Shown here in pieces: positions 1-64,000 of a stretch of DNA of 64,000 bases. This DNA is from Planctomycetota bacterium (GTDB lineage Bacteria > Planctomycetota > UBA1135 > UBA2386): contig JAJFFD010000092.1 of NCBI GenBank assembly GCA_021776805.1, positions 22,089 through 86,088 of the forward strand, given 5' to 3'. Below the pieces are notes generated by a model. The model searched no databases, was not told the DNA's origin, and saw only the letters and a program-made list of their open reading frames with translations. Position numbers and translations under genes: made by a program. Within the stretch, counting starts at the first letter, position 1. Each line of letters opens with the position of its first letter.

Positions 1-2
1 CT

Positions 3-413
3 GCAGTCGTTCGCGAAGAGGCAACACTCGCTCTCTACGAGCTTTCCGGTCCAACTGCCGTGCCCTACTGCCTTGCCGCACTACAAAAGCGCAGCACCGG
101 CGCGGCTCTCTTTGACCCGAGTCCGGAGATGCGCCGCAGCCTGATCCGAATCTGTGGGCAGTTACGTGGTCCGGTGCTGGATCAGTCCTATCCACTGGTG
201 CCTGGAATTCAGGGACCGAGCCCACTCCGCTTTCTTTACGAGACCGCGCACAGTGATCGTGTGGAGGGGCTACGCACCGTCGCCAAAGAGGCGATCTCCT
301 TTTGCACGGGTCGCCCGATCAGCTTTGAGTTGACGGAAATCGACCAAGCCTGGCGGGAGCATATGAATACTCTCGCCGAGACATCCAGAAGCGGCACAGA
401 GGGGGGGCGGTAA
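3..413 (+). CDS. HEAT-repeat-like hypothetical protein, 5'-truncated by window edge
   Basis: Frame of ORF 60..413 is open back to base 3 (AVVREEATLALYELSGPTAVPYCLAAL), a HEAT-like helix pair; stop 3 nt before the next ATG. Confidence 0.55.
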   Translation, partial: AVVREEATLALYELSGPTAVPYCLAALQKRSTGAALFDPSPEMRRSLIRICGQLRGPVLDQSYPLVPGIQGPSPLRFLYETAHSDRVEGLRTVAKEAISFCTGRPISFELTEIDQAWREHMNTLAETSRSGTEGGR

Positions 414-416
414 GCC

Positions 417-1619
417 ATGCGACGTCACCTGGTGTCCGGCATCAAGATTATCCTAGTCATCGCCTTGATGACCTATGTGGCCACATCCATCGAGTGGCGG
501 GACACCTGGCTGATTCGCGGCCCTGACAATCAAGTTCTCGAAAGCCACAGTGGAAGCATTGTCGGTGCATGGGATGGTCCCGAAGTAGATTTCGCGGACG
601 AAGGCAGCGATGCGATTATTCGTGTGCGTCGCGGATCTGAGCAAGACGGCGGAGTGGTTGAGCTCAGTCCGGGCTTTCTCACTTATGTCCGACAGATGGA
701 CCTGTGGTTGTTCCTGCTCGCCACTCTCTGTTACCTGGTCTCGGTGAGTGTCGCTGCCGCCCGTTGGTGGTGGTTGCTGCGAGTCAATGAGCTTCGTGTC
801 AGCCTTGTTGAGGCAGTCCGACTTACCTGGCTCGGCATCTTCTTCAACAACGTTGTGCCGGGACAGACCGGTGGCGACCTCATCAAAGCCCTCTACATCA
901 TGAAGCACTGCCCGGATGGTCGGGTGCCTGCTCTGATGTCGGTGATCGTTGATCGAATTCTCGGTCTGGCCGCCCTGGCTCTATTGGGCGCAGGCGCGGT
1001 TCTCTTCTTCGACGAGTTCTTTGTGATCGCGGTTGGCATTTGGAGCGTGCTTGCCGCGGTCATCCTCATGGGTGTGGTTGCCTTCAGTCGCAGGGTCCGG
1101 AAGCTGATTCGCCTTGATGTGATGATCGCGAAACTCCCGGGGAAGCTGAGTGGAATTCTCTACCGGGTGGATAGAGCTGTCTTCTTCTACCGGGGATTCA
1201 AGCTAGGGATCATCGCCTGCCTGGCAGTGAGTGTGCTTAACCATGTGATGGCGGTTATCAGCATCATTTTGGTTGGCGAGGCCATCGGCGTCGGCATGCC
1301 CCTGGCGAACTATTTCGTGCTCGTGCCGGTGATCAACATTCTTTCAGCTGTGCCCATCGCCCCCAATGGCTGGGGGTGGGGTGAGGCTCTCTTCGGTAAG
1401 CTCTTTGAAATGGGTTCCCCTGAGGGTATCAGCTCTCGCGTAATGCGTACGCGTGGTGTTGCTCTCTCCGTCGTCTATCGGATCATGCTCACGATCCTCT
1501 CACTGCTCGGCGGTCTGGCCGTCTTCTTCGAGCGGGACAGGGTCACTCGCGATGATGTGCAACGCGAGTTGGCCATGGAAGAAGAGGAAGATCAGGGGAA
1601 GAACGAAGACGCGAACTAG
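417..1619 (+). CDS. Lysylphosphatidylglycerol synthase TM-region / UPF0104 flippase-like membrane protein
   Basis: Motifs ARWWWLL, GIFFNNVVPGQTGGDLIK, DRILGL, PIAPNGWGWGE, YRI; multiple TM helices. Confidence 0.85.
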   Translation: MRRHLVSGIKIILVIALMTYVATSIEWRDTWLIRGPDNQVLESHSGSIVGAWDGPEVDFADEGSDAIIRVRRGSEQDGGVVELSPGFLTYVRQMDLWLFLLATLCYLVSVSVAAARWWWLLRVNELRVSLVEAVRLTWLGIFFNNVVPGQTGGDLIKALYIMKHCPDGRVPALMSVIVDRILGLAALALLGAGAVLFFDEFFVIAVGIWSVLAAVILMGVVAFSRRVRKLIRLDVMIAKLPGKLSGILYRVDRAVFFYRGFKLGIIACLAVSVLNHVMAVISIILVGEAIGVGMPLANYFVLVPVINILSAVPIAPNGWGWGEALFGKLFEMGSPEGISSRVMRTRGVALSVVYRIMLTILSLLGGLAVFFERDRVTRDDVQRELAMEEEEDQGKNEDAN

Positions 1620-1668
1620 TGCATTATGTAAACCCTCCCAAACTCGCCCTTCCCACCAAGCAAACATC

Positions 1669-2568
1669 ATGACTCTCCTCGTCGTTGGCTCCACCGCATT
1701 CGATACTGTTGAGACCCCTTATGGCGTGGCGGACCGCTGTCTTGGCGGATCTTCCACCTACTTCAGCCTGGCCGCGGCCATGTTCGCCGACGTGCGCCTC
1801 GTGAGCGTAGTTGGCGAAGACTTCCCAGACGAACATCGCCAGGTGCTGCAGGAGAAGGGTGTCAATCTCGAAGGTCTGGAGGTGAAGCCGGGTAAGACCT
1901 TTACGTGGAGCGGCCGCTACTCCGCGGACATGAATGATCGAGATACGGTCGATGTCCAGCTGAATACCTTTGGCGAGTTCAATCCGAAGGTTCCGGAGTC
2001 CTTTCGCAATAGCCCCTATGTGTTCCTGGCGAACGGCGCCCCGAGCACCCAGGCTTCCGTCCTCGATCAAGTTGAGTCGCCGGTCTTTACCGTTGCCGAC
2101 ACCATGGACCTTTGGATCGAGACCCAGAAGGACGATCTTCTTGCTCTGCTCGAGCGCATTGACGGGCTGATCGTCAATGATCAGGAGATCAAGATGCTCA
2201 CCGGCGAGAGCAATCTCATCCGTGCCGGTCGTCGGGCTTTGGAACTGGGACCCAAGTTGGTCATGGTCAAGAAGGGCGAACACGGTTGCTTCCTCTTCAG
2301 CCATTTCTTCCAGCACGCTCTGCCCGCATATCCCACGGAGGATGTGCGTGATCCAACCGGCGCGGGTGACAGCTTTGCCGGCGGATTCATGGGCTTCCTC
2401 GCCGGCTGCGACAGTCTGAGCCTTTGGAACATGAAGCGGGCCATGGCCTATGGAACGGTGACTGCCAGCCTGACCGTCGAGGCCTTCGGCGTGAATCGTC
2501 TCGCCGAATCGCGCCGTTCTGATGTGGAGCGCCGCTACCAGGAACTGATTCAGTTCGTTTCGATCTAG
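1669..2568 (+). CDS. PfkB family carbohydrate/nucleoside kinase
   Basis: Start re-called at ATG 1669 (MTLLVVGSTAFD); LGGS, VKKGEHG and PfkB signature DPTGAGDSFAGG. Confidence 0.9.
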   Translation: MTLLVVGSTAFDTVETPYGVADRCLGGSSTYFSLAAAMFADVRLVSVVGEDFPDEHRQVLQEKGVNLEGLEVKPGKTFTWSGRYSADMNDRDTVDVQLNTFGEFNPKVPESFRNSPYVFLANGAPSTQASVLDQVESPVFTVADTMDLWIETQKDDLLALLERIDGLIVNDQEIKMLTGESNLIRAGRRALELGPKLVMVKKGEHGCFLFSHFFQHALPAYPTEDVRDPTGAGDSFAGGFMGFLAGCDSLSLWNMKRAMAYGTVTASLTVEAFGVNRLAESRRSDVERRYQELIQFVSI

Positions 2569-2743
2569 GGTCCGGGGCTCCGCCAAGCCTTGGTCGCATG
2601 GAAAATGTTTGGTCTTTGTACGGTTTCCATGTAGCCTTCCCGCTCGGTCAAACACAGTCAGTTGATCGCCGATTCATGGCGGTCCATACAAGAACAAGTC
2701 GCAGCCAAAATAGGCAGATACCAAGCATTCGGGAGGGCAATCG

Positions 2744-3997
2744 ATGAGCGCTAAGTCCAAGAAGAACAAAGGTGTACAACAGGGAGAAGGAGCGCTCGAT
2801 GAAGCCATCCTGTCGATCGAGAAGTCCTACGGCCTGGGCAGCATCATGCGGATGGGGGATGGTCCGGTCGTGCCCATCGATGGCATTGGCACTGGATCAA
2901 TCGGCTTGGACCTGGCAGTCGGCGGGCGAGGTTTCCCTCGTGGCAGGATCATCGAAGTTTACGGTCCGGAGTCTTCCGGTAAGACGACCCTCACCTTGCA
3001 TGTGGTCGCCAACGCGCAACGCAGCGGTGGAATGGCGGCATTTATCGATGCAGAGCACGCTCTCGATCCTCAGTACGCCAAGCGCCTGGGCGTGAACTTG
3101 GAATCACTCCTGATCTCACAGCCAGACAGTGGTGAGCAGGCCCTGGATATCTGCGAAACCCTGATCCGGTCCGGTGCCCTCGATGTCATCGTGATCGATT
3201 CTGTGGCTGCACTCGTGCCCAAGGCCGAGATTGAGGGCGAGATGGGGGACCACTTTGTTGGCTTGCATGCACGCCTGATGAGCCAGGCCATGCGCAAGTT
3301 GACCGCTGCAATCAATCGCACCAATACTTGCCTGATCTTCATCAATCAGATCCGCGAGAAGATCGGTGTCATGTTTGGGAGTCCGGAGACGACCACTGGT
3401 GGCCGGGCGCTGAAGTTCTATTCCTCCGTGCGAATCGACATCCGGCGCATTGGGCAAATCAAGAACGGTGACGTGCCTGTGGGGGCGCGGACCAAGGCAA
3501 CTGTGGTCAAGAACAAGGTGGCTCCCCCCTTCCGCAAGGTAGAATTTGACATCATCTTCAATCAGGGAATCAATTTCCGCGGCGAGCTTGTCGATATGGG
3601 CGTGGATGCAGGGGTCATCAAGCGCAGCGGTACTTGGCTTAGCTATGGAGATCAGCGGCTGGGGCAGGGTCGTGATCGGGCCTGCGCTTTCCTAGCCGAA
3701 AACCCGGAGATGACCGCCGACATCAAGCGGCAGGTCTTCGAGAAGGTCGCTCCCGAGCTTCTTTCTGCCGACGGCGCGAAGCCGCCGGGCAAGGCGGAAA
3801 CCGCGGGGGCTGATGAGGGCCAGGGAAAGACCCCGCATGCACCTGGAGCATCGAAGGGCTCCCCTGGAGTGTCCAAGAATGGAGAGCCTGCCGCCGGGAC
3901 GTCTGGAAGCCCGGCAACTAGGAAGGCAGGCCTTTCGCGAAAGGTCCCGGCAGCTGGCGGGAGCAGAGGCGGGGCAGCTCGGGGCGCCGGTCTCTAG
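2744..3997 (+). CDS. recA: Recombinase RecA with long low-complexity C-terminal tail
   Basis: GPESSGKTT Walker [45 protein letters not shown]. Confidence 0.99.
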
Positions 3998-4195
3998 AGA
4001 GCAGGCCGTTTCGCTCGAGAGAGGCTTCTCGGTGTAAGGGGCAGGATTCTCGGCGGGGCTGATAGGCCCCTTCGCCAGAGATGGTCTCTGGGCGGGAAAA
4101 GCAGGTCGTCGTCAGCGGCTGATTCCGCACGGAGGACATTGTCGACCGGCAGACTCTCGCCATGCGGGGGTCGATCGGGCATCTTTAGCGGCCCC

Positions 4196-6853
4196 ATGAA
4201 GCCCCTTCCTGCAGCAGAGATTCGCGAGCGCTTCTTGAAGTTCTTCGAGGAGCGAGGGCATGCTCGCATGCCTTCCGATTCTCTGGTTCCCAGCAATGAT
4301 CCAACTCTGCTCTTTACAGGAGCGGGCATGAATCAGTTCAAGGACATGTTCTTGGGTAAGGGAGCCTTGCCATACAAGCGTGTCACCACCGCGCAGAAAT
4401 GCTTGCGAGTTCCCGATCTGGAGAATGTCGGAGCCACAGCTCGCCACCACACCTTCTTTGAGATGTTGGGCAACTTCTCATTCGGCGACTACTTCAAGCA
4501 AGACTGCATCCGTTGGGAATGGCAGTTCTTTACTGAGGAGTTAGGGATCCGGGAGGAGAACCTGGTTGTCACGGTCTACCAAGACGATGACGAGGCGGCT
4601 CGCATCTGGCAGGAAGAGATTGGTTTGGACAAGGCCAAGATCTTTCGCTTCGGGGAGAAAGAGAATTTTTGGCCAGCGGAGGCTCCGAGCAAGGGGCCCA
4701 ATGGTCCCTGCGGTCCCTGCTCTGAGATCTACTATGACAATTCTCCAGGCCAGGCCTATCCAGAGCAGGAGGGTCTAACGGAGCTTCCAGAGGATCGATT
4801 CACCGAGATCGGAAACTGCGTGTTCACCGAATTCAATCGCCAGGAGAGTGGCGAACTGGAGCCCCTGCCGCAGAAGAACATCGATGTCGGTCTTGGTCTC
4901 GAACGGATCACGGCGGTGCTTGCAGGCGTCGACACCAATTTCGAAACCGACCTCTTCCGGCCCTTCATCGCTGAACTCGAAAAGCGCAGCGGCAAGACCT
5001 ACGGCAAGGACCCCGCTGATGACGTGCGCTTGCGCCGTATCAGTGATCATCTTCGGGCAGTTGTCTTCTGCATCGCTGACGGTGCTCTGCCTAGCAATGA
5101 GGGTCGGGGCTATGTAGTGCGCAAGATCCTTCGGCGTGCTGCCCGTGATGGCTTTGACCTTGGCATAGAATCGGCCTTTCTGCATGAGATGGTTGATCTA
5201 GTGGCTTCGGTAATGGGGGACGCCTACCCGGAGGTTCGAGAGCACGCCGCCCAATGTCGTTCGATCATGAAGGGCGAGGAACAGGGCTTTGCCCAGGTCT
5301 ATGGGCAGGGGATGAAGCGCTTGGAGGAAGCGATCGGCGCTCTGCCCTCCGGTGAGGCTCTACAGGAGAGTGGTGAGTTTGCTTTCCAGCTCCACGACAC
5401 CCATGGCTTCCCAGTGGACATAACAAGGCAGATCCTCGCAGAGCGTGGTCTAGAGCTCGATGAGTCTGGGTTCAACGTTGCGATGGAGGCCCAAAAGACC
5501 CGGGCGCGAGCGGCTTCGGCTACCTCGGAGGATGTCTTCGCCGGGCATGTTGGTGTGAGCCTACGCGACTCTGGAATCAAGGCGACAGGTTTCGTCGGCT
5601 ATGAGGAGCTGACTTGCACTGCGCAGGTCATGGCGATCCTCGATAAGAAGGACAAACTTCTGGATCGAGCCGAAGCCGGCGATCGCGTCCGTGTTGTCTT
5701 TGATCGTAGCCCTTGCTATGCCCAAGGCGGCGGACAGCTTGGGGATCGGGGATGGTTCCGGAGTAGCGCGGCCCAGGCGGCGATTTCGAACACGAGTTCT
5801 GTTGACGGCTTCTACTTGCATGAGCTTGAAGTCCGCGAAGGCAGATTGAGCCCAGGCCAAGAAGGGACGCTGGTGGTTGATGAATCAGCTCGGCGAGCAA
5901 CCGAAAAGAATCACACCGCCACGCACCTCTTGCACGCGGCGCTAAAGAACAATCTGGGAACACATGTGAGTCAGGCTGGATCTGAAGTTGCGCCGGAACG
6001 ACTACGCTTCGACTACACCCATGGCGAGCGACTGAGCAACGAGCAGATTGCTGTCATCGAAGATGAGGTCAACGGCGAAATCATGCGCGCTAAGCCTGTG
6101 GTCGCAAGAATACGTGGACTCCTCGAGGCCAAGGAAGCCGGGTTTGTAGCGATGTTCGGCGAGAAATACGGCGACCAAGTTCGGACTCTAAGCGTTGGGG
6201 AATACAGCCGAGAACTCTGTGGCGGAACCCATGTCGGTAATTCGGGAATGATCGGCAGCTTCCGCATTCTCTCGGATTCTGCCATCAGTGCGGGTACCCG
6301 GCGAATTGAGGCGATTACAGGTGAAGTCGCCGCTCGTGTTGCGAGGGAGGAGCAGCGCAGCCTCCAGGGCATTGCCGCTGCTATGAAGATTCCGGTCTCC
6401 GAAGTGCAGAAGAAGGTTCTGGATGGCCTGGACGAAACCAAGCGTCTGCGGCGCGAGCTCGCGAAGGCAACTGCCGCAGACGTGGGTGCCATTCTCGAAG
6501 ATCTGAGGAAGTCCGTCCGTTCCGTCGGGGAAGCCCAGGTGTTGGTACTGGAAGTCTCCGGACTGGAGCCCAGGGAGCTTCAGGATCTGCTCTCTCGGGC
6601 CAGCAAGAGCCTCGCGCCCTTTGCAGGCGTAGTCTTCGTGCCGAGTGATGCTGGGGTTCTGGTTGCTGCCGCTGTCGATCCCCAGCTACACGGGAAGCTC
6701 AAAGCGGGGGACTTGGTCAAAGCGGTTACCTCAGTTCTCGGCGGAGGTGGTGGTGGACGGCCGGAAATGGCACAGGGCAAGGGGCGTGACCCAAGCAAGC
6801 TGCCCGAGGCGAAGAGCTTGGCCGAGTCCATGCTCCTTGAGGCAGGGTTCTAA
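4196..6853 (+). CDS. alaS: Alanine--tRNA ligase
   Basis: DPTLLFTGAGMNQFK, HHTFFEMLGNFSFGDYFK, editing motifs HTATHLLH and ELCGGTH, C-terminal GGGGG; start ATG 4196 (MKPLPAAEIRERF). Confidence 0.98.
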   Translation: MKPLPAAEIRERFLKFFEERGHARMPSDSLVPSNDPTLLFTGAGMNQFKDMFLGKGALPYKRVTTAQKCLRVPDLENVGATARHHTFFEMLGNFSFGDYFKQDCIRWEWQFFTEELGIREENLVVTVYQDDDEAARIWQEEIGLDKAKIFRFGEKENFWPAEAPSKGPNGPCGPCSEIYYDNSPGQAYPEQEGLTELPEDRFTEIGNCVFTEFNRQESGELEPLPQKNIDVGLGLERITAVLAGVDTNFETDLFRPFIAELEKRSGKTYGKDPADDVRLRRISDHLRAVVFCIADGALPSNEGRGYVVRKILRRAARDGFDLGIESAFLHEMVDLVASVMGDAYPEVREHAAQCRSIMKGEEQGFAQVYGQGMKRLEEAIGALPSGEALQESGEFAFQLHDTHGFPVDITRQILAERGLELDESGFNVAMEAQKTRARAASATSEDVFAGHVGVSLRDSGIKATGFVGYEELTCTAQVMAILDKKDKLLDRAEAGDRVRVVFDRSPCYAQGGGQLGDRGWFRSSAAQAAISNTSSVDGFYLHELEVREGRLSPGQEGTLVVDESARRATEKNHTATHLLHAALKNNLGTHVSQAGSEVAPERLRFDYTHGERLSNEQIAVIEDEVNGEIMRAKPVVARIRGLLEAKEAGFVAMFGEKYGDQVRTLSVGEYSRELCGGTHVGNSGMIGSFRILSDSAISAGTRRIEAITGEVAARVAREEQRSLQGIAAAMKIPVSEVQKKVLDGLDETKRLRRELAKATAADVGAILEDLRKSVRSVGEAQVLVLEVSGLEPRELQDLLSRASKSLAPFAGVVFVPSDAGVLVAAAVDPQLHGKLKAGDLVKAVTSVLGGGGGGRPEMAQGKGRDPSKLPEAKSLAESMLLEAGF

Positions 6854-6879
6854 TCCGCCTCGAATCTACATGGTGATAA

Positions 6880-6900
6880 TACGGTAGGCCGTAGTTTTTT
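6880..6900 (+). terminator. Possible intrinsic terminator after alaS
   Basis: TACGG-tagg-CCGTA hairpin followed by gTTTTTT. Confidence 0.5.
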
Positions 6901-6936
6901 CTTCCCAGACGCCATGCTGAAGCCAGGGGACTGAGA

Positions 6937-6964
6937 TTGACTTCGCAGCGAGCAAGCGTAGAGT
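6937..6964 (+). promoter_or_regulatory. Candidate sigma70 promoter for the rpmF-plsX-fab operon
   Basis: TTGACT-16 nt-TAGAGT, ending about 65 nt upstream of rpmF. Confidence 0.4.
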
Positions 6965-7029
6965 CCCCCCTTCATTGGCCCATCAGGTACGCTGAATAGC
7001 GGCCTTTCCGCCCTAGACCGACTCTAGCC

Positions 7030-7212
7030 ATGGCAAATCCGAAGCGCCGCATCAGCCCGGCCCGTCGCGGTAACAAGCGCGCGCACCAGAAATTGCGAGC
7101 TATCCAGCTGGTTCGCTGCAGCAACTGCGGCAGCAGTATCAGGCCCCATCACATATGCCCCTCCTGTGGTTTCTACCGCGGGAAGCAGATGATTGTCGGT
7201 GAGAGCGCCTGA
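7030..7212 (+). CDS. rpmF: 50S ribosomal protein L32 (Zn-ribbon form)
   Basis: MANPKRRIS..RR..RAH, CSNCG..HHICPSCGFYRGK; canonical position before plsX. Confidence 0.97.
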   Translation: MANPKRRISPARRGNKRAHQKLRAIQLVRCSNCGSSIRPHHICPSCGFYRGKQMIVGESA

Positions 7213-7305
7213 CGCACGAGTGCCTTCTTCTGCATTCTCCCGGACACCGGTGCTGAATTGGGTTCTGATTAAGGTTCTCAAGAGGAACTCGAAAGAGGAT
7301 CTAGA

Positions 7306-8310
7306 TTGATCAAGGTCGCACTGGATGCAATGGGGGGCGACCATGCCCCGGATACGGTGATTGATGGTGCTCGTCTTGCCGTCGAGAAGGGTTATCTCGA
7401 GCCCGAGCAGCTCGTTCTCGTCGGGAGAGAGCGCGATCTCGCCCAGAGCTTGTCAGCCCTTGGCATTCAGGGAATGACCATCGTCGATGCTCCTGATGAA
7501 CTTGTTGCTGGCGGTTCACCGATGGAAGCGATGAAGAGGAGCCCCCGGAACAGCATTTTTGTTGGCCTGGAGCTGGTCAAGAAGGGTGCCGCTGACGCTT
7601 TTGTGAGCGCAGGTAACACGGGCTTGGTAGTGGCCAGCGCCACTCTTGGCTTGCGTTGTCTCGAAGGCATTCGGAGGCCTGGCATCGCAGTTACCCTGCG
7701 ATCAGAAAGTGGGCCATGTGTGGTCGTCGATGTTGGGGCGAACCCACACGCCAAGGCCAGGCATTTGCTCAGTTACGCCATCATGGGATCGGCGTACTTT
7801 CATGATCTCTTCAAGAAGGATCTTCCCCGAGTCGGCATGTTGAACATTGGGTCGGAAGATCAGAAGGGCAACTCCCTGGTTCGGGAGGCCGGCGACCTGC
7901 TCAAGGAAGCGGAGCTCAACTTCGAATTCGTCGGCAACGTTGAGGGCGTCGATATTTTCGGTGGGGCCTGCGACGTCGTAGTCTGCGACGGTTTTACAGG
8001 CAATGTGCTCTTGAAGTCCTGTGAAGGGGTGGCTGAGTACCTGCTTCGCTCCACAATCCGACTTCTCAAAGAAAACGACGCCCCGGCGGATCTGATGCAG
8101 AGGGTCGTTGGGCCATTGACGCAAGAAGTTGATTTTTCTGAGTATGGCGGTGCTCTCCTTCTAGGTGTCGAAGGCATCGTTACCATCTGTCATGGCCGCT
8201 CTGAGGGCCAGGCCATATGCAACGCAGCCAGATTTGCTGCGAAGGCTGTCGGTGCGAGAGTTAACGAGCACATCACCAATGCAGCCAAGGCTGCTTCAGC
8301 GGCCTCATGA
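7306..8310 (+). CDS. plsX: Phosphate acyltransferase PlsX
   Basis: ALDAMGGDHAP, VSAGNTG, LNIGSEDQKG, VVCDGFTGNVLLK, GGALLLG, HGRS. Confidence 0.97.
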   Translation: MIKVALDAMGGDHAPDTVIDGARLAVEKGYLEPEQLVLVGRERDLAQSLSALGIQGMTIVDAPDELVAGGSPMEAMKRSPRNSIFVGLELVKKGAADAFVSAGNTGLVVASATLGLRCLEGIRRPGIAVTLRSESGPCVVVDVGANPHAKARHLLSYAIMGSAYFHDLFKKDLPRVGMLNIGSEDQKGNSLVREAGDLLKEAELNFEFVGNVEGVDIFGGACDVVVCDGFTGNVLLKSCEGVAEYLLRSTIRLLKENDAPADLMQRVVGPLTQEVDFSEYGGALLLGVEGIVTICHGRSEGQAICNAARFAAKAVGARVNEHITNAAKAASAAS

Positions 8311-8326
8311 ACCATAGGAGATATGC

Positions 8327-9316
8327 ATGATGGGGCTCCGGAAGGTCGGCATCGCTGGTCTCGGCAAGTATCTCCCTGATGGCCGTATCACCAATGCGGA
8401 TCTCGAATCGTTGGTAGAAACGACTGACGAGTGGATCGTACAGCGGACGGGGATCCGTGAGCGCCGGAAGGCTGGTGAGAACGAGCTGACCAGCGACATG
8501 GCGGCAAAGGCCGCAACTGCTGCTCTTGCCGACGCGGGAATCGCTGGCGACGAGGTAGACCTGGTCATCTGCTGCACGGTTACGCCAGATCAGCCATTCC
8601 CGGCGACCGCTTGCACGATCAGTGAGCTAATTGGCGCCAAGCGTGCCGGGGCCTGGGACCTGGTAGCAGCCTGTAGTGGTTGGGTCTTCGGGTCTCAGGT
8701 GGCCGCGCAGTTCATAGCCACTGGCACCTTCGACTGCGTGGTGGTCATAGGCGTTGAGAAGTTGACGACTGTGCTTGACTACAGCGATCGAGAGACCTGC
8801 GTGCTCTTTGGCGATGGCGCGGGCGCGGCGGTTTTCACTAGCCACGAGCGTGCTGGTCAAGGTGAGTATCTCGGCGGGACTATCGGTACCGAGGGGCAGA
8901 ACGAGGAAGTCCTCTGTATTCCAGGAGGCGGTACGCGCTACCCAACCAGTCATGAGAGCGTGGAGAAGCATCTGCACGCCATTCGTATGGGCGGCAAGAA
9001 GGTCTACCGATTCGCTGTGAAGACCCTGGTGGACCTCGTCGAGACCGCGATTGCTGACTATGGCATCGACGAGCTCGGGCTGGTTGTTCCACACCAGGTC
9101 AATCAACGAATCATCGAGTCCGCGGCAGACAAGCTCGGTCTCTCCGTCGACAAGATCGTGGTCAACATCGACAAGTATGGAAATACATCGGCGGCTTCAG
9201 TCCCGATCGCCCTCTGCGAAGCTCGAGACGACGATCGTCTAGAGAAGGGCAAACTCATATGTATGCCAGCCTTCGGCGCCGGCATGTCCTGGGGCCAAAT
9301 CTCAGTGAGGTGGTAG
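8327..9316 (+). CDS. fabH: 3-oxoacyl-ACP synthase III
   Basis: WIVQRTGIRERR, catalytic Cys in AACSG, LFGDGAGA, HQVN, GNTSAAS. Confidence 0.97.
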   Translation: MMGLRKVGIAGLGKYLPDGRITNADLESLVETTDEWIVQRTGIRERRKAGENELTSDMAAKAATAALADAGIAGDEVDLVICCTVTPDQPFPATACTISELIGAKRAGAWDLVAACSGWVFGSQVAAQFIATGTFDCVVVIGVEKLTTVLDYSDRETCVLFGDGAGAAVFTSHERAGQGEYLGGTIGTEGQNEEVLCIPGGGTRYPTSHESVEKHLHAIRMGGKKVYRFAVKTLVDLVETAIADYGIDELGLVVPHQVNQRIIESAADKLGLSVDKIVVNIDKYGNTSAASVPIALCEARDDDRLEKGKLICMPAFGAGMSWGQISVRW

Positions 9317-9317
9317 G

Positions 9318-10061
9318 GTGAGTGACGAGCTGAAGGGTAAGCGTGCTTTGGTGACCGGAGCCTCTCGAGGGATTGGTCGTGCCATTGCCGTCGATTTGGC
9401 TGCAAAGGGCGCAATGGTCTATTGCCTCTCGACTCGCGAAGGAGGCTGCGATGAAGCGGTCGCGGCCTGCAAGGAGGCCGGTGGTTTGGCCTCTGCGCTC
9501 GGCGCGGATGTATCGGATGGGGCACAGGTCGCGGCGATTGCTGAGACCGTCCTCGCGGACGGAGCTCTGGATATCCTGGTCAACAATGCCGGTATCACTC
9601 GGGACGGGCTCTTCATGCGGATGAGCGAGGAAGACTTCGACTCTGTCATTGCGACCAACTTGAAGGGCAGCTTTCTGCTGTGCAGAGCTTTTGCCCGGTC
9701 AATGGCGAAGGCGGGATCGGCCCGTATCGTTAACATTAGCTCCGTCGTGGGAGTCATCGGAAACCCTGGCCAGGCAAACTATTCGGCCAGCAAGGCTGGG
9801 CTCATCGGCCTGAGCAAGTCTTTGGCCAAGGAGTTCGGTGGGCGCGGCATGACCGTCAATGTGGTCGCGCCGGGCTTCATCGAGACCGATATGACGGCAG
9901 ATCTCTCCGAAAAGATGCGCTCGGAGACCACAGCCAACATCACCCTGGGACGTCTGGGAAAACCCGAGGATATCTCCGCAGTGGTGACCTTTCTCTGCAG
10001 TCCATCTGGTGCCTACATCACGGGTCAGGTTCTTGTGGTGGATGGAGGCCTGAGTCTGTAG
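9318..10061 (+). CDS. fabG: 3-oxoacyl-ACP reductase
   Basis: TGASRGIG, LVNNAGITRD, YSASK, VAPGFIETDMT; fab cluster context. Confidence 0.97.
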   Translation: MSDELKGKRALVTGASRGIGRAIAVDLAAKGAMVYCLSTREGGCDEAVAACKEAGGLASALGADVSDGAQVAAIAETVLADGALDILVNNAGITRDGLFMRMSEEDFDSVIATNLKGSFLLCRAFARSMAKAGSARIVNISSVVGVIGNPGQANYSASKAGLIGLSKSLAKEFGGRGMTVNVVAPGFIETDMTADLSEKMRSETTANITLGRLGKPEDISAVVTFLCSPSGAYITGQVLVVDGGLSL

Positions 10062-10167
10062 TTTTGCGAACTTCGGAGGATTCTCCTCGTCGTCCTTGCG
10101 CGCCAAGGCTTGAGAGGATCCCATTCCCCCTGTCATAAACCATCGATACCCTCGGAGGGGTCGAGCC

Positions 10168-10410
10168 GTGTCGGATACCGATACCGTCGAACAAAAAGTC
10201 CTGAATATCGTCTGCGAGCAACTCGGCACTAGCCGGGACAAAGTCTCTGCAGAAACCTCCTTCATCAACGATCTTGGAGCAGATTCACTGGATACCGTTG
10301 AGTTGGTCATGGAGTTCGAAGATGAATTCCAGATCAACATCCCCGACGAGGATGCTGAGAAGATCCAGTCGGTCGGTGATGCGGTGAAGTACATCAAAGA
10401 GAAGCTCTGA
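10168..10410 (+). CDS. acpP: Acyl carrier protein
   Basis: [20 protein letters not shown]. Confidence 0.98.
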
Positions 10411-10446
10411 GCTTTTCGGGGTTGTACACAGCTCTGCCGCTCCAAC

Positions 10447-11700
10447 ATGAGTAGGCGACGCGTTGTAATCACTGGTATGGGCGCTCTCACGCCCATTGGA
10501 CTCGATCTGGAGACGACCTGGTCGAACTTGCTCGAAGGCAAGTCGGGTGCGGTCCCTATCACCAGATTCGACGTTTCTGGACACAGCGCAAAGATTGCCT
10601 GTGAGATCCAGCGTGAAGGCATGTACTCGCCGGAGAAGTACTTCACCAAGAACGAGATCCGCCGCCTCGACATCTATGCCCAGCTGACGCTGGTGGTATC
10701 TGATGAGGCCATGAAGAACTCTGGTCTCGAAGTCGATAAGGGCGATGCGACTCGGATGGGTTGCATCCTCGGCACTGGCATCGGGGGCATCAACGAGTTG
10801 GAGGACAACAAGGTCCTCTTCATGGAGAGGGGCCCCAGGCGGATCAGTCCGTTCTTCATTCCCAAGCTCATGTCCAACGCCATGGCTGGCCAGGCTGCGA
10901 TGCGACATGGCCTCCAAGGCCCCTGCTTTGCGACCTCCTCAGCCTGTGCAAGCTCCAGCAACGCCATGGGGATGGCGATGCGAGCCATTCAGTGGGGGGA
11001 AGCTGACGTAATGTTGACCGGAGGCTCCGAGGCGACCACGACAGCTCTCGCACTCGCAGGCTTCTGTTCGCTCAAGGCACTGTCCACCCGCAACGACGAT
11101 CCGCAGGCTGCCTCGCGACCCTTCGATCGGGACCGTGACGGCTTCGTCATGGCGGAAGGTGCCGCTGCTCTGGTTTTCGAAGAATTGGAGCATGCGCAGA
11201 AGCGCGGCGCTCCGATCCTTGCTGAAGTTGTGGGCTACGGGTCAACTGACGATGCCTATCACCTGACCGCGCCCATGGACGACGGTTCGGGTGCTTCACG
11301 GGCGATGACCCTCTGCCTCAAGGATGGAAAGCTCAGCCCGGAAGACGTGCAATACGTCAATGCGCACGGGACGAGCACCTCCCTGAACGACAAGATCGAG
11401 ACCTTGGCGATCAAGAATGCCTTTGGCGACCATGCCCGCGCCCTGCAGATATCGTCGACAAAGTCGATGATTGGGCACCTTCTCGGGGCTTCGGGAGCTG
11501 CCGAGCTGGTCTTTTCAGCCCTTGCCATCAGCCGTGGGGCGATCCCGGCGACAATCAACTACGAGACCCCCGATCCTGACTGCGACTTGGACTATGTGCC
11601 AAATGTCGCCCGCGAGGCGAGAGTCGACGCGGCCATCAGTAATTCCCTAGGATTTGGCGGCCACAACACCTGTCTGGCCATTCGGCGTTTCGAAGGATAG
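10447..11700 (+). CDS. fabF: 3-oxoacyl-ACP synthase II
   Basis: RRVVITGMG, SACASS, SRPFDRDRDGFV, NAHGTST, KSMIGHLLGA, SNSLGFGGHN. Confidence 0.98.
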   Translation: MSRRRVVITGMGALTPIGLDLETTWSNLLEGKSGAVPITRFDVSGHSAKIACEIQREGMYSPEKYFTKNEIRRLDIYAQLTLVVSDEAMKNSGLEVDKGDATRMGCILGTGIGGINELEDNKVLFMERGPRRISPFFIPKLMSNAMAGQAAMRHGLQGPCFATSSACASSSNAMGMAMRAIQWGEADVMLTGGSEATTTALALAGFCSLKALSTRNDDPQAASRPFDRDRDGFVMAEGAAALVFEELEHAQKRGAPILAEVVGYGSTDDAYHLTAPMDDGSGASRAMTLCLKDGKLSPEDVQYVNAHGTSTSLNDKIETLAIKNAFGDHARALQISSTKSMIGHLLGASGAAELVFSALAISRGAIPATINYETPDPDCDLDYVPNVAREARVDAAISNSLGFGGHNTCLAIRRFEG

Positions 11701-11703
11701 AAT

Positions 11704-11721
11704 CGCCGGCGCGGTGTTTTT
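11704..11721 (+). terminator. Weak candidate terminator after fabF
   Basis: CGCCG-gcg-CGGTG (one G-U pair) followed by TTTTT. Confidence 0.35.
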
Positions 11722-11785
11722 CTGTGCTTTAGTCCCCTGCAACCATCCCCCCTCGATGGTCCAGAATCACAGCTGAGGATCCCCC

Positions 11786-12145
11786 GTGAAGAAGAAGTTT
11801 CAGGAGTTGCTTCACCAGTACAAGGTGGAAGCCTTCAAGATCTCTCACAACAACGAGCAAGTCGCTGAGCAGACTAGCGAAATCCTGCGCTTCACTGAGG
11901 AAGCGCTCAACAATGCTTACCACTATCAGTTTCGAACTACCCCGGACAAGGAGCGGCTCGAGACCTTTACCAGGATCAAGAACTTCACTCTCGAAGCTCT
12001 TCTGCCACCAGTCCTCGAGAAGATCATGCGGCGAGTAGTCGTCTTGGAATGCCAGCATCAGGAGATGGTTAAATTGGTCGACACCCTCCTCGAAGCTCTC
12101 TCAGAGGATGAGAAGATGGGACGCCAGGATTCGGACGTCGGCTGA
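11786..12145 (+). CDS. Hypothetical helical protein (119 aa)
   Basis: Clean ORF filling the gap with genome-typical codon usage, GAGG upstream of GTG; no family recognised. Confidence 0.7.
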   Translation: MKKKFQELLHQYKVEAFKISHNNEQVAEQTSEILRFTEEALNNAYHYQFRTTPDKERLETFTRIKNFTLEALLPPVLEKIMRRVVVLECQHQEMVKLVDTLLEALSEDEKMGRQDSDVG

Positions 12146-12173
12146 GCGAGAATCGACGCGCGAGTGATCTGCG

Positions 12174-13097
12174 ATGAAGACTGTTCTCAGCGCGGATCTA
12201 GGTGGAACCAAGTGCCGTTTCGCGCTGGTCACAGAAGATCTCGCTGTGATCGGCGAGCGGCAGATTCCCACCCCTGATGATCGCTCGGCCTTTCTGGCTG
12301 AGCTGAGTTCGAACTTCTCAGCGTTGCGAGAACTCGCTGTGGAGCACGGCATGCCGGCGCAAGCCATAGGCATCGGCACTGCTGGAGTGGTTCACCGCGG
12401 CGGGAGGATTATCGATTATGCGCCGAACCTCCCGGTGGAGAAGGATTGCGCCTTGGCCGAGGCTATTGAAGCAAGTCTTGGCCTGCCGGTAACCCTGATC
12501 AACGATGGGCGCGCGGCGGCCCTGGGTGAGTACCGGCAAGGTTATGCCAGCGGCTCGGATCCACTGCTGGCCCTCTTCTTTGGCACGGGGATCGGGATTG
12601 GTTTGGTCCTGGAGTCGGCCCCCTATGCGGGGGTTAGCAATGCCGCCGGGGAAATCGGTCACACGATCTTCAGGCCGGATGGGCTGCCCTGTGTTTGCGG
12701 GCGAAGGGGCTGCTACGAGGCCTATTGCGCCGGCGGCCCCATGTGCGCCCGGGCCCTGCAGGAACTTGGCCACCCGCCTGAGGGCGAGCAGAGTTGGTCC
12801 GTGGGAGCTATCCGCGCCGCGGCCGCCAGGGATGCCCGCTGCGCGGCGATCTTGGAGGACTGTGCGCTGGCCGCAGGGGCAATGGTTGCCTCAGCCTGCA
12901 TGCTTCTCAATCCCCAGGCGGTAGTCCTTGGGGGTGGTGTGCTCAAGGGCTGGCCGGAATTGCGCAAGCGTATTGAAGACTTCGCCCAAGGCTGGTGTTC
13001 GCCAGTGGTTCTGCGCGAGCTGAGCTTTGTACCCAGCTTGGGGGAGTCGGACGCCATCCTCTGGGGAGCTGCAGCAGAGACCGGCAAACTCTGGTGA
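12174..13097 (+). CDS. ROK family sugar kinase (glucokinase-like)
   Basis: DLGGTK, NDGRAAALGE, GTGIGIG, GEIGH, CVCGRRGCYE. Confidence 0.93.
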   Translation: MKTVLSADLGGTKCRFALVTEDLAVIGERQIPTPDDRSAFLAELSSNFSALRELAVEHGMPAQAIGIGTAGVVHRGGRIIDYAPNLPVEKDCALAEAIEASLGLPVTLINDGRAAALGEYRQGYASGSDPLLALFFGTGIGIGLVLESAPYAGVSNAAGEIGHTIFRPDGLPCVCGRRGCYEAYCAGGPMCARALQELGHPPEGEQSWSVGAIRAAAARDARCAAILEDCALAAGAMVASACMLLNPQAVVLGGGVLKGWPELRKRIEDFAQGWCSPVVLRELSFVPSLGESDAILWGAAAETGKLW

Positions 13098-13148
13098 GTT
13101 GGTCCTGCCTCCAGGTAAGATCGGGGTTCAACCGAGCCTGGAGGGGCC

Positions 13149-14207
13149 TTGATAGACATAGCGGTACTTGCCGGTGGGCGTTCGTCGGAGCATGAGATCT
13201 CACAGCTCTCGGGCTTCCAGGTCCTGCAGAATCTCTGCCTGCGAGAATGGCGCCTTTGGCCAGTGTACATCGATCGCGAAGGGCGCTGGTCCTTGCCCGA
13301 GCAGCCATTCAGTCACGGTGATGCGGATCCTTTTCAGCTGGCAAGCAAACGGCGGGCACGGCCCGGAGTTGCCCTCGAACATCTTATCGAGAGCTGCGGG
13401 GTTGGCCTGGTCTTTCCGGTATTGCACGGGCGTCATGGCGAGGACGGCACCGTCCAAGGAATGATGGAGTTGCACGATCTCGCCTTTGTAGGTAGCGGGA
13501 CCGCTGCATCGGCAGTGGCTATGGACAAACTCCGAACTCGGGAGTGTCTACGTTCCCAGGGTCTTCCTATGCCTGCGGCCTACATGCCTCATGCTAGTGT
13601 CCAGGAGGCAGATCCTCGTTTGGAGGCTGAGCACATTGCAGCCAGTGTTGGCTTCCCCTGTTTTGTCAAGATCGACCATTCGGGTTCCACCATCGGGGTG
13701 AGCCGGGTCAACAACGAATCCGAGTTGGCGGCTTTTCTCCGGGAGAATCAAAACAAGGGGCGGAGATTCCTCGCTGAACAGGCCTTGCAGGGCGAAGAGA
13801 TCACGGTTCCGGTTCTCGGCAACGCGGGTGGTCACTTGGAGATCCTACCGCCAGTTGGCATCTACCCGGTCGTCGATGGCTTCTTTACCTTCGAAGCCAA
13901 GTACCAGGTCGGGATGTGCGAGGAAGTCGTACCTCCGCGAGGGCTCAGTGAAGAGCAGGTAGCAGATGCGATGATCCTTGCACAGCGATGCCATGAAGCG
14001 CTTCACTGTGACGGGCTCTCGCGAACGGACATGATTCTCGATGCGGGTGGGTTGAAGATCCTCGAGGTCAACACCATGCCGGGGATGACCGAGATGAGTC
14101 TCCTGCCGCGTTCGGCCGCGGTGCATGGACTCGAGTTTCCTGAGCTGCTCGACCGTCTCCTGTACCTGGCCATGGAGCGCTGGGGGTTGCGGAGCCGAGT
14201 CTCGTGA
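13149..14207 (+). CDS. ddl: D-alanine--D-alanine ligase
   Basis: GGRSSEHEIS, LHGRHGEDG, MDK, GSTIG, FEAKY, EVNTMPGMT..S. Confidence 0.95.
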   Translation: MIDIAVLAGGRSSEHEISQLSGFQVLQNLCLREWRLWPVYIDREGRWSLPEQPFSHGDADPFQLASKRRARPGVALEHLIESCGVGLVFPVLHGRHGEDGTVQGMMELHDLAFVGSGTAASAVAMDKLRTRECLRSQGLPMPAAYMPHASVQEADPRLEAEHIAASVGFPCFVKIDHSGSTIGVSRVNNESELAAFLRENQNKGRRFLAEQALQGEEITVPVLGNAGGHLEILPPVGIYPVVDGFFTFEAKYQVGMCEEVVPPRGLSEEQVADAMILAQRCHEALHCDGLSRTDMILDAGGLKILEVNTMPGMTEMSLLPRSAAVHGLEFPELLDRLLYLAMERWGLRSRVS

Positions 14208-14956
14208 CTCTGAGGGTTCATGTGCATGGCGCCGCTGGTCGGATGGGGTCCGCAGCGGCCAAGGCGATTGAGGCGGCGACGGACCTGGAGCTCTGCGGGC
14301 AGAGCGGCCGTGGAGATGATCTGCGTGAGGAGCTGAAAGCTAGTCGACCTCGGGTCCTGGTCGAGTTCACGGTACCCTCGGTGGTCGGCGCAAATCTGCG
14401 TATTGCGCTGGAAGAGGGAGTGCACGTGGTTTCGGGTACGACGGGGCTCTCCCTGGTCGAAACTGAGAGTCTTGGCGAATTCGCCGCCAGCAAGGATCTC
14501 GGCTGTCTGATCGCCGCTAATTTCTGCCTTGGTGTCCTGCTGATGCAGGACTTCGCTGCGCGGGCAAGCCGTTGGTTCGATGACGTGGAAGTGATCGAGA
14601 TGCATCATGAGAAGAAGCTGGATGCGCCATCCGGGACAGCCCTGCACAGCGCCCGGCTCATCGCTGGAGCGGCTGGCAGAGGTCTCAACCAGGGGAGGCC
14701 GGAAACCGAGGAGGCTCTCAGCGGTGTCCGCGGTGGGCAGGAAGGAGGGATCCCGATCCACTCCATTCGCCTACCTGGCCTCCTGGCGCACCAAGAGATT
14801 CTCTTCGGTGCGACCGGACAAGTCCTCAGTATCCGTCATGACTGCCTGGATCGAGAGGCATTCATGCCTGGAATACTTCTGGGCATACGCCGCATCGGCG
14901 CCTCTCGTGGGCTGGTAGACTCGCTGGCCGAGTTCCTGGACGAGCCCCGCGACTAG
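14204..14956 (+). CDS. dapB: 4-hydroxy-tetrahydrodipicolinate reductase
   Basis: GAAGRMG, GTTG, EMHHEKKLDAPSGTA, IHSIRLPG..AHQE. Confidence 0.96.
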   Translation: MTLRVHVHGAAGRMGSAAAKAIEAATDLELCGQSGRGDDLREELKASRPRVLVEFTVPSVVGANLRIALEEGVHVVSGTTGLSLVETESLGEFAASKDLGCLIAANFCLGVLLMQDFAARASRWFDDVEVIEMHHEKKLDAPSGTALHSARLIAGAAGRGLNQGRPETEEALSGVRGGQEGGIPIHSIRLPGLLAHQEILFGATGQVLSIRHDCLDREAFMPGILLGIRRIGASRGLVDSLAEFLDEPRD

Positions 14957-14970
14957 CCCGCTCATCGCTT

Positions 14971-17238
14971 ATGCCCCAGTACAGTCTTGCCTTGCCCTTG
15001 ATGCTTGCGCTGCAGGATGAGAGTCAAGCGTCCAATGAGATGGGCTTTCTCGAGCGCATCGCCGCTGAACCCGCGCTGGTGCAGCTCTTTCTGGTTGTGG
15101 TCGGCTTCGGGTTGCTCTGGTTGGTCTTCGGCCGTCTCGCTCGCAGGGTCAAGGAAGCTGAGGCGCGCGCTGCGGTTCGGGACTACCTGCTCGCAATGGA
15201 GCAGACCCTCTCTGGGGACTTGAAGGGCGCGGCCACGAGGCTGCAGCGTGTCCTGAAGGAAGATCCAGAAAACTCCCACGCTCGATACCTCTACGGTCTG
15301 GTCCTTTCCGACTTGGGAGATCCGGCCGAAGCACATAAGCAGCACCTGCAATTGCAGCGAGGCATGGGTATGGAAAGCCCACGCAATGACAAGGCACTGG
15401 CCAAAAACCTGCTCGCGGTTGGGCATGCGGAAGAGGCTGTGGAACCTGCGGCCCGCGCGGCCCAGAAGTTGCCGGATGACCGCGAAGCACTGCGCCTGCT
15501 CTTTCGGGCACAGCTTGCTGCAGGCTATCCGGAGGAGGCCGGCGGGACCGGCAGGCGATTGGCTCACCTCTTGCCGGTTGGGGATGAGCAGCAGCGGGTC
15601 CTCGAAGAGTCCTCGGAAGCCTATGCGCTCGCTGCCAAGGTCAAGCTCGAGGCAGGCGATGCGCAACGGGCACGGGGGCTGCTCGATAGGGCCGGGCTTT
15701 CCAGTGGTGGTAGTTGGCAGATAGGCAGGCTGCAGGCGCAGCTGGCTCTGGTCGAAGGCGGAGAGCATGCCATGTGGCAGGGACTCGATGCTCTCGAGGT
15801 CAAGGACAGCAGTCAGCCAGCGAGTTTTCTTCCTGTCTTGAGGGAGTCGGGAGCGGCTTCTTCAGCGCGCGTTCTCGCCAAGCTCGTTCCTAAGAAGCCC
15901 TATCGCTGTCAGGTCTGTATGGGCGAGCTTCTTGGGCCTCTGCCCCTCTGCCCGCATTGTGGAACTGCTGGCAGAGTAGATGCAGTGGAGCCCCTGCTCT
16001 TCCGCGAGATCGCCTCTCCAGGTCGCATCATGGACGCGGTGGAAGAGAATCGCGCCCATATCGCGCGCTTGCTCGAGCAGGTTGCTGAAGGCGACCAGGA
16101 AGCAGAAGGGGAACTGGGCCGCTTAGGGGAGAGCGCGGTTGAGGAGACTCTGGCCTATGCGGTGGAGCACGGCTCAGGTGATTCTGCATTCGTCAGAATT
16201 CTGCAGGGCATGGGCGCAGCGATCATGCCGGCTCTCTTCGCGGCATATCGCAAGCGGAAGGCCGACTGGTTGGCGCGCTTTGGTGAGATTATCGGACGAG
16301 GTTCATCGGCAGCGGTCGTCGGTCGTGTAGTGCAGGGTTTTGGGGAGGAGGCGCTTCCGCAGTTTGATGAGTTGCTCGGCACCGAGGACAGGGATCTCCG
16401 GAAGATCATCATCGACTATTTCATTGGTCTCGGTGATCCGAAGACCTTCATGCGAGTACATGAGAAGTTCCCGCCGGTCGAAGTGATTCACAGGCTCAAC
16501 GAAACCCCCGAGGTCATCCTGCGCAAGTTTCTTGTCGGAGCAAAATCCGGGAGCTTTCTGGTTGAAATGCTACTTCCCGATCCCGGTTTCTACCGAGACC
16601 TGGACGTCCTTGCAGTCATTCCAGATGCTGCGGATTCACCCGCCCTCGAGGCCGTTCTCATTCACCGTGGGTTCAACCGCAGCCTGACAACGCAGTTGAT
16701 CGAAGATCTGGTCGACTCCAGGAGATATGGCACGGCCAATCGCCTGCTCGACAGCTTCGGCGACAAGACAATCGAGCATCAGATCTCGGCCTTCGCCGAT
16801 CTTGATCGCCCGCTTGAACTACGAGTTGAGCTCGGCAAGCGCATACAGTCCATGGGGGCCGGTGTGGTTGACAAGCTCTGTGATTGCTTCGGCTCGGTGG
16901 CGACCGGACTCGACGGACAGATCGTGGACGCCCTGAGTAGTCTCGGAAGGGCCGCAGTAGGGCCTCTCTGTGAGGCCTACAGCCAAGGTAGTTTGTTGGA
17001 GAAATTCGCGGGTCCCTTGGTGAATCGCTACAACCATCGGCGAGTGATGATTGTTCGAGCTCTTGCCGCGATCGCCGGTGGACCGGCCGAGCGAGGCCTA
17101 GAGGCGCTGCGGCGTGGCGAGACCGATCCAAATTTGAAACTTCGACTGGCTCAGGCCCTCCATCAGATGAGTGAGAGTAAGAAGTCGGGAAGCAAGCCAG
17201 GGTCTGAAGATGGAGGTGGTCATGGCCAGGCTAGGTGA
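14971..17238 (+). CDS. LapB-like protein: TM anchor, TPRs, rubredoxin-like CxxC..CxxC, plus a long HEAT-like C-terminal region
   Basis: TM helix then YLLAMEQTLSG, LVLSDLGDPAEAHKQHLQL (LapB-like TPR); YRCQVCMG..LCPHCG; C-terminal GRAAVGPL..RALAAI HEAT-like helices. Confidence 0.7.
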   Translation: MPQYSLALPLMLALQDESQASNEMGFLERIAAEPALVQLFLVVVGFGLLWLVFGRLARRVKEAEARAAVRDYLLAMEQTLSGDLKGAATRLQRVLKEDPENSHARYLYGLVLSDLGDPAEAHKQHLQLQRGMGMESPRNDKALAKNLLAVGHAEEAVEPAARAAQKLPDDREALRLLFRAQLAAGYPEEAGGTGRRLAHLLPVGDEQQRVLEESSEAYALAAKVKLEAGDAQRARGLLDRAGLSSGGSWQIGRLQAQLALVEGGEHAMWQGLDALEVKDSSQPASFLPVLRESGAASSARVLAKLVPKKPYRCQVCMGELLGPLPLCPHCGTAGRVDAVEPLLFREIASPGRIMDAVEENRAHIARLLEQVAEGDQEAEGELGRLGESAVEETLAYAVEHGSGDSAFVRILQGMGAAIMPALFAAYRKRKADWLARFGEIIGRGSSAAVVGRVVQGFGEEALPQFDELLGTEDRDLRKIIIDYFIGLGDPKTFMRVHEKFPPVEVIHRLNETPEVILRKFLVGAKSGSFLVEMLLPDPGFYRDLDVLAVIPDAADSPALEAVLIHRGFNRSLTTQLIEDLVDSRRYGTANRLLDSFGDKTIEHQISAFADLDRPLELRVELGKRIQSMGAGVVDKLCDCFGSVATGLDGQIVDALSSLGRAAVGPLCEAYSQGSLLEKFAGPLVNRYNHRRVMIVRALAAIAGGPAERGLEALRRGETDPNLKLRLAQALHQMSESKKSGSKPGSEDGGGHGQAR

Positions 17239-18493
17239 CTTGTTCAGTCGAGCCTTTTGGGCGCCGGTAAAGGCAGTGATGCCCAAGAACCCATGGCTGC
17301 GCATCCTGATCATCGGCATTCCGATACTCCTGGTCATGGCCTTGCTCGAGCCGGTCTTCGGACTTCTCGAGAAGGCCGTGGATTTGATCGTTCGCTTGAT
17401 CGCGCCGCTGATGGAGACCTCCGGTGGTCGCCTGCTTCTACTCAACCTAGTCCTTCTCGTCCTGGTCGTGATTGCATTCCTGGTGCTGCGATCACGTCTA
17501 CGCAAGCTCTTCTCCGGGTTGATTCTCCGTCGTCACTTGGATGGCATTGGTCAGTTGTTGGATGACGAATCCAAGACGGCCCGGGATTCCTTCCGCCGAG
17601 TCGCCAAGAGTAAGGCCTTGCCCCCGAGCGTGTTCCCGCAGATTCGGGAGGATGCGAAGCTCAAGCTCGCTCGGCTGAGTATCGATCGGGGGCAGGCTAA
17701 CGAAGCCATCCATTGGCTGACAAAGATCAAGGAAACCGGCATGCCGAAGGAGTTGAAGCGCAGTCTCGCTCAGCTACGCGCGCGTAGTTTCCTGGCTCAG
17801 GGAGAGATTCTGGACGAGAGCATGGAGGCGGAGTTAAGGGCTTCCCTCGAGCGCTTCCCCGGCGATCCGGTCTTGGCAGGGCTCTTGCGCAGCCAGATGT
17901 TACAGGCTGGGCGGTTGGAGGAGGCCGCGCGGGCCCAGGAGTTGGTCTTCAAGAATTCCCCTGTCAGTAGCCGTGAACACGAGCGCCAGCGTTTGCTAGA
18001 AGATCAGGTGCGCTGCGGCGACGAGGCCCTTTCCAAGGGCGAGCTGGAGCTGGCTCGCAGTTACGCCAAGAAGGCGCAGAAGCTGGCACCCAAGGCCCCT
18101 GAGCCCGGCTGCTTGCTAGGAAAGGTCTCGGTAGCCAAGGGTGATGCCCTGGGCGGGATTCGTGAGTGGGGTCGAACTCGCTCCGCTGCGGGATTCGAAT
18201 TGCTTAGCGGCCTCCTCGACGAACACCCCGGAATCGTCAGTCCCCGTGAGCTGCTCGAAGCCTGTCCCATGGAGGGGACTGTCCTTTTGGTGGCTAGGGA
18301 GTATGCACGCCAGGGTGATACCCGGCGGGCCGAGCGGGCCGCGCGGGCCGCCACCCGAAACCTGGGTCTAACTCCCTCAACAGCCGCTGTTCTGGCTGAA
18401 GTGCTCGAGCTCTGTGGGCGGACCGAGGATGCCAGAAGTATCTGTCAGGAGGCCGTGAAAAGACTGGTGGCGCCGGAAGGGACCAACAGCTAA
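17222..18493 (+). CDS. Membrane-anchored TPR protein (LapB/HemY-like architecture)
   Basis: Two N-terminal hydrophobic segments followed by TPR-like helices; start uncertain (ATG 17222 overlaps the upstream gene end). Confidence 0.65.
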   Translation: MARLGDLFSRAFWAPVKAVMPKNPWLRILIIGIPILLVMALLEPVFGLLEKAVDLIVRLIAPLMETSGGRLLLLNLVLLVLVVIAFLVLRSRLRKLFSGLILRRHLDGIGQLLDDESKTARDSFRRVAKSKALPPSVFPQIREDAKLKLARLSIDRGQANEAIHWLTKIKETGMPKELKRSLAQLRARSFLAQGEILDESMEAELRASLERFPGDPVLAGLLRSQMLQAGRLEEAARAQELVFKNSPVSSREHERQRLLEDQVRCGDEALSKGELELARSYAKKAQKLAPKAPEPGCLLGKVSVAKGDALGGIREWGRTRSAAGFELLSGLLDEHPGIVSPRELLEACPMEGTVLLVAREYARQGDTRRAERAARAATRNLGLTPSTAAVLAEVLELCGRTEDARSICQEAVKRLVAPEGTNS

Positions 18494-18506
18494 TTTTCCG
18501 CTGCGC

Positions 18507-18595
18507 GCCGGTGTGGCGGAATTGGCAGACGCGACGGATTCAAAATCCGTTGAGGGTAATTCCTCGTGTGGGTTCGAGTCCCACCTCCGGTACCA
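18507..18595 (+). tRNA. tRNA-Leu(CAA)
   Basis: GCCGGTGTGGCGGAATTGGCAGACGC, anticodon arm ACGGA-TTCAAAA-TCCGT, long variable arm, GGTTCGAGTCC, 3' ACCA. Confidence 0.96.
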
Positions 18596-18633
18596 ATCCC
18601 CGAGGGGGCAGCAACCTAGTTGCTGCATCAGGC

Positions 18634-19380
18634 ATGAGCGATCCCCGAGAAAGACGGTCAGGCTTTCTCTCCGATCCAGTTCTCGTGGACGGAGAAATCG
18701 ATCCTAACGATTTCATGTACAACGCGACGAGCCCCGAGGCCTATCACCGAGGTGGGTCGACGGCCCTGCGCGCAATGCGCTTGGCTCTATTGGCAGCTGA
18801 GAAGGGCGACCCACAACGCATTCTCGACCTGCCCAGCGGCTATGGGCGAGTTTTGCGCTACATGCGTGCAGCCTGGCCGGATGCGGAGATCGTTGCCTGT
18901 GACCTGCTGCCGGAGGCGGTCAGCTTCTGTGCAAGCAAGTTTGCCGCAACGCCGCTTCTCTCAGTTGAAGATCCTGGGGAGCTCAGCCTAACTGGTCGTT
19001 TCGACCTGATTTGGTGTGGTTCCTTGCTGACGCATCTGCCGGTGACTGCCTGGGCAGGCTGGATGGAGGTATTCGAGAAGGCGACTGGAAGCGGCGATCT
19101 CCTCCTGTTCTCGGTGCATGGACGATATGTCGAGCACATCATGCGGAATGGTGGAAGCTATCAGTTGTCCCCCGATAGCGTGGCGCAGGTTCTGGCCGAA
19201 CTGGACGAGACGGGAACTGGCTATGCCAACTACTCCGGGCAGACGGGATACGGGATCTCGTTGACGCGTGCTGAGTGGGTGGTCAGGGAGTTGCTAAAAC
19301 GCGAGGTTTGGATACTCGAGTCGTACTCGGAGCGTGCGCTCAACGAGCATCAGGACATTGTGGTAGCACGCCGGGTTTGA
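18634..19380 (+). CDS. Class I SAM-dependent methyltransferase
   Basis: RILDLPSGYGRVLRY, ACD, FDLIWCGSLLTHL; start moved downstream of the tRNA to ATG 18634. Confidence 0.88.
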   Translation: MSDPRERRSGFLSDPVLVDGEIDPNDFMYNATSPEAYHRGGSTALRAMRLALLAAEKGDPQRILDLPSGYGRVLRYMRAAWPDAEIVACDLLPEAVSFCASKFAATPLLSVEDPGELSLTGRFDLIWCGSLLTHLPVTAWAGWMEVFEKATGSGDLLLFSVHGRYVEHIMRNGGSYQLSPDSVAQVLAELDETGTGYANYSGQTGYGISLTRAEWVVRELLKREVWILESYSERALNEHQDIVVARRV

Positions 19381-19391
19381 GGAACGACCTG

Positions 19392-20795
19392 CTAACGAAT
19401 CCCGATTGAGTGACTCAAGCCGTTGCTGACGGTCACTCCCAGTTCGTTTGCCGCCCGGTCGACGACAAGCACTTGCAGATAGAAGCGCAGGCCGGACAAG
19501 GTCGCTTGGTTGGGAATCGCAATTTCCCAGTCAGCACGTCCACCCAGTTTGTCCAGGGCGAAGGCTTTGTCGACGCTCGTCAGCAGGAGGCAGCCGGGAG
19601 CGCCGAAAGCTCCTAGGTCCATGGGGAGTGCCTGTGAGGCCCAATCTCGGTCCGAAAAGCCCAGGATTCCGATCGCCCCTTCGGAGGTCGTGCTAGTCAA
19701 GTTTGCGACCTCGAGGCGGTAGGTATCGTCGACCCAGGGCATGTTTCCTGGCTTCGCCTGCAGAGCTGGGCTGCCCGCTGTGCCGGAACAAGCAAAGCCG
19801 TGAGTGTTTACCGTGGCTTGGTTCTCGAGCACCAGCTCCCAGGTTTCGTCTGGCGAACGCGTGCTCGAACCCTTCCATCCACCGAAGAGCACAAGTCGCT
19901 GCCGCTGACTGTCCAAGGCCATGTCGTGTTCGCTGCGCTTTGGCGGGGAGCGGAAGGTCTCTATCTCGTGCCAGTTCTCGCCATCCCACTCCCATAGATC
20001 GTCGCGAATACCCGCTTGGCTGAGCCCACCGAAGACCGCGATGCGCCCGCGCTGAGTGAAGGACATGGAATGAAGAGCGCGTGCGGGAGGGCTGGTGGTC
20101 GGTTGACGTTTGAGCCAGGTGGTGCCAATCCACTCCCAGGTGTCGCCCAGATAGGTGCTTCCATCCCAGCCTCCGAACAGCAGGACTCTCTTTCGCACTG
20201 GGTCGTAGGCCATGCGCATGGCGTTGCGTGGTGAAGGACTTACCGGCGGAAAGATCTCCTCCCATTGACCATTCTTGAACACCCAGGTGTCACCGAGCTC
20301 AACATCCCCATCATTGCCTCCGAAGAGGAATAGGCGCCCCTGGTGTTGTTCGTCGACTAGGTCGTGGTTGAAGCGTGGTGGTGGGCTGCCGGGAGCATCG
20401 CGTGGAAAGAGCTCTTCCCAATTCAGGCCGTCCCAACGCCAGAGGTCGTTGAGGATGCAAATCCTGCCGCAGCGACCGCCAAAGAGAACCGTGTAACCGG
20501 ATGCGCTGTTGTGGGTCAGCGCATGGGAGCCCCGTGGCGGTGGACTGTTTTGCGCAAATTCCGAACGCTGTGACCAGAGATTGCCATCCCAGACCCAGGT
20601 GTCGCGTAGATAGCTGCTCCCATCCCAGCCACCGAAGAGCACAAGGCTCCCCGTGTGGGAGTTGAAGGTCATTCGCGGGCTGAAGCGATCCTTGAGCAGC
20701 CCACCTTCTACCCAGGACTGGGACTGTGCGGACAGCCCTGCGCTGGCGAGGTAGGTCGCCAAGCACAAGCCGCTCAGTGGACGAATTGATCGCAT
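19392..20795 (-). CDS. Secreted Kelch-like beta-propeller protein with C-terminal accessory domain
   Basis: Signal peptide (LCLATYLASAGLSAQ), six repeats of (L/V)FGG..D(T/L)W.W.G..W with PxxR..H linkers. Confidence 0.85.
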   Translation of the reverse strand: MRSIRPLSGLCLATYLASAGLSAQSQSWVEGGLLKDRFSPRMTFNSHTGSLVLFGGWDGSSYLRDTWVWDGNLWSQRSEFAQNSPPPRGSHALTHNSASGYTVLFGGRCGRICILNDLWRWDGLNWEELFPRDAPGSPPPRFNHDLVDEQHQGRLFLFGGNDGDVELGDTWVFKNGQWEEIFPPVSPSPRNAMRMAYDPVRKRVLLFGGWDGSTYLGDTWEWIGTTWLKRQPTTSPPARALHSMSFTQRGRIAVFGGLSQAGIRDDLWEWDGENWHEIETFRSPPKRSEHDMALDSQRQRLVLFGGWKGSSTRSPDETWELVLENQATVNTHGFACSGTAGSPALQAKPGNMPWVDDTYRLEVANLTSTTSEGAIGILGFSDRDWASQALPMDLGAFGAPGCLLLTSVDKAFALDKLGGRADWEIAIPNQATLSGLRFYLQVLVVDRAANELGVTVSNGLSHSIGIR

Positions 20796-20865
20796 GGGCG
20801 CCGACACGCAGGGGAGTCGAGTGAAACCGAAATGCAACCAGAGCGCCCCAGTTGGAACTAGTCGC

Positions 20866-21414
20866 TCAGGCGGGGACTACGGAAAGTTCGGAATCCACCT
20901 CGTGTTGGAGGAGGTTTTGGATGGCCATCAAGGTTCCGGCGATGGAGCTGGGACAGCTGCCGCAGGCACCCTGATAACGGATTTGTAGAGTCTTGCCGAC
21001 GAGTCCGAGGACTTCGAGGCCGCCGCCATCGCCTGCCAAAGCGGGTCGAACGCGGTCGTCCAGCAGATCGTTTATTTGGACGAGCATTTCTGCGTCGTCG
21101 CCCGAAGCGGTTGCCTTCTCGTCGCCTTCTGAGTTGCTGCCCTCGATGACCGGTGAACTCGAGGCTTCGATGACTTTGGTGGCCTCTTCATGCACTGCTC
21201 GCCAGTCGGCGGCGGCCGTCATGGAGATCGTCACGAAGCGGTCGCAGAAGAAGAGGGTTTCGACACCCGTTATGGCGAATAGGGCCTTGGCCAGATCATT
21301 GCCCTCGGCCTGATCTACGTTTGCGAGATGCTGACTGCCCTGGCAGAGAACTTCGTCAACCACGAACTTGAATGCGTTCGGGTTGGGAGTCGATTGGATG
21401 CTTTGTACCTTCAT
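20866..21414 (-). CDS. NifU/Nfu family Fe-S cluster carrier
   Basis: TPNPNAFKF (Nfu_N), VRPALAGDGG, YQGACGSCPSS. Confidence 0.93.
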   Translation of the reverse strand: MKVQSIQSTPNPNAFKFVVDEVLCQGSQHLANVDQAEGNDLAKALFAITGVETLFFCDRFVTISMTAAADWRAVHEEATKVIEASSSPVIEGSNSEGDEKATASGDDAEMLVQINDLLDDRVRPALAGDGGGLEVLGLVGKTLQIRYQGACGSCPSSIAGTLMAIQNLLQHEVDSELSVVPA

Positions 21415-21430
21415 TGCTTTTGTGCCGTGA

Positions 21431-22732
21431 TTATCCCTGGCTGCTTTCGATGGGGGAAGCTCCCTCGGTGAATTCTGCCCGCATGAGAGCTGCTCTCGCG
21501 TGTCCAGGGAGGCCCTCGAGTGTCGCTAGATCGGCTGCGTCCCTTGCCAAGGCCCTTAGATCAGCTCCGCCTTCGAGTTGCAGCCAAGTGGTGATTCTCA
21601 GGAAGTCAAAGACAGAAAGGCCGCCGCGCTGCCTGGCGCGCCCTTCGGTGGGCAGGACGTGGTTGGGGCCAGCAGCGTAGTCGCCGAGGACTTCTCCCGT
21701 AGCTTTACCCAAAAAGAGGCTGCCATAGTTGTGCAGTCGGCTGCCGATAGCCTCTGGATTGATGGTCATCACCTGCAGGTGTTCCGGCGCGATAGCGTCA
21801 GCGAGATCGCAGGCTTCGGATAGTTCGGCGACCTTGATGGCTGATCCGGATTCGAGGGCGCGGCCAGCAATTTCGGCAGTAGCCAGAGATCTGAGCTGAA
21901 GCTCGATTTCGCGGCGAGCCGCGGCGATGAGATCCAAGTCATCGCTGAGCAAGTAGGGCCGAGCCAGAGGGTCATGCTCGGCCTGGGCGATGAGATCAGC
22001 AGCGATCAGACGGGGATCAGCATGCTTGTCAGCGATGATCAAGAGCTCCGATGGTCCGGCCAACATGTCGATGGCGACGCGTCCCGCAAGCAGTTGCTTG
22101 GCTGCGGTAACCCAGGCATTGCCGGGCCCGCAGACCATGTCGCAGGCCGGTATCGGGCCCGCACCAAGAGCCATGGCGGTGATGGCTTGGGCGCCACCGA
22201 GGACCACGAGTCCACTGGTATTTGCAAGGGCCGCGCAAGCCTGAATCAGTTTTCCAGGGTTTGGAGAAGCCACCCAAACCTCTTTGACGCCGGCAACCCT
22301 GGCGGTGCACACAGTCATGAGCAGGCTCGACGGCAGAGGGTGACGTCCCGCAGGCACATAGCATCCAACTCGATGCATTGCTTGGACCCGGTGCCCAGCC
22401 CTGCCACCGGGAATGGTATGGTCCAGGTCGCTGAGACTTGCCCGCTGAGCTTCAGCAAACTTTCGGATGCGTGCGGCGCTGCGCTCGAGGATTGCGCGTT
22501 CTTCGGGATCCAGTTCCTCGAGCGCTTGGGTCAGTTGGGGGGCTGGAATGATCAGAGCTTGATTCGGATGCAGATCATCGTGTTCCCTGGCCAAATCCCG
22601 AACAGCGCTCTCACCTTCGGATTCGATGCGGTCAATCATCTCCGCGGTCTTGGCGAGGATATCGGGTGAGAGGCTGCTACGCGGTCGATTCAGCAGCTCT
22701 TCGCGAGTACACAGCGGCAAGAGAGTTGCCAT
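21431..22732 (-). CDS. hisD: Histidinol dehydrogenase
   Basis: GCYVPAG, GGAQAI, GPGNAWV..AK, IDMLAGPSE, AQAEHD, APEHL, GDYAAGPNHVLPT. Confidence 0.97.
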   Translation of the reverse strand: MATLLPLCTREELLNRPRSSLSPDILAKTAEMIDRIESEGESAVRDLAREHDDLHPNQALIIPAPQLTQALEELDPEERAILERSAARIRKFAEAQRASLSDLDHTIPGGRAGHRVQAMHRVGCYVPAGRHPLPSSLLMTVCTARVAGVKEVWVASPNPGKLIQACAALANTSGLVVLGGAQAITAMALGAGPIPACDMVCGPGNAWVTAAKQLLAGRVAIDMLAGPSELLIIADKHADPRLIAADLIAQAEHDPLARPYLLSDDLDLIAAARREIELQLRSLATAEIAGRALESGSAIKVAELSEACDLADAIAPEHLQVMTINPEAIGSRLHNYGSLFLGKATGEVLGDYAAGPNHVLPTEGRARQRGGLSVFDFLRITTWLQLEGGADLRALARDAADLATLEGLPGHARAALMRAEFTEGASPIESSQG

Positions 22733-22733
22733 C

Positions 22734-23990
22734 TCAGTAGCCCTCCTGGACAGATGACCGCTTGGATTCTCGGTTGCGGCGCGCTAGCTCGCCTGCAGCT
22801 GCGGCGAGATCTACGCCGGAGCGACGCATGGCGACCATGGCGAAGTACAGCAGGTCGGCAGCCTCCCAGATCGCGTTGTCCAGGTTGGGGGCATCGGCGA
22901 GTTCGCCAGCCTCTTCGAGTAGCTTGGATCGCAGCAGATCGGGATCGGACAGAAGTCTCTGTGTGTAGGAATCTCCGGACTTGGCTTGGCTGCGCGAGAG
23001 AATTGTGCCTTCCAGGAGACTGAGTCCATCACTGTCATTCCAGCAGTTGCGAGTCTGGTGGTGACAGAATCCGGGTTCTGCTTGGCGTACGATGAATCGC
23101 AGGCAGTCGCGGTCGCAGTCGAGATCAATGCGCAGCAGCTCCTGGCTGGCTCCTGAGGATTCACCTTTGATCCACAGGCCCCGCTTGCGTGAATGGTAGA
23201 CGCCACGCTTTGACTTGCAGGCTTCCGCTAGACTGGCTGAGTTGGAGTAGCAGAGCCCCAGGGCGCGGCCCAGTTCATCGCAGACCACAGTGGGCCAGAG
23301 ACCATCAGGTCGATCTGAGAGGAGAGGAGCTGCAATCGCTGACGATAGCGGCAGGTCACCCTTGTAGATGGCCATGCCCACTTGGGAGTCCATACCAGCT
23401 CGATCAAGGGCTGCGATTTCAGCTGCCGTGCTGATCCCGCCGGCTATGGTGATTCGGGCCTTGGAGGCGAGCTTCGCCAACTCTTCAGCATACTTGAGTT
23501 GGGTTCCCTGCATGCGTCCTTCCGATTCGATGAAGGTGATCAGGAAGCCGCCAACGAGGGCATCGAGCTTCGGCAGTTCATCCTCGATCCGCTTCCCAGT
23601 CGCCTCCTGCCAACCTTTCACATGGATCTCGCCTTCACGGGCGTCGAGGGCCGCGATGACTCGCTCCCTTGGAAGTTTGGACAGCACATCGGGAGTTGCT
23701 GCCGTGCCAAGGATCACCTTCGAGGCGCCGTGGTCGAGCCATTCCCAGGCTTGGTCGGAGCTGCGAATTCCGCCGCCTACGCGGCAGCGGTACTTGCTGA
23801 CGAGTTGCCTGATGACTTGAGTGTTGTCACCCGTGCCCATAGCGGCGTCGAGGTCGATGACGGCGATTTCACCAGCAAGGGCGAAGGCTTCGGCGATGGG
23901 CTGTGGATCTCCGGCATCGATGGCCAGAGTTTTGCCACCAACCAACTGTACCGCCCGTCCGTTCTGTACATCGATGGATGGGATGATCAT
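22734..23990 (-). CDS. hisAIE: Trifunctional HisA-HisI-HisE fusion
   Basis: HisA barrel (IIPSIDV..G.AVQL, IDLDAA, VGGGIR, ILGTAA), HisI (SRKRGLWIKGESSG, DCDRD, FCH..RNCW), HisE (SYT..L, KLLEEAGE, WEAADLLY). Confidence 0.9.
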   Translation of the reverse strand: MIIPSIDVQNGRAVQLVGGKTLAIDAGDPQPIAEAFALAGEIAVIDLDAAMGTGDNTQVIRQLVSKYRCRVGGGIRSSDQAWEWLDHGASKVILGTAATPDVLSKLPRERVIAALDAREGEIHVKGWQEATGKRIEDELPKLDALVGGFLITFIESEGRMQGTQLKYAEELAKLASKARITIAGGISTAAEIAALDRAGMDSQVGMAIYKGDLPLSSAIAAPLLSDRPDGLWPTVVCDELGRALGLCYSNSASLAEACKSKRGVYHSRKRGLWIKGESSGASQELLRIDLDCDRDCLRFIVRQAEPGFCHHQTRNCWNDSDGLSLLEGTILSRSQAKSGDSYTQRLLSDPDLLRSKLLEEAGELADAPNLDNAIWEAADLLYFAMVAMRRSGVDLAAAAGELARRNRESKRSSVQEGY

Positions 23991-24745
23991 GTTCGAACCT
24001 CTATGCCAGCCTTGGCCAAATCCGCCTTGAGAGCGGCCAGGGTGGTCGTCTTGTAATGGAGGATGGATGCTGCCAGGACAGCGTCGGCACCAGCAGAGAA
24101 GGCCTGCTGCAAGTGCCTGGCGTTGCGTGCTCCGCCGGAAGCGATGATGGGTATGCGAACGCGGCTGGCGATGGCTTGGATCAGGTCGAGGTCATAGCCT
24201 TCGCCAGTGCCGTCCCGATCATGGCTGGTGAGTAGAATCTCGCCTGCCCCGCGTGACTCGGCTTCGGCTGCCCAGTCTGCTGCATCGATGCCAGTCGCCT
24301 GGTTCCCCGAGTCGATGACGACATCCCAGCTCTCACTGTCCGCAATGCGGGCTGCATCTAGAGCGAGAACTGTGCACTGTGACCCGAAGCGAGCGGCAAA
24401 CTCATCGAGTAGCTCCGGCTGGCGCACGGCGGCAGAATTACTTGCAACCTTGTCGGCGCCACGTTCGAGCAGGGCCGCTACATCACTTGCGGCTCGCACG
24501 CCGCCACCAACACAGAGTGGAATGGAGAGTTCGGCACGAATGGACGCGACTGTGTCCAGGCAGGCGGCGCGACCCTCGGCGGTTGCGGAGATATCCAGCA
24601 TGACCAGTTCGTCGGCGCCTTGGGCTTCGTAGGCGGCAGCCAATTCTCTTGGATCGCCAGCATCGCGAAGGGACTGAAACTGAACGCCTTTGACGACCCG
24701 GCCATCGCGCACATCGAGACAAGGGATGAGTCGCTTGGTCAGCAT
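23987..24745 (-). CDS. hisF: Imidazole glycerol phosphate synthase cyclase subunit
   Basis: MLTKRLIPCLDVRDGRVVKGVQF, GADEL..LDI, GAGEILLTS.DRDGT, IASGG; start ATG 24745. Confidence 0.97.
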   Translation of the reverse strand: MLTKRLIPCLDVRDGRVVKGVQFQSLRDAGDPRELAAAYEAQGADELVMLDISATAEGRAACLDTVASIRAELSIPLCVGGGVRAASDVAALLERGADKVASNSAAVRQPELLDEFAARFGSQCTVLALDAARIADSESWDVVIDSGNQATGIDAADWAAEAESRGAGEILLTSHDRDGTGEGYDLDLIQAIASRVRIPIIASGGARNARHLQQAFSAGADAVLAASILHYKTTTLAALKADLAKAGIEVRT

Positions 24746-25365
24746 GATCCACTCCCCTCCCTCGAGCTGGCAAGCCAGCGCTTGATGATGCCCTGGCCGA
24801 GGCGACCGGAGAGTTCTGGATGGAACTGGCACGCTAGTAGGCCAGGTCCCTCGAGTGCGGCAATGAAGCTCTCGCCGTGCCTTGCGCGGGCGGCGGACCA
24901 TTTTGCTGGAGCGTGATCGAGTTTGAAGGAGTTGGCGAAGTAGCATGCGCCGGGTTGGAGTAACTGGCAGTTCTCGTCCGTTTCGATTCTGTTCCATCCG
25001 AACTGAGGGCTCGATACGGAGGCCGGGAAGCTCGTAGCGCGCCCTGGAATGAAGCCGAGGCCTTTGAAGTCCGGGCTCTCAGCACTTCCTTCGAAGAGGA
25101 TCTGCATGCCGAGACATATGGCCAGAGTACTCCTGCCCTGTGAAAGGCGTTCGAGGAGTGCTTGGTCCAAGCCCTTCGCCTGCATTTCGCTGATGGCGGC
25201 TCCGAAAGCACCAACTCCTGGTACTACCAACATGGGTGCACTCAGAATCTGTTCGGGTGATGAACTCAGATGCGGTTCGATACCCTGTCTGCGGAAGGCG
25301 GCTGTGATCGAAGCCAAATTGGCGACTCCAGTGCGCATAATGACGAGTTCAGGGTTCGACATCAC
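24739..25365 (-). CDS. hisH: Imidazole glycerol phosphate synthase glutaminase subunit
   Basis: NLASI, PGVGAFG, ICLGMQ, GWN, QFHPE.S. Confidence 0.95.
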   Translation of the reverse strand: MMSNPELVIMRTGVANLASITAAFRRQGIEPHLSSSPEQILSAPMLVVPGVGAFGAAISEMQAKGLDQALLERLSQGRSTLAICLGMQILFEGSAESPDFKGLGFIPGRATSFPASVSSPQFGWNRIETDENCQLLQPGACYFANSFKLDHAPAKWSAARARHGESFIAALEGPGLLACQFHPELSGRLGQGIIKRWLASSREGSGSC

Positions 25366-25949
25366 AGCTGCCCTTTTGTGCTGGGAATGGAGGCGCTATC
25401 GCCTCGCGCAATGGCTTGCCTGAGGGCGAGTGCCAAGGACTTGAACGCAGCTTCGCTACGGTGATGGTCGTTCTCGCCCTGCAACATCTCAGTGTGCAAG
25501 GTGGAGCGACTGGCCATGGCCAGGGAGCGCAGGAAGTGGCCGATGTTCTCGCAGGCGAGGCTGCCCAGGGTTGGCCGGACCAAGTCCAGTTCCACTCGCG
25601 CGTAGGGGCGGCCGCTGAGATCGATGACCGTTCTGGCCAATGCCTCATCCAAGGGTGCGTAGGCGGTGCCAAAGCGGGCCAGACCCTTGCGGTCACCGAG
25701 GGCTTGGTCGATCGCGCCGCCTAGAGTAAGCGCGCAGTCCTCCGCAGAGTGATGGTCATCGATCTCGAGATCGCCCCTGCATTCGAGATCGATATCGATA
25801 CCCGAGTGCTTGCTCAATGTGGTGATCAGATGGTCGAGGAACCCGATCCCACTGGCAATGCGGCTTTCGCCCTGGCCATCAAGATTGATGCGTACGCTGA
25901 CGCGAGTCTCGGAAGTCTGGCGCGTTTGTTCGGCACAGCGATCATTCAT
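25362..25949 (-). CDS. hisB: Imidazoleglycerol-phosphate dehydratase (monofunctional)
   Basis: RQTSET, GFLDHL, IDDHHSAED, PLDEAL, NDHHRSEAAFK, PSTKG. Confidence 0.97.
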   Translation of the reverse strand: MNDRCAEQTRQTSETRVSVRINLDGQGESRIASGIGFLDHLITTLSKHSGIDIDLECRGDLEIDDHHSAEDCALTLGGAIDQALGDRKGLARFGTAYAPLDEALARTVIDLSGRPYARVELDLVRPTLGSLACENIGHFLRSLAMASRSTLHTEMLQGENDHHRSEAAFKSLALALRQAIARGDSASIPSTKGQL

Positions 25950-27673
25950 TGCAGGAGATTCTCCAGTTCGTCGGTCGCGGAAAGGACGCAGGCAGCGCCA
26001 GAGGCGATCAGCCTGTCTCGGCTGAGTTGGGGGTCGCTGCCGGGGGGCACGACTCCTATGGGGAGGACGCTTGCAGCTCTGGCTGCGGTGATGTCGTCGG
26101 GGAAGTCGCCGAGCATCCAGGCGCTTTGCACGCCCGTCGCTTGCATTGCCTTGTGCAGGATTGCGGGGTCAGGCTTGGGTGGGCCGTCTTCCATGCAGAG
26201 GACCGCCTGGAAGTACTGGCCTATGTCCTGTTCTGCGAGGAATCGTTCAGCATCTACGCGCGGGCGGCCGGTGACAATCGATAGAGGGTAGCGCTTGGCC
26301 AATCGAGCCAGAGTCTCGCATGAGACCGCCAGGACTTCGTTTTCACGGAGACCTGGACGGCCATCTCCTCCTTGGTAGAAGGACTCGAAGCGTGCGGTGA
26401 CTTCTGAGAGGCTTAGATGCTTGCCGGCCCGCTCGAGAATCCGCTGGGTGAGCAGCCAGTCGTTGTTGCTACCGGCTTCCGCCTTTGCGCTGCTGATTGC
26501 CTGCATGCTGAGTTCGAGTCCCCAGCTCCTGGCGGTCGCCTGGATGGCCAGACGATAGGATCCGGACACATCGGCCAGGACTCCATCCATGTCGAAGAGC
26601 AGGCCCTCTGGTTGCAGGCAGGTAGAGATTGCCTGCCGTAGCCTGATAAACTTCCCCTCGGAGCAGGGGCAAGTGATGCGCAGGCTATCACGCAATTGTG
26701 GCTCACTTGGAAAGGCCCGAACGCTTATGCTCATGGCTGCCAGTCCCTGGTGCAGCCACTTCGCTCGTTTGCCTCTCGCGAGAACGAAATTCCCCTTCGA
26801 CTCTTCTGCCTCGAAGCCTTGTTCCAGCAGGTCGCGGCGAAGCTCTTGTCGTTCAAATTGCACGCGAGGCACGGAGCGCTCTAACCAGGACTTGCCGTTT
26901 TCCAGGCATGCTCGAGCGATGGCGATCGAAGTGACGGAGACGGAGTAAGGGCTGCCAGCCTTTCTGAGGTTGTCGATAATGCTCTTGTCGGCAATCGCAT
27001 AGCCGACTCGGATTCCAGCCAATCCCCATGCCTTCGAGAAGCTGCGGAGAAGAATGCCGTTGGGTGCCGCCAGAATGGCTGGAGTTAGATCAGTGCTATC
27101 GAACTCGGCATAGGCCTGGTCGAGCACCAAGAGTGAGTTGCCTGCTGAGGCAGCCAGTTCTTCTACGAGTGCTGGGTTGACACCGAGTCCAGTCGGGTTG
27201 TTCGGGCTGACCAGGAAGAGCAGGGTGGTATCTTGATCGATGGCCGCCTGAAACTGCTCGAGAGGAAAGCTCCCACTGGACCACTCAACCTTGCAGAACT
27301 CTCCTCCAGCGAGAGCAGTGTAACGAGGCAGCATTTCAAAACTGGGCCAGTGACAGAGGGCTTTGCGTCCGGATTCCAGGTATGCACGGCAGATGCGGTC
27401 TAGTGCTTCGTCAGCACCGGCGGTGATAAGAACTTGTTCAGGATCGACACCGTGCCGGCGAGCGAGTTCTGCCTCAAGTCGGCTTGCGCTTGGATAGCAG
27501 TTCCAGGAGTTCAGGTCCTGCAAGGTTGCCTGCAGGATCCGTGGATCGGGACTCGCCCCTTCGTTGCTATCCAGCTTGAGATCCGCTGGGACAATTGTTG
27601 GCCGCTTTCGGTACTCTGCAAATCCCTGCAGGCGCCTGGCTGCTGTGGGGAGTGGCTGTGAGTTGGTTCTCAT
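25946..27673 (-). CDS. hisC: Histidinol-phosphate aminotransferase fused to a HAD-family (putative histidinol-phosphate) phosphatase
   Basis: LDSNE, GADEAL, SPNNPTG, DQAY.EF, RSFSKAWGLAGIRVGY; C-terminal FDMDGVL, VTGRP, PKPDP, GDFPDD. Confidence 0.92.
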   Translation of the reverse strand: MRTNSQPLPTAARRLQGFAEYRKRPTIVPADLKLDSNEGASPDPRILQATLQDLNSWNCYPSASRLEAELARRHGVDPEQVLITAGADEALDRICRAYLESGRKALCHWPSFEMLPRYTALAGGEFCKVEWSSGSFPLEQFQAAIDQDTTLLFLVSPNNPTGLGVNPALVEELAASAGNSLLVLDQAYAEFDSTDLTPAILAAPNGILLRSFSKAWGLAGIRVGYAIADKSIIDNLRKAGSPYSVSVTSIAIARACLENGKSWLERSVPRVQFERQELRRDLLEQGFEAEESKGNFVLARGKRAKWLHQGLAAMSISVRAFPSEPQLRDSLRITCPCSEGKFIRLRQAISTCLQPEGLLFDMDGVLADVSGSYRLAIQATARSWGLELSMQAISSAKAEAGSNNDWLLTQRILERAGKHLSLSEVTARFESFYQGGDGRPGLRENEVLAVSCETLARLAKRYPLSIVTGRPRVDAERFLAEQDIGQYFQAVLCMEDGPPKPDPAILHKAMQATGVQSAWMLGDFPDDITAARAASVLPIGVVPPGSDPQLSRDRLIASGAACVLSATDELENLLQ

Positions 27674-27683
27674 TCTCTTCGCC

Positions 27684-28550
27684 TCATTCGACGATTTGAG
27701 AGATTTCGGTCACGACAAGGTCGCTGCCACCCAGTGCCTTGAGCTCTGGAATAAGCTCCCAGAGTTTGCTGCGCGGCACGGCGGCTTTGATGGCGAAACC
27801 AAGCTCGCCGTGTAGGGGGCTAAGGGTCGGTTCCCGCATGCAGGGGAGCCTGTTGACCACTGCCTCTACGCAATCTCGGGATACGTTGAGTTCCAGGAGA
27901 ACTCGGCGCCGAGCCTCGAGAACCGCTGACAAGTGAAGAAGCAGGTCATCAATGATCTTGCGCTTTGCTGGCTGAGCCCAGGCTTGGGGGCTCGCATACA
28001 AGCGTGAGGAAGAGTGCATGATGGTCTCGATGACCTCCAATCCGTTGTCTCTCAAAGTGGCTCCGGTGGAGCTGTTGTCGATGATGCAATCAGCGTCCTC
28101 GGGAGGTAGGACTTCCGTGGCCCCGTAGCTGCGCAGCAATTGGGCATCGATGCCTTTCCGCTTGATCCACTCCTTGCTCAAGCGGAAGTACTCGGAGGCG
28201 ACTACCAGTGGGCGATCGGGGAGTTTGCCTTCCTTCAGAAGGGCGCTGGGCGCCGCGGCGACGATACTCACTGGATTCAGTCCGGTATCGAGCACTTCGA
28301 CCGCCTTGCTATCCAGTTCTGCTACCCAGTCAGCGCCGGCAAACCCCAAGTCGCGAGAACCCGTAGAGAGCATCTCTACGATGCTTTGGGGCTTTAGGAT
28401 CTTGGCGTCGATCCCGGGCAGGCGAAGGCGGGGGCGATAGTCTCTGCCATCGGCCGAGACCGGGAGACCTGCATCACGGAGAAGGTCGAAGACTGCGGCT
28501 TGCATGCGGCCCTTGGGCAGCGCCAGTCGTAGAATTGTGTTGTTCTGCAT
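27684..28550 (-). CDS. hisG: ATP phosphoribosyltransferase (long form)
   Basis: LRLALPKGRM, DLGFAGADW, ASEY, GATE, STGATLRDNGL, C-terminal regulatory domain (PTLSPL..LKALGG); start ATG 28550. Confidence 0.96.
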   Translation of the reverse strand: MQNNTILRLALPKGRMQAAVFDLLRDAGLPVSADGRDYRPRLRLPGIDAKILKPQSIVEMLSTGSRDLGFAGADWVAELDSKAVEVLDTGLNPVSIVAAAPSALLKEGKLPDRPLVVASEYFRLSKEWIKRKGIDAQLLRSYGATEVLPPEDADCIIDNSSTGATLRDNGLEVIETIMHSSSRLYASPQAWAQPAKRKIIDDLLLHLSAVLEARRRVLLELNVSRDCVEAVVNRLPCMREPTLSPLHGELGFAIKAAVPRSKLWELIPELKALGGSDLVVTEISQIVE

Positions 28551-28614
28551 CGCTGGGAATCTCATTGGGGTTGGACCCGGCTCCCGGCGTCTGTTCGTGA
28601 ACAACAGTGTACAC

Positions 28615-28644
28615 AAAAAACGCCGGCCTCCAGGGCCGGCGTTT
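28615..28644 (-). terminator. his attenuator terminator
   Basis: Minus strand AAACGCCGGCC-CTGGA-GGCCGGCG-TTTTTT, between the leader ORF and hisG. Confidence 0.88.
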
Positions 28645-28672
28645 GTGGCGGCATGCGATCAGCAATGCGCCT

Positions 28673-28735
28673 TCACCGAGCCCCGGAGTGGGGATGATGG
28701 TGATGGTGCAGGTGCTGAGGGATGCGGTCGTTCAT
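28673..28735 (-). CDS. hisL: his operon leader peptide MNDRIPQHLHHHHHPHSGAR
   Basis: 20-codon ORF read by hand (below the ORF-track cutoff) with 7 His codons, directly upstream of the terminator and hisG. Confidence 0.9.
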   Translation of the reverse strand: MNDRIPQHLHHHHHPHSGAR

Positions 28736-28745
28736 GGGGGCGAGG

Positions 28746-28774
28746 AATATCTCAATCTCCCGGTGAGCTGTCAA
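28746..28774 (-). promoter_or_regulatory. sigma70-type promoter of the his operon
   Basis: Minus strand TTGACA-17 nt-GATATT with an extended -10 TG; lies 10 nt upstream of the leader ATG. Confidence 0.7.
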
Positions 28775-30296
28775 CTCCCAAGCTGGGGATTCCGTACAGT
28801 GGTTCGAGCTTGCGGCGTAGATAGCGAATCAAGCCCTGGGAATCCAAGCTTCGGCCAGTCACTTCACGGCAGAGATCACCTGCAGAATAGCGCATTCCCT
28901 GGGCGTGGACCTTTTCGTTCAACCAGGTCTTGAGGCTGTGGAACTCACCATTCTGGAAGCTGGTTGGCAGGTCGCCGAGTTCCTGGCAAGCCTGGTCGTA
29001 GAATTGCGCGGCGTAGAGGTTGCCCAGGGTGTAGGTGGGGAAATAGCCAAAGAGCCCGCAGGACCAGTGCACATCTTGCAGGCAACCCTGGCGGTCATCA
29101 GGAACCTCCACATCGAGATACTCGCAGTAGGCCTCATTCCATGCGGATGGCAGGTCTTCAGGGCTGAGATCTCCAGCGATAAGCGCCATTTCGAGATCGA
29201 AGCGGATCATGATATGAAGGTTGTAGGTGCTCTCGTCAGCCTCGACGCGAATCAAGGATGCTTCGGCACGGTTGCTCGCGGCATACAAGTCAGGGGCAGT
29301 GAAATCGGAGAAGGCCTCGCCGAAGAACTTCGGTAGCTGTGCATGGCACCAGAGCCAGAACGCCTCGCTGCGGCCCACTTGGTTCTCCCAGAGACGGCTT
29401 TGACTCTCGTGGATGCCGAGGGAGACTGCGGTTCCCATGGGGGTGCCCAAGTGTTCGGCCAGAAGACCTTGTTCGTAGAGGCCATGCCCGGCCTCGTGCA
29501 TGGTCGATCCAAGGGCATCAAGAAAGTTATCTCCGCTGAATCTCGTAGTAATACGGACATCGGCGTAGTGGCTACCACCGCAGAAGGGATGCGCAGAGCG
29601 GTCCAGTCGACCGCGGTTGAAATCGAAGCCCATTTGCTCGCTGATCGCCCGCACCATGTTCTCCTGGGAGGAGATTGGAAGCTTGATCTTGGTGACGGTG
29701 CTTTCAATCTGCCGGCTGCTGCCGCGGATATCGTCGAGCAGCTTGCAAAGGTCAGTGCGCAGCGGTGCGAACAAGTTGGCGAGATTCTGGGCGCGCATGC
29801 CGGGTTCGAATTCTTCCGCAAGAGCGTCCCAGGCGCAGCCCATGTCGTCTTCATAGAGGCAGTCTGCCTTCAACTGCATGAGCTTGACCATCTTCTCAAG
29901 CCAAGGCTGAAACTGCGCGAAGTCGGAGTCCTGCCGGGCGGCGGCCCAGGCATGTTGAGCGCGGCTCGAAGTCTCGGCAATCTCGCTGACGAGCTTTGCA
30001 TCCAGTCTCGTGCTTCTCGCGAAGCTGCGACGCGCTTCCCTGAGGTTTGCGTCTTGGCAAGCATCGAGCATGTTCTCGGGTAGCGATTCGAGCAGGTCGC
30101 CGAGTTCTTTGGCGGTTGCACGCTCATGGGCGAGACTGGCCAGCAGAGCGAGTTGATTTGCCCGATGATCGACAGCGGCGGGCGGCATCATCGTTTCCTG
30201 GTCCCAGGAAAGGAGTTCGCTCGTGGACTCGAGAAGATGGACATCGCGGAGCTTACTGATTAGCTCGCCGTAGCGTTCGGAGTCGTGCGCGCTCAT
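28752..30296 (-). CDS. Carboxypeptidase M32 (Taq family)
   Basis: LSWDQETMMP, HPFC, HEAGHGLYEQ, HESQSRLWEN, IRVEADE, GCLQDVHWS, GYFPTYTLGN. Confidence 0.96.
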   Translation of the reverse strand: MSAHDSERYGELISKLRDVHLLESTSELLSWDQETMMPPAAVDHRANQLALLASLAHERATAKELGDLLESLPENMLDACQDANLREARRSFARSTRLDAKLVSEIAETSSRAQHAWAAARQDSDFAQFQPWLEKMVKLMQLKADCLYEDDMGCAWDALAEEFEPGMRAQNLANLFAPLRTDLCKLLDDIRGSSRQIESTVTKIKLPISSQENMVRAISEQMGFDFNRGRLDRSAHPFCGGSHYADVRITTRFSGDNFLDALGSTMHEAGHGLYEQGLLAEHLGTPMGTAVSLGIHESQSRLWENQVGRSEAFWLWCHAQLPKFFGEAFSDFTAPDLYAASNRAEASLIRVEADESTYNLHIMIRFDLEMALIAGDLSPEDLPSAWNEAYCEYLDVEVPDDRQGCLQDVHWSCGLFGYFPTYTLGNLYAAQFYDQACQELGDLPTSFQNGEFHSLKTWLNEKVHAQGMRYSAGDLCREVTGRSLDSQGLIRYLRRKLEPLYGIPSLGVDSSPGD

Positions 30297-30299
30297 GGA

Positions 30300-30707
30300 C
30301 TACTCTCCAATATGAACGAGGAGGCTCCGGTTGCCACCGCGGTGCCGGTGTTCCCAGAGAAAGATGCCCTGCCAAGTGCCTAACCCGAGACGTCCGGACA
30401 CGATGGGGATGGAGAGATGGCTGCAGGTCAAGGCCGCCTTGATGTGGCTAGGCATGTCGTCGGGGCCCTCGTGGGTGTGGGTGTAGATAGGATCCGACTC
30501 GGGGACGAGACGGCATAGCCATGATTCCAAATCTCGGCAGGCCGAGGGGTCTGCGTTCTCCTGAATGATCAGGCTGGCGGATGTGTGTTGTAGAAACACG
30601 GTGCAGAGACCTTCCCTTAGATTGGCCCTGCTGACGCAGTCCTTGATCAGCGCAGTGATTTCCTGGAGTCCCTGACCGGGCGCCCGAACCTGAATGCACT
30701 CGTTCAT
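30300..30707 (-). CDS. yjbQ: YjbQ/UPF0047 family protein
   Basis: HTSASLIIQENADP, HTHEGPDDMPSHIK, LGTWQGIFLWEHR. Confidence 0.93.
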   Translation of the reverse strand: MNECIQVRAPGQGLQEITALIKDCVSRANLREGLCTVFLQHTSASLIIQENADPSACRDLESWLCRLVPESDPIYTHTHEGPDDMPSHIKAALTCSHLSIPIVSGRLGLGTWQGIFLWEHRHRGGNRSLLVHIGE

Positions 30708-30745
30708 GCGAGCATGGTGGGTTCGGGTGCTGTCCTGAGCAAGAA

Positions 30746-33211
30746 CTAGCTAAGGGAGGCGCTCTGTTCCATAACTTCTGCGCGGTATTCGGCGAGATCG
30801 AAGGAGTCAACTTGCATCGCTTCATCTCGGGCCAGCTCGGCCTTCTGGAGCTTCACGACTTCATCGTTGTTGATGATGCCATCGTTGGCTGCCTGTTCCA
30901 GGAGTTGAGCAGGGCGCATCTTCGGTAGCTTGCCCGCGCGGATAGCTTCCTTGATCTTGGTGACGACAGGTTCGGCCTCTACACAGAGTTGCATGGCGTG
31001 TTCCAGGCGACCCAGTCCGACACTGGAATCTTGAGGCAAGTAGATGCCCTCACTGAGACGGTCACGCTGTTCCCCGGGAACTTGCAGGCTACGTGCTACC
31101 TTTTGTCCGAGATGGTCCCCGGGCTTCTTGCCGATCGGATTCATGCGTGACCAGAGTGTCAAGGGTCCGCGGAAGATCCAGCTTGCACCCGGAATACGAA
31201 TGTTTTGTAGCAGTCCGTCGAAGGCCTCCTGAATCTGCGCGAAGCAGTGCTCCATGGACCATGACATGAGGGCCAGATCTTCACGCCGTTGGCCCTCGGC
31301 CTCGAAGCGACGGAGAGTCGTGGTGCCAAGGTACATCCAGGAGAGGATGTCCGCGAAGCGACCGGTGATCTTCTCCTTACGTTTCAAGTCACCTCCAAGC
31401 CCAGCCATCGCTATGTCGGCAAGGAGCGCGAAGGAGGCTGAGGTCCAGGAGAGCTTACGCCAGTAGGCTGCGGCAGGCCCTCTGACGGGAGACTTTGCCA
31501 GGCGCCCGCGCGAGATGCTGAGCAGGGTGCTCCGGAAGGAATTGCGAACTACGTGACCGACGTGGCCCCAGAACGCGCGATCGAATGCGCTCTTGTCCCC
31601 GCGCGCTGCGGCTTCGATTTCCTTCAGAGCATATGGGTGACATCGGATGGCACCTTGCCCAAATACCATCAAGGTGCGGGTCAGTATGTTGGCCCCTTCC
31701 ACCGTGATACTGATTGGGCACCCAATGTACGGTTGTGCAAGCAGATTGTTCGGACCTTGAGAGATAGCTGCGCCCCCAAGTACATCCATGCCGTCATTGA
31801 TGACTTGGCGGAACATCTCTGTGAAGTTGTACTTGGCCATGGCCGTCACAACTGGTGGCTTCGCACCTTGGTCGAGACCGCCCAGGGTGTAGCGCCTGGC
31901 AGCTTCCATGATGTAGGTGAAGCCACCGATTCGCGCGAGCGGCTCCTCGATCCCTTCAAAGCGACCGATGGGCAATCCGAATTGCTTGCGTACAGAGCTA
32001 TAGGCGCCAACCGTTCGGCAGACTAGTTTTGCCCCACCGGTGCTGGTCGCGGGGAGCGAGATACCCCGGCCCGCGGCGAGGCACTCCATGAGCATGGCCC
32101 AACCGCCTCCGGAGCCTTCGCTGCCGCCGATGATTGAAGCGACTGGGACGACCACATCCTGACCTTTTGTCGGGCAATTGTAGAAGGGAACTCCGAGAGG
32201 GTCGTGACGCCTACCCAACTCCACACCTTCTGTGTCACTCGGAATGAGTGCGCAAGTGATCCCCAAGTTCTTTCCTTTGCCGAGGAGGTTTTCCGGATCC
32301 TCGAGTTTGAAGGCTAGGCCGAGGGTGGTTGAGATTGCCGCCAAGGTGATATAGCGCTTGTCCCAATTGAGCCGAAGCTTCAGTTCGCCATCACCATCTT
32401 TGAAGACAACGCCTCGAGCTTGCATCGCTGCTGCGTCCGATCCGGCACCGGGTTCGGTGAGCGCGAAGCAGGGAATCTCTTCGCCTTTTGCCAGGCGAGG
32501 TAGGTAGTGCTGCTTCTGTTCCTCGGTTCCGCAGTGGAGAATCAGTTCGGCCGGCCCAAGTGAGTTTGGCACCATGACCGTGATTGCCAGGGGCAGGGAA
32601 CGAGAGGCCAACTTCTGCACCACGGCACTGTGTGCGCTGGCGGAGAAACCCAAGCCGCCGTATTCCTCCGGGATGATCATGCCGAAGAAGCCTTCCTTCT
32701 TCAGGAAATTCCAGGTGGTCGGAGTCAGATCCTTGTTCTTGTAGACCTCCCAGTCATCGGTGAGAAGGCAGACCTTCTCGACAGGGCCGTCGATGAAGGC
32801 CTGCTCGGTCTCTGTCAAAGTGGGGTAGGGCGAGTTGTTGAGGTGTTGCAGATTTGGCTTGCCCGAAAAGAGCTCGCCATCTACCCAGACATCTCCCGCA
32901 TCGATGGCGACCCTTTCGGTTTCACTGATTACGGGGAGCATCTTGGCGGCCTTCATGAAGGCGAGGATGCGATCGGAGATCAGGCGCCTTCGTAGCACCG
33001 GGAGAGTCGTGATTGCCGCGATCGGTACGAAGATGAACCAAAGCCAGAAAGGAGCTGCGAGCAGCCACATTGCTGCGGTGATGCCGAGTACCCAGAGCCA
33101 GCCAGATAGTCCTAGAAAGCCAGCGCAGAGGACTGCTCCCAGAAGGCCAAAGAGTACTAACGAGCTCGGTGCATCTCCAAGGAGACCGTACATAGACAAT
33201 TGCGCGACCAT
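30746..33211 (-). CDS. fadE: Membrane-anchored acyl-CoA dehydrogenase (FadE type)
   Basis: N-terminal TM region, ISETE..AI.AG, MVPNSLGPAEL, CFALTEPGAGSDA, RKQFGLPIGRFEG, ITVEGANILTR; start uncertain. Confidence 0.93.
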   Translation of the reverse strand: MVAQLSMYGLLGDAPSSLVLFGLLGAVLCAGFLGLSGWLWVLGITAAMWLLAAPFWLWFIFVPIAAITTLPVLRRRLISDRILAFMKAAKMLPVISETERVAIDAGDVWVDGELFSGKPNLQHLNNSPYPTLTETEQAFIDGPVEKVCLLTDDWEVYKNKDLTPTTWNFLKKEGFFGMIIPEEYGGLGFSASAHSAVVQKLASRSLPLAITVMVPNSLGPAELILHCGTEEQKQHYLPRLAKGEEIPCFALTEPGAGSDAAAMQARGVVFKDGDGELKLRLNWDKRYITLAAISTTLGLAFKLEDPENLLGKGKNLGITCALIPSDTEGVELGRRHDPLGVPFYNCPTKGQDVVVPVASIIGGSEGSGGGWAMLMECLAAGRGISLPATSTGGAKLVCRTVGAYSSVRKQFGLPIGRFEGIEEPLARIGGFTYIMEAARRYTLGGLDQGAKPPVVTAMAKYNFTEMFRQVINDGMDVLGGAAISQGPNNLLAQPYIGCPISITVEGANILTRTLMVFGQGAIRCHPYALKEIEAAARGDKSAFDRAFWGHVGHVVRNSFRSTLLSISRGRLAKSPVRGPAAAYWRKLSWTSASFALLADIAMAGLGGDLKRKEKITGRFADILSWMYLGTTTLRRFEAEGQRREDLALMSWSMEHCFAQIQEAFDGLLQNIRIPGASWIFRGPLTLWSRMNPIGKKPGDHLGQKVARSLQVPGEQRDRLSEGIYLPQDSSVGLGRLEHAMQLCVEAEPVVTKIKEAIRAGKLPKMRPAQLLEQAANDGIINNDEVVKLQKAELARDEAMQVDSFDLAEYRAEVMEQSASLS

Positions 33212-33415
33212 GTATTTGCTATCGACCAAGAACCGCAGAGATCCGGAGGACTCACTAGCTGGTTTCCTCATCCGAAAGGGATCTCAATGCGGTGCATCCG
33301 TCTCTAGCAGTGGAAACCCCGATGTAACTGGGCAAACGGGCTCGGCTACTCATTGCGTTCCATCATCCAAGCTCAGCTGAGTGGGCCGATTGGGCCGATA
33401 TCTGAGGAGGAATTC

Positions 33416-34861
33416 ATGCAGCTCTCAATCCTCAACAAACCCCTACTGGCGCTGACAGCGAGCACTCTGGCATGCCTGGCTAGTGCGCAGACGGCGAAGA
33501 TTGGTTCCAGAGCTCCCGGTCTGGAAGGGTTGAAGTGGCTTCGCCCCTTGTCTCCGGATTCAGCAGGACGCCTTACTCTGTTCAGCTTCATGCCCCAGAG
33601 TCGTTGGCAATATGTCCGGGCGCTGAGGAGTCTGGATTCACTCGGGCAGGAGTTTGCAGGGCAGTTGGGAGTGGCGGCTGTGCTCAATGAGAGCAACAGG
33701 AAGTTTGCTGCAATCAAGCTGCGCTCCTCAGGAGCTACTGTCCATCTTGCGATCGACGATCATGATCGGTTTCGCAACTCTCTGGATCCGGGGGCTCTGA
33801 GCCGGACGCTCGCGCATGCGATCCTGCTCGACCACAATGGCGTGCTTTTGTGGTTTGGCGAACTTCGTGATGAGATGCGCTACATGATCGCTGATGTGGC
33901 AAGCAATGAGCTTGCCATCGAAGATCTCTGCCGCATGCACTCCGCGCAGCGCTCTGGCAGCAAGGATGGAGTAGTCGCGAATCTCGAATGTGATGCCACC
34001 CATGGAGTGGCGGATGACTTGCCGTCCGGATCCTGGCTCGCATGGGAAGAGACCTTTGCCAAGATCAAGCATCGTCGGGGGAACAAAGAAGCATTGAGGC
34101 TTCTGCTTGAAGCTGGCGAAGCTCTTCGCTCAAGACCGGATAGCTTGGCGCGAGTCTTCAATCTCGCCATGGAACGTTTTCCCAATGCGCTGCTGGAATC
34201 CGGAATGGATGATTTTGTCCTGGAAGTGATTGGAGCAGCGACTGACCCGGCGGGTGCTTTGCTGGGATTCTCATGGCACGCCCATCGCCATGAGGACGAT
34301 CTCGCCCGCGGCTTCGCAGTCAGGTTCCTGGACCTGTACAAGGGCGTGCCAAGCCGCCTTTCGCAGTTTCATGGCAGGCTTGCCCGTGCACGGTATGCGC
34401 GGCGGTTCGTGAAGGAGCAATTGCTGGCTCTGAATCTCGTGTTGCAGGCCGAGCCTCGTCAAGGTCATGCACTGCAGATGAAATTCGAGCTTCTGATCGC
34501 TGGGATTGATAAGCCATCGGCAGCGATGCGAGTGGGAAGAGATCTCATCGATGCTCGAAGAGGGGACCCTAGTTTCCTCAATTCCTTCGCCTGGCGCTTA
34601 CTTACAGAGGAGCCCTTCAAGGGGCGGATGAACTTACTGGCGCTGGAAGCAGTGAATGTGATGCGCAACCTTGAAAATTGGCAGAACTATTGGCGTTTGG
34701 ACACTCTTGCCCTGGCTCTTTACGAGAATGGCGAACTAGACGAAGCCGTTAGAATTCAAGAAGAGGCGCTTGCCAGTTGTGAACCTGGATCGCAGGGTCG
34801 TTATGCTCAGCGACTGGAGCGCTACCGAATGGCCGCCGCCGCTGCGGCGCCTCCGAAGTGA
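33416..34861 (+). CDS. Secreted protein with degenerate redoxin-like N-domain and C-terminal TPR
   Basis: GAGGAGG RBS before ATG 33416; signal peptide; KIGSRAPGL..LKW, AILLDHNGVLLWFG; LNSFAW..LDTLALALYENG. Confidence 0.65.
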   Translation: MQLSILNKPLLALTASTLACLASAQTAKIGSRAPGLEGLKWLRPLSPDSAGRLTLFSFMPQSRWQYVRALRSLDSLGQEFAGQLGVAAVLNESNRKFAAIKLRSSGATVHLAIDDHDRFRNSLDPGALSRTLAHAILLDHNGVLLWFGELRDEMRYMIADVASNELAIEDLCRMHSAQRSGSKDGVVANLECDATHGVADDLPSGSWLAWEETFAKIKHRRGNKEALRLLLEAGEALRSRPDSLARVFNLAMERFPNALLESGMDDFVLEVIGAATDPAGALLGFSWHAHRHEDDLARGFAVRFLDLYKGVPSRLSQFHGRLARARYARRFVKEQLLALNLVLQAEPRQGHALQMKFELLIAGIDKPSAAMRVGRDLIDARRGDPSFLNSFAWRLLTEEPFKGRMNLLALEAVNVMRNLENWQNYWRLDTLALALYENGELDEAVRIQEEALASCEPGSQGRYAQRLERYRMAAAAAAPPK

Positions 34862-34876
34862 ACAACCTCTGACCCC

Positions 34877-35299
34877 ATGACAGATCGCGGACTGCCAAAC
34901 ACTGGGATTCTCTTCCTATGTGTTGCCAACTCAGCCCGAAGTCAGATCGCGGAAGCCTTGGCACGATTGCATGGTCCCAGTGGTCTGCGCGTCCATTCGG
35001 CGGGCTCGGAGCCTACCAAGATCAATCCGATGGCGATTAGGGCACTTGCTGAACTCGGTGTGGATATCTCCAGCCAGAGATCAAAGAGGATTGATGAGGT
35101 CCCTCTCGAGGAGGTGGACCTCGTGATTACGCTTTGTGCCGAGGAGGTTTGCCCCGCTCTCCCATCAGGAGTACGAGCCATGCATTGGCCTCTTCAAGAT
35201 CCGGCGGCGGTGAAGGGAGGGGATGAGGAAGTCCTTGCCGCCTTTGTCGCAGTGCGTGAAGAGATCGGTAGGCGCTTGATCCTGTTCTTTCAGGAGTGA
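34877..35299 (+). CDS. arsC: LMW-PTP family arsenate reductase
   Basis: LFLCVANSARSQ.AE, SAG, LCAEEVCP, HWPLQDP. Confidence 0.88.
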   Translation: MTDRGLPNTGILFLCVANSARSQIAEALARLHGPSGLRVHSAGSEPTKINPMAIRALAELGVDISSQRSKRIDEVPLEEVDLVITLCAEEVCPALPSGVRAMHWPLQDPAAVKGGDEEVLAAFVAVREEIGRRLILFFQE

Positions 35300-35453
35300 C
35301 GATTCCGTGACTCCTGGGCGTTCATCAGACTAGCCAGCGATGCATGCCTCGCATCCTCAGAGTCTTGGGCCCGAGAGGACTCGTTAGAGATGAGCGCTCG
35401 GAGGACGGATTCTGTTCATGGCATCTCGATCTGTTGTCCGCTAGAACCATCTC

Positions 35454-36635
35454 ATGCCCTGGACACGCAGTGACGAACTTCTCGATGAGCTCGAGGAAAG
35501 GCTGGTAGAGGTCCGCCGTGACCTCCACAAGTATCCAGAGCTCGGTTTCGAAGAGCACCGGACACAGGCTCTGCTGCGTGCCTGGCTGCAGGAATTCGGT
35601 TATGAGCCTCGTGACTGTGCAGGGACAGGGCTCGTTGCTGATCTAGAACCCGAGACGGGCAGCCAGCTTCCCGCCATCGCCCTCCGTGCCGACATAGATG
35701 CCTTGCCCATTCAGGAGGTCAGTGACCTACCCTATCGCTCTGAGCATGCGGGAGTCGCTCACAAGTGCGGCCACGACGGCCACGCTGCGGTCATGCTGGG
35801 TGTTGCTGCTGCGTTGGCGAGCATGCGCGGGCAGCTCTCACGACGGGTTCGCCTGCTCTTTCAGCCAGCCGAGGAAGGTGTCAAGGGTGGCGGCGGGCAG
35901 GTCATGGTGGCCGAGGGCGCGCTCGAAGGCGTCAGTGAAGTCTATGGCATGCACAACTGGCCAGGTTTTCCTTTTGGCGAGCTGAGGATTGCGCCGGGTC
36001 CGGTCATGGCTGAGGAACACACAATTCTGCTACGCCTCGATGGAAAGGGTGGGCATGCGAGCCAACCTCAGACATGTCGTGACCCGGTGGCGGCGATCGC
36101 TCAGATGGTGACCGCCCTGAACAGCATCACCTCACGAGGTATGGGGCATGTCGGAGGTGCTGTGCTCAGCATCAGCTGCATTCAGGCTGGGGATACACAC
36201 AATGTAATTCCTGGCTTCGCCAGTCTCGAGGGAACTCTGCGTTGCTTCGATGAGAACCTGAGAGACCGATTGCTGGAGCGTGTGCGTGAAGTCGTAGCGG
36301 GTGTCGCCTCAGCCATGCAGGTCGAGGCGGACCTGCAATTAGAACGGGGTTTCCCAATCTTGCACAATGACAAGGCCTGCGCTGAGCACGTGCGTGTGGC
36401 TGCTGAGCGGCGGCTGGGGGCTGATCGCGTTTCCGCGGAGGGGTTGCCGCTGGTGGCTTCCGAGGATTTCTCCTACCTGGCCCAGGCGGTTCCAGGTGCC
36501 TACTTTTTTATGGGCGCTGGCCGGGAAGGCAGGGAGACACCTTCGTGCCATCACCCGGAGTTCGATTTCGATGATGAGCTCATCCCCATCGCCGCCCGAG
36601 TGTTTCTCGAGGTCGTGAGAGAGCGCTGCCCTTGA
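35454..36635 (+). CDS. M20D amidohydrolase
   Basis: RRDLHKYPELGFEE, LRADIDALP, HKCGHDGH, FQPAEEG, GGHAS.P, SEDFS, HHPEFDFD. Confidence 0.94.
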   Translation: MPWTRSDELLDELEERLVEVRRDLHKYPELGFEEHRTQALLRAWLQEFGYEPRDCAGTGLVADLEPETGSQLPAIALRADIDALPIQEVSDLPYRSEHAGVAHKCGHDGHAAVMLGVAAALASMRGQLSRRVRLLFQPAEEGVKGGGGQVMVAEGALEGVSEVYGMHNWPGFPFGELRIAPGPVMAEEHTILLRLDGKGGHASQPQTCRDPVAAIAQMVTALNSITSRGMGHVGGAVLSISCIQAGDTHNVIPGFASLEGTLRCFDENLRDRLLERVREVVAGVASAMQVEADLQLERGFPILHNDKACAEHVRVAAERRLGADRVSAEGLPLVASEDFSYLAQAVPGAYFFMGAGREGRETPSCHHPEFDFDDELIPIAARVFLEVVRERCP

Positions 36636-36671
36636 GTCATTGATCGGAGCCCGACCAGGGCTGCTGGGCTC

Positions 36672-37076
36672 TCAGGCGATGAGTCCGAGAAGGTCCTCGA
36701 CGCCAGGATCGAACTTGGCACCATCAAGACGTGCGTCGCTGAAATTTGCGCCTTCGAAGCGGATGCCGTGGAGGTCTGCACCGCGAAGATCGGCACCGCG
36801 GAGGTAGGCTCCGCGCATGTCCGCGCCACGTAGGAAGGCCCCTGATAGATTCGCTCCGGTGAAATTTGTGCCCTGCAGATTGGCCCGTTCCAGATGTGCT
36901 GATTCGAGCGTGGCACTAGTCAGGTCGGACTGACTCAAGTCCGCCCGTTTGAGGATCGCCCCTCGCAGATCTGCGTGGACGAGCCGTAAGGCAGAGAGGT
37001 CGTAGCCGGCGAAACTGTGGTTGGCAGCGGCGTTGGGTAGAGCGAGAAGTCTGAGGAGTTCCTGGTTGCGCAGCAT
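36672..37076 (-). CDS. Pentapeptide repeat protein
   Basis: About 20 A(D/N)LxG-type repeats; AGGAGG upstream of ATG 37076. Confidence 0.88.
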   Translation of the reverse strand: MLRNQELLRLLALPNAAANHSFAGYDLSALRLVHADLRGAILKRADLSQSDLTSATLESAHLERANLQGTNFTGANLSGAFLRGADMRGAYLRGADLRGADLHGIRFEGANFSDARLDGAKFDPGVEDLLGLIA

Positions 37077-37265
37077 GGTTATGGTATTTCCTCCTGTTGA
37101 ACGCCCCTCAGATAGCCAACGTGACATACCGAATGGGCCACTCCTCAGTTTACCCCTGGGGCCTACCCCAGGACAGTGGTGGGGTAGCCAATGCACCGTA
37201 TTACGCTGTAGCACATTGAGGCAAGGAGCTCGTACGTTGTCAGCAAGACCCGAGGGCATGGGGAG

Positions 37266-38339
37266 ATGAGCGTCAAAGGTCGCAGTCTTTGCCGGATCTC
37301 AGCGCTTTGCTTCCTCGCGTGCTTGGTTCTGCAAATGGGGGTCTCCGGTCTTCTGGCGCAGGAGAAAGGACGGCAGGGTCGAGGGATCCGGGGCGCTTGG
37401 CTGGCCCCGCGCGAGGGGTTCCCCTTGGATTCGGAGCATGGCAGCAGGGTCTTGGCTGACATGAAGCGTCTCGGCGTCACTCATGTGGCGATCGGTCACG
37501 AGGTGCGGATGCCAAAGATGTCAGCGCCCCTTCTCGAGTGGGGCGAGCATGACGCAGCACTGCGTGGCGCTATTTCGCGCATCAGGAAGGCGGGTCTGAA
37601 GACCTTTCTTATTCCGAGAATAGAGAGCCCGGAGTTCTTTGCGCCTCCCTATCCCTTTCGAGCGGATATCAAATTTCAATCTGCCGATGACCAGCAGCGC
37701 TTTCATGCGGCGATGCGCGAGATGCTCCTGCACTATGCCAAGCTTGCTGAGTCCGAGAATGTCGAACTCTTCGGCGTCGGATTGGAATTGAAGCAATGCG
37801 CAAAGGAGCACGAGGCTGCCTGGCGCGATCTAATTGCCGCAGTTCGTGAGGAATTCTCAGGGAAGCTGACCTACTCGGCTAACTGGTACGACGAGTGGGA
37901 TCAATTGCGCTTCTGGGATGCCTTGGACTACATCGGGGTCGGCGCCTATTTTGAGCTGAAGCCGGAGAATGGCAATCCTGATGCGGACCCGGTTGATGAT
38001 CTGGTAGCGCGATGGCAAGTTAGCATGCGGCACTTGCAGGCGCAGTCGCAGGACTGGCAACGTCCAATCCTGTTCACGGAGATCGGCTACTCAGGTTATG
38101 CGGATTGTGCAGAGAGACCATGGGAATGGGCGGGCAAGCAGGGTGGCAAGGCTGCACTAGACTGGGCGAGGCAGGCTGACTGCTATCGCGCCCTTTTCAA
38201 GGCCTTCAACGACAAGCCTTGGTTTGCAGGCACCTTCGTGTGGCGCTTTTATTCGGATGCGGAGAACATTCTTGACTGGGAGTACGCCTTGCAGGGACGC
38301 CCAGCCGAAGCCGTCCTTGCTGAGGCCTACGGTAGGTGA
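37266..38339 (+). CDS. Secreted glycoside hydrolase, GH113-like TIM barrel
   Basis: Signal peptide; GVGLEL, WRDLI..VR..FSGKLTYSANW, FWDALDYIGV.AYFEL, ILFTEIGY. Confidence 0.82.
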   Translation: MSVKGRSLCRISALCFLACLVLQMGVSGLLAQEKGRQGRGIRGAWLAPREGFPLDSEHGSRVLADMKRLGVTHVAIGHEVRMPKMSAPLLEWGEHDAALRGAISRIRKAGLKTFLIPRIESPEFFAPPYPFRADIKFQSADDQQRFHAAMREMLLHYAKLAESENVELFGVGLELKQCAKEHEAAWRDLIAAVREEFSGKLTYSANWYDEWDQLRFWDALDYIGVGAYFELKPENGNPDADPVDDLVARWQVSMRHLQAQSQDWQRPILFTEIGYSGYADCAERPWEWAGKQGGKAALDWARQADCYRALFKAFNDKPWFAGTFVWRFYSDAENILDWEYALQGRPAEAVLAEAYGR

Positions 38340-38421
38340 AGATCAAAGCCCAATACGGAATACTGACGGTAGCAACTTGGCCCCTGGCTACTCTGCAGCC
38401 GCACCTGACGAGGAATCATTC

Positions 38422-40023
38422 ATGAATGCAATCACTCTGCGTTTCGCTCTCCTTTCATCTACCGTGCTGATGCCCTTGACGGCGCAATCTGCAGAGCAGG
38501 TTGGTTCTGGCGGGTCGCTGCCGGAGGGTTCGCCGGAAGGCATGGCCTTGGTTGATCAAGCCGGGCTGAAGAAGCATGCCTTTGCTTTGGCTTCGGATGA
38601 GTTCGAAGGACGCTACACAGGGACTGCCGGTCAGTTAAAGGCTGCGGCCTACATCGCTGAGCACTTCATGAGCCTCGGCCTGGAAGCTCTCGGAGATGAG
38701 CAAGCGGACGGTGCGCGTAGCTTCTACCAGGAGTACGAAGTCGCACGGAGCTACCTTGACCCCGAGGAGAGTGGGATCGAGATCGGCTCCGAGGAATTTC
38801 GATCAGGCTACGGGATCCTCGTGGGGGCGAAGGAAGCTGGTGCAAGTATCGAGGGAGTCTTTCATTTTGTGGGTACTGGCAGTCCCAAGAATCTCCCGGA
38901 CGGTGACCTAAGCGGAATCATTCCTGTCGCGTATCTTCGTGCTGCTCCTCTGACCATCAACAACCCAACGATCAAAATGGGTGCCGGCCTGAGGCAGCTC
39001 TTTATCGTTCAGGGGATCGCAAAGCGTCTCGCATCCAAGGGGGCCAAGGCCGTGCTGGTTTGCATGGGGAATGATGAGAACGGGATCCCTGACATGATCA
39101 ACATGATGGGGATGACTCCAGAAAAGCACAGTCTCAGCTACGGCGGAGGCATGTCGCGTACTCAGGACTGCGAGATTCCTGTCGCCTTCGCGAACGCGGA
39201 GCTAAGTGCCAAAGTCTTGGCTGCCCTGCAGGTCACCATGGATGAGGAGGGGAAGCCGGTGCAGGCTGAGCAGGAGAACTCCGTGATGGGCTCCCTCAAG
39301 CTCGTCGTAAAGGAGGATCCATCATTCCGAGTGCCGAACGTGGTTGCATTTCTAAAGGGGGAAGACCCGGACTTGGCCGCGGAAGCGGTTGTCTACTCTG
39401 CGCATATGGACCACATGGGCATGCGTATGGATGGTGACGCATTCAATGGTGCAGATGACAATGCTTCCGGGTCTGCTGGGCTATTGGAAATCGCCGAGGC
39501 ATTTGCCAAGGGCCCGCGCCCAAAGCGGTCGGTTATCTTCCTCTCGGTCTCTGGAGAAGAGCTGGGCCTTTGGGGTTCCGAGTACTTCTCCGAGAATCCA
39601 AGTTGGGCGCTAAAGCAAATGGTTGCCAACATCAACATCGACATGATCGGCAGAGTTGCGGACATCTCAGGCGAATCAGAGGTATCGGTGACCCCGAGCT
39701 ATCGTCACAAGATGTACTCGAGCATCGGCAGGCGATCTGCAGAGCTGGCGGATCAGCTTGGATTGGGACTCACAGTCGGTGACAAGTTCTATGCGCGCAG
39801 CGATCACTACAACTTTGCCAAGAAGAACATCCCCGTGGTCTTCTTTTGCGATGGGGAGCACGAGGACTATCACCAGGTCACCGACCACGCCGACAAGCTC
39901 AACTACCGGAAGATGGAGTTGATTGCGCGACTCGCATATTGGACTGGCTGGGATGTGGCCAACGCTACTGAGCACCCGCAGGTCATTGGGAAGCACCGTG
40001 GGTGGCTCGGCGCGAAGAGGTAA
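38422..40023 (+). CDS. Secreted M28 family metallopeptidase
   Basis: LASDEFEGR, SAHMDH, NGADDNASG, GEELGLWGS, NIDMIGR, RSDH, DYHQVTD. Confidence 0.93.
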   Translation: MNAITLRFALLSSTVLMPLTAQSAEQVGSGGSLPEGSPEGMALVDQAGLKKHAFALASDEFEGRYTGTAGQLKAAAYIAEHFMSLGLEALGDEQADGARSFYQEYEVARSYLDPEESGIEIGSEEFRSGYGILVGAKEAGASIEGVFHFVGTGSPKNLPDGDLSGIIPVAYLRAAPLTINNPTIKMGAGLRQLFIVQGIAKRLASKGAKAVLVCMGNDENGIPDMINMMGMTPEKHSLSYGGGMSRTQDCEIPVAFANAELSAKVLAALQVTMDEEGKPVQAEQENSVMGSLKLVVKEDPSFRVPNVVAFLKGEDPDLAAEAVVYSAHMDHMGMRMDGDAFNGADDNASGSAGLLEIAEAFAKGPRPKRSVIFLSVSGEELGLWGSEYFSENPSWALKQMVANINIDMIGRVADISGESEVSVTPSYRHKMYSSIGRRSAELADQLGLGLTVGDKFYARSDHYNFAKKNIPVVFFCDGEHEDYHQVTDHADKLNYRKMELIARLAYWTGWDVANATEHPQVIGKHRGWLGAKR

Positions 40024-40047
40024 GAAAGAAATCCAAAGTGCTTCATT

Positions 40048-40073
40048 CTTATATCAGAATGTGATGATATAAG
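40048..40073. promoter_or_regulatory. Putative SahR operator (palindrome)
   Basis: CTTATATCA-gaatgtga-TGATATAAG, perfect 9-bp inverted arms, 6 nt upstream of the sahR start. Confidence 0.8.
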
Positions 40074-40079
40074 GATCTA

Positions 40080-41042
40080 GTGACTTCTCTCGCCGATCTC
40101 CAGACCACACTGAAGCTCCTTTCCGAGCCGGTGCGGCTCCGCCTTCTCTCCCTCTTGTCGATGGAAGAGCTTGCTGTGCAGGAGCTTACGGCAGTGACTG
40201 GTCTGGCTCAAAGCCGTGTGAGCAATCATCTTTCCCTGCTCAAGCGCGCTGGGCTCGTGTTGGACCGCCGCGAAGGCACCTGGAGTTTCCATCGTCTAGC
40301 AGGGCCTGATCACGGTGGTGGCCTATCTCGCGAGCTCTTCGAGGCTGTCCTCAAGCCCTACCTAGCCGGAGAGGAGGGCTTGGCTGATCGCCGGGCCGTG
40401 GAGGCCCTGAAAGAGCAGCGTCGGGAGCGGAGCCGTCGAACCCACGATGCGCTTGCGGGTAGTTGGAGTACCGTCGGTGAGGCCTTCGCCCTTGGATCCC
40501 TTCGCAGCGAAGCATTCAGCTCCCTCGTGCCGGGTCAGCTGGTCATCGCTGATCTTGGTTGTGGGGCTGGCTTTCTGACCTCGTTTTTGCTCGAGCGAGG
40601 GGCGCAGGTCATCGCCGTAGATCACTCCGAGCAAATGCTGGCAGAGGCTGGGAAGAGTCTGGAGTCAAAGCAGGTGGAGTTCCGCGCTGGAGAGATGGAT
40701 CAGCTGCCTCTGGCGGATGGTGAAGTCGACGCGGCTTTCGCCAATCTTGTGTGGCACCACCTGGCAGACATGGACTTGGCTGCTCAGGAGCTATCGAGAA
40801 TCCTCAAGCCCGGAGGTCGCGCAGTGATATCCGATCTCCTTCCGCACGAAGAAGACTGGATGCGTGAACGGATGGGTGATCTTCACCTGGGACTCGACCC
40901 GAATCGTGTCCGTAGCGCTCTTGGGCGCGCTGGCTTCGTGGAAGTGAAGCAGCAGGACTTGCTCGACAGCTATGTCGTGCAGGGGAAGACCGACAAGACC
41001 GTGCATTTACCAATGTTTCTGGTCGCGGGTACGCGACCTTGA
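40080..41042 (+). CDS. sahR: ArsR-HTH / SAM-methyltransferase-fold regulator (SahR type)
   Basis: LSEPVRLRLL..QSRVSNHL..L..AGLV..RREG ArsR HTH plus ADLGCGAG SAM-binding domain; directly upstream of ahcY. Confidence 0.88.
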   Translation: MTSLADLQTTLKLLSEPVRLRLLSLLSMEELAVQELTAVTGLAQSRVSNHLSLLKRAGLVLDRREGTWSFHRLAGPDHGGGLSRELFEAVLKPYLAGEEGLADRRAVEALKEQRRERSRRTHDALAGSWSTVGEAFALGSLRSEAFSSLVPGQLVIADLGCGAGFLTSFLLERGAQVIAVDHSEQMLAEAGKSLESKQVEFRAGEMDQLPLADGEVDAAFANLVWHHLADMDLAAQELSRILKPGGRAVISDLLPHEEDWMRERMGDLHLGLDPNRVRSALGRAGFVEVKQQDLLDSYVVQGKTDKTVHLPMFLVAGTRP

Positions 41043-41048
41043 GACTGA

Positions 41049-42554
<1,506 letters not shown>

Positions 42555-42617
42555 TAGGCTGCTGAGCTGCGGGGCAAGTCCCCCGCTTGTCCTGGCCCGG
42601 GGCCTGTGGGTTCCGGG

Positions 42618-43709
42618 TCAGTGACCTCGGATCTTGTGCAGCGCTGCTGCTGCTCGATCTGCCAACTCTTTGTCAGGTCGCCGGGTCGCATCTTCGAGGG
42701 CGGGGAGCGCCGAGCTGGCCTTCGGTCCAAGTAGACCTAGGAGATCGATTGCTTCTCTTATGCCCGTTGCGGCCTTGTCCTCGAGCACAGCGACCAGATT
42801 TGGCACATAGGCACTGAGATCCAGTACTTGAGTGCTCAAGGATCGCAAAGCGAAGGCGCGCTCGTCCGCGCGTCCTCTGTGCAGGAGCATGATGAGAGCG
42901 GTGTATTCAACGGTCGGTTGATCGCTGATTTCTACCAAGGCTCGTGCGGCTGCGGTTCGAACCTCAACGTCGTAACTAGCTTTGCCCCAGACGACGGTGG
43001 GTTTCCCCTGGTCTCCATCGAGAGTTACCTTCTCAGCGATGCGAATCCTTGGATGGCTTGACTCGATTGCATCACGAAGCGGCTGGATGCCGCTGCTGCT
43101 CATCTCATCGTAGTAAGCAAGCAAGTCTGCCGCCGCCTCGCGTTGATAGCTATTATCGCTGGTTAGCCGTTCAATGAGGCTGAGGGGACGGAGTTTGAAG
43201 TTGATGGCGAGGCGGGCAGCACAACGATCAGTAGCCTGAATGGCCTCCGCCCAACGTCGCGGTGGAAGCTTCTTCAGCTGTTCTTGGAGCGCTGGTGACA
43301 ATCGCCAAAGAACCGTGGCGGCTTTGTCTTGGTAGTAGGGCGCAAGGTTTCCAACTGTCTCCATGAGTTGGATGAACTCCTCCGGAGCGACTTGGTTAGC
43401 CAAGTCTCCCAGGAGAGGAATGGTTTCCCTAGCCTGCGGTCCCAGCCTAGAGATCGTCTCGAGGAGGGTTCTGACCATCGCGCGTTCGCCCGCCTTGACG
43501 CTAGCCTCCAAGCTTTCTGCGACCACTGCGACGCCCCACTTGCCGATGCGCAGGATTTCTTTCTGCGCCTTGGCGCGCGTGTTTGGGTCCCGTAGCTTGC
43601 TGACCCATTCCCGGGTCTCCGCATGGACGCGAATGGTGTCAGCAGATTGAGCTTGGCTCTGACTCCCGAAGAAGAGAGCGGTGGTTAGAAGTGCTGTAAG
43701 CTTTGTCAT
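42618..43709 (-). CDS. Secreted HEAT-repeat protein
   Basis: Signal peptide MTKLTALLTTALFFGSQSQA; repeated LG.QA..IP.L and VRTAAARAL HEAT motifs. Confidence 0.75.
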   Translation of the reverse strand: MTKLTALLTTALFFGSQSQAQSADTIRVHAETREWVSKLRDPNTRAKAQKEILRIGKWGVAVVAESLEASVKAGERAMVRTLLETISRLGPQARETIPLLGDLANQVAPEEFIQLMETVGNLAPYYQDKAATVLWRLSPALQEQLKKLPPRRWAEAIQATDRCAARLAINFKLRPLSLIERLTSDNSYQREAAADLLAYYDEMSSSGIQPLRDAIESSHPRIRIAEKVTLDGDQGKPTVVWGKASYDVEVRTAAARALVEISDQPTVEYTALIMLLHRGRADERAFALRSLSTQVLDLSAYVPNLVAVLEDKAATGIREAIDLLGLLGPKASSALPALEDATRRPDKELADRAAAALHKIRGH

Positions 43710-43726
43710 TCGCAATTTCTCAGTAG

Positions 43727-43812
43727 TGCGGAGGGGGGGACTCGAACCCCCATGGCCTGTAAAGGCCGGCAGATTTTAAGTCTGCTGCGTCTGCCGATTC
43801 CGCCACCTCCGC
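43727..43812 (-). tRNA. tRNA-Leu(TAA), CCA not encoded
   Basis: Minus strand GCGGAGGTGGCGGAATCGGCAGACGC, arm GCAGA-CTTAAAA-TCTGC, GGTTCGAGTCC, CCTCCGCA. Confidence 0.95.
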
Positions 43813-43948
43813 AGAATATCACGTGTGGGCTTAATGGGATCAGTCCGAGGCTGTGAACGCCAGTCGATTCGTGATCGGTTGTTGAGCATTGCGCCTGGAC
43901 TGCTTCAATGTCCACGCACTCCATCCAAGACTCTCCGAGGTCCATCTC

Positions 43949-45346
43949 ATGGCGAATTCCCGTATTGAAAGAGACACAATGGGCGAGGTTCAGGTCCCAG
44001 AAGGCGCCTACTACGGTGCCCAGACTGAGCGCGCCAGACGAAATTTTCCCATCAGTGGGGTTGGGATTCCTGCGGTCGTGATTCGTTCCCTGGGCCTGAT
44101 CAAGGGTGCTGCAGCCGCCGTCAACGCGGATATCGGTGGTCTGGATGCAAAGATCGCCGAGGCGATTGCCACTGCCGCCGGTGAGACAGCTGCTAACAAG
44201 CTCGATGAGCATTTCGTGGTCGACGTATTTCAGACTGGGAGCGGAACTTCGTCCAATATGAATGCGAACGAGGTGATCGCGAACCGTGCGAGCCAGATCA
44301 TGGGGCACGAGCTTGGAAGCAAGGCGGTCCACCCGAACGACCATGTGAACATGGGGCAATCGAGCAATGACGTGTTTCCGTCGGCTGTCCAGCTCGGCCT
44401 GAGCCTACTGGTCAAGGGACAGATGCTGCCCGCAATGGAGAGACTTGCCGGTAGTCTGCACGATCTGGCCGATCGAAACTTCGAGTCGGTGAAGACTGGG
44501 CGTACGCATCTCATGGATGCGATGCCAATTCGCTATGGGCAGGAGTTCCGTGGCTATGCGCAGCAGGTTGAGCTTGGCGCCAGAAGAATCGAGACAGCCC
44601 TCACTGATCTCGCGGAATTGCCCCTGGGGGGAACTGCTGTCGGAACTGGGGTCAATGCTCAGGCAGGCTTTGCCGACGCCGTATGCAAACTGTTAGACAA
44701 GGAGCTAGAGCTTGGTTTGCGCGAGACGGCTCGTCATTTCCAAGCGCAAAGTAGTTTGGACGCCGTCGTTGCCATGAGTGGCGCTTGCCGCGGATTCGCT
44801 ACAGCGCTCTACAAGATTGCCAATGATATCCGCTGGATGTCCTCAGGACCCCTGACGGGTTTGGGAGAACTTGCCATCCCAGCTGTGCAACCGGGCAGCT
44901 CAATCATGCCGGCCAAGGTAAATCCGGTGATTTGCGAGTCGGTGCTCATGCTCTGTGGCCAAGTGTTCGCCAACGATTCAGCAGTGGCTTTTGGCAACAG
45001 CCAAGGGCAGTTCGAACTCAATACAATGATGCCTTTCATGGCACGGAATTCCGTCGAGTCTGTGAACCTGCTGGCGAATGGCTGCAACATGTTCAGAGAG
45101 AACTGCCTCGAGGGAATGGAGGTGACCGTCGAGGGTGCCAAGCAAGTGCACCGCAACCCGATCTTGGCGACTGCACTGAACAGAGCAGTGGGTTACGAAG
45201 TCGCGGCCAAGATTGCCAAGGAGTCGGCGGCAAGCGGTCGAAGCGTCAAGGAGGTGGCTCTCGAACTCACCGATCTAGGTGCCAGCGAACTAGATGGACT
45301 ACTCGACCCCGGGGGGCTCTGTGGTCAGATGGGTCGGCGACGATAG
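43949..45346 (+). CDS. fumC: Class II fumarate hydratase
   Basis: RIERDTMGEV, QTGSGTSSNMNANEV, HPNDHVN..QSSND, KTGRTHLMDA, GSSIMPAKVNP; start ATG 43949. Confidence 0.96.
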   Translation: MANSRIERDTMGEVQVPEGAYYGAQTERARRNFPISGVGIPAVVIRSLGLIKGAAAAVNADIGGLDAKIAEAIATAAGETAANKLDEHFVVDVFQTGSGTSSNMNANEVIANRASQIMGHELGSKAVHPNDHVNMGQSSNDVFPSAVQLGLSLLVKGQMLPAMERLAGSLHDLADRNFESVKTGRTHLMDAMPIRYGQEFRGYAQQVELGARRIETALTDLAELPLGGTAVGTGVNAQAGFADAVCKLLDKELELGLRETARHFQAQSSLDAVVAMSGACRGFATALYKIANDIRWMSSGPLTGLGELAIPAVQPGSSIMPAKVNPVICESVLMLCGQVFANDSAVAFGNSQGQFELNTMMPFMARNSVESVNLLANGCNMFRENCLEGMEVTVEGAKQVHRNPILATALNRAVGYEVAAKIAKESAASGRSVKEVALELTDLGASELDGLLDPGGLCGQMGRRR

Positions 45347-45361
45347 CGATCGAGGATTGGC

Positions 45362-45562
45362 CTAACCTTCCCCCGAGGGTGCCAGGGACTCGCTGTCTGG
45401 CTTGGGGTTGAGCTTGCCACTCACAGCCATGAAGATTGCCTTGGCCACAACGTAGGGCAGGTACAGAACCGTAACGACCAGGATGGATCCAATGATGATC
45501 ACGGTCATCAGAATCGCGAACACCAGGTAACTGAGAATGCGAGGAATCATGAGCTGGGCCAC
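45362..45562 (-). CDS. Small hypothetical membrane protein
   Basis: Strongly hydrophobic 60-66 aa ORF filling the gap between fumC and the DJ-1 gene; start may be ATG 45550. Confidence 0.5.
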   Translation of the reverse strand: MAQLMIPRILSYLVFAILMTVIIIGSILVVTVLYLPYVVAKAIFMAVSGKLNPKPDSESLAPSGEG

Positions 45563-45607
45563 TAGGAGTATATTCCAGCATCGTCTTGACTGCTCGAAGA
45601 CAGGGAT

Positions 45608-46171
45608 ATGACCATGACGAGGGAAAGTAGGCGTGTCTTGGTCCTCCTGGCGCAGGGTGCCGAGGAGATGGAGGTGGTCATCGTAGTCGACCTACTAAGG
45701 CGGGCGGGTATCGAGGTCGTCCTTGCCGGCCTCGATGGGGATGGAGTGGTCGAGTGCAGCCGGCAGCTACGCCTCCTACCTGATGTCTCATTGGACGCTG
45801 CCCAGGGTGTATTCGATCTCCTGGTGCTTCCTGGTGGTATGGGAGGAAGTGAGCGGCTCGCATCCGATCCGCGGGTGGGGGATCTCCTCCGGGCCCAATT
45901 CGCTGCGGGACGTGATGTGGCGGCCATCTGTGCCGCCCCGAAAGTCTTGGTTGCACATGGACTGGGTGAAGGTCGCGCGATGACGAGCCATCCGGCAGTT
46001 CGGACGGAAGTTGCGGGGCATGCGGAGTACAGCGAAAGCGCAGTGGTTGAGGACGGGCTCTTTGTGACCAGTCGTGGTCCGGGGACTGCATTCGAGTTCG
46101 CGCTTACGATGATCCGGAGACTCCTGGGCGATGCGAAATCCAAGGCAGTTCAGGACCAGCTGATTCTCTGA
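45608..46171 (+). CDS. DJ-1/ThiJ/PfpI family protein
   Basis: GAEEMEVV, LPGG, AAICAAP, TSRGPGTAFEFAL. Confidence 0.94.
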   Translation: MTMTRESRRVLVLLAQGAEEMEVVIVVDLLRRAGIEVVLAGLDGDGVVECSRQLRLLPDVSLDAAQGVFDLLVLPGGMGGSERLASDPRVGDLLRAQFAAGRDVAAICAAPKVLVAHGLGEGRAMTSHPAVRTEVAGHAEYSESAVVEDGLFVTSRGPGTAFEFALTMIRRLLGDAKSKAVQDQLIL

Positions 46172-46234
46172 GCTCACGCTCTGTCTGGCGCAAGTCCAGC
46201 CGCATAGTTCTCCATACTGGTCTCCGCGCTGACC

Positions 46235-46639
46235 TTATCGCTCGGCTAAGTCGAAGCGGACAACGGCGATTCCGGTTTGGCCGCCGGGTGCCAGCTTCTC
46301 CGGGCTGCGTGGGCCATCGCTCGTAACGATGACGAAGTCACCTTCCTTGGCGAGAGGAATCTTGATGCGTGCGTGGTCGAGAATGCCATCCTCATCGAGG
46401 TCGGTGAGAGCAAAGGGGATGGGATCCCGTCCCTCGACATAGAACGTCAGCCGGTCAATTGCGAAGTCGTCGAAGCCTGCGGCCAGATCTTCGAGAGGGA
46501 GGTCGATCACGGCCAGTGGGGAGTCCTGATCGCCGCGGTTCTCGATCGGGATCCGGAGGTAGCCATAGCTGGCCGGGATGCAGGCCTGCAGGCTGAGCAT
46601 CACCGCCAAGATCGAATTCTGCTTTAGCGATGAGATCAC
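46235..46639 (-). CDS. Hypothetical lipoprotein
   Basis: GTG 46639 just after tRNA-Cys; lipobox-like LQAC after a hydrophobic stretch; Ca-loop-like DLDEDGILD. Confidence 0.55.
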   Translation of the reverse strand: MISSLKQNSILAVMLSLQACIPASYGYLRIPIENRGDQDSPLAVIDLPLEDLAAGFDDFAIDRLTFYVEGRDPIPFALTDLDEDGILDHARIKIPLAKEGDFVIVTSDGPRSPEKLAPGGQTGIAVVRFDLAER

Positions 46640-46647
46640 GCTGTAAA

Positions 46648-46721
46648 TGGAGGTGGCGGCCGGATTCGAACCGGCGTTCACGGATTTGCAATCCGTTGCC
46701 TAACCACTTGGCTACGCCACC
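46648..46721 (-). tRNA. tRNA-Cys(GCA)
   Basis: Minus strand GGTGGCGTAGCCAAGTGGTTAGGC, arm ACGGA-TTGCAAA-TCCGT, GGTTCGAATCC, 3' TCCA; 74 nt. Confidence 0.96.
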
Positions 46722-46894
46722 AGGAGCCTCCTGAGGGCGGAGAACCCTAGCGAGGCGATGTCCCCGGATCAAGACTGGGGGTGCAATCCGTTCCTCATGA
46801 GAGGTTTAGGAATGACCTTTCCCCGGGGACGGGAAGCCCTAGCCTGTAGGGTTCCCGGCAACTTCGCCGGAGTCCCCCCTGAGTACAGAGCTTA

Positions 46895-47146
46895 GTGAAG
46901 AAGAATATCTACTTCGAATTCGCCCAGGAGCTGGTGGAGCAACCCTTGCTTTACCAGCTGAACCGCAAGTTTGACGTGATCATCAATATCCGCGGAGCCT
47001 CGGTCTCCGAGGGTGGCGGGTTTCTGGCCCTCGAGCTGGAGGGTGAAGATGCGGAGATCTCCGAGGTCCTCAAGTTTTTGGATAACCGTGGTGTCACCGT
47101 GGCCGACGGTTTGGGCGAAGAGGGCTCGACGGAGCCAGCCTCGTAG
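46895..47146 (+). CDS. Stand-alone NIL-domain protein
   Basis: F.QELVEQPLLYQL..KFDVIINIRGASV....G...LELEG...I...L..L...GVTV pattern. Confidence 0.8.
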   Translation: MKKNIYFEFAQELVEQPLLYQLNRKFDVIINIRGASVSEGGGFLALELEGEDAEISEVLKFLDNRGVTVADGLGEEGSTEPAS

Positions 47147-47200
47147 CTGACCTGGAACTGGGGAGAAGGACTGGGGAGAAGGCGTTGGGCGCCCAACCCC

Positions 47201-48427
47201 TTACTTGCCCCGCTTCTCCATCAGGCCGTCCCATTTCTCGGCGTCGCTGTAGTGCGATACGAAGGTGACCCAGACCTTGACGATGCGAGCATTCCAGTCA
47301 GCAGTCTCGAGAGGAACCTCTTCGCCAATGTTGACCGGCCTGAAAGGGACGTTCGCACCCTTGGTGGTCGTCTCCATGAACTTGTTGAGCTCCCAGGCAT
47401 CCATGGAGTCGAAGCTATCCATGTAGTCCTTCTCACGTAGGGCGTTGAAGATCGCTGCCAGGGGCTTGTACCCAAGGGCCTCGAGTTTCTTCTTGGCATC
47501 AATCCCGGCGCGACCGCCATCGGCCAGGTCGCTGATCAGGTCCTCAATTACGGCCTTTTCTTCGTCGCTGACGTCTGCCGGCCAGGGCATGGGTTCGAGT
47601 TCCGTCTTTGGGTTGAAGACCTGCGAGGGGTCAGTGATCGGCTCGCCCTTCTTGCGGGCAGGCTTGCTGTCCTTGGCAGGCTCCTTGGATTCGTTGGCAG
47701 CTGCCTCGGCTGCGGCAGGATCAGCACCCTTCTCATCGCCAGCGGCTTCGACGGGTTGCCCTGCTGCGGGAGTCTCGCCGGCGGGGGTTTCCGTTCCGGT
47801 CGTTTGCTTGCCTTCCTCGATCTGGGTGGCCTGTTCTGCGTTTGCCTGCCCTTCACCGGCAGTTGCGATTTTTTCTTCCGCAGGTGCATCGTCGCCACCC
47901 ATGAAGAAGATCACGCCGACAACGGCCGCGGCTAGCACAAGGACGCCGCCGCCAATGAGCATTCCCTTGTTGCCCTTCTTGTCTTCAGCCACGGCGCGAC
48001 CGCGGCGGCTGCTGCCTCCGCGACTACTACTGCGTTTGCTGGCACCGCCTGAGCTGGCACTGCCTGAGCTGGCGCGCCGAGGGCGAGATACTGGCTTGGA
48101 GTCCGCCTCTTCGGGCTCTTCAGAGGCTTCCGCCCTGCGGCTGCTGCGAGTCGGCCGTGTTGGCGAATCGGAGCTCTTGGTGGTTCTGGACCTGCGGGGC
48201 GACGCTGGTCGGGCTGCGGCAGGCTTAGCAGTCGCCGGCTTGGCCGCGGCAGGCTTGGCAGCTGCGGGCTTTTCTTCGCCGGCATCTGCTGTGGCCTCGG
48301 TCGCTCGCTGTGCGGCGACGTCGATCACAGTGCCACATGCTTTGCACTTGGCGCGGTTACCTTTGAAGGTTTCAGGGATGCGATACTTCGCACCGCAATT
48401 GGTGCATACGATCTGCGTGGCGGCCAT
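47201..48427 (-). CDS. Zn-ribbon / low-complexity linker / single-TM / extracytoplasmic helical-domain protein
   Basis: CTNCGAKYRI..KCKACG (MJ0042-like), AAAKP repeats, S/R-rich linker, TM GMLIGGGVLVLAAAVVGVIFF. Confidence 0.75.
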   Translation of the reverse strand: MAATQIVCTNCGAKYRIPETFKGNRAKCKACGTVIDVAAQRATEATADAGEEKPAAAKPAAAKPATAKPAAARPASPRRSRTTKSSDSPTRPTRSSRRAEASEEPEEADSKPVSRPRRASSGSASSGGASKRSSSRGGSSRRGRAVAEDKKGNKGMLIGGGVLVLAAAVVGVIFFMGGDDAPAEEKIATAGEGQANAEQATQIEEGKQTTGTETPAGETPAAGQPVEAAGDEKGADPAAAEAAANESKEPAKDSKPARKKGEPITDPSQVFNPKTELEPMPWPADVSDEEKAVIEDLISDLADGGRAGIDAKKKLEALGYKPLAAIFNALREKDYMDSFDSMDAWELNKFMETTTKGANVPFRPVNIGEEVPLETADWNARIVKVWVTFVSHYSDAEKWDGLMEKRGK

Positions 48428-48471
48428 GGGACTTTCCGTGGGGGTACTGGCTTGAGGGACGGCGGAGAATT

Positions 48472-49644
48472 CTACCGCTTCCTGGATCTCCCGCCTCTCC
48501 TTTGTTTACCCACATCTACGACTCCTTCCTCGGCCTCTCGGGCGGCCTTCAGGGCGCTGTCGATGGGCTTGTCGTAGTTGTTGGTCCACCAACCAAACCA
48601 CTGCTCGAGAGCAAGCTGTCGGGACTCGTTGGTGGCACCGCTGAAGGCATCATTGTGGACCGCAGAGGGATTAAAGCCGAAACGACGGCCGGTCATGGCC
48701 TCGAGTGTCGCCGTGATTCTCCGGAGGCGGATGAGGTTCTCCTGCGACGACATGTCGATCTCGTAAAGTGCGTTCAACAGCCGTGGCACTGCGGGCTTAC
48801 CGATCTCGAGGATTTCGGTTTTTGCGTCACGAAACGACCGGGCAGGAGCCTCTACCTCGATCAAGCTCAGGATAAGTCCGTCGATTCGTATCCTCAGCTC
48901 GGGATCCGTTTCTTCCAGGTGGCCAAGGGGCTTTGGTGCAGCGATGACGGCTTTGCTCGCCTCGCCGCCAAACTCAACGTCGATCGTCTTGGCTGCACCC
49001 AACTCAGCGAGGGGTGAGTGGATCTTCTTTTGTCGTATCTTGGCTGGCATTCGCAGAATCGACCAGCGCGTTACTTTGGGTACCTCGCTGAGTACCTGAA
49101 AACTCACGGCGATCTCCATTCTGTCCGTGAATCGATCTTCATACTCAGGCTTGGGAACCATGTAGAGCATGACGGTACCCCGATCCGAGCTCGCCATCGC
49201 TTGATTGCGATCCTGGATTTCAGCTGAAGTGATTTCGAATTGGCGAAACCAGCTCGTCTCGTCATGCTCGATTATGAGTTTCAGGATCTCCCCTGATCCT
49301 GTGCTCAAGTAGTCCGTGCCGGGATTCAAGTAATTATTGAGAGTGGCCAGGTCGCTGTGCCGCTCCAACTTGTTGAGATCACCGCTGGCAATGGATTCAG
49401 CCCAGGTGACTACAGCGCTCACCCTGATATTGTCCATGCCCGTCGGCAGTCGGACTGGCGCCTGGCTCGGGGTGGCGCCGACTTCCTCACCTTGACGAAG
49501 CAAGATGAGCAGGAGGACGGCGAGGCTGGCCAGAATGGTGGTCCCTGCGATGGCACCAGCGTGACTTTGTTTGCGGGGAAGTGTTCTCTTCTGGACTCGG
49601 GATCCAGGCCTCGGTCTGCGAGCACTCCGGCGTCTTGTAGGCAT
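48472..49644 (-). CDS. Single-TM hypothetical protein sharing a C-terminal helical domain with the neighbouring gene
   Basis: R-rich N-terminus, TM AIAGTTILASLAVLLLILL, C-terminal EIGKPAVPRLLNAL..LEAMTG..FGF..W.GWW; start uncertain. Confidence 0.7.
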   Translation of the reverse strand: MPTRRRSARRPRPGSRVQKRTLPRKQSHAGAIAGTTILASLAVLLLILLRQGEEVGATPSQAPVRLPTGMDNIRVSAVVTWAESIASGDLNKLERHSDLATLNNYLNPGTDYLSTGSGEILKLIIEHDETSWFRQFEITSAEIQDRNQAMASSDRGTVMLYMVPKPEYEDRFTDRMEIAVSFQVLSEVPKVTRWSILRMPAKIRQKKIHSPLAELGAAKTIDVEFGGEASKAVIAAPKPLGHLEETDPELRIRIDGLILSLIEVEAPARSFRDAKTEILEIGKPAVPRLLNALYEIDMSSQENLIRLRRITATLEAMTGRRFGFNPSAVHNDAFSGATNESRQLALEQWFGWWTNNYDKPIDSALKAAREAEEGVVDVGKQRRGGRSRKR

Positions 49645-49751
49645 TTCAGCGGGCTGCTCGCCCTGGTCGGATTGGGCATAGAACGCAGCATCCCGACTAT
49701 CCAGTATCACTCGGCCTTGTCAACCATGGCAGCTGGCCGGACCATGGATCC

Positions 49752-51782
49752 ATGGTGTTCAAGATGGTCAGCGACCTCCGGCCAGCTGGAGATCAGCCCG
49801 CCGCATTGGAGAAGCTCGAAGGCTGGCTGCGGTCAGGAGTTGAGCAATGCACCCTTCTCGGTGTGACTGGGTCGGGGAAGACCTACGCCATGGCGAAGTT
49901 GGTCGAATCGATCGATCGACCTGTTTTGGTCTTGGCTCCCAACAAGACGCTTGCGGCGCAGCTCTACGGTGAGTTCAAGGCATTCTTCCCTGACAACGCT
50001 GTCGAGTACTTCGTCAGCTACTACGACTACTTTCAGCCAGAGGCATACGTTCCAAGCACCGATACGTACATCGAGAAGGATGCGACGATCAATCAGGCGA
50101 TCGATCGCATGCGAAACTCCGCGACCAGATCGCTCATGGAGCGTCGCGACGTCCTTATCGTTGCGTCGATCTCATGCATCTACGGGCTGGGATCTCCTGA
50201 GCACTACCGGGAATTGTCCGTGTGCATAAAGGCGGGACAGACGATTGAGCGTGACGCACTTCTACGCTCACTCGCAACCATCCAATACAGGCGGGATAAC
50301 TACGACTTTGTTCCGGGGCGATTCCGAGTGCGTGGCGATGTGGTGGAGATCTACCCTGTCTATGAGGAGGATCGGGCCATTCGTGTGGAGTTCTTCGATG
50401 ACGAAATCGAAGCGGTTCTGGCGGTTGACCCCTTGCGTGGCGAGATCTTGGAGGAACTGGAACAGGTCACCATCTACCCGACGAGCCATTATGTTGCCCC
50501 TGCGCATCGGTTGCGAAAGGCCTGCGAAACTATCGAGGCTGAGTTGGATGAGTGGTTGCCGCAATTGCGCGCGAAGGGCAAGCTTCTCGAGTGTCAACGG
50601 CTGGAGCAGCGCGCTCGCCATGATCTCGAGATGCTTCGGGCGACGGGGATATGCAACGGAATCGAGAACTACTCACGGCACCTTGATGGTCGTTTGGCAG
50701 GGGACCCGCCGGCTACCTTGGTACACTACTTTCCTGACGATTTCGTCTTGATGATCGACGAGAGTCACGTTGCCGTTCCGCAGTCGGGCGCGATGTATCG
50801 TGGCGACCGAAGTCGGAAGCAAAACCTGGTGGACTTTGGGTTCAGATTGCCATCGGCTCTGGATAATCGCCCCCTCAAGTTCGAGGAGTTCTGCACCTTG
50901 CAGAACCAGGTTGTGTACGTGTCGGCGACGCCCTCGAAGTACGAACTGGATAAGAGCGGGGATAGAGTTGCCGAGTTAGTGGTCCGGCCCACGGGTCTGG
51001 TCGATCCGGAGGTGGAAGTTCGGCCGGCGCGAAATCAAGTCGACGATGTCTTGCACGAGGCCAACATAAGAGCTGAGCGCGGGGAGAGAGTCCTGGTAAC
51101 TACTTTGACCAAACGGATGGCCGAGGAGCTTGCCGACCACTTTCGAGATCTGGGTGTCAGAGTCCGCTACTTGCATTCAGACATCGATAGCCTCGAGCGG
51201 ACGGCTCTGATTCGTGATCTGCGCTTGGGGGTCTACGATGTGCTCGTTGGGATCAATCTGCTGCGTGAGGGGCTCGATATCCCCGAAGTCACCTTGGTGG
51301 CCGTTTTGGATGCGGACAAGGAAGGATTCCTTCGCAACCGCACTTCGCTGATCCAGACCTGTGGTCGAGCAGCACGGAACGTGAACGGTCGCGTGATCAT
51401 GTACGCCGATCGGACTACCGATTCGATGCGCGGGGCTATTGAGGAAATGGGCCGTCGGCGAGAGCGGCAACAGCGCTACAACGAAGAGCATGGCATTGTG
51501 CCCAAGACGATTGTAAAGGAAGTCAGGGATCTCTTGCACTTCGAGGAGGAGGCGGAGGAGGAGCAGCCGAAGTCCGGGCGGGGCGCTGACAAGCGGGGGC
51601 GAAGTCGAGAATCTGCGACGCCAAAGAGCCCGAGGTTCACTGGTCAGAGAGCTCTTAACCAACACGTACAGAAACTTCGTGAAGAGATGTTGGCTGCTGC
51701 CAAGAATCTCGATTTCGAGCTGGCTGCCAGTATTCGTGACGAGGTGTTTCGTTTGGAACGGGCGGGTTTGGAGCTGGGATGA
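49752..51782 (+). CDS. uvrB: Excinuclease ABC subunit B
   Basis: PAGDQP, LGVTGSGKT, YFVSYYDYFQPEAYVP, DESH, VGINLLREGLD, LIQT.GRAARN, UVR domain LDFELAA.IRD. Confidence 0.99.
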   Translation: MVFKMVSDLRPAGDQPAALEKLEGWLRSGVEQCTLLGVTGSGKTYAMAKLVESIDRPVLVLAPNKTLAAQLYGEFKAFFPDNAVEYFVSYYDYFQPEAYVPSTDTYIEKDATINQAIDRMRNSATRSLMERRDVLIVASISCIYGLGSPEHYRELSVCIKAGQTIERDALLRSLATIQYRRDNYDFVPGRFRVRGDVVEIYPVYEEDRAIRVEFFDDEIEAVLAVDPLRGEILEELEQVTIYPTSHYVAPAHRLRKACETIEAELDEWLPQLRAKGKLLECQRLEQRARHDLEMLRATGICNGIENYSRHLDGRLAGDPPATLVHYFPDDFVLMIDESHVAVPQSGAMYRGDRSRKQNLVDFGFRLPSALDNRPLKFEEFCTLQNQVVYVSATPSKYELDKSGDRVAELVVRPTGLVDPEVEVRPARNQVDDVLHEANIRAERGERVLVTTLTKRMAEELADHFRDLGVRVRYLHSDIDSLERTALIRDLRLGVYDVLVGINLLREGLDIPEVTLVAVLDADKEGFLRNRTSLIQTCGRAARNVNGRVIMYADRTTDSMRGAIEEMGRRRERQQRYNEEHGIVPKTIVKEVRDLLHFEEEAEEEQPKSGRGADKRGRSRESATPKSPRFTGQRALNQHVQKLREEMLAAAKNLDFELAASIRDEVFRLERAGLELG

Positions 51783-53611
51783 GGGCTGAAATCGCTGATC
51801 GAGTAGCGCGCTTTCCAGATGAGTCAGGGGTCTACATCTTTACGGATTCGAAAGGCAAGGCCCTGTACGTGGGCAAGGCAGCCAAGCTCCGAAGTCGAGT
51901 GCGGTCCTATCTCAAACCAGGGGGGGACGGTCGCTTCCAGCTGCGTTTCTTGGAGAAGGAAGCCCACGACGTGGAGTTCCTGGTCACCCAGACCGAGCAA
52001 GAAGCTCTCTTGCTCGAGAACACGATCATCAAGAAGCTGCGGCCGATCTACAACTTCAAGCTTCGCGACGACAAGTCCTTCTTGATGTTGCGACTTGATC
52101 GGCAAGAGGAGTGGCCTTGGTTCCGTCTGGTTCGTCGCCGCAAGGATGATGGTGCAGACTATTTCGGTCCATATGCCTCGGCGAAGTCGGTGCGACGGAC
52201 GCTGCGCTTGCTTCACAAGGTCGTTCCACTGCGGGATTGCTCGAAGTCGGTATTCGACAACCGCAGCCGTCCATGTCTGAAGCATCAGATTGGCCGTTGT
52301 CCCGCGCCATGCGTGGGTTTGATCGATCGCCCTGAGTACACGGCTTTGGTAGAGGAGGCAGTGAGTGTGCTGCGGGGTGGGGCGAGAGGAGTTTTGCGCC
52401 GGCTAGAAGAGGAGATGCGGACGGCGGCAGGAGATCTGGAATTCGAAAAGGCTCAGGCCAAGAAGCTGCAAATCGAGGCTCTTGAGTCAGTAGCTGAGCG
52501 TCAGTCTGTGGTTGAGTCCTCCGAAGGTGATAGGGATGTGGTGGGCTTGCATCGATCAGCCGCGGAGGCCGTTGCCGTCATCCTGCACTTCCGATCCGGC
52601 CGCCTGGAGAGTAGTAGTCGTTTCAAAGTTCCTTCGGCATTGCCTTCACCACTCCTTCTCGAGGACCTGTTGGCGCGTTACTACCAGGGGGATCGTTATG
52701 TCCCCGGCGAGATACTCGTGCCGCAGGAGGTTCCGGAGGCTGAATCCCTCTTGGAATGGTTGGAGTCAAAGCGGGGGCGGAGTGTGAAGATCGCGGTGCC
52801 CAAGCGAGGCTCGCGGCGACGCTTCCTGGCGATGGCTGAGGAGAATGCACGACTCCAGGAGATGGTTGAGGCAAGCGCCGAGCAGAGGCAGCGTCAGGCT
52901 CTACTCAATCTTGCAGCGATCTGTGGGCTCGGGGGTGTGCCTAGTCGGATCCACTGTATGGATGTCTCTACGATCCAGGGTCGTGACACGGTCGCATCCC
53001 GAGTTTGTTTCGTGGACGGTGTTCCTGACAAGAGCGCCTACCGTCGTTTTAAGATCAGCGAGTCCGCTGCTGGGGATGATTTCTCTGCGATGTCGGAAGC
53101 AGTGCGTAGGAGTCTCACGCAGTGTGAGACAAGAGAGGAAGATGACCTACCGGACCTCTTGGTCGTTGACGGTGGAAAGGGTCAGCTTTCGTCAGCGAGA
53201 GAATCCGCGCGAGAACTCGGGCTCTTGGACGATCTTTGCCTGGCTGGGTTGGCCAAGAGTCGTTTGAAAGGCGTCGGAGATGAGCGCCGGCAGAGTGGAG
53301 AGCGCCTGTTTCTTGTTGGCAGAGAGTTGCCGGTTGTGCTCGCTGATGCGGCACCCGAAACACTACTTCTGGCTGCGGTTCGTGATGAATCGCACCGATT
53401 TGCCATCAGCTATCACCGGCGGCTGCGGAGTAAGTTGAAGAGCCCCTTGGATGCGATCCCAGGGATTGGTCCAACTCGGCGTCGGCAGTTGATTCGTCAT
53501 TTCGGATCTGCTCGTGCAGTCGCCGAGGCGGATTTGGAGAGTCTCTGTCGGGTTCCTGGTCTTTCTCGGAAGCTTGCAGAGGTCGTGCACGCGGGACTGC
53601 GACGCGACTAA
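51779..53611 (+). CDS. uvrC: Excinuclease ABC subunit C
   Basis: GIY-YIG (GVY..LYVGKA..LR.RV.SY), FGPY, CPAPC, DGGKGQL, RDESHRFA, HhH IPGIGP. Confidence 0.97.
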   Translation: MRAEIADRVARFPDESGVYIFTDSKGKALYVGKAAKLRSRVRSYLKPGGDGRFQLRFLEKEAHDVEFLVTQTEQEALLLENTIIKKLRPIYNFKLRDDKSFLMLRLDRQEEWPWFRLVRRRKDDGADYFGPYASAKSVRRTLRLLHKVVPLRDCSKSVFDNRSRPCLKHQIGRCPAPCVGLIDRPEYTALVEEAVSVLRGGARGVLRRLEEEMRTAAGDLEFEKAQAKKLQIEALESVAERQSVVESSEGDRDVVGLHRSAAEAVAVILHFRSGRLESSSRFKVPSALPSPLLLEDLLARYYQGDRYVPGEILVPQEVPEAESLLEWLESKRGRSVKIAVPKRGSRRRFLAMAEENARLQEMVEASAEQRQRQALLNLAAICGLGGVPSRIHCMDVSTIQGRDTVASRVCFVDGVPDKSAYRRFKISESAAGDDFSAMSEAVRRSLTQCETREEDDLPDLLVVDGGKGQLSSARESARELGLLDDLCLAGLAKSRLKGVGDERRQSGERLFLVGRELPVVLADAAPETLLLAAVRDESHRFAISYHRRLRSKLKSPLDAIPGIGPTRRRQLIRHFGSARAVAEADLESLCRVPGLSRKLAEVVHAGLRRD

Positions 53612-54489
53612 CCTCGGGGATGAAGCCGGCGATGAGTGTCCTTGAGACGGCTGCTGTCTACTTCTGTGTAGACCTGGGTGGTCGCAAGCGAAGCGTGACC
53701 GAGGAGCTCTTGCACCACTCGTAGATCGGCACCGCCGGTGACCAGGTGAGTTGCGAAGGAATGACGAAGGCTGTGGGGGCTACACGCAACTCGCAGGCCA
53801 CATCGTTTGGCTGCTTCCTTGATGATCTGGTAGACACGAATCCGGTCGAGGGGTCGGCCTCGCCGGGAAAGGAACATCTCCTCGTGGTCTTCCGCGCTCC
53901 TCGATGCCAGTCTGACTCTTGGTCCCGCCAGGTACTCGCGTAGAAGAGCGGTGGCTGGGGCTGAAATGGGGACCAGGCGTTCCTTATTGCCTTTCCCACG
54001 TACGCGGAGAAAGGCCTCTCCGGGCAGTATCCCTGCAACGGAGAGGCTAGTGACCTCGCTCACTCGGCAGCCGGTTGCATAGAGAACATGTAGGATGCAC
54101 CGATTGCGGAGTTCTAGTTCTGTATCTCCCGGGAAGGCCTGCAGTAGTGCTTCGACACTCCGCCGTCCAAGCACTCGGGGTAGGCGCTTCTCTATACGTG
54201 TGCCCAGGAGTCCGGTCGCGGCATCCTCGTCCGTGTACCCTTCAGCATGCAGGAAGCGATAGAAGCCGCGAATAGCGGCCATGGCTCTGACCACTGAGCT
54301 CGGGGACAGTCGTTTTCGTTCCTTCGCCAGATGGGCGATGATCTGTTGGCGATTCGGCAAAGATGACTGGCCATGGATCAAGTTGGCAAGGTCGCGCCGG
54401 TAGGCGCTCACCGTGTGAGGGGAGAGCTGGAGCTCGGCGCCCACATAGACCAGGAAATCTGCCAGAAGACTGCTAGGGTCCGATCGCAC
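53608..54489 (-). CDS. xerD: Site-specific tyrosine recombinase XerD/XerC
   Basis: TVSAYRRDL, LYATGCRVSE, GKGNKER.VP, PHSLRHSFATHL, DLRVVQELLGHASLATTQVY, HPRG. Confidence 0.88.
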   Translation of the reverse strand: MRSDPSSLLADFLVYVGAELQLSPHTVSAYRRDLANLIHGQSSLPNRQQIIAHLAKERKRLSPSSVVRAMAAIRGFYRFLHAEGYTDEDAATGLLGTRIEKRLPRVLGRRSVEALLQAFPGDTELELRNRCILHVLYATGCRVSEVTSLSVAGILPGEAFLRVRGKGNKERLVPISAPATALLREYLAGPRVRLASRSAEDHEEMFLSRRGRPLDRIRVYQIIKEAAKRCGLRVACSPHSLRHSFATHLVTGGADLRVVQELLGHASLATTQVYTEVDSSRLKDTHRRLHPRG

Positions 54490-54676
54490 AGCAAGAACCT
54501 AGTCGCCCGAGATCATCATGGCGACCGTCTTGACCGCCGATGGGGCCGATCGTATGGTCCTCGGCCCTTCAGCTCAGGCACTAGGGGCTTTCCAGGGTGG
54601 GCACTGCCCTCAGCCCGCTCCCAGGCCTGGGGGGATATCCTTTAAAAAACACTCCAACTGCTTTGGAGAATGAGAG

Positions 54677-55114
54677 ATGCCGAAGCCAACCAAGGCTGAA
54701 CAGAATAAGTATGAGGCCCTCTTGGAGCGCCATTTGGCGCTGCTTAGTGGGGATGTGGGTTCGATGCGGGATGAAGCCCTGCGCGCCTCTGAACAGGACT
54801 CATCCGTGGACAACCTCGCTGATCAGGGGACAGATACCTACGATCAGGGCTTCCTGCTCGGGTTGATTGAGAACGAAGAGGAGACCATCCAGCTGATCGA
54901 CGGAGCGCTAGCGCGCCTCCGTGGCGAGTCTGAGCAGGCCTTCGGGCTCTGCACCCGCTGCAAGGAGATCGCTGATAGCCAGAAGGCCAAGAAGACCAAG
55001 TCCAAGGCCAAGATCGACCCTTGGATCGCGAAGGAACGCTTGGAATATCTCCCCTGGGCCCAATACTGCGTTGAGCATCAGTCTGAGCTCGAGCAAGAAC
55101 GCGAAATTGCCTGA
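54677..55114 (+). CDS. TraR/DksA family transcription factor
   Basis: Coiled coil with LADQGTD tip, IDGALAR, FGLCTRC..I.KERLE.LPWA.YC. Confidence 0.88.
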   Translation: MPKPTKAEQNKYEALLERHLALLSGDVGSMRDEALRASEQDSSVDNLADQGTDTYDQGFLLGLIENEEETIQLIDGALARLRGESEQAFGLCTRCKEIADSQKAKKTKSKAKIDPWIAKERLEYLPWAQYCVEHQSELEQEREIA

Positions 55115-55179
55115 GGTCTTGGCCTCCGGCTCTTGGGGCAGCCCTGCTGGGACGACCAGGCGCCCGCTGAATCTAAGCT

Positions 55180-55797
55180 ATGGTGACAGAGATCCCAAGT
55201 ACGGGCGCGGAGTCAGAAGAGTCCAGGAATCAGGTCGCTGAGGACGGTCCCAGCCTGTTTGTCGGCAAGGCTTGGTTCTGGAGCCTGGCGCCGGTCTTGA
55301 TTCTGGCCGACCTCTGGTCCAAGGCTGCAGTTTTTGCCCACTTGGCAAGCACCTACCCAGGGATGGTCGAGGCTCGACGCAGCCTCTCCGTTTGGGAGGG
55401 CCCGCTCAGTTTCAGCCTCATATGCTGGCGCAATACGGGCACGATCTGGGGAATCGGGCAGGAGTACAACCTCCTGCTGACCATCTTGCGTTGCTTCGCA
55501 GTCCTGCTCCTAGGGCTCTTTATGTGGCGCACTCCCCGTCGCAAGCGTATGCAGCAGATAGTCTTGGCGATGATTGTCGCTGGTGCGGTGGGCAACCTGT
55601 ACGACAATTTCACCGAGCCGGAGGGGGGGGTCAGGGACTTCCTCCTCTTCTACATCGACTTGGAAAAGGGCCCTCTGCAGTGGCCGGCCTTTAACGTGGC
55701 GGATGCCCTGATCTGCGTGGGGGCGATTCTGCTGGTGGTCTTGGTCTGGCAGAGTGACCGGCAGACGGCTCGGGAATCTCAACAGAAATCGTCCTAG
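55180..55797 (+). CDS. lspA: Lipoprotein signal peptidase II
   Basis: DLWSK, NTG.IWG, GAVGNLYD, VRDF, WPAFNVAD. Confidence 0.93.
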   Translation: MVTEIPSTGAESEESRNQVAEDGPSLFVGKAWFWSLAPVLILADLWSKAAVFAHLASTYPGMVEARRSLSVWEGPLSFSLICWRNTGTIWGIGQEYNLLLTILRCFAVLLLGLFMWRTPRRKRMQQIVLAMIVAGAVGNLYDNFTEPEGGVRDFLLFYIDLEKGPLQWPAFNVADALICVGAILLVVLVWQSDRQTARESQQKSS

Positions 55798-55864
55798 AGC
55801 CCTGTCGACAGGGGGATTCTGGCAGGTATTCTCCCCGGCGGCAGACCAGGGCACCGTGAAGGCT

Positions 55865-55896
55865 TTGTGGAAAACTCTTCAGGGTATTGTGGAAAG
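55865..55896. promoter_or_regulatory. Direct repeat TTGTGGAAA x2 (DnaA-box-like)
   Basis: TTGTGGAAA at 55865 and 55887 (22-bp period); reverse complement TTTTCCACA fits TTWTNCACA. Confidence 0.4.
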
Positions 55897-55949
55897 TGTC
55901 ATGAGGTCCATTCCAGGTGGCTTGGATCCTCGAGAAGCGCGAGACCAGC

Positions 55950-56786
55950 ATGAGGCTCCAAGAGCTCACCCTCGAGATGGTGGCAGAGGCGGTAAGCCTA
56001 TATCTCGATCTTGCCTATGGCAGCGCATCCAGTGGACGGATGCCTGAGCTCAACTTGCCCGCGGACGCTACGCCAGAGCAGGTTCTAGGCCTGTTTAGCA
56101 AGGATGAGCAGGGAGGCGCTAGCCCCTCATCCTGTCTTCGCTACACCATGCGCCTTGGCAACCGAAACTACCCATTCATGAAGCTCCTCTTGCAGGAGCA
56201 TATCGTCGCTGGCGAATACTACTTCGGTGTAGATACGCACGACGATATGGAGATTAAACCGGACTATCCGGACTACGAAGCTTGGATGGCGGTGCGGCGA
56301 TTCAACAGCGATTTGAAGCGCAAGATTGAGGACAGCTTTTGTTCTTCGGGCTTGCCCAGCGCCTTCAATCTGCGTGAACTCTGCAGCCAGCGAACCAGGG
56401 ATGGGGCGGTTGAGGAGATTGGCACCATCCTCGTGGTCGATGATGAAGAGGATCTCGCGGATGCCGTCGAGTCGCTCTTGAGCCTGCGAGGCTACACGAT
56501 GCACAAGGTCTTCGATGGACCCAGTGCAATCGAGGCAGCCCAAAAGATCCAGCCGGACATGATATTGCTCGACTACGAGCTGCCTGAGCTGGACGGCCTC
56601 GCGGTGATCGCTGCCTTGCGGGAGGATGAGTCCACACGTAACATTCCGGTTCTCCTTTGCACGGCCAGCAAGATCAGCCTAGGGGATATCGACAAGGCCG
56701 ATGGCTTCCTCACAAAGCCATACCCAGAAGAGCTTCTCTACAAGATGGTTAACCGCGTGATCAGCAGCAAAGAGTCAGAAGGATGA
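55950..56786 (+). CDS. Response regulator: unknown N-terminal domain plus C-terminal receiver
   Basis: ILVVDDEE, ILLDYELPELDG, LCTA, FLTKPY (intact REC); start ATG 55950. Confidence 0.88.
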   Translation: MRLQELTLEMVAEAVSLYLDLAYGSASSGRMPELNLPADATPEQVLGLFSKDEQGGASPSSCLRYTMRLGNRNYPFMKLLLQEHIVAGEYYFGVDTHDDMEIKPDYPDYEAWMAVRRFNSDLKRKIEDSFCSSGLPSAFNLRELCSQRTRDGAVEEIGTILVVDDEEDLADAVESLLSLRGYTMHKVFDGPSAIEAAQKIQPDMILLDYELPELDGLAVIAALREDESTRNIPVLLCTASKISLGDIDKADGFLTKPYPEELLYKMVNRVISSKESEG

Positions 56787-57094
56787 TCAAGGGAGCTTCG
56801 ATCATCTGGGCCGATCGTGAGCCAGCAAGTGCTCCGGCGGTCACCCTGCTCTTTCTGTTCCTGCTGGTCGGGTCGGGTGTGCTCACACGGCCGCCAGGTG
56901 AGGGCATCGGAACTGCGCTCTGCGCGGCAGCCCGGGTTGAGAAAGCAGAGTCTCGGCGGCTGAGTACAGGAGATCGCTCCTGTCCTGACGAGCAGGGCAG
57001 CGAGTTGAGGCAGTCGCTCCCTGGTTGCCAACCGGCATTTCGCTCCTTGAAGCGGCGCGGCATTCCAGCCCCGCGAGCGCCGGATCTCGCTTGA
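56783..57094 (+). CDS. Candidate SecM-like translation-arrest leader peptide upstream of secA
   Basis: ATGA overlap with upstream stop; hydrophobic AVTLLFLFLLVGSGVL; C-terminal RRGIPAPRAPDLA. Confidence 0.55.
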   Translation: MIKGASIIWADREPASAPAVTLLFLFLLVGSGVLTRPPGEGIGTALCAAARVEKAESRRLSTGDRSCPDEQGSELRQSLPGCQPAFRSLKRRGIPAPRAPDLA

Positions 57095-57275
57095 TCTGAT
57101 AAGGCGACGCGCAGCATTGGGCTGCAGGGCTGAATTTCTGAGATCTGCTCTATTGCCGCCCATGCACTTGCCCTGAGTTTCAGGGATGAGATCGGTAGTG
57201 ATCTACCGCGATTGAGAAAGCTGAAGATCAAGGACAGGAGCTTCTTGGAAGAGCTCAAAGAACGAGGATGAGAGT

Positions 57276-60122
57276 ATGAAATTCGATTTTGGTGGGATAC
57301 CTAAGCTCTTCGGGAAGAGGCTGCAGCGGGTTTTTGGGTCGTCGAACCAGAGATTGTTAAACCGCTATCGCCCGCTGGTGAGCAAGATCAACGAACTCGA
57401 GGATTGGGCTAAGGGGCTGACGCAAGAGCAGATGAAGGCGCAAGCCGCCGAGTGGAGGCAGCAAATCGTCGCTGGTGAAAAGGACTTGGACGATATCCTG
57501 CCAGAGGCTTTTGCGATGACCCGTGAAGCCAGTACCCGGAGTATTGGCCTTCGCCACTTCGATATGCAATTGGTCGGTGGACTCGTTCTGCACACTGGCA
57601 ACATCGCAGAGATGGTGACCGGTGAAGGCAAGACTCTGGTGGCAACGCTTGCTGCGGCACTCAACGCCTTGTCTGGCAAGGGTGTGTATGTGGTCACGGT
57701 CAACGACTATCTAGCCAAGCGTGACCGTGATTGGATGGCGCCGATCTTCGAGTATATGGGGCTCACAGTTGGCGCGATCCAGGCTGCCATGGGCCCCTCG
57801 GAGCGACAGCCGCAATACGCCTGCGACATCATTTACGGCACCAACAACGAGTTCGGATTCGACTATCTGCGCGACAACATGAAGTGGCGCACGGAAGAGC
57901 AAGTCCAAAAGCAGCTCAACTTTGCCATTGTTGACGAGGTGGATTCGATTCTTGTCGATGAAGCCAGGACTCCGCTGATCATCTCAGGGCCACCTGAAGG
58001 TAAGACAGATCGGTATGTGACATGTGATCGCATTTCCCGTGCTCTCAAGGAGGGCGAGGACTTCGAAGTCAAGCTCAAGGAGCAGCAATGCCTTCTTACT
58101 GAAGTCGGCATGGCGAAGGCTGAGAAGATGGCCGGGGTGGACAGCTTCTACTCAGATCCAGCGAACATGGATTGGCCGCATCACATCGAGCAGTCGCTCC
58201 GTGCGCACTACATCTACAAGCGTGACAAAGAGTATGTCGTTGCTGAGAACCAGAAGTCTGGCCGAGTAGAGGTCATCATTGTCGACGAGTTTACCGGTCG
58301 CCTGATGGCTGGTAGACGCTGGAGCGACGGTTTGCACCAAGCCGTTGAAGCCAAAGAAGGCATGACACCGCAGGAGGAGTCGCAAGTTCTCGCCACGATT
58401 ACCTTGCAGAACTACTTCAGGATGTTCAACAAGTTGGCGGGAATGACCGGCACCGCCATGACCGAGGCTTCGGAGTTCGCCAAGATCTACGACTTGGATG
58501 TTGTTGCTATTCCGACCAACAGGCCATTGGTGCGCGATGATCTGAATGACTTGATCTACCTGGATGAGAACGACAAGCACGAGGCGATTGTCGAGGATGT
58601 GCGCGAAGCCTCAGGCAAGGGTCGGCCAGTTTTGGTGGGGACGACTTCTATCGAGAAGTCAGAGAGCCTGTCCGCTTACTTGAAGAAGGCAGGCATCAAG
58701 CATGAGGTGTTGAACGCCAAGCATCACGAGCGGGAGGCAGACATCATCGCTCAGGCCGGGTCCAAGAGTGCGGTCACAGTCGCTACTAATATGGCCGGTC
58801 GTGGCACGGATATCGTGCTTGGTGGGAACCCTGAGATGATGCTCGCCAAAGAGGTCAAGGAAGGGAAAGTCGAGGCGGAATCAGAAGAGGCAAAGAGCCG
58901 GCTCGCTGAGTTGAAACTGATTTGTGGAGATGCGCAGAAGGAGATTCTTGCCGAGGGCGGGTTGCTCGTGATCGGGACAGAGCGTCACGAGTCGCGTCGG
59001 ATTGACAATCAGCTCAGAGGTCGTTGCGGTCGTCAGGGTGACCCCGGCGCTACACGATTCTTCCTCTGCTTCGACGATGATCTCATGCGGATTTTTGCCC
59101 GCGATTGGGTGAAGACGATGATGGAGCGGCTTGGGCTCAAGCATGGCGAAGTGATCGAGAGTCCGATGGTCACACGTGGTATCGAGCGGGCGCAGAAGAA
59201 GGTCGAAGCGAGAAACTTCGACATCCGTAAGAATCTGCTCGAATACGACGAGGTGATGGACAAGCAACGCAAGTTCATCTACGGCCAACGCAAGGAAGTG
59301 CTTCATAAGGAAGGCATCAAGGACAAGATCCTTGGCATGTTCGAGGAAGTGCTCGATATCCAGATCGATCTGCATGCCGGGGACAAGGATGCGCCGGTCG
59401 AGTACGACGAGATTCGAAAGTGGTTCGTGCGCAAGGCTGGCGACCAGATTGATCTTGAAGGCCTTGAGGCTGTTGGCAGAGAGCAGTTGTTCGCTTGGTG
59501 CATCGAGCGCATCGACAAGCACTTCGAGACCCGCGGCGCCCATTTTGGTGAGGAAGACTGGGCCAAGATTCAGCAGTTCTTGCTCCTCGACACCATGGAT
59601 CAGAAGTGGAAGGATCACCTCCACGCCATGGAAGTTCTCAAGGCGGGCATCGGCCTGCGTGGTTACGCGCAGGTCGATCCAAAGAATGAGTACAAGAAGG
59701 AGGGGTTCGAGAAGTTCAAGCTCCTGAAGGAGGCCATTGCGGACCAAGTCACGAACTTGATCTTCAAGGTCGATCTTGGTGGTGAGCAGATGCGCCAGGC
59801 AAGGCCAGCTCCGCCGCCAATGCCCCGGCCGCAGGATCCGGTAACCGCCAAGGCTATGGTAGAAGCCCTGATTGCTGCCGGTCAGGCGCCGCCCGAGATG
59901 CTCAAGGCCATGGCCGAGGGTGGAGAGGTCAGGGTGACGCGGAAGCCACAGCAGTCGCAGAGGGCGACATCGTCCCCTGCCACAGCCAAAGCGCCGCAGA
60001 CAACGAAGGAAGCTCCAGGAGGAGTTGCCAAGGTTGAAGGCAAGCGCGTGGGCCGCAACGATCCTTGTCCCTGCGGATCTGGAGTGAAGTACAAGAAGTG
60101 TTGCCATCCGGCCTTTGACTAG
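57276..60122 (+). CDS. secA: Preprotein translocase ATPase SecA
   Basis: EMVTGEGKTL, VTVNDYLA.RD, DEVDSILVDEARTPLIISG, ATNMAGRGTDI, QLRGRCGRQGDPG, SEC-C motif GRNDPCPCGSG.KYKKCC. Confidence 0.99.
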   Translation: MKFDFGGIPKLFGKRLQRVFGSSNQRLLNRYRPLVSKINELEDWAKGLTQEQMKAQAAEWRQQIVAGEKDLDDILPEAFAMTREASTRSIGLRHFDMQLVGGLVLHTGNIAEMVTGEGKTLVATLAAALNALSGKGVYVVTVNDYLAKRDRDWMAPIFEYMGLTVGAIQAAMGPSERQPQYACDIIYGTNNEFGFDYLRDNMKWRTEEQVQKQLNFAIVDEVDSILVDEARTPLIISGPPEGKTDRYVTCDRISRALKEGEDFEVKLKEQQCLLTEVGMAKAEKMAGVDSFYSDPANMDWPHHIEQSLRAHYIYKRDKEYVVAENQKSGRVEVIIVDEFTGRLMAGRRWSDGLHQAVEAKEGMTPQEESQVLATITLQNYFRMFNKLAGMTGTAMTEASEFAKIYDLDVVAIPTNRPLVRDDLNDLIYLDENDKHEAIVEDVREASGKGRPVLVGTTSIEKSESLSAYLKKAGIKHEVLNAKHHEREADIIAQAGSKSAVTVATNMAGRGTDIVLGGNPEMMLAKEVKEGKVEAESEEAKSRLAELKLICGDAQKEILAEGGLLVIGTERHESRRIDNQLRGRCGRQGDPGATRFFLCFDDDLMRIFARDWVKTMMERLGLKHGEVIESPMVTRGIERAQKKVEARNFDIRKNLLEYDEVMDKQRKFIYGQRKEVLHKEGIKDKILGMFEEVLDIQIDLHAGDKDAPVEYDEIRKWFVRKAGDQIDLEGLEAVGREQLFAWCIERIDKHFETRGAHFGEEDWAKIQQFLLLDTMDQKWKDHLHAMEVLKAGIGLRGYAQVDPKNEYKKEGFEKFKLLKEAIADQVTNLIFKVDLGGEQMRQARPAPPPMPRPQDPVTAKAMVEALIAAGQAPPEMLKAMAEGGEVRVTRKPQQSQRATSSPATAKAPQTTKEAPGGVAKVEGKRVGRNDPCPCGSGVKYKKCCHPAFD

Positions 60123-61509
60123 AAGCTCGCCAAACAGCCTGGGTCATTTGTCTTTAGATCGTCAAACCAGCGCTTGCTCGCCCCCGCTCTGGCGGGGCAC
60201 AGCCGCGCTGGTCGTCTACCACCTTCTCTTCTTGCTGACGATTCCCGTTCTCGGGCCGATTCACATTTGGCGAATGTGCACGCGCCCGCGTTACCGAGCG
60301 AGCTTGCTCGCGAGGATGGGCAATCTTGCGCGATCCGAAGAGGGCACGCGCCCTATTTGGATTCACGGGGTTTCTGTCGGAGAAGTCAAAGCTGCGGCGA
60401 CTCTCATTGAATCCCTGCATGCGAGCATGCCAGATGTTGAACTGGTCATTTCAACCACAACCTCAACAGGCTTTGAGATCGCCAAGTTGATGTATGAGGG
60501 TGATCGAGTGATCTACTACCCAGTCGACTTCGGTCCATTCCCCGGGCGTGCTCTTGACCGGATCAATCCCAGTTGCATCCTGCTGGTAGAGTTGGAGATT
60601 TGGCCGAATTTCCTTCAGGCCGCGGCCCGTCGATCGGTGCCCGTGGCTGTCATCAATGGGAGGATCTCGGACAAGAGCTACCGTGGCTACAAGACTGTGT
60701 TGTTCTTCCTGCCACAACTCTTTTGGGTTGAAGCCTACTTCGTTCAGGACATGGTCTATCGGGATCGTCTCCTTGGACTCGGGATTGATCCAGACAAGAT
60801 CGCCCTCACGGGCAACATGAAGTACGACAGTGTGCACCTTGCCCATCCAGGACATGAGCCGTCTGAGCTGCGTCACTGGTTGGCGCCAGCCGGCGAACTC
60901 ATCTTGGTGGCTGGTTCAACGCATGGTGAGGAAGACAGGAAGCTCGCCGAGCTGCTGCCCGGCCTGGCCAAGGGTTCTGATCGGGGAATTCGCCTGGTCG
61001 TGACTCCTAGGCATCCAGAGCGATCACAGGCGGTTATTGGTGAATTGAGGGCTCTGGGCGTTGGCGCTCGCCGTTGGAGTGAGGGCATGCAGGCTTCCAA
61101 TCCCATGGCAGGTGATGAGGTGCTGGTTGTAGATACCATCGGGCATCTCGAGACCTTCTATGCAGCCTGCGATATTGCCTTTGTCGGTGGCAGCATGGTG
61201 CCCCATGGCGGCCAGAACATGATCGAACCGGCTGCGATTGGCAAACCGGTAGTCTTTGGCCCGCACACATCGAACTTTCGGAAGGACGTGGAGTTGTTGC
61301 TTGCCGTCGACGCGGTACTCCAAGTCCGGGATTGGGAGGAGCTCGCCGCGACTCTGGCAAGGCTCCTTTCTGACGCTGAGGCTCGCAAGACGCTTGGCGA
61401 ACGAGCGGTGGAATTGATTCGAAAGAACCAAGGAGCCACTGAGCGCACGCGCCTTCTCCTAGAGCCGATCTTTCAGAAGGCGGGACTTCTGAAGGCCTCG
61501 GTAGTTTAG
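60115..61509 (+). CDS. waaA: 3-deoxy-D-manno-octulosonic acid (Kdo) transferase
   Basis: WIHGVSVGE, ELEIWPN, NGRIS, GNMKYD, AGSTH.GEE, PRHPER, VGGS..GGQN.IEP; true start probably slightly downstream. Confidence 0.93.
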   Translation: MTRSSPNSLGHLSLDRQTSACSPPLWRGTAALVVYHLLFLLTIPVLGPIHIWRMCTRPRYRASLLARMGNLARSEEGTRPIWIHGVSVGEVKAAATLIESLHASMPDVELVISTTTSTGFEIAKLMYEGDRVIYYPVDFGPFPGRALDRINPSCILLVELEIWPNFLQAAARRSVPVAVINGRISDKSYRGYKTVLFFLPQLFWVEAYFVQDMVYRDRLLGLGIDPDKIALTGNMKYDSVHLAHPGHEPSELRHWLAPAGELILVAGSTHGEEDRKLAELLPGLAKGSDRGIRLVVTPRHPERSQAVIGELRALGVGARRWSEGMQASNPMAGDEVLVVDTIGHLETFYAACDIAFVGGSMVPHGGQNMIEPAAIGKPVVFGPHTSNFRKDVELLLAVDAVLQVRDWEELAATLARLLSDAEARKTLGERAVELIRKNQGATERTRLLLEPIFQKAGLLKASVV

Positions 61510-61610
61510 ATCATGGCGACGGCGGCTAGGAGGCCGATCATCAGCAAGCCGAGAAGGGTGAGCACTACCGGCGTACGCTGGACAACTATGTTGGAGCTTC
61601 GAGCGATCAT
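61506..61610 (-). CDS. Possible 34-aa single-TM small protein MIARSSNIVVQRTPVVLTLLGLLMIGLLAAVAMI
   Basis: Hand-read ORF in the waaA-metK gap; one clean hydrophobic helix, stop overlapping the waaA stop; no SD seen. Confidence 0.35.
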   Translation of the reverse strand: MIARSSNIVVQRTPVVLTLLGLLMIGLLAAVAMI

Positions 61611-61849
61611 TGCGGTGGAAGGAATCGGAAGCACGTTGGCTGGCAGCGCTGCCAGACTTCAGCAGCTTCCTGTCGGTCTAGTGCCGGATACTGATTAAGT
61701 TGCCGGACCGTGGCATGGCTTTTTGCCTGTTCTGGGTCGCATGGACTGCACGCATGCTGGCCACTGCTAATGACTGCAGGTAGACTCCTCCGCCCAACCG
61801 GTCAGCTTACTTCTACTCCAGCGAAATACACGCTCAGCCAAGATCCGCA

Positions 61850-63019
61850 ATGACCCAGGAACTCCGTCTCTTTACCAGTGAATCCGTCAGCGAGGGCCAC
61901 CCTGACAAGGTCTGTGATCAGATCTCAGACGCGGTCCTAGACGCCCATCTCGATCAGGATCCCAGTTCGCGGGTTGCCTGTGAAACTTTGACCTCCCGCG
62001 GCCTGGTCGTGGTCGCTGGCGAAATCACCAGCTCCGCAACTGTGGACTACCAGGCGGTCATTCGGGGTGTCGTTGCAGACATCGGCTATAACGATCCTGA
62101 GATCGGCTTCGACGCAGAATCCTGCGCCGTGTTGACTGCAATCGGAAAGCAGTCTGTGGATATCGCTCTTGGCGTCGATGCTGAGACTTCGCAAAGCCAC
62201 GAGCAGGGTGCTGGCGATCAGGGGATGATGTTCGGCTTCGCCTGTCGTGAGACGGAGGAGTTCATGCCCCTGCCAATCCACTACAGCCATCGACTCCTCG
62301 AGGCCTTGGCTGAGGTGCGAAAGAGTGGCCGCTACTCCTTTCTGCGTCCGGACTCCAAGAGCCAGCTGACCGTCGAATATGACGCTGATCACAAGCCGAG
62401 ACGCATTCACACGGTGGTGATCTCGCATCAGCACAAGCCGGATGTCTCCGATGCAGAGTTGCATGAGGCGCTCCACACGGTTGCAAAGGAAGTCCTTCCA
62501 GGCGATCTCCTCGATGATTCAACCCGTTGGTTCTTGAACCCTACAGGTAGATTTGCCGAAGGTGGACCCAAGGCTGATGCGGGCTTGACCGGTCGAAAGA
62601 TCATCGTCGACACCTATGGCGGCATGGGGCGGCATGGTGGTGGCGCCTTCTCTGGCAAGGATCCGAGCAAGGTCGACCGGTCTGCAGCTTATGCCTCGCG
62701 TTGGGTGGCCAAGCATGTGGTTGCGAAGGGCTGGGCGGATCGCTGCGAGGTGCAAGTGGCCTACGCGATAGGCGTCGCTGAGCCGGTCAGCATCCGTTGC
62801 GACACCTTTGGAACCTTGAACCAGGATTGCTTCAAGGATGAGAGCGCCCTGACCGCAAGGGTTAGAGAGCACTTTGGGAGCTACCTGCGTCCGGCTGGAA
62901 TCGCTGAGCATTTCCAACTCAGGCGGCCCATTTACCAGCCCACCGCGGCCTATGGACATTTCGGGCGCCCCGAATTCCCTTGGGAAAAACTGGATCAACT
63001 GGAAGCGCTCGGCGACTAG
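61850..63019 (+). CDS. metK: S-adenosylmethionine synthetase
   Basis: [55 protein letters not shown]. Confidence 0.99.
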
Positions 63020-63181
63020 AGCAAGACAACCCAAAGCGCCGAATTCCCCCTGGGAAGGGCTAGAAGGCTCTCTCCGAGGTAGACTGTGGTGGGCGTCCGT
63101 GCGTCTACGAAAATCGGTTTCTGTGAGGGGTCGCGTGACTATCGACACCGCCCCCAAGCATGGTCGTGAGGTTGGTCAGTC

Positions 63182-64000
63182 GTGAATGATGAGCTCGAAG
63201 TATTCTTCTGTGATCTCTGCGGCGCCTCCGTGCCCGCTACGGACTTGGATCGCGCCAGGGCCGAGCGCATGCATGGCAAGATTATCGGGCTGTGCTGCCT
63301 GACTGAGCTTCGACCTAGCCAGAGCTCTGGATCCTCGCGCGCGGTCATTATGGCGAGCGCGCTCATTCTGCTGGTGTCGGTGGCCAGTTTGGGAATCTTC
63401 GTCGATTGGCGCCTGGGTGCCGATGCCCAGACCAGGCGTGGAGAGATTGCTCGAGTCATGGACTTGCTCCGTGGTCAGGACAACCGAATGGGCTCTGTCG
63501 AGATGCAACTACGTGAGGCGCCAGCCGCAAGTGACCTCGAGGACATCAAGCGTGGATCGGATAACCTTCGGGATGGGTTGATCAACCTCGACCAGAGTCT
63601 GGCCAAGTCACTTGACGCTTCGGATGCAAAGCTTCAGGTGCTCATGGAGGCGATGGGCGAGTTGCGAAGGGCTGTTGATTTGCAAAGCGCGAAGATCTCG
63701 GATTTGCAGGAGCAGTCTGCCGAGGCCCTCCGGGATCTAGCCAGTATCCTGGCTCAGCCGGGAGCTCTCAGTTCGGCAGCAGGGCCGGAAGATTCGAGCT
63801 TCCCGATACCTGTTGGGGCCGGGAATTCACTGCCTGAGGAGCTTGCCATACACCTCCCTGGTCTGCTAGATGGCGATGCCGGGACGAGATTCGAGGCAGT
63901 AGATGAACTCTTGCAGAGTGGGGACGAGCGTGTCTTCGATTCCATTCTCCCCCTGGCCCAAGACCCAGACCCTTTTGTCCGCCGCTTGGTGTTAGAGGGT
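63182..64000 (+). CDS. Cys-motif / TM / coiled-coil / HEAT-repeat protein, 3'-truncated by window edge
   Basis: Hand-read frame from GTG 63182 with no stop to the window end: FFCDLCGASV..GLCC, TM AVIMASALILLVSVASLGIFV, coiled coil, TRFEAVDEL..DPDPFVRR HEAT. Confidence 0.75.
   Translation, partial: MNDELEVFFCDLCGASVPATDLDRARAERMHGKIIGLCCLTELRPSQSSGSSRAVIMASALILLVSVASLGIFVDWRLGADAQTRRGEIARVMDLLRGQDNRMGSVEMQLREAPAASDLEDIKRGSDNLRDGLINLDQSLAKSLDASDAKLQVLMEAMGELRRAVDLQSAKISDLQEQSAEALRDLASILAQPGALSSAAGPEDSSFPIPVGAGNSLPEELAIHLPGLLDGDAGTRFEAVDELLQSGDERVFDSILPLAQDPDPFVRRLVLEG

Follow-up and report, generated by a model that had tools for sequence, protein, structure and literature searches.

A candidate Sec-monitoring arrest peptide of the RAP class encoded directly upstream of secA in a clade of UBA2386 planctomycetes

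Among described systems, the closest to the locus presented here is uA_RQH_UBA2386, a three-member group of RQH-family (RAPP-like) uORFs located before secA (Fujiwara et al. 2024, Nat Commun 15:2711). According to the Supplementary Data csv file of that survey, the group corresponds to rows 849, 850 and 866, with the motifs RAPA, RAPG and RAPS, and its members are predicted to have signal sequences. In the available portions of the article (Fujiwara et al. 2024), the group is found in the supplementary data, is unnamed in the main text and lies outside the tested representatives, and RAPD is given as one of the query motifs of the survey. The same source reports the uA_LPPP group, from the Planctomycetota orders Phycisphaerales, UBA1161 and WQYP01, with the P-site on the third codon of LPPP. 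A literature search on arrest peptides in Planctomycetes/Planctomycetota or in UBA2386 yielded no description besides that of Fujiwara et al. 2024. Furthermore, according to the published accounts available, SecM of Gammaproteobacteria carries the motif FxxxxWIxxxxGIRAGP, in which the A-site proline is obligatory, and melts an SD-masking stem-loop before secA, and ApdA/ApdP, encoded before secDF, have the motif RAPP with an obligatory A-site proline. These accounts also indicate that the arginine of RAP is irreplaceable in mutagenesis and that the alanine of ApcA is intolerant of change, that RAP followed by a non-proline A-site gives no arrest in the ApdP and SecM contexts, and that a RAP core with a non-proline A-site needs tunnel contacts.

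The window, i.e. the whole 64,000-nt stretch of DNA analysed here, encodes between a receiver-domain gene and secA (Table 1) a uORF that is an additional member of the UBA2386 group already in print. The first-pass annotation had taken it for an undescribed system, a claim that has to be given up, as the group uA_RQH_UBA2386 is already contained in the Supplementary Data of Fujiwara et al. 2024. Its guess of a planctomycete source agrees with the taxonomy of the published relatives. The coordinates given in the first-pass annotation for the 103-aa ORF, its ATGA overlap, its single hydrophobic segment, the R-A-P motif and the gap of 181 nt between the uORF and secA were confirmed, and the polar spacer, described as 'about 55 aa', was measured at 58 aa from L34 to G93 and at 66 aa from the hydrophobic window to the proline of RAP (P100). 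R98-A99-P100 is encoded by CGA GCG CCG (57074-57082), in a C-terminus reading GIPAPRAPDLA before the stop, and the CCG at 57080-57082 is the predicted P-site codon at the stall. The best 15-aa Kyte-Doolittle window of the uORF product (residues 20-34) reaches 2.58, the n-region being devoid of net positive charge, and a search with the 103 aa returned no Pfam match at E <= 0.1. Codon statistics are ambiguous as a coding test for this uORF: its log-odds of 0.071 corresponds to the 4th percentile among real coding chunks, the coding-like signal is confined to the first ~120 nt, and the codon score of the variable spacer is near zero.

Table 1. Coordinates of the uORF, of its presumed functional parts and of the neighbouring genes in the window.
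Feature	Position	Strand	Evidence
Upstream gene, N-terminal domain of ~160 aa followed by a receiver domain	55917..56786	+	Pfam Response_reg 6e-18, residues 171-278
uORF, 103 codons, candidate secretion-monitor arrest peptide	56783..57094	+	ORF call; frame conservation in relatives
ATGA overlap, uORF start and upstream-gene stop	56783..56786	+	ATG 56783-56785, TGA 56784-56786
Hydrophobic segment AVTLLFLFLLVGSGVL, residues 19-34, presumed signal or anchor	56837..56884	+	Kyte-Doolittle
Variable spacer, residues 35-79	56885..57019	+	Sequence unconserved, length conserved
Putative arrest module PGCQPAFRSLKRRGIPAPRAP, residues 80-100	57020..57082	+	Position counts over 75 loci
Predicted A-site codon GAT (Asp101), then Leu, Ala and TGA stop (57092-57094)	57083..57094	+	Sequence
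Spacer before secA, 181 nt, SD-like GAGGA at 57264-57268	57095..57275	+	Sequence
secA, presumed regulated gene	57276..60122	+	Pfam SecA_DEAD 4e-123, P-loop_SecA 5e-89, SecA_SW, SecA_PP_bind, SEC-C

The upstream gene, which judging from its alignment with relatives probably starts at the ATG at 55950, shares 52-58% identity with its counterparts in relatives, and its N-terminal domain gave neither a Pfam family nor a sequence match in the PDB. Sampling of 20 other planctomycete families showed this gene directly 5' of secA in 14; in these 14, no uORF combining a hydrophobic segment with RAP or LPPP was detected between the two genes. In the window's own genome, no RAP-type uORF was found before secDF or yidC.

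The layout of the uORF is not explained by chance, given both its background frequency in the genome and its recurrence at the same place in the loci of relatives. Indeed, among 45,246 stop-to-stop frames of 60-400 aa from the same genome, R[AG]P occurs at <=12 residues from the stop in 2.0%, and only 0.11% combine R[AG]P near the stop with a hydrophobic window and a spacer >25 aa. Of 30 secA loci from relatives, 22 have this layout between the two genes, namely all 20 loci of the window's family (f1) and both loci of a second one (f7); it is absent from the eight loci belonging to six other families, one of these eight loci having just 108 nt upstream. A second set of 70 loci, selected by the presence of the upstream gene, contains 69 uORFs conforming to a definition fixed beforehand, the only exception having its RAP 15 codons from the stop. 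A further sequence (L029, 'GAPAPRAPLS') came from a search run without a limit on the distance to the stop; it fell outside the full definition and was dropped. The 22 and 69 loci overlap in 16, leaving 75 distinct sequences, and since the carriers are kin, these locus counts overstate the independent support. In a SecA tree (a quick tree only), all carriers fall on one side of a single branch with an SH-aLRT of 96, and they form a monophyletic clade comprising two families of one order.

The conserved layout consists of (i) an N-terminal hydrophobic segment, the best 15-aa Kyte-Doolittle window being 2.07-3.12 in all 22 relatives, (ii) a spacer that cannot be aligned among relatives, and (iii) a C-terminal module ending G-L-P-x-P-R-A-P. 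The first-pass annotation had suggested checking in relatives whether conservation is limited to the hydrophobic segment and a C-terminal G.P.PRAP, and this was borne out in both sets (22/30 and 69/70). The distance from the hydrophobic window to the proline of RAP has a median of 69 aa over the 75 distinct loci (5-95% 64.7-79.1, range 61-111), and a spacer that is free in sequence and constrained in length is the typical pattern of a monitoring substrate. When the window's uORF was compared by BLASTP with a published uA_RQH_UBA2386 member, only the 8-aa motif aligned (E = 0.047). Frame +0 is open over 93 codons in 74 of the 75 distinct relatives, as compared with 23-58 of 75 for the other five frames, and a start codon overlapping the stop triplet (NTGA type) is found in 20 of the 22 loci and in 71 of the 75, so that translation of the uORF is presumably coupled to termination of the upstream gene. 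Both the uORF and its three-part layout, always lying between the same two genes, are under selection at the peptide level.

The arginine of RAP is invariant and the alanine is present in 73 of 75 loci, both residues having been selection criteria; this conservation is consistent with the mutagenesis mentioned above. Selection can be assigned to the peptide because arginine, alanine and proline are each encoded by four to six synonymous codons over the 75 loci (CGC, CGT, CGG, CGA, AGG and AGA for arginine, four codons each for alanine and proline). Counting from this arginine as position 0, the module includes P at -18 (31/75), R at -17 (46/75), P at -14 (38/75), R at -13 (50/75), R at -11 (33/75), V/I/L at -9 (56/75), G at -5 (50/75), L at -4 (62/75) and P at -3 (70/75). 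Positions -2 and -1 are variable (A, Q, L, R, S, E, M, W, T, I, among others), with P in 45 and 48 of the 75, respectively, so that about half of the relatives read LPPP. The window's uORF matches the module at P -18, P -14, R -11, L -9, G -5 and P -3, and has Ile at -4, where 62 of the 75 relatives have Leu. Over the 75 distinct loci, RAP is followed by T (28), D (21), a stop (11), G (5), S (4), C (3), P (2) or A (1), and R, V and L are common at the next position. In the portions available of the study by Sakiyama et al. 2021, arrest of ApcA is supported by P, C, N, T, S, G, D and A in the A-site and fails with M, V, E, H, L, K, I, Q, F, Y, W and R. All the amino acids naturally found after RAP in the clade therefore fall within the set permissive for ApcA. 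Since RAP with a non-proline A-site gives no arrest in the ApdP and SecM contexts, arrest in these uORFs would, by analogy, depend on the upstream module; a conserved module of ~21 residues does precede the putative stall point, as expected for a RAP core of this kind.

Because the comparative conservation test was clearly passed, the best reading of the uORF is an arrest-peptide monitor for secA, and we consider it probable, by analogy with the described systems, that it encodes a candidate Sec-monitoring arrest peptide of the RAP (RAPP-like, ApcA-like) class. Ribosomes would enter the uORF through coupling to termination of the receiver-domain gene at the ATGA overlap, and the N-terminal hydrophobic segment, once emerged, would be targeted to the Sec machinery. 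About 66 residues further on, the ribosome would arrive at R-S-L-x-x-x-G-I-P-A-P-R-A-P; the P-site would then hold peptidyl-Pro100-tRNA and the A-site Asp-tRNA, and the RAP end together with the stretch bound in the tunnel would block peptide-bond formation, as such an end has been shown to do, according to the accounts available, in ApcA, ApdA/ApdP and SecM. Pulling by an active translocon would then release the stall, and poor secretion would prolong it and lead to more SecA. For the UBA2386 uORFs, we infer stalling, release by Sec and the effect on secA from these analogues. Points that weigh against this reading are the weak codon statistics, the uncharged n-region and the Ile at -4 of the window's uORF, the failure of RAP with a non-proline A-site in the ApdP and SecM contexts, and the lack of a predicted SD-sequestering fold and, in most relatives, of a core SD.

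The uORF could instead encode an ordinary small secreted or membrane-anchored protein, in which the C-terminal G-L-P-x-P-R-A-P is a functional peptide and not a stall signal, perhaps a binding or sorting signal acting on SecA or on the neighbouring receiver protein. The data consist of peptide-level conservation of a hydrophobic N-terminus and of a C-terminal motif, which is compatible with such a protein without any stalling, and an SD-unmasking structure is not predicted. However, a middle part that evolves freely in sequence and not in length would be unusual in a protein that folds or binds a partner, the core that stays invariant is precisely R-A-P, the position after it is restricted to the arrest-permissive set or to a stop (11/75), and the uORF always lies directly before secA, and we regard this explanation as unlikely. 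More improbable still is a pause at the proline-rich L-P-x-P, as in uA_LPPP, with RAP only assisting and maybe with sensitivity to EF-P. The near-equal conservation of Leu -4 (62/75) and Pro -3 (70/75) with RAP and the LPPP reading of about half of the clade would agree with it, and uA_LPPP stalls Bacillus subtilis ribosomes at LPP|P according to the available parts of Fujiwara et al. 2024; yet positions -2 and -1 vary, the I-P-A-P of the window is no polyproline run, the seven uA_LPPP rows examined end in LPPP plus 2-4 residues without RAP, the orders of uA_LPPP are other ones, and no such uORF was detected in the other planctomycete families sampled that have this upstream gene. Finally, it is very improbable that the uORF is untranslated and that a conserved GC-rich stretch acts as an RNA or DNA element, with the open frame as a by-product of high G+C, as could be suggested by the low codon score (4th percentile), a codon-position-2 GC of 0.61 versus 0.38 in the neighbouring genes and the long antisense frames that are also open, since arginine, alanine and proline persist while each is specified by 4-6 synonymous codons, with both AGG/AGA and CGN in use for arginine, frame +0 stays open in 74/75 as against 23-58 in the remaining frames, the DNA is unalignable and yet hydrophobic segment and spacing are retained, and Rfam gives no match above threshold.

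With the Sec-monitoring arrest peptide as the preferred reading, the route from stall to secA was considered in the 181 nt between the uORF and secA. The first-pass annotation had called the uORF a SecM-like monitor: the kind of element remains the best reading, and neither the SecM motif nor SD unmasking in the manner of SecM was recovered. Indeed, no SD-masking fold is predicted, the minimum free energy of 57060-57300 being no better than that of shuffles (z = +0.42), masking of the stall footprint leaves the predicted accessibility of the secA start in the window at 0.54, and in 19 loci this mask had no effect and in no case came out as the best of those tried. Folding thus lends no support to unmasking of the SD by a stalled ribosome, thermodynamic prediction alone being weak evidence, and such a route cannot be general because, of 73 relatives, only 20 have a core SD before secA. 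The stretch 57095..57275 yielded neither a conserved sequence nor a conserved structure, the spacers of relatives being unalignable; the 60 nt after the stall are just marginally more structured than the 60 nt before it (mean folding z-scores of -0.78 versus -0.26, with +0.44 for the window). Other candidate elements were also considered: (i) a Rho-type C-rich leader is not general, the C/G ratio of the spacers being 0.66-1.79 (0.66 in the window), (ii) the sole Rfam match, Ocean-VII, scores 16.8 bits against a threshold of 53.5 and was taken as chance, (iii) no sigma-70-like site is present in 56500-57500, but since this consensus may not apply to planctomycetes, secA may still have an internal promoter, and (iv) a single terminator-like match, located inside the uORF, equals the number expected by chance.

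A wider reading combines three elements and is put forward tentatively, its joint truth being rather doubtful. The uORFs would represent a single deep arrest-peptide clade, born de novo inside an ancient receiver-gene/secA pair; one and the same module would work in an elongation mode (RAP-T/D, the majority) or in a termination mode (RAP-stop, 11/75); and secA would be controlled otherwise than by SD unmasking, with the uORF fed by ribosomes coupled to the receiver gene. The non-SD route is proposed in this combination because most members have no SD and a masking helix is not predicted. Possible routes of this type are a long leader kept open or protected by the stall, or a blocked premature termination or decay.

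The 75 sequences add to the published group a module of ~21 residues, a fixed spacer, coupling to the upstream gene, RAP-stop variants and the delimitation of a single clade, some of which may already be shown in the supplementary figures of the survey. Secretion-sensing arrest peptides count few tested examples, none of them from the RAP-x group of Planctomycetota, and the clade supplies one module in 75 natural versions, with a non-proline A-site or, in some of them, a stop there, i.e. a comparative data set on the demands that the RAP core places on the tunnel-contacting stretch and on the A-site. Annotation-based surveys undercount uORFs of this kind, as three are listed and at least 75 exist. 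The clade also raises the question of how a putative stall regulates secA without an SD to unmask.

Compared with known systems, uA_LPPP shares with the UBA2386 uORFs the phylum, the downstream gene secA and a signal-to-motif distance of ~70 aa (seven rows of the published file), and about half of the clade reads L-P-P-P; in contrast, the window's uORF ends in GIPAPRAPDLA without PPP and belongs to the order UBA2386. No evidence of common descent with uA_LPPP was obtained from the 20 families sampled, among which Phycisphaerales are possibly not represented. ApdA/ApdP have the R-A-P core and the layout of a monitoring substrate in common with these uORFs, whereas the window has RAPD before secA and a proline follows RAP in only 2 of 75 relatives. 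SecM is similar in that its uORF immediately precedes secA, with an export signal (presumed in the window's uORF) at the N-terminus, a motif containing R-A at the C-terminus and feedback on secA as the presumed role; the window's uORF, reading FRSLKRRGIPAPRAP before an A-site Asp, differs in having neither W-I nor RAGP, and its 181-nt spacer, the masking helix that is not predicted and the relatives that mostly have no SD are further differences. ApcA (Actinobacteria, RAPG, before yidC) may be likened to the UBA2386 uORFs in that R-A-P ends the putatively arrested chain, the A-site is non-proline, the alanine hardly varies and an upstream stretch in contact with the tunnel is expected to be required for arrest. 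It belongs to another phylum, precedes yidC and not secA, and has a TM anchor; sequence similarity is not expected, and this likeness by description makes it an analogue and not a homologue.

The closest comparison is with uA_RQH_UBA2386, which shares with the window's uORF the phylum Planctomycetota, the class UBA1135 and the order UBA2386, the downstream gene secA, and the succession of a predicted or presumed signal sequence, a spacer and, a few codons before the stop, a C-terminal RAP-x. The contig of one of the relatives' loci (L100) also bears row 849 of the published file, a member with the upstream gene and the GLPPPRAP motif in common. With regard to the family features given in the accessible parts of Fujiwara et al. 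2024, the window's uORF is small, unannotated and co-oriented directly upstream of secA, has a C-terminal motif and module conserved over 75 loci at a signal-to-motif distance of 66 aa, and carries the listed motif RAPD (residues 98-101) in the bacterial order of the group, as do relatives of the same family or order; as N-terminal signal or TM segment, a hydrophobic window is seen (Kyte-Doolittle 2.58), preceded by an n-region without net positive charge. It differs from the listed members in being a further, more divergent one, with I-P-A-P-R-A-P-D at its C-terminus.

A short ORF (the uORF) lies between a receiver-domain gene and secA in the window (Table). The first-pass annotation had proposed its position, its ATGA overlap with the upstream gene, its hydrophobic segment, its RAP motif and the 181-nt gap before secA, and all of these were confirmed by the sequence. 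The N-terminal region (~160 aa) of the upstream-gene product has no Pfam match and no PDB sequence match. The neighbourhood is secretion-related, since lspA (signal peptidase II; 55180..55797, Pfam 5e-29) and a DksA/TraR-type zinc-finger ORF (54677..55114; weak Pfam match of 9e-4, below the cut-off) are encoded just upstream (54677..55797).

Table. Features of the uORF and its flanking genes in the window
Feature	Position	Strand	Remarks
upstream gene	55917..56786	+	Pfam Response_reg, 6e-18; receiver domain C-terminal to ~160-aa region
ATGA overlap		+	uORF ATG / upstream-gene TGA; read from sequence
uORF	56783..57094	+	103 codons
hydrophobic segment AVTLLFLFLLVGSGVL	residues 19-34 of uORF	+	sequence
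R98-A99-P100	57074-57082	+	followed by Asp, Leu, Ala, TGA
secA	57276..60122	+	SecA_DEAD, 4e-123; start 181 nt past uORF

Judged in isolation, the window uORF is unconvincing. Indeed, (i) its GC content by codon position is 0.68/0.61/0.64, versus 0.60/0.39/0.70 in the flanking genes, (ii) its codon log-odds (0.071) falls at the 4th percentile of real coding chunks and is equalled by 18% of off-frame chunks, and (iii) its coding-like codon signal is restricted to the first ~120 nt. Two open frames of 141 and 165 aa also overlap it on the minus strand (56738..57258); their codon scores are at or below zero, just 28-58 of the 75 relatives keep the antisense frames open, and both resemble GC-rich shadow frames.

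In related genomes, secA was located in 40 of 41 and 30 loci were obtained, with SecA 62-76% identical to that of the window over the first 400 residues. The loci were examined for an ORF that is located between the receiver-domain gene and secA, begins with a hydrophobic N-terminus and carries R-[AG]-P near its stop. Each of the 20 loci from f1, the family of the window, has one, as do the two from f7; the strict pattern is found in 19 of these 22 carriers, the others being L004 (SPPRAP), L010 (PPVRAP) and L024 (AQPRAP). The remaining eight loci, which represent six further families of this order, lack such a uORF; one of these loci has just 108 nt upstream. A second set of 79 loci, from records titled planctomycete MAGs or mislabelled ones, was obtained by scanning an alignment of the upstream protein against one genome per species. 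Downstream secA is present in 70, and 69 of these satisfy the same preset criterion, in genomes that are kin and were picked by presence of the upstream gene; the lone failure, L098, has an L010-type ORF with RAP 15 codons from its stop. By comparison, among 45,246 frames from the genome that contains the window, just 0.11% satisfy the criterion. With 16 loci common to both sets, 75 distinct sequences were available.

Across these relatives, as the first-pass annotation had anticipated, the hydrophobic segment and the C-terminal motif are kept while the middle of the protein is unalignable. The uORF has a median length of 105 codons, an NTGA-type overlap of start and stop triplets occurs in 71/75 loci, and frame +0 is open through 93 codons in 74/75, versus 23-58/75 for other frames. 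The hydrophobic window is separated from the Pro of RAP by a median of 69 aa (5-95% range 64.7-79.1; 66 in the window). The motif had been delimited as G.P.PRAP, which proved too short: the conserved module reaches further towards the N-terminus and, counted back from the Arg of RAP (position 0), comprises P-18 (31/75), R-17 (46), P-14 (38), R-13 (50), R-11 (33), V/I/L-9 (56), G-5 (50), L-4 (62), P-3 (70), P-2 (45) and P-1 (48), followed by R-A-P, in which the invariance of R, A/G and P is circular because these residues were selection criteria. The window shares P-18, P-14, R-11, L-9, G-5 and P-3, and is alone among the 75 in having Ile at -4. The Arg of RAP is encoded by CGC (51), CGT (11), CGG (8), CGA (2), AGG (2) and AGA (1), and its Ala and Pro by four codons each. 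The uORF is real and under selection at the level of the peptide, and it is conserved in the manner of a monitoring substrate. Two relatives carry R-G-P in place of R-A-P (L008, PPPRGPD; L042, PQTRGP-stop), Gly being the substitution reported to be permissive in ApdA/ApdP.

A sample of 201 genomes from the whole phylum gave near-full-length relatives of the upstream gene in 64. The N-terminal domain of this gene's product is well conserved, with invariant LGNRNYPFMKL and IKPDYPDY stretches (window, L115-L130). Among 20 regions from 20 other planctomycete families, secA lies <400 nt downstream of this gene in 14 and ~3 kb away in one, and is missing from the region in five; an intervening ORF combining a hydrophobic segment with RAP or LPPP is absent from all 14 close pairs. 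A single branch (SH-aLRT 96) of a quick SecA tree separates the 22 carriers of the first set from the other loci, and family f3 is their nearest neighbour. The upstream gene long predates the uORF and may encode a regulator that is linked to secA throughout the phylum. The simplest reading, from a midpoint-drawn tree and parsimony, is that the uORF was born once, inside an old receiver-gene/secA pair.

The residue following RAP is T (28), D (21), G (5), S (4), C (3), P (2) or A (1), or a stop codon (11); Arg, Val and Leu are common at the second position. In ApcA (RAPG), replacement of the A-site residue by all others showed that arrest is supported by P, C, N, T, S, G, D and A, and lost with M, V, E, H, L, K, I, Q, F, Y, W and R (Sakiyama et al. 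2021, in the portion available); all 64 non-stop residues belong to the permissive set. According to the available portion of a 2025 paper from the same laboratory, the Arg of RAP is irreplaceable, the Ala of RAPG in ApcA cannot be changed, and RAPG fails as an arrest motif when placed in ApdP or SecM, so that a non-Pro A-site requires help from the in-tunnel stretch. The long module fits such a dependence. From these permissive residues and this fit, an ApcA-like stall is predicted, in which the P-site would hold Pro100 (CCG, 57080-57082) and the A-site Asp101. Where a stop directly follows RAP (L035, L037, L042, L044, L045, L074, L078 (=L016), L079, L093, L096 and L102), the module would have to act at termination, not elongation.

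The uORF-secA spacer measures 76-303 nt in relatives (median 138), with unalignable sequences. In the window, shuffled sequences fold as well as 57060-57300 does (z = +0.42), and the secA start keeps a predicted unpaired fraction of 0.54 when the stall footprint is forced open; the stall mask was the most effective mask in 0/19 loci. Structure just 3' of the stall is weakly enriched, and an Rfam search gave no match. A core SD precedes secA in just 20/73 loci (GAGGA, 57264-57268 in the window); one subclade without SD (L011, L013, L014, L016, L018) carries a pyrimidine-rich GCATTCC word in the last ~25 nt before secA. On contigs C191 and C170 of the window's genome (G000), the ORF before secDF is ribosomal-protein-L19-like (judged by eye) and the one before yidC is an unrelated 139-aa ORF; neither gene has a RAP-type uORF.

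The first-pass annotation had presented an undescribed system, a claim overtaken by a survey of uORFs before secA, secDF and yidC in >30,000 genomes (Fujiwara et al. 2024, PMC10987492, cited here from portions of its text and supplement). Its query motifs included RAPD, and rows 849, 850 and 866 of a supplementary csv form the group uA_RQH_UBA2386 (Planctomycetota, class UBA1135, order UBA2386), whose motifs are RAPA, RAPG and RAPS, the Pro of RAP being taken as the P-site residue. The contig of row 849, NYVR01000058.1, is the public name of locus L100, whose ORF ends in SWGLPPPRAPASARS. The main text never mentions the group by name, and the group stands outside the representatives assayed in vitro or in vivo. 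Literature searches on arrest peptides of Planctomycetes/Planctomycetota and on UBA2386 found no further description; as far as these sources extend, the anatomy obtained by comparing 75 sequences appears to exceed what has been published. BLASTP of the window uORF against a published member aligned just GIPAPRAP with GLPPPRAP (E = 0.047). The window uORF adds a new and rather divergent member to this candidate group of three. The group uA_LPPP in the same survey is also planctomycete and also precedes secA, but it ends in LPPP plus 2-4 residues, stalls at LPP|P and lacks RAP in the seven rows examined; the window uORF, which reads I-P-A-P, falls outside its definition. At the level of sequence, the window uORF has every property of a RAP-class Sec-monitoring arrest peptide.
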